DNA of 30,224 bases from a virus. Its lineage: Duplodnaviria; Caudoviricetes. The stretch spans positions 1 through 30,224 of the IMG/VR virus record IMGVR_UViG_3300031972_000039; one strand, 5' to 3'. Positions within the stretch are counted from its first letter, which is position 1. Every line of letters begins with the position of its first letter. The translations under genes were made by a program, and so were the position numbers. Below, piece after piece: positions 1-30,224 of this stretch. Under the pieces are notes generated by a model, which was given only the letters and a program-made list of their open reading frames with translations, was not told the origin of the DNA and did no database searches.

Positions 1-81
1 TATGCAATAATGTCTATTTAATTTTGTCCACATATATGTAAAACTATTCTTTGTACACACTAATGTAAGAAAGGATAGTTT

Positions 82-243
82 ATGTGGACAAGATTATTAG
101 ATATGCTCAAGAGAGTAAACAACAAGATAGTAGAACACCAACAGCGAAGAGTAGCTCACTGGCAGTTGACAAGCATGACCGACAATCAGCTAAGAGATAT
201 AGGAATAAGCCGTGGCGACATCATCAAAAAAGTCAACCGTTAA
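82..243 (+). CDS. DUF1127 (YjiS-like) small protein, 53 aa; not in the ORF track
   Basis: Hand translation MWTRLLDMLKRVNNKIVEHQQRRVAHWQLTSMTDNQLRDIGISRGDIIKKVNR*. Contains the DUF1127 signature LxxMxDxQLRDIGISRxDI. AAGGA RBS at 71-75. Confidence 0.88.
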   Translation: MWTRLLDMLKRVNNKIVEHQQRRVAHWQLTSMTDNQLRDIGISRGDIIKKVNR

Positions 244-397
244 TAAGGCAGGTAACTATACTAAGCCTAGTATGCGTAAGCGTTTGTTTTCTTCCATTAA
301 ATCTAGCAGCAAAGGTGGAAAGCCTGGACAGTGGAGCGCGAGGAAAGCACAGATGCTTGCAAAACAATACAAAGCAAAAGGTGGAGGATACAAATGA
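212..397 (+). CDS. Small basic protein resembling the N-terminal half of DUF5872
   Basis: Motif YTKPxMRKRLFxxIKxxSKGGKPGQWSARKAQMLAKQYKAKGGGY. GTG start overlaps the DUF1127 gene, so the start is uncertain. Confidence 0.8.
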   Translation: MATSSKKSTVNKAGNYTKPSMRKRLFSSIKSSSKGGKPGQWSARKAQMLAKQYKAKGGGYK

Positions 398-489
398 GAA
401 GATACTTTAGGAGGTTATTTAGAGCTATACTTAACTGGAAGTGTCTATGTAACGGAAAGTGTGGATGTGACTGCGGAATGAAAGCGTGA
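394..489 (+). CDS. 31-aa Arg/Cys-rich microprotein; not in the ORF track
   Basis: MRRYFRRLFRAILNWKCLCNGKCGCDCGMKA*. GGAGG at 383-387, ATGA overlap with the upstream stop, and the stop lies 1 nt before the next ATG, so it fills the gap exactly. Confidence 0.7.
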   Translation: MRRYFRRLFRAILNWKCLCNGKCGCDCGMKA

Positions 490-490
490 T

Positions 491-739
491 ATGGCACTTA
501 AAAAGTCTCAAAAAAGTTTAAAGTCATGGACAAAACAAAAGTGGCGAACTAAAAGTGGGAAGCCTAGTGCTAAAACTGGTGAGCGTTATTTACCTAGTGC
601 GGCTATTAAGTCTCTTAGCCCTGCTGAGTATGCCGCTACATCCAGAGCAAAACGAAAAGGCACTAAGGCAGGTAAGCAGCATGTGGCTCAACCTAAAAAA
701 ATTGCAAAGAAAACCAGAGCCTACAGGAAAGTAAAATGA
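491..739 (+). CDS. Small basic protein resembling the C-terminal half of DUF5872
   Basis: Motif SQKSLKSWTKQKWRTKSGK...ERYLPxxAIKSLSxAEYAATxRAKRKGTKAGKQHVAQP; very Lys/Arg-rich. Confidence 0.8.
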   Translation: MALKKSQKSLKSWTKQKWRTKSGKPSAKTGERYLPSAAIKSLSPAEYAATSRAKRKGTKAGKQHVAQPKKIAKKTRAYRKVK

Positions 740-1116
740 CACGAACTTTAAATGAGAAACAAACTAAGTTCCTAGAAGTTCTATTTGAAGAAGCAGGTGG
801 GGATGCTGTTACAGCTAAGAAGTTAGCAGGTTACAGTAACAACACTCCCACTACATCTATAGTGGAAGGTTTAAAGGATGAGATATTTGACGCTACTAAA
901 ACGTACATGTCAAGGATTGGACCCAAAGCTGCAGTCGCTTATGGTAGGGCTTTGGACGATCCTACCCAGCTAGGAATAAAAGAAACACTAATGGCTGCAG
1001 GTCAGATACTTGATCGTGCAGGTGTCGTAAAAACAGAGAAAGTATCAGTTGAGTCCACAGGAGGTTTGTTTATCTTACCACCTAAAGAGGATACCAATGC
1101 AGAATCTGACGAGTGA
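736..1116 (+). CDS. terS: Terminase small subunit
   Basis: N-terminal LNEKQTKFL...AVTAKKLAGYS HTH pattern typical of TerS; located upstream of TerL; ATGA overlap. Confidence 0.72.
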   Translation: MTRTLNEKQTKFLEVLFEEAGGDAVTAKKLAGYSNNTPTTSIVEGLKDEIFDATKTYMSRIGPKAAVAYGRALDDPTQLGIKETLMAAGQILDRAGVVKTEKVSVESTGGLFILPPKEDTNAESDE

Positions 1117-1519
1117 AAGACCTCTACAATATGAATACTGGACACTGCCTAAAGTACCGTTTAAGGTAAAGCTGTGGCAGAGGATTCCAAAAGTAAGTAA
1201 GAATATTCCTTTCGGATATGAGGTAGACCCAGAGGATGAGGATTGGTTAAACCCTATCCCAGAACAGTTAGAACTACTAGAGCTTGCAAAGAAACACGTA
1301 AAGCAATATAGTTTGAGACAGGTAGCTGCGTGGCTAACTACACAGTCAGGCAGAAGCATAACACACGATGGGTTAAAGAAAAGGTTAGATGTCGAAAGAA
1401 AGCGAAAGAGGATTACTGCGATTAAACGCCAGTATGCCAAGCGGCTCGAAAAAACGTTACGCCAAATCGAAATCCTCGAAAAAGAAAGACCTGGCTCCTA
1501 CACCTACGAAGAAGATTGA
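1097..1519 (+). CDS. DNA-binding protein resembling the recombinase (DNA-binding) domain of large serine recombinases, with no catalytic domain
   Basis: IPFGY...LNPIPEQLELL...YSLRQVAAWL...GLKKRL followed by a basic coiled coil. ATG 1097 with AGAGGA RBS is preferred over the 1049 start in the track. Confidence 0.65.
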   Translation: MQNLTSERPLQYEYWTLPKVPFKVKLWQRIPKVSKNIPFGYEVDPEDEDWLNPIPEQLELLELAKKHVKQYSLRQVAAWLTTQSGRSITHDGLKKRLDVERKRKRITAIKRQYAKRLEKTLRQIEILEKERPGSYTYEED

Positions 1520-2957
1520 GGCTGCACCAGCGCAAGCAAAGCCACCAGAGTTTGATGTTGAGTATGCACAGAGCGTTGTATTCCAACCAAACCCTGGTCC
1601 TCAGACACAATATCTAGCATCATCTGAGCGTGAGGTACTATATGGTGGGGCAGCTGGAGGTGGAAAGAGCTATGCGACACTAGCTGATCCGTTACGAAAC
1701 CTAAACAGTCCAGACTTTAGTGGACTACTTGTACGACACACAACAGAAGAACTTAGGGAACTTATACAGAAAAGCCAAGAGTTATACCCTAAAGCAATAC
1801 CTAACATAAAGTGGTCTGAGCGTAAGTCGCAGTGGACTACACCAAGAGGCGGCACACTTTGGATGTCGTACTTGGATAGAGATACAGACGTAATGCGCTA
1901 CCAAGGTCAGGCGTTTAATTACGTAGCATTTGACGAGTTAACACAGTGGAATAGTCCTTACTCGTGGAACTACATGAGATCCCGATTACGTAGTGCAAAC
2001 AAAGACTTAGGTCTGTATATGAGAGCAACTACAAACCCAGGCGGTCCAGGTCACTCTTGGGTTAAGAAGATGTTCATTGACCCAGCAAAGCCTAACACGC
2101 CATTCTGGGCAACGGACATAGAGACTAGTGAGGTTCTGAAGTTTCCACAAGGGCATAGCAAATCTGGTCAACCCCTATTCAAACGAAGGTTCATACCTGC
2201 TAGTCTCTTTGATAATCCTTATTTAGCTGAGAGTGGTGACTACGAAGCCATGCTTCTATCACTGCCAGAGCATCAAAGAAAGCAACTACTAGAAGGGAAC
2301 TGGGATGTAAACGAGGGAGCAGCATTTCCTGAGTTTAACAGAAAAATACACGTAGTAGAACCTTACGACATACCTAAGAACTGGGCAAGGTTCAGGGCAT
2401 GTGACTACGGCTACGGAAGTTACACAGGAGTTGTTTGGTTGGCAGTAAGTCCAAGCGAACAGCTAATAGTATACAGAGAGTTATACTGTTCAAGAGTTAC
2501 AGCAATAGATTTAGCGGATATGATATTAGATGCAGAACAAGATGACAATATCAGATACGGTGTGTTGGATAGCTCCCTGTGGCATAAACGTGGAGACACT
2601 GGCCCTTCTTTGGCTGAACAGATGAATCAGAAAGGCTTGCGTTGGAGGCCATCTGATAGATCAAAAGGTTCAAGGGTGGCAGGTAAAAACGAGCTTCACC
2701 ACCGTTTGCAAGTAGACGAGTTTACTGAGGAGCCAAGACTAGTGTTCTTCTCTACTTGCAACAATATGATAGCTCAACTACCTGGCATACCTCTAGACAA
2801 GAAGAACCCTGAAGACGTAGATACAAACGCAGAAGACCACTTGTATGACGCTCTTAGGTATGGTATAATGACAAGACCACGTAGTTCTTTATGGGATTAT
2901 AACCCCATGTCACACAGGACAGGCTTTCAAGCATCTGACCCAACATTCGGATATTAA
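1389..2957 (+). CDS. terL: Terminase large subunit
   Basis: Walker A YGGAAGGGKS, Walker B YVAFDE, coupling motif ATTNPGGPGH, nuclease motifs DYGY and EDHLYDALRY. Start uncertain (1389 or 1434). Confidence 0.97.
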   Translation: MSKESERGLLRLNASMPSGSKKRYAKSKSSKKKDLAPTPTKKIEAAPAQAKPPEFDVEYAQSVVFQPNPGPQTQYLASSEREVLYGGAAGGGKSYATLADPLRNLNSPDFSGLLVRHTTEELRELIQKSQELYPKAIPNIKWSERKSQWTTPRGGTLWMSYLDRDTDVMRYQGQAFNYVAFDELTQWNSPYSWNYMRSRLRSANKDLGLYMRATTNPGGPGHSWVKKMFIDPAKPNTPFWATDIETSEVLKFPQGHSKSGQPLFKRRFIPASLFDNPYLAESGDYEAMLLSLPEHQRKQLLEGNWDVNEGAAFPEFNRKIHVVEPYDIPKNWARFRACDYGYGSYTGVVWLAVSPSEQLIVYRELYCSRVTAIDLADMILDAEQDDNIRYGVLDSSLWHKRGDTGPSLAEQMNQKGLRWRPSDRSKGSRVAGKNELHHRLQVDEFTEEPRLVFFSTCNNMIAQLPGIPLDKKNPEDVDTNAEDHLYDALRYGIMTRPRSSLWDYNPMSHRTGFQASDPTFGY

Positions 2958-2962
2958 ATAAT

Positions 2963-5098
2963 ATGGCTACAGAAAACGAACAAGGTGAACTATTTGAGAC
3001 AGACGAAGTATCTGTCATCCAAGAAACAGACGATCTAGATGCACAAGGTGTTGTCGCTTTCGTTACCTCTAAGTTTAGCAGAGCAGAAGACGCTAGGTTT
3101 GCAGATGAGAATAGGTGGCTACGTGCCTATAGAAACTATCGTGGTTTGTACAATACAGACGTACAGTTTACTGAAACTGAAAAGTCTCGTGTATTTATTA
3201 AGGTTACTAAAACTAAAACACTAGCTGCCTACGGTCAGATTGTAGATGTTTTATTTGGTAGCTCTCGTTTCCCCCTTACAGTCAATCCTACAACACTACC
3301 AGAAGGTGTAGCTGAGTCTATGCACATCAGCATTAACCCTCAGACTGAACAAGCACAAGATCAGTTAGAGGATGCCTTTGGTAAAAAACCCCCAGTTACA
3401 TTACTGTTTGATCCTGACGAAAAACTAAAACCTGGCGAAACTATGTATGATCGTATGAAGCGCATGGGTCCAATAGAGGACACACTAGAGTATGCTTCAG
3501 ATAAGATAATAGAGGGTCCAGGCACAACACAAGACACAGTTACTTTCCATCCTGCTATGATTGCAGCTAAGAAGATGGAAAAGAAAATACATGATCAGTT
3601 AGAAGAAAGTGGCGCTAATAAACAACTGCGCCACACTTCGTTTGAGATGGCGTTGTTTGGCACAGGGATTATGAAAGGTCCGTTTGCTATAGACAAAGAG
3701 TATTCTAACTGGAATGAAGACGGTGAGTATGACCCAACAATAAAGACTGTACCATCTACAAGTCACGTATCTATTTGGAACTTCTATCCTGATCCAGATG
3801 CGTACAACATGGATGAAGCAGAGTATGTAGTAGAGCGACATCGTATGACACGCTCACAAATGCGTGGCTTAAAGTCTAGACCTTTCTTCAGAGAAGAATC
3901 TATTAACGAAGCAATAGACTTAGGCGAGTCCTACGAAAAGAAATACTGGGAACAAGACATGGAGGACGATGCACAGTATAGCAACGCTCCATACAGATAT
4001 GAAGTCCTAGAGTTTTGGGGCTATGTAGACACATCTATACTAGAAGATCACGGTGTTGTAATACCAAAAGATTTAAAAGACTCAGAGCAGTTAAGTGTAA
4101 ACGCTTGGGTGTGTAACGGCAAAGTATTACGTTTAGTTCTTAACCCATTTAAGCCAGCACGTATACCTTACTACGCTGTACCGTATGAGCTAAACCCATA
4201 CTCATTCTTTGGTGTAGGTATTGCAGAAAACATGGACGATACGCAAACTTTGATGAATGGTTTCATGCGTATGGCTATTGACAATGCTGCACTATCTGGT
4301 AATCTTATAATTGAAGTAGATGAAACTAACTTAGTTCCAGGTCAAGACCTGAGTGTGTATCCTGGCAAAGTGTTCCGTAGACAGGGCGGTGCTCCTGGTC
4401 AAGGTATCTTTGGCACTAAGTTTCCAAACGTTGCTGCAGAAAACATGCAGCTATTTGATAAGGCAAGGGTATTAGCAGATGAATCAACTGGCTTTCCATC
4501 TTTCGCTCATGGTCAAACAGGCATACAGGGTGTGGGCCGTACTGCTAGTGGTATTTCCATGCTTATGTCTGCTGCCAACGGTAGTATACGGAATGTAGTT
4601 AAGAACGTAGATGACTATCTTATTGCACCTATGGGCAAAGCATTCTTTGCATTTAACATGCAGTTTGACTACGATGAAGGTATCAAAGGTGATCTAGAAG
4701 TAAAGGCACAAGGTACAGAAAGTCTAATGGCTAACGAGGTACGCTCTCAGCGCCTCATGCAGTTCTTAGGTGTAGCTTCTAATCCTATGCTACAGCCGTT
4801 TGTAAAGTCAGATTACATCATTCGTGAGATAGCTAAGAGCATGGACTTAGATCCTGATAAAGTAACTAACTCACTTGGTGACGCAGCTATACAAGCTGAG
4901 ATACTCAAGAAGTTTGCTGCACCACCAGAACCACCTGAAGGGATAGCTCCACTTGAAACACCTGAACAAGAAGGGCAGCAACCTGCTCCAACACCACCAG
5001 CAGGTACAGGAGTACAAGATACTACAGGTGCAGGTGGAGGAACCATAGGCACAGGTACAGTTCCAACGCCAGGTGAGCAAGGGTTCACAGGTACATGA
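2963..5098 (+). CDS. Portal protein
   Basis: 711 aa directly after TerL; motifs LFGTGIMKG, WNFYPDP, YEVLEFWG, FFGVGIAE, RTASGISML; Pro/Gly/Thr-rich tail. Confidence 0.92.
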   Translation: MATENEQGELFETDEVSVIQETDDLDAQGVVAFVTSKFSRAEDARFADENRWLRAYRNYRGLYNTDVQFTETEKSRVFIKVTKTKTLAAYGQIVDVLFGSSRFPLTVNPTTLPEGVAESMHISINPQTEQAQDQLEDAFGKKPPVTLLFDPDEKLKPGETMYDRMKRMGPIEDTLEYASDKIIEGPGTTQDTVTFHPAMIAAKKMEKKIHDQLEESGANKQLRHTSFEMALFGTGIMKGPFAIDKEYSNWNEDGEYDPTIKTVPSTSHVSIWNFYPDPDAYNMDEAEYVVERHRMTRSQMRGLKSRPFFREESINEAIDLGESYEKKYWEQDMEDDAQYSNAPYRYEVLEFWGYVDTSILEDHGVVIPKDLKDSEQLSVNAWVCNGKVLRLVLNPFKPARIPYYAVPYELNPYSFFGVGIAENMDDTQTLMNGFMRMAIDNAALSGNLIIEVDETNLVPGQDLSVYPGKVFRRQGGAPGQGIFGTKFPNVAAENMQLFDKARVLADESTGFPSFAHGQTGIQGVGRTASGISMLMSAANGSIRNVVKNVDDYLIAPMGKAFFAFNMQFDYDEGIKGDLEVKAQGTESLMANEVRSQRLMQFLGVASNPMLQPFVKSDYIIREIAKSMDLDPDKVTNSLGDAAIQAEILKKFAAPPEPPEGIAPLETPEQEGQQPAPTPPAGTGVQDTTGAGGGTIGTGTVPTPGEQGFTGT

Positions 5099-5289
5099 TA
5101 GTAAAAAAGCTAGTAAACGACAAGCCTCTATGGGATGGGTTTGTTGATGTACTTAATGAAAAGATAGAGGTAGCACAGCGTAAACTAGAACAGGAGACAT
5201 CTATAGAAGGTGTGTATCGTGCTCAAGGTGAGATAGCTGCTCTAAGAAGATTGACATTTTTAAGGGATGAAATAAATGGCAGAGACTGA
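5095..5289 (+). CDS. Small hypothetical protein following the portal
   Basis: ATGA overlap with the portal stop; helical protein with a YRAQGEIxALRRL motif, a type often found after podovirus portals. Confidence 0.8.
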   Translation: MIVKKLVNDKPLWDGFVDVLNEKIEVAQRKLEQETSIEGVYRAQGEIAALRRLTFLRDEINGRD

Positions 5290-6502
5290 CGCACCAATGT
5301 TTCAATCTACACGTTCTATGAAACGTGAGATGGATGAGATACTCAGTGAGAAACAAGACCCTGTAAGTGGTAACATAGCACCTGTTGGAGCCACACCAGA
5401 AGAAGTCAGAGATGATATACCTATCATGGCAAGCCCTAACGAGTTTATGATAGATGCTGCTACTAGACGTTATTACGGCACAGCGTTCTTTGAAGGTTTA
5501 CAAGATGCAGCTAAACAAGGTTTTGAACGTATCAAAAAAGGTGAAGAGTCTTTCTTTAGAGATGACGAGCTAGAAGTAGAAGAGGCTGCAGAGAAAGTTA
5601 CATCAGGTGAATCGCCACAACAAATGCAAGAGGGTGGCGAAATACAAAAGCTATCAAATGGTGGTGAAGTAGATGAAGTGCCAGGATCAGGCACAAAAAT
5701 ACCTCCTCCTATGGGTGGTGGCTACGGTGGCTACGGTGGAGCAAAAAGATTTGTAGGTTATGAGTATAAGACTTACGTACATCCTACAAAACCAGAACTA
5801 CAAATAGTATTTTTTAATGGTAGACCACTTAGCCCTATACCTGAAGGTTACGTTCTAAAAGGTCAAGAAGTAGTAGAGGCAATAGAACAAGTAACACCGT
5901 CTGATAATGATAGTGATCCACCTGAACCACCTAAGACATGGGCTAATACTCCAATTGAAGAATGGGAAAAAGAGGGGCGTGGAACTAAACTTTGGCAAGA
6001 TTATGCTAATAGAAAAGGCGTAGGAGTAAATGCAATAGATAAATTTTTTGCTGGGGCTGCTGCAGTTGCTATAACTGGGCCTGGCGTACTATATTCTGGA
6101 CCTACTTTAATTAATAAGATGGAATCTGAGGCTGCTAAAAAAGCACAGTCAATACTTAAAGCAGCACAAGGTAAACTTAAAGATACTAGCTTGTCTGCTG
6201 AAGAAAGAGATATATATCAAAAAGCTTTAGATAAAGCAAAAGCAGAAATAGATTATTTTAAAAACAAAAAACCGTTTAGCATTCAAAACTTTTTTGGTAT
6301 AGGAAAGGAAAAAGAAGAAACTATAATAAAACCGCAAGTAATCACAGTACCAGATGACGGTTCTGCTCCTGCAGGTACTGATCCAGGTTTTGTTAACGAG
6401 GAAGGGCAGATAATTAAACCCCCCGAAAAACCACCTACACCACCTGACTTTGTAGATAAGTATGCAGCAGATGACGATGACCCTTTTGAAGAAATATCTT
6501 AA
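5276..6502 (+). CDS. Putative internal virion protein
   Basis: DDIPIMASPNEFMIDAATRRYYG motif, repeated xxGGE motifs, low-complexity Pro-rich C-terminal half; lies between portal and scaffold. Confidence 0.7.
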   Translation: MAETDAPMFQSTRSMKREMDEILSEKQDPVSGNIAPVGATPEEVRDDIPIMASPNEFMIDAATRRYYGTAFFEGLQDAAKQGFERIKKGEESFFRDDELEVEEAAEKVTSGESPQQMQEGGEIQKLSNGGEVDEVPGSGTKIPPPMGGGYGGYGGAKRFVGYEYKTYVHPTKPELQIVFFNGRPLSPIPEGYVLKGQEVVEAIEQVTPSDNDSDPPEPPKTWANTPIEEWEKEGRGTKLWQDYANRKGVGVNAIDKFFAGAAAVAITGPGVLYSGPTLINKMESEAAKKAQSILKAAQGKLKDTSLSAEERDIYQKALDKAKAEIDYFKNKKPFSIQNFFGIGKEKEETIIKPQVITVPDDGSAPAGTDPGFVNEEGQIIKPPEKPPTPPDFVDKYAADDDDPFEEIS

Positions 6503-6521
6503 TAAATCCATATAACAATAA

Positions 6522-6545
6522 GGCTACCCAGCTACGGCTGGCCCC
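6522..6545 (+). promoter_or_regulatory. Hairpin with C(UACG)G tetraloop and CUAC/CC internal loop, immediately 5' of the scaffold RBS
   Basis: GG-CTAC-CCAGC-TACG-GCTGG-CC-CC, followed by AAGGAG at 6551-6556 and ATG at 6564. Confidence 0.7.
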
Positions 6546-6563
6546 AACATAAGGAGAAACTAA

Positions 6564-7445
6564 ATGCCAGAACTAACAGAAGTGGAAACACCAAAGAATG
6601 CAGGATTTGTACAAAACAAGTCAACCCTCACAGCTAATAGAAAACGAATAGAGCAGGATGAGGCAGAACTTAAAGCCCTCATGGAGGGAAGAACAGAAAG
6701 TCCTACCGAAGAAGAAAGTACCGAAAAGAAAGAGGCCGATACAGAAGCTAAAGAAGAAACGCTATCTGCTGAAGAAAGAACGTATAAGAAACGGTACAGC
6801 GATTTACGCAAGCACTTAAACAAACAGTCTGAAGAAATAAAAGAACTAAAAGCTCAGATGGAAAATGCTGCTAAAGGCGATATACGTCCACCTAAATCAG
6901 ATGAAGAGATAGATGCGTGGGCTAAAAAGTATCCAGAGATAGCAAGCATTGTAGAAACAAAAGCTGCTAAGATAGCTGAAGAAAAGTTTGCAAAGGCAGA
7001 CAAGAGGCTGCAAGAGATAGATCAACTTAATGCAGAAACCCAACGCACTAAATCAGAAAATGCTATAAGAAAAATACACCCTGACTTTGATGAGTTACGT
7101 GAAAGCGATGACTTTCATAACTGGGCAGGGGAGCAACCCAAGTGGGTACAAGACGCTCTGTACGAAAATCAAGACGATCCAAGATCAGTTGTACGTGTTA
7201 TTGACCTGTTTAAGGTTGACAACGGCATGGACATCAAGTCTAAAAAAAGAACAACTAAAGAAGCAGCATCACAAGTCAAGACAAAAAGAACAACTAAGAT
7301 TGACGGTGAAGGTGTATCAGGACAGATTCTAGAGTCACAAGTACAGAAAATGTCTGCTAAAGAATACGAAGCAAGGTCAGACGATATCATGGAAGCTATA
7401 CGATCAGGTAAGTTTGTATATGATATTTCTGGTGGTGCACGATAA
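6564..7445 (+). CDS. Capsid scaffolding protein
   Basis: Acidic, highly charged coiled-coil protein (YKKRYSDLRKH, HPDFDEL, MSAKEYE...I..AIRSGK) directly upstream of the capsid gene; strong RBS. Confidence 0.85.
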   Translation: MPELTEVETPKNAGFVQNKSTLTANRKRIEQDEAELKALMEGRTESPTEEESTEKKEADTEAKEETLSAEERTYKKRYSDLRKHLNKQSEEIKELKAQMENAAKGDIRPPKSDEEIDAWAKKYPEIASIVETKAAKIAEEKFAKADKRLQEIDQLNAETQRTKSENAIRKIHPDFDELRESDDFHNWAGEQPKWVQDALYENQDDPRSVVRVIDLFKVDNGMDIKSKKRTTKEAASQVKTKRTTKIDGEGVSGQILESQVQKMSAKEYEARSDDIMEAIRSGKFVYDISGGAR

Positions 7446-7452
7446 AAAACTA

Positions 7453-7480
7453 TTGACATAGTAGATTAAGTATATATAAC
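7453..7480 (+). promoter_or_regulatory. Sigma70-type promoter for the capsid operon
   Basis: Perfect TTGACA at 7453-7458, 16-nt spacer, TATAAC at 7475-7480, with an A-tract just upstream. Confidence 0.7.
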
Positions 7481-7490
7481 TATGTTTATG

Positions 7491-7665
7491 AAGTAAAAGC
7501 ATAAAGCCCTATTATTAGCTACCTTTGTGCTTTTCTTAACTAAGCCCAACTACTAAGTAAGACCTACCTAGTTAAGTATAGGCCCGATGCTGTACACAAA
7601 GGCCAAAGTGTATGGTACTCGCACCCTAGAACTACTAGCCTCTTTCAAAGTGTTAGCTTACTAAC
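7491..7665 (+). ncRNA. Structured 5' leader RNA of the major capsid gene (putative cis-regulatory element)
   Basis: Hand folding gives hairpin 7491-7537 and a long stem 7559-7644 (extendable to 7541-7660), with three C(U)AC/CC internal loops, an AGUA/GAA loop and several G-U pairs. Confidence 0.72.
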
Positions 7666-7696
7666 TTAAGCCAAACATCTAATGGAGGATTTTATC

Positions 7697-8770
7697 ATGG
7701 CTTTTTCATCAGCGTCAGGTTACGGCAATTTACCTAATGGTAATTTTAGCCCAGTAATCTACTCCAAACAGGTACAGCTTGCTTTCCGCAAGAGTACTGT
7801 TGTAGGAGAAATAACTAACTCCGATTATTTCGGAGAGATAAGCGCACAGGGGGATACGGTTCAGATTATCAAAGAACCTGAAATCTCAGTGCAAGCTTAT
7901 ACTCGTGGCACAACTGTCACAGCACAAGATTTAGACGATGAGGACTTTCAGTTAACTATTGACAAAGCGAACTACTTTGCTTTTAAGATGGATGACATTG
8001 AGGAAGCCCACTCACACGTTAACTTTATGCAACTTGCAACAGATCGTGCAGCATATCGTCTAAAAGATCAGTATGATCAAGACGTACTTGGATACCTTTG
8101 TGGTTTCAAACAGTCGGCACTACATGGATCACCAGATACAGCTAACACAACCGTAAATGGTTCTAAGTCTGTTATCACTGCTGGTTCAGACGAACTTCTT
8201 TCTTCAATGAAGTTAAAGAAGGGTGACTTCGGTAACATCACAACTTCAAGTGCAGGGGAACATTCTATCCCACTAACTGCACGTATGCCAGGTGCAACCT
8301 CACTACCAACAGCAACAGCTTCACCAGCAATGGTTGTAGCTCGTATGGCTCGTTTGCTAGATCAACAACAAGTTGATACAGATGGCAGATGGCTGGTTGT
8401 TGACCCCGTGTTCATGGAACTCTTGCGCGATGAAGACTCACGCTTAATGAACTCTGACTACGGTGAGGCTGGTGGTCTTCGCAACGGTCTTGTTGTAAAC
8501 AACTTTCACGGCTTCCGTATGTACGTGTCCTCAAACCTACCTGCAGTAGGAACAGGGCCAGGCACATCTGGATCAGCAAACCAAAACGCAAATTTTGGTG
8601 TGATCGTTGGTGGACATGACTCAGCAGTAGCAACTGCAGAGCAGATCAACAAAACAGAATCATATCGTGACCCTGACAGCTTTGCTGACATTGTTCGTGG
8701 TATGCACCTATATGGTAGAAAGATTCTTCGTCCAGAAGGTCTTGTAACAGCTAAGTATAACGCAGCGTAA
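7697..8770 (+). CDS. Major capsid protein (HK97 fold)
   Basis: About 357 aa. N-terminus MAFSSASGYGNLPNGNFSPVIYSK, motifs GDTVQI and GRWLVVDP, C-terminal FADIVRGMHLYGRKILRPE. GGAGG at 7684-7688 favours ATG 7697 over 7682. Confidence 0.95.
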   Translation: MAFSSASGYGNLPNGNFSPVIYSKQVQLAFRKSTVVGEITNSDYFGEISAQGDTVQIIKEPEISVQAYTRGTTVTAQDLDDEDFQLTIDKANYFAFKMDDIEEAHSHVNFMQLATDRAAYRLKDQYDQDVLGYLCGFKQSALHGSPDTANTTVNGSKSVITAGSDELLSSMKLKKGDFGNITTSSAGEHSIPLTARMPGATSLPTATASPAMVVARMARLLDQQQVDTDGRWLVVDPVFMELLRDEDSRLMNSDYGEAGGLRNGLVVNNFHGFRMYVSSNLPAVGTGPGTSGSANQNANFGVIVGGHDSAVATAEQINKTESYRDPDSFADIVRGMHLYGRKILRPEGLVTAKYNAA

Positions 8771-8786
8771 GAAGGGAGACTGAACA

Positions 8787-9323
8787 ATGGCTACTATTTC
8801 AATGAGCACGAACTCAGCCTCTACTTCCAACAATGGCGGTACTGGCAATAAGCAGCTTCGTGGCAGCTTAGTTACTCTGCAGAACGACATCGATCTTGCA
8901 GATGCTATATTACAAAACGGTGGTACTGCACTAGCAGCCAATGATATCATTGAGGCTATTGCTGTTCCTGCAAACACTTTGATCCTACATGCAGGTTTCA
9001 AAGTTCAAACTGCAATGGAAGGTACTACTACAGACTCTGCGATCCACGTTGGTATCACAGGAACAGACGTAGACATTTTTGCTGCGTCATTTGACCTAGA
9101 CGGTGCATCAGCAGGTGCTCACACTCCTGCTATTACATCTTCAGGTGTATGTTCCAACTTACCAGTGTTCACTGCATCAGCAGACACTATTGACGTAGAG
9201 ATTCATGCGTCAAGTGGAACTATCACTGGCGGTATTATCCGTGTATACGCTGTATGCGTAATCATGGATGATGTCTCAGGATCAAGTTCTGCTAATGAGG
9301 TAGATCGTGATCTACTAGCATAA
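8787..9323 (+). CDS. Putative capsid decoration or minor capsid protein
   Basis: Beta-rich 178-aa protein right after the MCP and before the hairpin; GGGAG RBS. Confidence 0.65.
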   Translation: MATISMSTNSASTSNNGGTGNKQLRGSLVTLQNDIDLADAILQNGGTALAANDIIEAIAVPANTLILHAGFKVQTAMEGTTTDSAIHVGITGTDVDIFAASFDLDGASAGAHTPAITSSGVCSNLPVFTASADTIDVEIHASSGTITGGIIRVYAVCVIMDDVSGSSSANEVDRDLLA

Positions 9324-9329
9324 TACTTT

Positions 9330-9356
9330 GGGGGCTGGGCAACTGGCCCCCTTATC
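9330..9356 (+). terminator. GC-rich hairpin, probably a leaky terminator or mRNA 3' stabiliser after the head genes
   Basis: GGGGGCTGG-GCAA-CTGGCCCCC with a GNRA loop and two G-U pairs, followed by only TTAT. Confidence 0.75.
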
Positions 9357-9374
9357 ACATATTGGGAAGTACTT

Positions 9375-10316
9375 ATGGCAGAAACATTTCTTACACTGAC
9401 AAACAAAACACTAGTTAGGATGAATGAGGTAGAACTTACATCTTCTAACTTTGCAAGTCCAAGAGGCGTACAGACACAGTGTCAGAATGCTGTCAATGAA
9501 TCTATAAGATATATTAATCAGAGAGAGTTTGCTTATCCTTTTAACCACGCATCAAACTCTTCTACACTTACGCCAGGTGTTGCTAAGTACACTGTGCCAA
9601 CAAGCACAAAGTATATAGATTACAACACAGCAAGAATAAAAAAAGATGAAGATTTAGCTTCAGCAGGTAACAGCCTGACTAAACTAAACTACAACGAATA
9701 CATATCAAGAGATTACGCTGTACAAGAGGATGACGTTGCATCTACAACTATCAATGCATCTGATGGCTTGTCTGCAGCAGTAACAACAATAACTGTCGCA
9801 GATACCTCTGACTTTGATGCCACAGGCACTTTGTTTATAGGTGGCGAACAAATAACTTACACAGGTATAACAGGTAACGATTTCACAGGATGTACTAGAG
9901 GCGCAAACGATACAACAGCAGCAGCGATTGCAAACAGCACAACAGTTACACAGTTTTCAAAAGGTGGTATCCCTAGATTTATAGTGCGTACTCCAGATAA
10001 CAATTATATACTGTACCCTTTCCCTGATAAACAATATACATTAGTCTTTGATTACTTTACATTTCCCTCTGACTTATCTGCATCTACAGATACAACCACA
10101 ATACCTGACAGGTTTGCAAGTGTTGTAGTAGACGGTGCAGTAGCTTACGTGTATCAGTATCGTGGAGAGATACAACAATACCAAGTAAACTTTGAACGAT
10201 TTCAACAAGGCATAAAGAATATGCAAACACTTGTAATAAACAAATACGACTACGTAAGATCTACATTAATGGGCGGTGCTACAACAACGTATAATCCTGT
10301 ACTAAGAGTATCTTAA
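9375..10316 (+). CDS. Head-tail adaptor (tail tubular protein A-like) with an inserted beta domain
   Basis: Position after the capsid genes; N-terminal FLTLTNKTLVRMNE, LYPFPDKQY and TIPDRF motifs; insert at about 9735-9950. Confidence 0.7.
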   Translation: MAETFLTLTNKTLVRMNEVELTSSNFASPRGVQTQCQNAVNESIRYINQREFAYPFNHASNSSTLTPGVAKYTVPTSTKYIDYNTARIKKDEDLASAGNSLTKLNYNEYISRDYAVQEDDVASTTINASDGLSAAVTTITVADTSDFDATGTLFIGGEQITYTGITGNDFTGCTRGANDTTAAAIANSTTVTQFSKGGIPRFIVRTPDNNYILYPFPDKQYTLVFDYFTFPSDLSASTDTTTIPDRFASVVVDGAVAYVYQYRGEIQQYQVNFERFQQGIKNMQTLVINKYDYVRSTLMGGATTTYNPVLRVS

Positions 10317-10317
10317 A

Positions 10318-12057
10318 ATGCCAGATACATCAACATTACAACCAGCAGCTTTTAACTGTGAGGGTGGGCTAGTTCTAAACAGGTCCACCTTTCTTATGCA
10401 GCCAGGTGAAGCTTTAGTTTTAGAAAACTTTGAGCCTGATGTTGAGGGTGGGTATAGACGTATAAACGGTTTTCGTAAGTTTGTTAATCAGATAGTACCA
10501 CAAACATCTAGCTCTACAGAAAAAGTTTTGATGACAGCTAGGTTTGCTAACAGAGTTGTTGCAGCTAGAGGCGAAAGAATATACAGTGCTAGCTCTACAG
10601 AGTTGTCACAAAAAATAGTATCAACAACTGCTATGTCAGGATCAGGCACACTAAACGTAGACTCCACTGCAGGTTTTGCATCTAGCGGTACACTATTAAT
10701 AAACAGTGAGGAGTTTACTTACACAGGCATAACTAGTACAACCTTTACTGGTGTTACTAGATCTACATCAAGCACGACTGCAGCTAACCACGCAATAGAC
10801 GATGCAGTGTCAGAGAACTGGACACAAAGAGATACAGGTAGAACTAGCGCAGACAAGTACGACTTTGAAAGATTTAACTTTGATGGTAATGAAAAACTAA
10901 TATGTGTAGATGGTGCTAACGCTCCTGTTATATTCAACTCATCTATGGCTGCAACAGACGTAAGTGAAAGCACTGTAGCTGGATCAAAGTTTATCGCTGC
11001 ATTTAGAAACCACATGTTTTATGCAGGTAAGTCATCAACACCATCAACTCTAGTTTTTAGTGAGCCGTTTGATGAGGATGGATTTGACTCAGCAGATGGT
11101 GCTGGCAGTATTAATGTAGATGATACAATAGTAGGGCTAAAGGTTTTTCGTGATAACTTATTTATATTTTGTGAAAATAGAATATTTAAACTGACAGGAT
11201 CTGCCCTAGCTAACTTTGCTGTAGAACCTGTAACTAGAAACATAGGTTGTGTAAACGGTAACACTATCCAAGAGTTTGCAGGTGATCTAATATTTCTTGG
11301 ACCTGATGGTTTACGAACTGTTGCTGGTACTGCTAGGATTGGTGACGTTGAACTAGGTACAATATCTAAGAACGTACAATCTCTGTTTGACGAAAACATA
11401 ACAGACTCTAGTCTTTTTGAAAGTGTAGTTATACCAGACAAGACACAGTACAGAATATTTTTTACTAAAGACACAGTGTCACAGAAAAGAACTAAAGGTG
11501 TTATATGTGTTATGAAGGGCGATGGCTTTGAGTTTGCTGAAGCTTTAGGTATTAAGCCATCTTGTTCTGATACACACGTAGAAGCAGGAAATGTTATAGT
11601 TCTTCACGGTACCTTTGACGGTTACGTACAGCGACAAGAAAAAGGTAACAGCTTTGATGGCACAGCTATATTAGGCAGATACAGAAGTCCAGACTTAAAC
11701 TTTGGAGATGTAGGTGTAAGAAAAACAATGCACAGAGTTATTCTTAACTACAAGCCTGAAGCTAACATCAGTGCAGATTTACTTTTAAGATACGACAACG
11801 ACAGCGTGGGTGCATCAAGACCTGCAGCTTACAGTTTAACCACCTCCACGGTAGGAGCGCAATATGGTACTGCTGTTTATAGTACCTCTTCTTCTACTAC
11901 ACAGTTTGTTTACGGTGGCGGTTCACAGCCTCTAGTTCGACAGCCTGTAGAAGGTTCAGGTTTTACTGTTGCACTAAAGGTAGATGATAGTGGTGAATCG
12001 CCACCATACTCACTAAAGGGATTTCAATTAGAATATCAAGTAGGAGCTAGACGCTAA
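10318..12057 (+). CDS. Tail nozzle or head-stabilisation protein (tubular B-like, beta-propeller)
   Basis: GGLVLN, ENFEPDVEGGYRRING, NIGCV, GDLIFLGPDGLR motifs; 579 aa; follows the adaptor. Confidence 0.75.
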   Translation: MPDTSTLQPAAFNCEGGLVLNRSTFLMQPGEALVLENFEPDVEGGYRRINGFRKFVNQIVPQTSSSTEKVLMTARFANRVVAARGERIYSASSTELSQKIVSTTAMSGSGTLNVDSTAGFASSGTLLINSEEFTYTGITSTTFTGVTRSTSSTTAANHAIDDAVSENWTQRDTGRTSADKYDFERFNFDGNEKLICVDGANAPVIFNSSMAATDVSESTVAGSKFIAAFRNHMFYAGKSSTPSTLVFSEPFDEDGFDSADGAGSINVDDTIVGLKVFRDNLFIFCENRIFKLTGSALANFAVEPVTRNIGCVNGNTIQEFAGDLIFLGPDGLRTVAGTARIGDVELGTISKNVQSLFDENITDSSLFESVVIPDKTQYRIFFTKDTVSQKRTKGVICVMKGDGFEFAEALGIKPSCSDTHVEAGNVIVLHGTFDGYVQRQEKGNSFDGTAILGRYRSPDLNFGDVGVRKTMHRVILNYKPEANISADLLLRYDNDSVGASRPAAYSLTTSTVGAQYGTAVYSTSSSTTQFVYGGGSQPLVRQPVEGSGFTVALKVDDSGESPPYSLKGFQLEYQVGARR

Positions 12058-15000
12058 TGGGTGCTACATACACAAGACAGTCCACGTATACAGAGGGTGA
12101 CATAATCCAAGCATCAGACACGAATGACGAGTTTGATCAGCTTCTTGCCGCCTTTGCTGCTAGTACAGGACATACACACGATGGTACAACTGGAGAAGGT
12201 GGACCTATAACTACACTTGCAGGGCATGGGATTACTATAGGTTTAGGCACAGCAGGAACAGACATTACCTTAACGTTTGATGGCGAGTCAAATGACGGTG
12301 TACTAAAATGGATGGAGGACGAGGACTACTTTGAGTTTTCTGATGATATACTGGTTGCTTCGTCAGAAAAGCTCCAGTTTCGTGATACTGCTCTTTATAT
12401 TAACTCTAGTACTGATGGTCAGCTTGATATTGTTGCTGATACTTTGGTTCAAGTTGCCACTGCTGCATTTACTGTGGACGCAAGTGGAGACATTACTTTA
12501 GACGCAGGTGGAGCAGACGTTGTACTAAAAGATGATGGAACCACGTTTGGTAGTCTAACTAACAGCAGTGGTGAGCTTGTAATAAAGTCTGGATCAACAC
12601 CGACAGCAGCATTGACATTTAGCGGTGCTAATATTACTGCAGAGGGTAACTTAACTGTAGATGGTAACTTAGATGTAACAGGTACGTTTGATCTTAGTGA
12701 TTCCAACTTCACCAACGCAGGTAACATACAACTAGACAGTATCTCTGGAGATGCAGATACTAACACAAGTATTACGTTTAGCGGATCAGATGTAATCACA
12801 GTTGCGACAGGTGGCACTACATCTTTTACTGTAGATGCAAGTCAAAACATTTTGATGAACGCTGCACAGAAAGTACAGTTTAGAGATACTGCACTTACTA
12901 TCCACTCCAGCGCAGACGGTCAACTAGATATCAATGCTGATACTGAGCTTGAGATAACTGCACCTACTGTTGACATCAATGCTAGTAGCGGAGTAGACAT
13001 TAGTGCTAACTTGACTGTTGGTGGTTCTACTACACTTGGAGCTACATCTTTTGGAGATGCCAATATTACAAATGTAGGTAGTATTGCTCTTGACACCATC
13101 ACTAACGATGGAACTGATATCACGTTAGACTCAAGTGGTGACATCATATTAGATGCTGCTGGCAATGAGGTATTTTTTAAATCTTCTGGAACATCAATAC
13201 TTGAGTTTAAACACGATTCTGGTGATGCAGTATTTACAGTAAGCACAGCAGACAAAAACTTTACTATCAAAGGTACAGATAGTTCTAGTGCTATTACTGC
13301 TCTTGACATTGATATGGCTCTTGCAGGTAAGGCTACGTTTAACGGGGATGTAGTTGTAGGTGGAGATCTCACTATAAGTGGTGATGACCTTGTAATGGGT
13401 ACTAACACTTCAGGACATCTTCTCATAGCAGATGGTACAAACTTTAATCCTACTGCTGTGGGTGATTTATCTGAGATTAGTACAGTAGCTAACGATGACG
13501 TGTTCCTTGCTGTAGATACATCTGGTGGCGGTCTTAAAAAGATTACACGTAGCACCATAATATCAGGTCTTGCTGTTACTGGTGCAGCCATAGCTAACGT
13601 AGTAGAAGACACTACACCACAGCTAGGTGGTTCTCTTGATGTTAACGGAGAGGACATTGTATCTGTATCAAACGGTAACATTACTATCACACCAAACGGT
13701 TCAGGTGTTCTTAGAATAGATGGCTCTAACGGTATTGATATGCAGTCAGGCGCTATCTCTATAAAAAACAGTGGTGCTGAATCTTACATTAGGTTTTACT
13801 GTGAGTCTAGCAACGCACACTATACACAACTACAAGCAGCCCCACACTCTGCATACTCAGGGAACGTAACTGTAGTTTTACCTGCCAGTGCTGATACATT
13901 AGTTGGTAAAGCCACAACAGACACGCTAACAAATAAAACCTTTGGTGACAATGTAAGCTTCGGTGATAACAACATCACTAACGTTGGTGACATTGCATTA
14001 GACTCTATTAGTGCTGATGCTACAGATATTAACGTAGCTGTTACTGATAACTCTGCTACTGCATTTACAATCAAACAAGGTTCTGACAACTACCTTGTAA
14101 TTGACACAGGTAACAGTAGTGAGTCTGTTGCTATTGGTACAGGTGTATCTGGCACAGCTATTACACTAGGACACAGCACCTCAGAGGTTACAGTAGCAGA
14201 CAACCTAACAGTTACAGGTAACTTAACTGTATCAGGTACAACCACAACAGTGAACTCTACAACTGTAAATCTTAACGATCACAATATTGTTCTTGACAGT
14301 GGTAACAGTACCTCTGCTGTAATCAACGGTGCAGGTATTACAATAGAAGGTGGTAGTGGTGATGACGCTACATTTACATACAACACCACAGGTCCAAAGT
14401 TTGAGTTGAAGCTAGGTTCTAGCCATGAAGACTTACAGGTTGACCAGCTTATAGCAGCCTCTTTAGATATTTCTGGTGATGTAGATGTAGACGGTACACT
14501 TGAAGCAGATGCAATTACAGTAAACGGAACTGCTCTTAATACAGTCATAGCAGGTGTTACTGTCACTGATGCGACAAACTCTGCACATGTTCTTGTTACA
14601 GACAATGAAAATACAAACGAAGATAACTTAATTACATTTGTAGAAAATGCTACATCTAGCACAGGTAATGTCGGCTTGGAGATGGATGGAGATCTAACCT
14701 ACAATCCAAGCACAGGTAACTTGACAACAACAAAAGTTACAGCTAACGGTGGTGTAATTGTTGACAACATAACTATTGATGGCACAGAGATTGATCTTAG
14801 CTCTGGAGACTTGACAGTTGATGTAGCTGGTGATATAATACTAGACGCAGGTGGTGGTGATATAAAGTTTGCTGCTGCAGGTACAGAGATACTCAGTGTC
14901 ACTAACTCATCTAGTGATGTAATTATTAAACCTATCGTGGATACTAAAGATATAATCTTTCAACAACGAGATGGTACAGAGGTAGCTAGGGTAGAGGACA

Positions 15001-15254
15001 ATGGTACGTTTAACGTTGTCACAGATAAACTAGCAATAAACGGAACTGCTGTAACTGCCACTGCAGCAGAACTAAACTTGATAGATGGTGGTACTTCTGT
15101 TGGTGGTTCAATAACACTAGCAGACGCTGATGGTTTTATAGTTAACGATAATGGAACAATGAAGACTATTCCAGCATCAGATGTAAAAACGTATGCTAGC
15201 GGTAGCTCTGCTACTAAAGGATTTGCTATTGCTATGGCAATAGTATTTGGATAA
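12057..15254 (+). CDS. Long tail fibre protein
   Basis: N-terminal anchor YTRQS...NDEFDQLLAAF...GHTHDG; G/S/T/D-rich internal repeats; hydrophobic C-terminus KGFAIAMAIVFG. Confidence 0.85.
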   Translation: MGATYTRQSTYTEGDIIQASDTNDEFDQLLAAFAASTGHTHDGTTGEGGPITTLAGHGITIGLGTAGTDITLTFDGESNDGVLKWMEDEDYFEFSDDILVASSEKLQFRDTALYINSSTDGQLDIVADTLVQVATAAFTVDASGDITLDAGGADVVLKDDGTTFGSLTNSSGELVIKSGSTPTAALTFSGANITAEGNLTVDGNLDVTGTFDLSDSNFTNAGNIQLDSISGDADTNTSITFSGSDVITVATGGTTSFTVDASQNILMNAAQKVQFRDTALTIHSSADGQLDINADTELEITAPTVDINASSGVDISANLTVGGSTTLGATSFGDANITNVGSIALDTITNDGTDITLDSSGDIILDAAGNEVFFKSSGTSILEFKHDSGDAVFTVSTADKNFTIKGTDSSSAITALDIDMALAGKATFNGDVVVGGDLTISGDDLVMGTNTSGHLLIADGTNFNPTAVGDLSEISTVANDDVFLAVDTSGGGLKKITRSTIISGLAVTGAAIANVVEDTTPQLGGSLDVNGEDIVSVSNGNITITPNGSGVLRIDGSNGIDMQSGAISIKNSGAESYIRFYCESSNAHYTQLQAAPHSAYSGNVTVVLPASADTLVGKATTDTLTNKTFGDNVSFGDNNITNVGDIALDSISADATDINVAVTDNSATAFTIKQGSDNYLVIDTGNSSESVAIGTGVSGTAITLGHSTSEVTVADNLTVTGNLTVSGTTTTVNSTTVNLNDHNIVLDSGNSTSAVINGAGITIEGGSGDDATFTYNTTGPKFELKLGSSHEDLQVDQLIAASLDISGDVDVDGTLEADAITVNGTALNTVIAGVTVTDATNSAHVLVTDNENTNEDNLITFVENATSSTGNVGLEMDGDLTYNPSTGNLTTTKVTANGGVIVDNITIDGTEIDLSSGDLTVDVAGDIILDAGGGDIKFAAAGTEILSVTNSSSDVIIKPIVDTKDIIFQQRDGTEVARVEDNGTFNVVTDKLAINGTAVTATAAELNLIDGGTSVGGSITLADADGFIVNDNGTMKTIPASDVKTYASGSSATKGFAIAMAIVFG

Positions 15255-15268
15255 AAAGGAAAAGGTAA

Positions 15269-15631
15269 ATGGCAACTCCAAATATAATTAATGTAGCAAC
15301 TATTACACCAAAGGTGGCAGTTGGTGCAGTGACAACAAGTAGAGCAGACATCGTTGATGTACCTGCAGAAAACTGTGCAAAGATAAACACACTAATGATA
15401 TCAAACATAGATGGTACAAATGCTGCTGATATTACTGTTGAGGTAAGTGTAGACAACGGATCAAACTATGTTAAGATAGCTAACACAATATCTGTACCTG
15501 CTGATGCAACTCTAGTTGTTGTAGGTAAAGACAACGGATTTTATTTAGACGAGACAGATCTACTCGCTGTTACAGCTTCTGCTAACAGTGACCTAACATA
15601 CTTGGTTAGTTACGAACTTCTAGTAGACTAA
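15269..15631 (+). CDS. Small beta-rich protein, putative fibre-tip connector
   Basis: 120 aa with SNIDGTNAADITV, ISVPADATL and YLDETD motifs; directly follows the fibre ending in AIAMAIVFG. Confidence 0.7.
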   Translation: MATPNIINVATITPKVAVGAVTTSRADIVDVPAENCAKINTLMISNIDGTNAADITVEVSVDNGSNYVKIANTISVPADATLVVVGKDNGFYLDETDLLAVTASANSDLTYLVSYELLVD

Positions 15632-15643
15632 AGGTAATTAATA

Positions 15644-16828
15644 ATGCCCAGATACAACGGTGGTTTTATAGGCACTGATGGACCAGATGCACCTGATCCA
15701 CCTACAGGTGTTACTGTTGGTGGTGGTGCTGATGGCATAGCTAGTATTAGTTTTACTGCTCCTACAGATACAGGCACATCTGCTATTACAGGTTTTGTTG
15801 CTACATCTAGCACTGGTGTAGGTGCTACAGGCACGTCTTCTCCTATTAGTGTTACAGGTCTTACATTAGGTACTGCTACAACATTTAGAGCTTATGCAGT
15901 TAATGCTTACGGTACGTCTGCTGCTAGTGATGCAACTGATAGTATTACACCTGCCGCTTCTAGAGGTGTTTGGGCAGGAGGTGCTAATGGTCCATCAGAT
16001 GTAATGCAATATATTACTATAGCTACAACAGGTAATACTACAGATTTTGGCGATTTAACTGTTGCAAGAGGTGATACTGCAACAGGTGCGAGTAGTACTA
16101 GGATGGTTGTTGCAGGTGGTAATAATAATAGTAATCAAAGTAACGTAACAGATTATATTACTATAGCTACAACTGGTAATGCTACTGATTTTGGAGATAC
16201 ACTTACTGAAAAAAGACTGTTTAATGGAGGACTGTCTAATAGTACACGTTTTGTAATGGCAGGTGGAGAGGATGGAGATGGCGCTGCACAAAATGTAATA
16301 CAATATTTTACTATAGCTACAACAGGTAACGCTACTGATTTTGGAGATCTTTTAGCTACTAGTTATGGTGCAAACGGTGCTGCTTCTACTACTCGTGGTG
16401 TTTGGATGGGTGGGCTAAACGGAACAAATGTAATACAGTATGTTACTATAGGTACAACTGGTAATGCTATTGATTTTGGTGATTTAGTTTCTACAAGAAG
16501 TGGTGGTGGGTCAGTTTCTTCAGGTACTAGAGCAGTAACAGGTGGCACAATAGTAAACTCACAAGATTTAATGGACTATATTACTATAGCTACAACAGGT
16601 AACGGAACTGACTTTGGTAATTTGAGTGTTGGTAGAGGAAAATGTGGGGCTTTGGGCAGTACTACTAGAGGAGTATGGGGTGGTGGTGAAATTGACTCAA
16701 CAGGTGCAAAACAAGATGTAATGGACTATATTACGATAGCTTCTACTGGTAACGCCTCAGACTTTGGTGATTTAGCCTCTGCTCTTGAAAGAGTTGTTGG
16801 TATGTCTAACGGACATGGAGGACTTTAA
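15644..16828 (+). CDS. FN3 domain plus six-repeat Kelch-like beta-propeller; putative receptor-binding protein 1
   Basis: FN3 pattern PDPPTGV...SFTAP...VTGL...FRAYAVNAYG; six YITIATTGNxxDFGDL repeats; ends HGGL. Confidence 0.8.
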   Translation: MPRYNGGFIGTDGPDAPDPPTGVTVGGGADGIASISFTAPTDTGTSAITGFVATSSTGVGATGTSSPISVTGLTLGTATTFRAYAVNAYGTSAASDATDSITPAASRGVWAGGANGPSDVMQYITIATTGNTTDFGDLTVARGDTATGASSTRMVVAGGNNNSNQSNVTDYITIATTGNATDFGDTLTEKRLFNGGLSNSTRFVMAGGEDGDGAAQNVIQYFTIATTGNATDFGDLLATSYGANGAASTTRGVWMGGLNGTNVIQYVTIGTTGNAIDFGDLVSTRSGGGSVSSGTRAVTGGTIVNSQDLMDYITIATTGNGTDFGNLSVGRGKCGALGSTTRGVWGGGEIDSTGAKQDVMDYITIASTGNASDFGDLASALERVVGMSNGHGGL

Positions 16829-16830
16829 GT

Positions 16831-17802
16831 ATGCCTAACTTTAATGGCGTGTGGTCACTCACAACATTTTTACAGTACAGAGATGATGTTCCTAGATTTG
16901 TTGATGAACGTGCTCTTTTCGCAGGTGGCTATACTTCAAGTAGATCTAACATAATAGATTATATAGATTTAAAATCAACAGGTAACGCCACAGATTTTGG
17001 TGATTTAACAGATAATTGTATGAGAGGTTCCTCGTGTAGCTCTGCTACCAGAGCAGTAAATAGTTTAGGTCAAGCTGATGCATCTAGTAACTCTAATGTT
17101 TTAGATTTTGTTGAAATATTTACAACAGGTAACGCTACAGACTTTGGTGATTTAACCACAGGTAGAAAGTTTAATACAGCACTTGCTAGTGCAACTAGAG
17201 GTATTTTTGCAGGAGGAAATCAAACTAACATTATAGACTACATAACCATAGCTTCTGCAGGTAATGCCACAGACTTTGGTGATTTAGTAGGAACTTTTAA
17301 TGATGGATTTGGAGGTTTGGCTTCCCCTACAAGAGGAGTTATGGCAGGAGGGCAATCTAACACTGCAGGGGTAGGCGATTATTCTGATGTCATACAATAT
17401 ATCACTATAGCCTCTACAGGCGATGCCTCTGACTTTGGAGATCTTACAGATGGGAGAAACTCAAACACTGCTGCTTCAAATAGCACTAGAGGTTTAATCG
17501 CAGGTGGAAATGCACAAAGCCCATCTTATTCTCCTATCATAGACTACATAACTATTGCAAGCACAGGTAACGCTACAGACTTTGGTGATTTGTCAGTAGA
17601 TAGAAGAAGTTTAGGTGGTGCAGGTGGCTTAACAAGAGCAGTATTTGCAGGAGGTTCTTCTTCTGGTGATAGCACCGAAGATACAATAGACTTTGTAACA
17701 ATAGCTACAACAGGTAACGCTTCTGATTTTGGCAATCTAACTTCAGGTAGATATGATCCAGGTCAAGGGGCATCATCTTCTCATGGGGGTTTGGGTTTAT
17801 GA
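16831..17802 (+). CDS. Six-repeat Kelch-like beta-propeller; putative receptor-binding protein 2
   Basis: N-terminal GVWSL motif; six TGNATDFGDL-type repeats; ends HGGLGL. Confidence 0.8.
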   Translation: MPNFNGVWSLTTFLQYRDDVPRFVDERALFAGGYTSSRSNIIDYIDLKSTGNATDFGDLTDNCMRGSSCSSATRAVNSLGQADASSNSNVLDFVEIFTTGNATDFGDLTTGRKFNTALASATRGIFAGGNQTNIIDYITIASAGNATDFGDLVGTFNDGFGGLASPTRGVMAGGQSNTAGVGDYSDVIQYITIASTGDASDFGDLTDGRNSNTAASNSTRGLIAGGNAQSPSYSPIIDYITIASTGNATDFGDLSVDRRSLGGAGGLTRAVFAGGSSSGDSTEDTIDFVTIATTGNASDFGNLTSGRYDPGQGASSSHGGLGL

Positions 17803-18794
17803 CAACTAGAGACTTCACAGCTAACGTTATATCTGCTACTAAAGTAGTGCCTGATGGTAAACTTGTAAGTAGTGCAGCTTCTGGTGTGTGGACTTTAGAC
17901 GAACACTATGATTTAGTTAAAGGTGATAACTGGCCTAATGCAGCTAACTTAGCTCCAAGAGCTTTGTTTGGTGCTATAAATCAAGATAACATTGAAAAAA
18001 TAGAAATAGGTACAACAGGAAACTCTACAGATTATGGGGATCTAAGTGTCGGTAGATACCTTTTAGGTTCTTGTAGCTCTACAACTAGAGCAATTTTTTG
18101 TGGTGGACAGTCTAGTAATGTAATAGATTATGTTGAGTTTGCAAGTGCAGGTAATGCTTCAGACTTTGGTGATCTTGGTAATACTGCTGCAGGATGTGTT
18201 GCGACAAGCAACTCCACAAGAGGTATTATAACTAGATTAGATGATATATTTTATATTACCATAGCTACCACAGGTAACTCTTCTACTTTTGGTACAAGTG
18301 ATGGTGACAGGGCATACTGTGGAATGTGTGCAAACGACACAAGAGCCGTATTTGCAGGTGGCACATCTAGAGAGCAAACAATGGACTATGTAACCATAGC
18401 AACTACAGGTAATGGTGTAGACTTTGGTAGTTGTAGTGGTCTATATGAACGTTTAGGTAATGGATCTGTTGCTAGTGCAACAAGGGGTATATTTGGGGGA
18501 GGTTACAGTTCTACTACTGGTGGCGTTACGGATAGAATATCTTATATAACTATTGCAAGCACAGGCAATACTACGGACTTTGGAGATTTAGCTGTTGCAA
18601 AAAGTGGACAAGCGTCTGCCTCAAGTCTAGTTAGAGGAACTTTTGCAGGTGGTGCATCTGCTTCAGCAAAACTAAATGTAATTGAATATATAACAATAGG
18701 TACAACAGGTAATACTACGGACTTTGGTGATCTATCTATTGCAGAGGCTGATGGTGTTGCAGGGTGTTCTAACGCTCATGGCGGTTTACAATAA
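17799..18794 (+). CDS. Six-repeat Kelch-like beta-propeller; putative receptor-binding protein 3
   Basis: SGVWTL motif; six repeats, two of them degenerate; ends HGGLQ. Confidence 0.8.
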   Translation: MTTRDFTANVISATKVVPDGKLVSSAASGVWTLDEHYDLVKGDNWPNAANLAPRALFGAINQDNIEKIEIGTTGNSTDYGDLSVGRYLLGSCSSTTRAIFCGGQSSNVIDYVEFASAGNASDFGDLGNTAAGCVATSNSTRGIITRLDDIFYITIATTGNSSTFGTSDGDRAYCGMCANDTRAVFAGGTSREQTMDYVTIATTGNGVDFGSCSGLYERLGNGSVASATRGIFGGGYSSTTGGVTDRISYITIASTGNTTDFGDLAVAKSGQASASSLVRGTFAGGASASAKLNVIEYITIGTTGNTTDFGDLSIAEADGVAGCSNAHGGLQ

Positions 18795-18809
18795 GGAAAA
18801 ACTAAAAAC

Positions 18810-19673
18810 ATGTTAAAAGATTTATCAAAAACTTACAACGAGGATCAGACACAACTGGTCACACAAGACATAGACATTCAGCTACCAATGTCAAAGCCTG
18901 AATACAAATCTATGTTGGCTAACATAAAAGATCATGCTCCTGCTATACGACAGGCATCAAGTAACTTCTACAAGTCTCACTCACAGATGATGAGTGTAAC
19001 ACTGGACGTTACAGCTATCACACCTATACGTTCTATCAAGCACAGTCTAGCTGAGATAGAAAAAACTAAAGCTGCACTACAAGAGTCTTACTTTAAAATG
19101 AAGAAGGACGAAGTAAAACTAAAGAAGCTAGAACGTAAGCTACTAGATGAGACTGATCCACTAGAGCAAGAGATGTTAGAGATTAAGATAACAGAGAAGC
19201 AAGCTCAAGCTGCAAGCTCTCGTGGTTATGTTGAAGGTGCAGTACGTAAGCTAAACTTCTTTACGAACCAGTACGATAACCTAATGGAGAAGATAGGTAA
19301 AGAAGAACTAACAGAAGAAGACTACGAGCTAGAAGAAATTAAGTACCACATTATGACCTGCATGAAGCAAGCACTCAACAGTGCAAGACCACGTAACGGT
19401 GTCATTGATGAAGGTAACATGATTTACTTGTTTGACTTAGGTATCAATGCAGCACAGGCACAGGCTGAAGTGTTTTCGTATCTTAACTGGGAAAACGAAC
19501 TAGTAAAAGATGGTAAAGCACCAGAGCATTACCACACAGTGCAGTGGCTAGAAGCTTGTGCAGATAAGTGGGCGCACTGCCCAGGTGACTTTGCTAACAG
19601 TCGTGGATTTAACATACTAGATAAAACATCTTTAACAAACACACCACAGTTAGAGGATAAGACAGATGGCTGA
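18810..19673 (+). CDS. Hypothetical coiled-coil protein
   Basis: 287-aa ORF with AAGGA RBS; central charged heptad-rich region. Confidence 0.8.
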   Translation: MLKDLSKTYNEDQTQLVTQDIDIQLPMSKPEYKSMLANIKDHAPAIRQASSNFYKSHSQMMSVTLDVTAITPIRSIKHSLAEIEKTKAALQESYFKMKKDEVKLKKLERKLLDETDPLEQEMLEIKITEKQAQAASSRGYVEGAVRKLNFFTNQYDNLMEKIGKEELTEEDYELEEIKYHIMTCMKQALNSARPRNGVIDEGNMIYLFDLGINAAQAQAEVFSYLNWENELVKDGKAPEHYHTVQWLEACADKWAHCPGDFANSRGFNILDKTSLTNTPQLEDKTDG

Positions 19674-19911
19674 CATTACACCAGAGCAACTAGAGGATAT
19701 GCTAGATCGTGCCGCTAAGAAAGGTGCGAGTGAAGCTCTGCGTGAACTTGGTCTACAGGATCAAGATGCAGCTAACGACATAAGAGACATGCGTGGTTTG
19801 TTAGAGGCATGGAGATACACTAAGAAAAGCATATGGGCTACAACAGTAAAGATGGGAACCGTAGCCGTACTAACATTCTTAGCTACAGCAGTTTGGATGA
19901 CGTTTAAATAA
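19666..19911 (+). CDS. Small membrane protein, DUF6127-like, possibly lysis-related
   Basis: LDRAAKKGASEALRELGL...DIRDMRGLLEAWR followed by a C-terminal TM helix. Confidence 0.7.
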   Translation: MADITPEQLEDMLDRAAKKGASEALRELGLQDQDAANDIRDMRGLLEAWRYTKKSIWATTVKMGTVAVLTFLATAVWMTFK

Positions 19912-19938
19912 TACATACCAAGGGTAGGGAGAGGACTC

Positions 19939-20397
19939 GTGGACCCAGTTACCATTATCGGTGGTGCGACTGTTGCGTTTAATGCGCTAAAGAAAGGCTT
20001 TCAAGTAGGCAAGGATCTACAAGATATGTCAGGACAGTTGACCCAATGGGCAGGTTGCATGAGTGATCTGTCCTACGCTGAACAGAAAAACAAGAACCCT
20101 CCTTGGTGGAAAGCACTTAATGGTGGATCTGTTGAAGCTGAAGCTCTAGAGATATTTACGGCTAAGAAAAAAGCAGAGTCTATGAGAAAAGAGCTAAAGG
20201 ATTGGATTAGTTTCAGCATGGGGCCATCTGCATGGGATGAGCTTGTGGCTACTGAGGGTAAGATACGTAAACAAAAGAAAGATCAAGAGTATCGTAAAGC
20301 AGAGATACAAGAAGCAATAGTTACTTGGACTCTTTCAATACTGATAATACTAACTGGGGCAGGAATGCTAGGTTTCATAATATACATGGTGACATAA
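19939..20397 (+). CDS. Hypothetical phage protein with C-terminal TM helix
   Basis: GTG start with GAGGA RBS; MDPVTIIGGATVAFNALKKG N-terminus; hydrophobic C-terminus. Confidence 0.8.
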   Translation: MDPVTIIGGATVAFNALKKGFQVGKDLQDMSGQLTQWAGCMSDLSYAEQKNKNPPWWKALNGGSVEAEALEIFTAKKKAESMRKELKDWISFSMGPSAWDELVATEGKIRKQKKDQEYRKAEIQEAIVTWTLSILIILTGAGMLGFIIYMVT

Positions 20398-23300
20398 ATG
20401 GCTAAGTTCAAAGGTTTTACAAATCAACAAACACATCAACTGCTGAGTGAGCTTGGCTATGATGGTCCTGTAGATACAGAGATGATGGATGCTTTTGTAG
20501 CAGCCACACCATCTGCTGCATCTATGCTAGGCCGTTATAACGAAATGGCTAGAGATCGTATTGAAGGTAGACCAATGTCTATGGGCTTTCAAGCTGGTGG
20601 TGAAATACCTGATTGGGTAGATCCAGACTATGGCTATGATCCTGCTAATCCACGTAAGCCAAACATGCGTGAGATGATGAATGCAGGTCTTAGTACCAAA
20701 GACGCAAGCGAGATGCTTTATGGTGTTGTTGGTTCCAATAAGGACACTCGTAATTGGGATGCTATAATGGCATCTGATGATATTGCCACTACTGCTAGAG
20801 CAGCCACAAATCAGATGTACTCAGATCCCAGAGCCACTTCAAATAATTTAGAAAACTCAACCACAGATTCTGCCGTATCTCAAGCATCAGATGACGCACC
20901 AAATTTAGTAATAGGTGGTGGGTATAATGGTATTACTGTTGTTCCTCACAGTGTAGGTGGTAAGGATTACTTTGGAGTTGTTTCTGCAGATGGTCTTTTG
21001 CTAGGCGGTGGCTTTAGAACTGAAGAAGAGGCAACAAAACACGCTACAGAAAAATTTGGTTTGGGTACTACATCAACAATTAATTTACTAAAAAGAAACA
21101 TCCCACCAAGAAGAGATACTACAGGTACAGATACTACAGGTACAGATACTACAGGTACAGATACTACAGGTACAGATACTACAGGTACAGGTACTACAGG
21201 TACAGGTACTACAGGTACAGGTACTACAGGTACAGGTACTACTAGTACATTCGCTACTGATACATCTACAACACCTACAACTACTGGCACTCCAACTCCA
21301 TTTGGCACAGGAGATGACACTGGACAACAGCAGCAGACAGCAACTGATACACCCTCTGCTCTTACGTATACTTCGGGGCAAGGCCAGACACAACTAGACG
21401 ATGCACAGCAAGCATACGCTGATGCACAGAAGACATTAACAGATGCACAAAAAGCGTTTAACAATCTTACAGATCCATCTAACTTATACACTAATTTAGA
21501 GGAGGTTAAACAAGGAGTTTTAAACAGCGACTTTAACGAAGGCACAGATGGTGTCCAACAATCAGGTAGAGAAACTGTTGATATGAATGCAGTTTTGCAG
21601 ATTATGATGGATTACCCTGCAATAAAATCTGATACTGAACTAGAGTTTAAAAAGATAGGAGATTATTGGCACATCGTAGCCCCTTCGTTAGGCCCAGATT
21701 ATAAAATAAGTTTGCAGCATCAAACAGAAAAATTTGCATTAAGTAAATTTAATATGTATAAAGCTATGCTTAAAGGTTCTGAATCTATAATCAGCACTGA
21801 AGAAAAAGATAAATTAACAGAAGAGTATACCACAGCAGAACAAAATCTAACTAATGCACAAGACTTAATAACTCAAACCTATGGAGACTTACAGGCTGCA
21901 GAAGAACGTATGAAGGTTACTGACATACCTAGTGTAGCTGAATCTCTAGCACAAACAATAAGCTCTCCCTCTACACTCGTAACCAAAGCAGATGTATCTT
22001 TAATTAAAGTAGAAAATGGTCAGCTTTTAAATAAAGGCACAGGTGAAGTAGCCAGTATAGATGATGTCATTGCATCACAAGCAGCTACAGCAGATGCAGT
22101 AGATGCACCATCAGTTAAAGCAGTTAGAGGTTATTTAGCTAGATTAACTCCAGAGGAAATGCGAGAAAAGTATCCACCATATCCTAATCCAGTGCCTGCT
22201 GTAATACCTTTACCTGAAGCCGTTAGAAATGATATAGCAGAATACTATACTAATCAACAAGCACAAGTATCACAGGATGCAACAGATGCTGCTGCAGCAG
22301 TCTACACTGCTTACATGTCTCAAGCAAAAGTAACAACTGCACTAGAAGACTTTGCAGCTAAAACAGGTACACTATCTGATGATGCCGTAGCTAAAGCAGC
22401 TACCATGCCACCAGAAGATTTAGCACAGTTAGACTTAGATCCTAAAACTTTAGACACTATAAGAGAAGTACAAAAGATAACTAGAGAAATGCAGGACGGT
22501 GAACTACCTGATCCTGCTACCTTTGATGAGATTGTGCAAGCTCCAGATCAACAGATTACAGAACCTGTAGAAGAGATAGATGCTGCTAAGTTTGCGACAG
22601 ACACACCCATAGCCACACCTCAAGTTGACTACACACTACCACCTACACAGTCAGCTACTGCAGAGGCTACACGAGTAGAGAATGCTGCAGAGTTTTCTGA
22701 GATAGCAAATGCACCAGAGAAGCAGACAGAGTTTGTACCTGACATAACATCAGCACAAGCGACAGTTGTAGATGCGAATGAGATAGTAGATGTAAACAAC
22801 ATACTGAACACAGAAGAGATTGTTGTAACTGGACAAACACTCAGTGGACTAAACGAAGCAGCTACACTAAAAGCACAGACTGCTACATTCTCACAACAGC
22901 TAGAGGCACAGTATACTAAGGGTGAAGTTAGCCCACAGTCTACCGTATCTTTCCAACTAGAAAAACTTATGGACTCGTTCAACGATGGCACACCTGCATG
23001 GGCTGCAGGAGCATTACGTAAAGTAAACGAAGTTATGAATGCTAGAGGTTTAGGTGCTAGTTCTATGGCAGGGGCAGCTATGATACAAGCTGCTATGGAG
23101 AGTGCCATACCAATAGCACAGGCTGATGCGTCTATCTTTCAAGCTATGGACATGGAGAATGTTCGTAACAAACAAGCTGTAGCTTTAGCTAATGCTGCTG
23201 CTGCACAGAGGTTTGAGCTAGAAAACCTAACTAATAGACAATCCACTGCAGTACAGAACAGCATGAACAACGCTAACTTACAGCTAACCAACTTGAGTAA

Positions 23301-24735
23301 TACACAAGAGGCTGTACTAGCACAAGCACAACTAAGGGCAGGTCTACGAAATCAGAACCTTAGTGTATCACAAAACGTTGCACTAGCGAATGCAGGTAGA
23401 TTTGCAGAAGTAAACAACTTAAACTTAACTAACAGACAACAGGCATCTATACTAGAGTCTACACAGGCACTTGAAGTAGATCTTACAAACCTGTCAAACG
23501 CACAACAAACTGCGCTAGCTAACTTACAAGTCAAAGCTTCTATGATGGGGCAAGAGCTTACTAACGAGCAGCAGGTAGCTGTACTTACAAGCACACAAGC
23601 ATTTGAAACAGAGATGCTAAACGCTACAAGTAAACAGCAAGCTTTCTTACAGGATGCTTCAGCTACTGCAGCTATGCAAGGTAGAGCCTTAGATAACAGA
23701 CAGCAGACATCTCTGTTCAACGTGTCTAACCAGTTGCAAGAACGTGAACTAGAACTAAACAACGAACAACAAGTTAGACTGTTTAACATGAGTAATAAGT
23801 TAAACATCGAAGTAGAAAACTTGTCTAATCGTCAACAGACTGCACTAGCTAATGCACAGATAGAAGCATCCATGCGTGGGCAAGAACTTACTAACGAACA
23901 ACAAGTAAATGTAATACGTGCAGAACGTTTAGCTGAAATAGCTAACCTGCAGTTTAATGCAGACCAGACTCGTGTGTTACGTAACTCAGAACTAGTGCAA
24001 ACCTTTGACTTAACTAATGTGACTAACTCACAAGCTAAACTATTAGCAGATGCAGCAGCACTAACACAAGTTGATGTAACTAACCTGTCTAACGAGCAAC
24101 AAGCAGCGCAACAAAAAGCCAATGCGTTCTTACAGTTAGACTTGTCCAACATCGACAAGCTACAACAGATGGAGTTGTTTAAAGCACAAGAGTCAATACA
24201 AAGTATTTTTAGTGATCAGGGTGCATCTAATGCAGCATCACAGTTCAATGCAGCTAGTCAAAATCAGATTAGACAGTTTATGATGAATCAAGATGCTCAG
24301 ATAGATATGTTTAACAATGCACAGATGAATGCTATGAATCAGTTTAACACAGGTGAGCTTAACTCTATCTCTAAGTTTAATCAAGAGCTACAGAATCAAC
24401 GAGACATGTTTAACGCACAGAACCAGTTAGTCGTAGCACAAGCTAACGCACAGTGGAGACAGAATATAGCAACGATAAATAACGCATCCATTAATGAAGC
24501 TAACATGCGTGAGGCTATGGCAGCTAACAATCTAACAGCACAAGGTATTGCTGAGTTGTGGCAACAAGAGCGTGACTTGATGAACTACGCATGGCAGACT
24601 GCAGACAATGAGCTTGACAGACAAAACAAGTTAGCTATTCAAAACATTAGTGCTGATGCTCAACCTTCTGGTTTAGCCAGTGCAGCAGGTACATTTTTAG
24701 GCACCATAGTTAATGGCTATCTAAAAAGTCAATAA
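20398..24735 (+). CDS. Large internal virion or DNA-ejection protein
   Basis: 1445 aa; Thr/Gly linker; long Q/N/A/L-rich helical repeats (NLSNRQQTALAN, ELTNEQQV); Gly/Ala-rich hydrophobic segments. Confidence 0.7.
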   Translation: MAKFKGFTNQQTHQLLSELGYDGPVDTEMMDAFVAATPSAASMLGRYNEMARDRIEGRPMSMGFQAGGEIPDWVDPDYGYDPANPRKPNMREMMNAGLSTKDASEMLYGVVGSNKDTRNWDAIMASDDIATTARAATNQMYSDPRATSNNLENSTTDSAVSQASDDAPNLVIGGGYNGITVVPHSVGGKDYFGVVSADGLLLGGGFRTEEEATKHATEKFGLGTTSTINLLKRNIPPRRDTTGTDTTGTDTTGTDTTGTDTTGTGTTGTGTTGTGTTGTGTTSTFATDTSTTPTTTGTPTPFGTGDDTGQQQQTATDTPSALTYTSGQGQTQLDDAQQAYADAQKTLTDAQKAFNNLTDPSNLYTNLEEVKQGVLNSDFNEGTDGVQQSGRETVDMNAVLQIMMDYPAIKSDTELEFKKIGDYWHIVAPSLGPDYKISLQHQTEKFALSKFNMYKAMLKGSESIISTEEKDKLTEEYTTAEQNLTNAQDLITQTYGDLQAAEERMKVTDIPSVAESLAQTISSPSTLVTKADVSLIKVENGQLLNKGTGEVASIDDVIASQAATADAVDAPSVKAVRGYLARLTPEEMREKYPPYPNPVPAVIPLPEAVRNDIAEYYTNQQAQVSQDATDAAAAVYTAYMSQAKVTTALEDFAAKTGTLSDDAVAKAATMPPEDLAQLDLDPKTLDTIREVQKITREMQDGELPDPATFDEIVQAPDQQITEPVEEIDAAKFATDTPIATPQVDYTLPPTQSATAEATRVENAAEFSEIANAPEKQTEFVPDITSAQATVVDANEIVDVNNILNTEEIVVTGQTLSGLNEAATLKAQTATFSQQLEAQYTKGEVSPQSTVSFQLEKLMDSFNDGTPAWAAGALRKVNEVMNARGLGASSMAGAAMIQAAMESAIPIAQADASIFQAMDMENVRNKQAVALANAAAAQRFELENLTNRQSTAVQNSMNNANLQLTNLSNTQEAVLAQAQLRAGLRNQNLSVSQNVALANAGRFAEVNNLNLTNRQQASILESTQALEVDLTNLSNAQQTALANLQVKASMMGQELTNEQQVAVLTSTQAFETEMLNATSKQQAFLQDASATAAMQGRALDNRQQTSLFNVSNQLQERELELNNEQQVRLFNMSNKLNIEVENLSNRQQTALANAQIEASMRGQELTNEQQVNVIRAERLAEIANLQFNADQTRVLRNSELVQTFDLTNVTNSQAKLLADAAALTQVDVTNLSNEQQAAQQKANAFLQLDLSNIDKLQQMELFKAQESIQSIFSDQGASNAASQFNAASQNQIRQFMMNQDAQIDMFNNAQMNAMNQFNTGELNSISKFNQELQNQRDMFNAQNQLVVAQANAQWRQNIATINNASINEANMREAMAANNLTAQGIAELWQQERDLMNYAWQTADNELDRQNKLAIQNISADAQPSGLASAAGTFLGTIVNGYLKSQ
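21115..21249 (+). repeat. In-frame 15-bp tandem repeat, 9 units
   Basis: GATACTACAGGTACA x5, GGTACTACAGGTACA x3, GGTACTACTAGTACA x1, encoding (D/G)TTGT. Confidence 0.97.
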
Positions 24736-24751
24736 TACAGGATAATAAGAC

Positions 24752-26245
24752 ATGATAGATTTTGAAACCTTTGTAGCAACAATCATAAAAGAAAAGTTTG
24801 CAGAAATGGATGAGACTGCAGCAGATGCACGAGAGCAACAAAGCATTGCACAAAAGGGTCTTGGTAATAGAGTTATAAGTAACACACAAATAAAAACAGA
24901 TGCTTTGCCACCAGCCGAAAAAACAGTATCTACTGCCACTCGTGTTTTAAATGACATGTCTGATCCACTATACTATCAACCTGATGAGTTTCCTACTCAA
25001 GAGGTACGTGTAGATAGAGCACCTAGATTTAGCAATATAAATAGATCTACTGTATTAGATATACTGAGTGCTAATCGTGACGGTCTAGAGAAGCAAGGTA
25101 TAGTTAAAATGCCTATGGGTATGTTACGAAAGTCAGATCCAACGTTGGATATAGATGGACTACAAAGTAGAATACTAGATAGGTTAGATTTAAGAACGCC
25201 AGAGGGAAGTGTGCAAGATATACAATATGGTGCAGAGTTAGGAAAACTAGGAGAGGTTAAAGATGCTGATACAGATATTGATGTTGACAGGGATGCTCCT
25301 GCTGGGGGAGGACAAGACAACCAGCCTAATGTAGATGATGTATCTACAGGTGGTCTAATGACTAAGCCAAAAGCTAGACCAGATTTATTTTCTCCAGATG
25401 AAACAACTAAAATAAAAGCTGTTCAAAAAATAATAGGAACAAAAGCAGATGGAAACTTTGGAGCAGGTTCAAAAGCTAAACTAAAAGCTTGGCAGTACAT
25501 ACATAACTTACCTACCACAGGTGAGTTAGATGAAACAACTATGAATGCTTTAAAAGACCCTGACACGTATGACACAAGAGCAATAACTAGAAATAATTTT
25601 ATACAGAGTAAAACATTTGATTTGTTAAAAGGTGTGGAGGGATTTAAAGAAGAAGCATATATAGGATTAATACAAGAGAATAAATATAAGTCTGGTTTAA
25701 CAGTGGGAGCAGGTCTTGATTTTGGTCAGCACACTGAGGATGCTCTTATTAATATGGGTGTTCCTAAATCTATGATTGACAAAGTTAAAAAGGCTGGTTG
25801 GATAGGATTAAACCCTGACACAATTATTGACCCAGAAACAGGTCAAGCAGCAGCTAATAGAACTATTGGTGAAAAACTTCTTAAAGCAAAAAAAGAAAAG
25901 CAAGAAAATGAGGGAACTTTTCCTACTTTTACTTATGAAGAGTTGGCTGCTTCTGCTCCTTCAGTATATAAAATATATGAAAATGCAGCTAGGGAACAAT
26001 ATAACGAAGCTGTAAAAGCATCTCCACTAGATGAAGCATCTTTTATGTATGATTCTTTTGATGATTTAAGCGAAGATACTAAGGCAGTTTTAAGTTTAGA
26101 AAAATATCATAGAGGTGTGGACTACGATATATCCGCAATGATAGTTGGAGCAAGAAAAGATGATGCTAAATTAACAGCAAGTAAAATAAAATCTAAATCA
26201 CGTAGAAAAAACATGGTAGATTTTCTTAACAAAATAGGTTTTTAA
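24752..26245 (+). CDS. Peptidoglycan hydrolase: PG-binding domain plus pesticin-like muramidase, probably virion-associated
   Basis: IKAVQKIIG..ADGNFGAGSKAKLKAWQ..HNLPTTGELDETT (PG_binding_1 pattern); FDLLKGVEG...SGLTVGAGLDFGQ (pesticin C-terminal lysozyme pattern). Confidence 0.72.
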   Translation: MIDFETFVATIIKEKFAEMDETAADAREQQSIAQKGLGNRVISNTQIKTDALPPAEKTVSTATRVLNDMSDPLYYQPDEFPTQEVRVDRAPRFSNINRSTVLDILSANRDGLEKQGIVKMPMGMLRKSDPTLDIDGLQSRILDRLDLRTPEGSVQDIQYGAELGKLGEVKDADTDIDVDRDAPAGGGQDNQPNVDDVSTGGLMTKPKARPDLFSPDETTKIKAVQKIIGTKADGNFGAGSKAKLKAWQYIHNLPTTGELDETTMNALKDPDTYDTRAITRNNFIQSKTFDLLKGVEGFKEEAYIGLIQENKYKSGLTVGAGLDFGQHTEDALINMGVPKSMIDKVKKAGWIGLNPDTIIDPETGQAAANRTIGEKLLKAKKEKQENEGTFPTFTYEELAASAPSVYKIYENAAREQYNEAVKASPLDEASFMYDSFDDLSEDTKAVLSLEKYHRGVDYDISAMIVGARKDDAKLTASKIKSKSRRKNMVDFLNKIGF

Positions 26246-26247
26246 TA

Positions 26248-26691
26248 ATGATGGGATTACCTTTAGAACTAATAACCATGCTTTTCTCTACTGTACTAGG
26301 TGGGGTGATGTCTATATGGGGGCAGTCTGTAAAGGCTAAAGAAGCTAACAACAAGATGCTCATGGAACGTGCTAACTTCAGAAAAGAAGCTGTAGCTGAT
26401 GCACGTAACGCTGGCAAGGATGACAAGCACTTTGCTTGGACTAGAAGATTGATAGCATTAGGTGCAGTATTTAGCATTATTGTCTTGCCAAAGCTAGTCG
26501 CAGTGTGGTATCCTGAAGTCAGCGTTTATGTAGGATATACAGAAGCAACTGGTGGTTTTATGAACTGGTTGTTTGGACCTGATGAAGCTATACAATGGAA
26601 GATGGCTAAAGGTTTTGTAATCACACCACTAGATACACATATTGTATCAGCCATAGTAGGATTATACTTTGGCGCTGGGTTTACTAAATAG
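26248..26691 (+). CDS. Membrane protein with three hydrophobic segments, holin-like
   Basis: Hydrophobic stretches at the N-terminus, after WTRR, and at the C-terminal AIVGLYFG; adjacent to the muramidase gene. Confidence 0.65.
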   Translation: MMGLPLELITMLFSTVLGGVMSIWGQSVKAKEANNKMLMERANFRKEAVADARNAGKDDKHFAWTRRLIALGAVFSIIVLPKLVAVWYPEVSVYVGYTEATGGFMNWLFGPDEAIQWKMAKGFVITPLDTHIVSAIVGLYFGAGFTK

Positions 26692-26700
26692 GAAAAGAAA

Positions 26701-27306
26701 ATGGAAGCAACAACTTTTGGAGCACCAATACCAGGAAACTCTCTGTTCACTACACCTAGTGATGTACCGTGGGAGCGTCCATCTGAGTTAGATACAGTAG
26801 ATGATGCGTTAGCCTACTACTTTACTAACCTGCGTGATCCTGAAATCATAGATGACGTTATGACTGTGGTTGACATGGGCATACCGTTAGAGCCTATCGT
26901 CAAGACTATGTATATGTCATCAGTTATGATGGGCATACACAACTTAGATGTAGGTCTTATTGTTGCACCTGTGTTGACTGAGTTCTTAGCAGCCGTAGCA
27001 AAAACATACGAGATAGATTTTAGATACGCTAATATAGATCCTCAAGAAGCTAGAAACGAAAAAGAACAACAGAAAGTAGAAATGATGTTGAGGACAGCCA
27101 TAGACAGAGGCATAGAGACAGGTGGAGAGGATGACAAGGGAGTTGCTTTACTAAAAGAGATGGCAGCTACTCTTGAAGACGAGGGTGAAGTAGAGGTAGA
27201 AACAAAAGAAAATGTACAAGATGAGCCACCTGAACCAGTAGAGTTACAGCTTGTCGAAGAGCAACCTGTTCAAGAGCAGGGTCTAATGGCTAGGAGAGGT
27301 ATGTAA
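26701..27306 (+). CDS. Hypothetical acidic virion protein
   Basis: FGAPIPGNSL...PWERP N-terminus; acidic tail ending GLMARRGM. Confidence 0.8.
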   Translation: MEATTFGAPIPGNSLFTTPSDVPWERPSELDTVDDALAYYFTNLRDPEIIDDVMTVVDMGIPLEPIVKTMYMSSVMMGIHNLDVGLIVAPVLTEFLAAVAKTYEIDFRYANIDPQEARNEKEQQKVEMMLRTAIDRGIETGGEDDKGVALLKEMAATLEDEGEVEVETKENVQDEPPEPVELQLVEEQPVQEQGLMARRGM

Positions 27307-27307
27307 G

Positions 27308-29089
27308 ATGGGATTTGATTGGAATAGTTTTACAGCTAACTTTCTTAACACAGTTAGCACAGGAATAAATGACCGTCTTGAAAAGCAAGATGATGAAAGA
27401 AAGTTATTAGATGCAGAGTATGAAGATGCTAGGGCTGTGTTTAAGAATAGAAAAAAATTAGTTAGTGGCAACATGATGCTTGTTGGTAAGGCTAGAAACT
27501 TAGGCGCTAACGACATGCAAATAAAAGCTGCTATATCTTCAGGAGAGGCTGGACTTGCTACCTTAGTAAAGGCTATGGAAAAGCACACTATGAAAACAGG
27601 CAGAGGTGGGATGACCTTTTCAGAGGTAGATACATTAGTAGAGGGTGCGGAACTTTTTGAAGAAGGAGATGTGGCAGAGTTTTTAAGAAGATCTTACGGT
27701 TTAGAAAGTGATGAGGATGCTCCTGCTTTAGTTGATACTAGGGGTACACTAGGAAAGTTGTTTGCTTCGGGTGATGCAAAAACAGCAGCTAAAATAAATT
27801 TTGGTGCAGACAGAGTTAACATGATAGAACTTGCTAGACAGGATGCTTATGATAGCTTGGCTCCTGACAGAGGCTCTGTATATTTAACTACAGATCAGGC
27901 CAGAGTGTTTGACGTACAGCAGGGTATGCGAGACTTTTACAGAGAGTTTGATAGCTTGATGAGTAATATAGAAAAAACTACAGCTTACAAACAGGCTGCA
28001 CTTAAACCTGATATTGAACTGTCTGATGGTAGTAAGATCTCAGCGCAACAAGCTGTGATATCTAGTGCTCAAGGATTTCTTCTAGAAAGGTATGTGAAAC
28101 TAGGTGGTCAAAGTTTTATTGATAATATTAATCCTGGTCTTGTGGATATAGATCCATCATTGCTTGAGTTAGTAGCTAACGAACAAGGTATAGCAGGAAA
28201 CAACGCTACATCTAAGGCACTAATAAAAGCTACAGCAGCAGATATGGGTACAGAAATAGAAGAAGTTAAAGGTAATATAACTCTAAAATACAACGTGGAT
28301 GCAGATGGTAAGATGCTAGGTAGTATTACTTTTATAACGCCTAATGCAGAGGGTGGTTTAATAGAAAAAGAAATAGATCCATCTAATACAGTTCAAATAA
28401 AAGAGCTAACTCAAATGGGTTTTAACTTTGACACAATGTATGAAGATGATGGAACTATAGAAGCTGCTATAAAAGCCATACCACAGGCTAGCTTTTTATT
28501 CCCTGGTCAAGAAATAACTGAGGAGGTGCTACCACCAGCAGCCCTTGGTGGTCAAATGACCCCACTAGCAGATGAGCGTAGAGATGACGATCCTGAAATA
28601 GAGATACCAGAAGTAGATCCTAAAGGTACACCTAGTTTAATTGATGACATAGGCGCGTTCTTTAGTGAAGGAGGTATTTCTGGGAGAGCAGAAAAAAGAA
28701 GAAGAGAAGAAGCTGGTGAAACTGTAGAAGAAAAAGAAGCTCCAGTTGAAGAAGCACCTACTGATATCACGGTATATGGAACAACAAGCTTTGGTCAACA
28801 GAACTTTACTGTAACGCCAGATGGCAAAGTCTACATTAATGATCGTAGGTCAAATAAGCCTAAAGCAGAAGTAAAAGATCCAGCCGTGATAAAAGGCGTA
28901 TTAGAAAAGAATAAAGAGTTTGTAACTAATGCAATAAATACTTTTGTTAAAGATGCAAACGATAAAGGTATACTAAATGATAAAGCTAAACTAATGGCTT
29001 ATTGGAAAAGGTTTGCAGGTAAAAACAGATTATCTGCACATGTAATTAAACAAGTTGAAGAAGAACTAACAGAGCAGTTGGGTTTATAA
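27308..29089 (+). CDS. Putative internal virion protein
   Basis: 593-aa ORF; amphipathic N-terminus MGFDWNSFTANFL; lies within the internal-protein cluster. Confidence 0.7.
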   Translation: MGFDWNSFTANFLNTVSTGINDRLEKQDDERKLLDAEYEDARAVFKNRKKLVSGNMMLVGKARNLGANDMQIKAAISSGEAGLATLVKAMEKHTMKTGRGGMTFSEVDTLVEGAELFEEGDVAEFLRRSYGLESDEDAPALVDTRGTLGKLFASGDAKTAAKINFGADRVNMIELARQDAYDSLAPDRGSVYLTTDQARVFDVQQGMRDFYREFDSLMSNIEKTTAYKQAALKPDIELSDGSKISAQQAVISSAQGFLLERYVKLGGQSFIDNINPGLVDIDPSLLELVANEQGIAGNNATSKALIKATAADMGTEIEEVKGNITLKYNVDADGKMLGSITFITPNAEGGLIEKEIDPSNTVQIKELTQMGFNFDTMYEDDGTIEAAIKAIPQASFLFPGQEITEEVLPPAALGGQMTPLADERRDDDPEIEIPEVDPKGTPSLIDDIGAFFSEGGISGRAEKRRREEAGETVEEKEAPVEEAPTDITVYGTTSFGQQNFTVTPDGKVYINDRRSNKPKAEVKDPAVIKGVLEKNKEFVTNAINTFVKDANDKGILNDKAKLMAYWKRFAGKNRLSAHVIKQVEEELTEQLGL

Positions 29090-30224
29090 TGGCAGAAGTT
29101 TATACAGGTAGTTTATTTGATTTAGTAGAAGGTAGTCAAGGTACAGCTTTAACTGTTCCTCCTAAAAAAGTATACTCAGGTAGTATATCTGATCTTGTGC
29201 AAAGCGCAACAGCAGGTACGTATAAAGAAGAAGACGATGAAGATGTTATCTTTGACAGTAAAGTTCCAGATAAAAAACTAAAGCTAGATGACTTCTACAA
29301 AAGAGAAAACTTAAATACTATACGTGAGTATATGTCTAGAAACAAGGGCGATGATTATCGCACTATGGAAGATGATACTAAGCTAGTAAACGACTTTGTA
29401 GATCATATGCGTTGGTTCAATGCAAACACCTTGTCAACAGCAGGTGAGGTACAGTTTATACGTAAAGGTAGTGAGGCAGACAAAGCTGCTGCTGCAGATG
29501 CGTACAGATTATATGACAGTTTAGGTAACTTGTTTAACAGAGGCGAAACTCTTTCTGGTAAAATAGATGGTATAAAAGATTATATCTTTGCTGCAGCAGT
29601 AGACCCATCTAACTACTTAGGGCTTCTCACTGGTGGGGTAGGTAAAGCAACTACACTAGGCGCAACAACTGCCAGTAAAAAATTAATTAAAGAAGCAGCT
29701 AACAGAGCCTACAAAGAAGGTATCCGAAAGGGTGCTAACTCAAAGACTATAAACAAAGCAGTAAAAGCAGCACAAGATGATATGATTGCTAAGATAGGAA
29801 AGGGTGCAGCTAGAAGTAAAGCAGGTAAACTAGCCTTGAATCAAGCTGCTATCAATACTAGGACTGAAGCATTTCGTAAGCTTGGGTTTAAATCTTTAAA
29901 AGAGTTTGAGACTAGTAGATTAAAGAAGGGTAGAGCAGCAGAGTTGGCTGCAACGTTTGGTGCAGATGCTACGGTTGCTGCATTTCAAGACATAGCAATA
30001 CAAGATATATACCTAGATGTAAACGTGGATGACTCTATAGATTCAATAAACAAAAAGCAAGTATTACTTAGTACAATACTAGGTGGAGCTATGGCTCCTG
30101 CATTCTCTTTAGCTGGCACTGGTATAGCTACCTCATCTCGTAAGATAGGTAAGAAGACTAGCCTAGCTGATGCTCAAAAAGAAATGTCTATGCAAAAGTT
30201 TGCTAAAAAAGGTGTGGTAGATGC
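29089..30224 (+). CDS. Large internal virion protein, 5' part, truncated by the window end; not in the ORF track
   Basis: TAATG overlap at 29087-29091. Reads MAEVYTGSLFDLVEG...FVDHMRWFNAN...DPSNYLGLLTGG and appears open to the end. Confidence 0.82.
   Translation, partial: MAEVYTGSLFDLVEGSQGTALTVPPKKVYSGSISDLVQSATAGTYKEEDDEDVIFDSKVPDKKLKLDDFYKRENLNTIREYMSRNKGDDYRTMEDDTKLVNDFVDHMRWFNANTLSTAGEVQFIRKGSEADKAAAADAYRLYDSLGNLFNRGETLSGKIDGIKDYIFAAAVDPSNYLGLLTGGVGKATTLGATTASKKLIKEAANRAYKEGIRKGANSKTINKAVKAAQDDMIAKIGKGAARSKAGKLALNQAAINTRTEAFRKLGFKSLKEFETSRLKKGRAAELAATFGADATVAAFQDIAIQDIYLDVNVDDSIDSINKKQVLLSTILGGAMAPAFSLAGTGIATSSRKIGKKTSLADAQKEMSMQKFAKKGVVD

Follow-up and report, generated by a model that had tools for sequence, protein, structure and literature searches.

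A recurrent asymmetric RNA loop in the scaffold and capsid leaders of HMO-2011-type phages: a candidate cis-regulatory module of head genes

What could a small asymmetric RNA loop be doing if it occurs four times in front of two neighbouring phage head genes? The question is raised by a 30,224-base virus record, which is the window analysed here over its full length and in which the terminase, portal, 408-aa, 293-aa and major capsid genes all lie on the + strand. An earlier note, made by hand folding, had located four copies of one loop in the leaders of the 293-aa and capsid genes and proposed that they form a regulatory circuit of head assembly. By its capsid sequence the phage is a marine one of the HMO-2011 type: the 357-aa major capsid protein (7697..8770, +; phrog_267, E 2.3e-65) is 76-78% identical to those of the type phages (77.6% vs Roseobacter phage CRP-9, 75.6% vs HMO-2011).

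The gene next to it (6564..7445, +) encodes the 293-aa protein, which matches phrog_13678/479, of unknown function, and has homologues in 27 phage records, including CRP phages, pelagiphages, rhizobial phages, CHOED and Aeromonas phages. Its structural model (mean pLDDT 74.5, pTM 0.35) consists almost entirely of helix, including long helices and, at the C-terminus, a helix-turn-helix. Neither a fold match nor a sequence match was found in the PDB. Weak look-alikes in BFVD are annotated 'capsid assembly protein' (E 6.3e-4) and 'scaffolding protein' (E 1.9e-3), and in the nearest named Atlas cluster (score 0.93) 13% of the members carry PF09306. From its position beside the capsid gene, the predicted fold and these weak look-alikes, we infer that this is the scaffold gene, and its putative scaffolding protein is referred to below as the scaffold.

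Several other features of the window were noted. A very basic 82-aa protein is encoded at 491-739 (phrog_14910, of unknown function) and is a possible alternative RNA binder. A small ORF of ~61 aa (MIVKKLVNDK...) at 5095-5279, between the portal and 408-aa genes, lies under the ORF cut-off, and a similarly sized gene is present there in relatives. The gene at 8787-9323 is followed by a GC-rich hairpin with a GCAA cap and a short U run (9330-9355), which may end the capsid transcript and is absent from the terminator-scan output. The contig starts with a long AT-rich imperfect inverted repeat (1-104), and the gene at 18810-19673 has a weak Pfam match to LcrV (E 3.7e-4, under the curated cut-off) that is probably due to chance.

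Four loops in two leaders

Each of the four hand-folded loops was confirmed, and the module that they share can be defined as N1-3-AC opposite CC. Module 1 is a hairpin of the scaffold leader (6522..6545, +), supported by folding, covariation and the tree, in which the long strand comes first and G-CUAC-C faces G-CC-C (GCTACC 6523-6528 / GCCC 6541-6544). Its UACG cap is not conserved in homologues. As had been claimed, a gap of 5 nt (AACAU) separates the end of this hairpin at 6545 from the Shine-Dalgarno (SD) sequence of the scaffold gene, AAGGAG (6551..6556, +), and in homologues the hairpin mostly ends 1-9 nt before the SD. The remaining loops lie in the capsid leader. Module 2 (7495..7534, +; folding and tree) contains the loop in flipped orientation, G-CC-C before G-CUAC-C (GCCC 7506-7509 / GCTACC 7518-7523), and has a 12-bp outer stem. 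Module 3 (A-CCUAC-C / G-CC-U; ACCTACC 7562-7568 / GCCT 7638-7641) belongs to a long stem (7559..7644, +; covariation and folding), within which module 4 (7579..7628, +; covariation and strict scan) pairs around GCCC 7582-7585 and GCACC 7621-7625 (G-CC-C / G-CAC-C) and carries a variable inner stem.

Thermodynamic folding recovers the loops to different degrees. The local minimum-energy (MFE) fold includes loop 1, whose 2-bp outer helix the centroid lacks (z -0.63); loop 2 is found in the MFE fold as well as the centroid (z -3.8). Folding 7555-7650 by itself yields loops 3 and 4 (z -1.33), and loop 4 is also present in the local minimum-energy fold. When the whole leader is folded, the outer helix of loop 3 is replaced in the MFE by a pairing of CCUCU (7639-7643) with GGAGG (7684-7688), and loop 3 is therefore one of two alternative folds.

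A descriptor requiring 3-5 nt ending in AC opposite CC, helices on both sides and a fold near the local MFE recovered all four loops (4/4). None of 6,919 dinucleotide shuffles of both leaders gave four, the maximum being three (6 times). Furthermore, both strands of the 30 kb window together yielded 3 matches in a strict scan, all within the scaffold and capsid leaders; among 137 shuffles of the whole window, 2 had 3 strict matches anywhere. Because the descriptor was derived from these same loops, the homologue data described below are a stronger test than shuffles.

The capsid leader is predicted to be ~210 nt long and to start after a Sigma70-like promoter, TTGACA-16-TATAAC (7453..7480, +), which is found in its exact form in 67 of 132 capsid leaders and in a loose form in 115 of them; 7453-7480 was not among the output of a consensus promoter scan. 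Strand A (7541..7550, +) is predicted from covariation, duplex energies and forced folds to pair with strand B, closing modules 3 and 4 in an ON fold. Strand B (7650-7660) and strand C (7667-7678) are predicted by folding to form an OFF-fold hairpin (7650..7678, +). CCUCU (7639..7643, +), which comprises the short strand of module 3 and its outer helix, is the predicted anti-SD according to folding and to pairing in homologues, and the capsid SD itself, GGAGG (7684..7688, +), was recognised by sequence. A terminator scan found none between the leader and the capsid gene.

Two further motifs occupy the long stem. Between loops 3 and 4, AGUA (7575-7578) stands opposite GAA (7629-7631) (7575..7631, +), an arrangement between two helices that we take to be the sarcin-ricin / loop E (bulged-G) type consensus; it occurs in 36 of 51 leaders of the window's clade, 0 of 45 leaders of three other clades and 3 of 10 unassigned leaders. 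In three dimensions that motif is characterised by an S-turn backbone and a base triple. The inner stem of module 4 is capped by an apical loop (7598..7607, +) with the palindrome GGCC (7601-7604), a candidate self-kissing loop in light of palindrome counts and the tree. A 4-nt palindrome was present in 24 of 31 distinct, structure-anchored apical loops of this stem vs 11.0 expected, with 15 switches among 7 types on the tree, and controls were at chance (module 2 loops, 8/53 vs 10.3; scaffold hairpin loops, 14/56 vs 13.4). The long inner stem is missing from 32 of 106 capsid leaders.

Rearrangements of the leaders were also observed. A comparison of capsid leaders L053, L055 and L078 with L066, L076 and L068 shows a near-identical long inner stem with a UGAUCA loop in phages whose flanks differ, as well as near-identical leaders that differ solely in this stem, which suggests that the inner stem is swapped as a block. 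In MW202701 (L086:2315-2884), an HNH endonuclease gene is inserted between the capsid promoter and module 3, and the 3/4 stem is kept; a location of this gene inside the variable stem was rejected, as the gene is upstream of module 3 with its 3' end abutting it. Some capsid or scaffold leaders (L135 and L137, L130, L161) contain insertions of tRNA-like or repeated 'CACTAGTGGCGTAGTTCA'-type segments.

Conservation in relatives and a second phage family

Homologous leaders were collected from 240 viral loci obtained with three capsid queries, plus one more, and 14 named phages; removal of duplicates and truncated loci left 118 scaffold leaders and 132 capsid leaders. The module was detected in 104 of the 118 scaffold leaders, vs 1.7% among 590 shuffles; on the reverse strand it was detected in 1 of 118. 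Capsid leaders contained it in 128 of 132 cases, with a mean of 2.6 each vs 0.14 in shuffles (reverse strand, 10/132). The module signal is strand-specific and lies on the sense strand. Since the leaders are related, these counts overstate their independence, and covariation is the stronger test.

Among 24 scaffold hairpins selected by hand for diversity, 95.5% of the cells pair, and 27 cells show double changes vs 6.4 in shuffles, none of 500 being as high. For 47 capsid leaders of the window's clade (2 of 49 were left out for long insertions, and the window took the place of a near twin), 86.6% pair, with 43 double changes vs 14.8 (0/500 shuffles), and no more than 48.8% are paired when slid. 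When the scaffold hairpin is anchored by sequence only, its third inner pair can form in 70 of 76 cases vs 49% across phages. Furthermore, a count of coincident double changes on the capsid tree gives minima of 8, 5, 5 and 11 for the first four inner pairs of this hairpin, likewise sequence-anchored; for modules 2-4 the tree counts depend on structural anchors and are partly circular. Some modules were misplaced by the regex anchoring, and ~20 module 2 rows flagged as poor were counted all the same. In homologous leaders the loop bases are near invariant while the surrounding stems change. These compensatory changes across the scaffold and capsid leaders bear out the proposal that structure, and not duplication, is kept. 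RNAalifold applied to a sequence-only MAFFT alignment of the 47 capsid leaders gave just 3 invariant pairs and no covariation; the pairs join GGC 7581-7583 with GCC 7638-7640, in a register that differs from the module folds and is a possible alternative register.

Searches of the window and 40 related loci returned 0 Rfam 15 matches at gathering score, in keeping with the earlier note, which could not assign the module to a named RNA family. By E-value there were only sub-threshold matches, and a weak match to freshwater-2 was rejected as it covers mostly the RBS. What stands of the regulatory circuit put forward in the earlier note is a set of conserved, covarying loops in both leaders with no Rfam match, while the binding of a protein to them is something we infer. 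Contigs of near relatives in four marine metatranscriptome runs span both leaders; they carry no strand or start and may include DNA, and they are not counted in favour of the module.

In some relatives the scaffold gene carries more than one copy. HMO-2011, CRP-1, CRP-3 and phiM6 have two nested copies in the scaffold leader. In pelagiphage-type and CHOED-type phages, where ~20-70 nt separate the scaffold and capsid genes, the module is at the scaffold gene, and 17 of 31 pelagiphage-type scaffold genes, vs 0 of 112 others, have a third module at +15 to +47. A blind pattern scan (GGCTACCC-N5-30-GGCCCC) over 2 of 64 parts of the viral collection yielded 121 loci, 44 of which had a scaffold homologue, and in 8 of 21 loci inspected the match was inside the scaffold frame. 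Extra in-frame copies within the scaffold coding sequence are present in two clades. An in-frame module at ~codons 35-50, encoding A-T...A-P and varying in its inner stem, was seen in L278, L285, L304, L306, L312, L359, L363 and L372. When 34 fresh loci from genome contigs were considered, the module was present in 12 of 15 scaffold-homologue leaders vs 2 of 12 leaders of non-homologous upstream genes. Variants were noted as well: the first of the pelagiphage-type hairpins in the scaffold leaders of L092 and L180-L254 combines a CUAC/CA loop with an (A)UCAC that is conserved close to its apex, and one subclade (L039, L040, L057, L063, L065 and L069) is without a recognisable scaffold-leader module, its capsid-leader modules being kept with a short inner stem.

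The claim that the module is confined to scaffold and capsid leaders held up in the genomes scanned, where no further recurrent target was seen. Away from the leaders, strict scans found nothing above background in the window, HMO-2011, CRP-3 or CRP-9, and they also missed the variant loops of HMO-2011 itself. With model R1, scaffold leaders were the best matches, that of CHOED was missed and that of HMO-2011 ranked under a chance match. The CC-type module is absent from D6E, phiSASD1, ZP6 and P22 gene 8, the last of which is preceded by a 13-nt gap and has no module in 420 nt around its start. In Slicky01 the scaffold motifs are retained, and no module was found; none of the scaffold residues separating it from module carriers was convincing.

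One blind-scan match (L286) led to a second phage family (L385-L418), with a capsid of phrog_3437 and an upstream gene of phrog_3742. A related module was detected in 17 of 34 of its capsid leaders vs 3% of shuffles and no reverse strands. These modules are nested GG-CC-C / GG-ACAC-C or ACAAC-C. None was found in the leaders of the upstream gene, and 20 loci scanned gave no Rfam match. The capsid proteins of both families match phrog_267, and comparison of the second family's upstream protein with the 293-aa scaffold revealed no detectable homology (probability 2%).

A predicted switch and its candidate ligands

In the MFE of the window, CCUCU pairs with the capsid SD on top of the B:C hairpin. 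Forcing module 3 to form brings in A:B and raises SD access, scored at 7685-7689, only from 0.08 to 0.51 (forcing cost 3-5.5 kcal/mol), or from 0.16 to 0.37 with 15 coding bases included. Of 50 diverse leaders, 24 had their SD opened by a forced module 3; in the other 26 it did not open, and in 3 of these it closed. Forcing module 2 opened it in 4 and module 4 in 2. An anti-SD run lies in or just after module 3 in 27 of 50 leaders vs 12.4 expected, and the short strand of module 3 is the main partner of the capsid SD in 45 of 97. Cognate A:B duplexes have a mean of -9.1 kcal/mol vs -7.6, -6.3 and -6.9 in controls, foreign pairings being weaker. However, in these models an SD tends to be freed whenever any pyrimidine-rich strand is forced into a helix, which counts against the switch. 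In-silico swaps of the module 3 outer strands had little effect (9 up, 3 down of 24; 6 up, 5 down of 26), the 3' strand of module 3 is not more conserved than its partner (43 vs 41 of 47), and in the second family the SD test could be anchored in 14 of 34 leaders, many out of register. We regard as tentative, and somewhat doubtful, the predicted anti-SD switch in which CCUCU of loop 3 pairs with the capsid SD unless loop 3 forms.

At the scaffold gene, forcing module 1 did not close the SD, access going from 0.61 to 0.69 (26 up, 7 down of 60). Because the forced module leaves this SD open, any repression of scaffold synthesis would have to be steric, and both genes could be activated by binding.

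The loop is a candidate protein-binding site, and quite probably one on the pattern of its sequences, because its bases are fixed in both orientations and in unrelated stems, beside starts and inside frames. The module would thus be a docking site. A protein bound 1-9 nt before the scaffold SD, and in some clades also at +15 to +47 or deeper within the coding sequence, would block ribosome loading, and a protein on module 3 would keep CCUCU within its own stem, move strand B from C to A and free GGAGG. If unassembled scaffold is the ligand, scaffold synthesis would go down and capsid synthesis possibly up. Placement and sign logic make free scaffold the most likely candidate, plausible if not quite probable, since a surplus of scaffold relative to coat should be answered by making less of the former and more of the latter, and co-assembly would take the signal away. 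That free scaffold binds the module, represses scaffold synthesis and may activate that of the capsid is likewise a reading to which we give slightly less than even odds. A more elaborate picture, in which the capsid leader is a scaffold-sensing two-state switch, the one module turns the scaffold gene down and, via the anti-SD in loop 3, the capsid gene up, kissing palindromes pair capsid mRNAs, and RNA-held scaffold meets new coat and nucleates the prohead, seems distinctly unlikely.

Counting against a scaffold ligand is the second family, which combines the module and a capsid matching phrog_267 with a scaffold that is not detectably homologous. This would suit unassembled coat as the ligand, exerting autogenous control of whichever leader heads its transcription unit, which we consider rather unlikely. 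That leader would be its own or, where the scaffold and coat genes are closely coupled, the one of the scaffold gene, in line with modules only before the capsid gene in the second family and at the scaffold gene in the short-gap pelagiphage- and CHOED-type phages. However, distant capsid homologues without this scaffold are mostly without the module (2/12 upstream leaders; none in P22, D6E and ZP6), a comparison in which distance is a confounder, positive feedback would result from the predicted opening of the capsid SD, and module copies within the scaffold coding sequence point to scaffold control. The sharing of the module by two families with unrelated scaffolds could also be explained by a host RNA-binding protein, or another phage protein, that binds it and raises both head genes late in infection. 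The signs at the two genes may indeed agree, as a forced module raises SD access slightly in the scaffold leader and more in the capsid leader. We judge such an activator unlikely: the hosts of module phages span SAR11, SAR116, Roseobacter, rhizobia, Vibrio and Aeromonas, and there is no recurrent copy at other late genes in the scanned genomes, so that ratio control fits better than a general late activator.

The loops could instead be architectural C-loop-type elements setting helix twist, with the capsid leader dimerising via its palindrome or serving as a prohead-RNA-like assembly platform. The excess of palindromic apical loops with their switches, and the AGUA/GAA motif in the same stem, would be in keeping with this, and C-loops are described as architectural in PMC4551918. 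Still, this reading is improbable in view of the leaders without a long inner stem, of single short hairpins in scaffold leaders and coding sequence that have no partner to orient, of the conserved CC, which is unexpected for bulged C-loop bases, and of the lack of a terminator separating the leader from the capsid gene. It is very improbable that the stems serve just for stability or processing of the late mRNA, or as DNA hairpins, the loop being non-regulatory: near invariant loop bases in changing stems, the strand-specific signal and the copies kept within coding frames speak against it, although the capsid leader does begin right after the promoter with a long 5' stem. Overall, the module is real and apparently an undescribed cis-regulatory RNA; with free scaffold as the ligand, it would be a form of autogenous phage head-gene control.

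Comparison with known systems

PMC4551918 and PMC9516175 describe the C-loop as an asymmetric internal loop in a hairpin whose longer strand mostly starts with C (JAR3D group IL_73276.5), and report a viroid C-loop as a protein-binding site. In three dimensions a C-loop is built on two base triads, made by two non-Watson-Crick pairs that cross. The module is likewise an asymmetric internal loop within a hairpin stem, and its longer strand starts with C in 129 of 131 scaffold-leader loops and 250 of 334 capsid-leader loops of the 15 commonest types. Loop 4 (CAC/CC) has the size described there for C-loops, a three-base long strand with 0-2 bulged bases opposite, whereas loops 1-3 have a long strand of 4-5 nt. 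In the module as a whole, the fixed bases of the long strand are the last two (AC) and the short strand is a conserved CC. The available part of PMC12510878 contains nothing on phages. Closer in genomic position are the GP20-a and GP20-b Rfam motifs and the csRNAs that Fremin et al. 2023 (PMC10690425) describe in phages upstream of GP20 or capsid genes. Like these csRNAs, the module is a candidate cis-regulatory structure directly upstream of phage structural genes with support from covariation. In the tables of that paper that were searched, the single candidate upstream of P22_CoatProtein comes from gut samples (PMC10690425); it is possible that the RNA studied here was catalogued earlier, without annotation, among its 8,495 candidates, for example upstream of a domain-less scaffold gene. 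Unlike the GP20 motifs, the module has no Rfam match in the window or the related loci scanned. Searches of open-access full texts listed no description of this RNA.

HIV-1 DIS and phi29 prohead RNA are kissing-loop dimerising RNAs. The capsid leader resembles them, on sequence grounds, in a self-complementary apical loop that varies among palindromes and is a candidate kissing loop; it differs in that the palindrome has 4 nt only, is absent in about one third of leaders and lies in an mRNA leader.

The leaders of thrS and of ribosomal-protein genes are autogenous translational operators. The T4 gp32 leader is given as another in PMC10690425. By analogy, the mechanism proposed here would place a protein on a structured leader near the SD to control its own synthesis. 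In contrast with those operators, one module is used in both orientations and at two genes, with up to four copies per gene and predicted opposite effects.

The closest parallel is phage P22, whose scaffolding protein is reportedly subject to post-transcriptional autoregulation by unassembled scaffold; autoregulation of its gene is the subject of 1985 papers by Casjens and Adams and by Wyckoff and Casjens, cited in PMC5529062. The literature searched offered no defined RNA site for scaffold-to-coat matching in tailed phages. This matching of supply has genetic precedent in P22, and the module offers a candidate site of ~25 nt. It is found in the cultured phages HMO-2011, CRP-1, CRP-3, CRP-9, HTVC115P, phiM6 and CHOED, of an abundant marine group, and the related module in a second family suggests wider use. 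If the proposed reading is true, the scaffolding protein would be a sequence-specific RNA-binding regulator, and one motif would have opposite outputs at two genes. As in P22, a podophage scaffold gene stands beside a P22-coat-like capsid gene and would be controlled post-transcriptionally by unassembled scaffold; unlike P22 gene 8, the phages described here carry a defined RNA module that is repeated and also precedes the capsid gene, where it is predicted to act as an activating switch.
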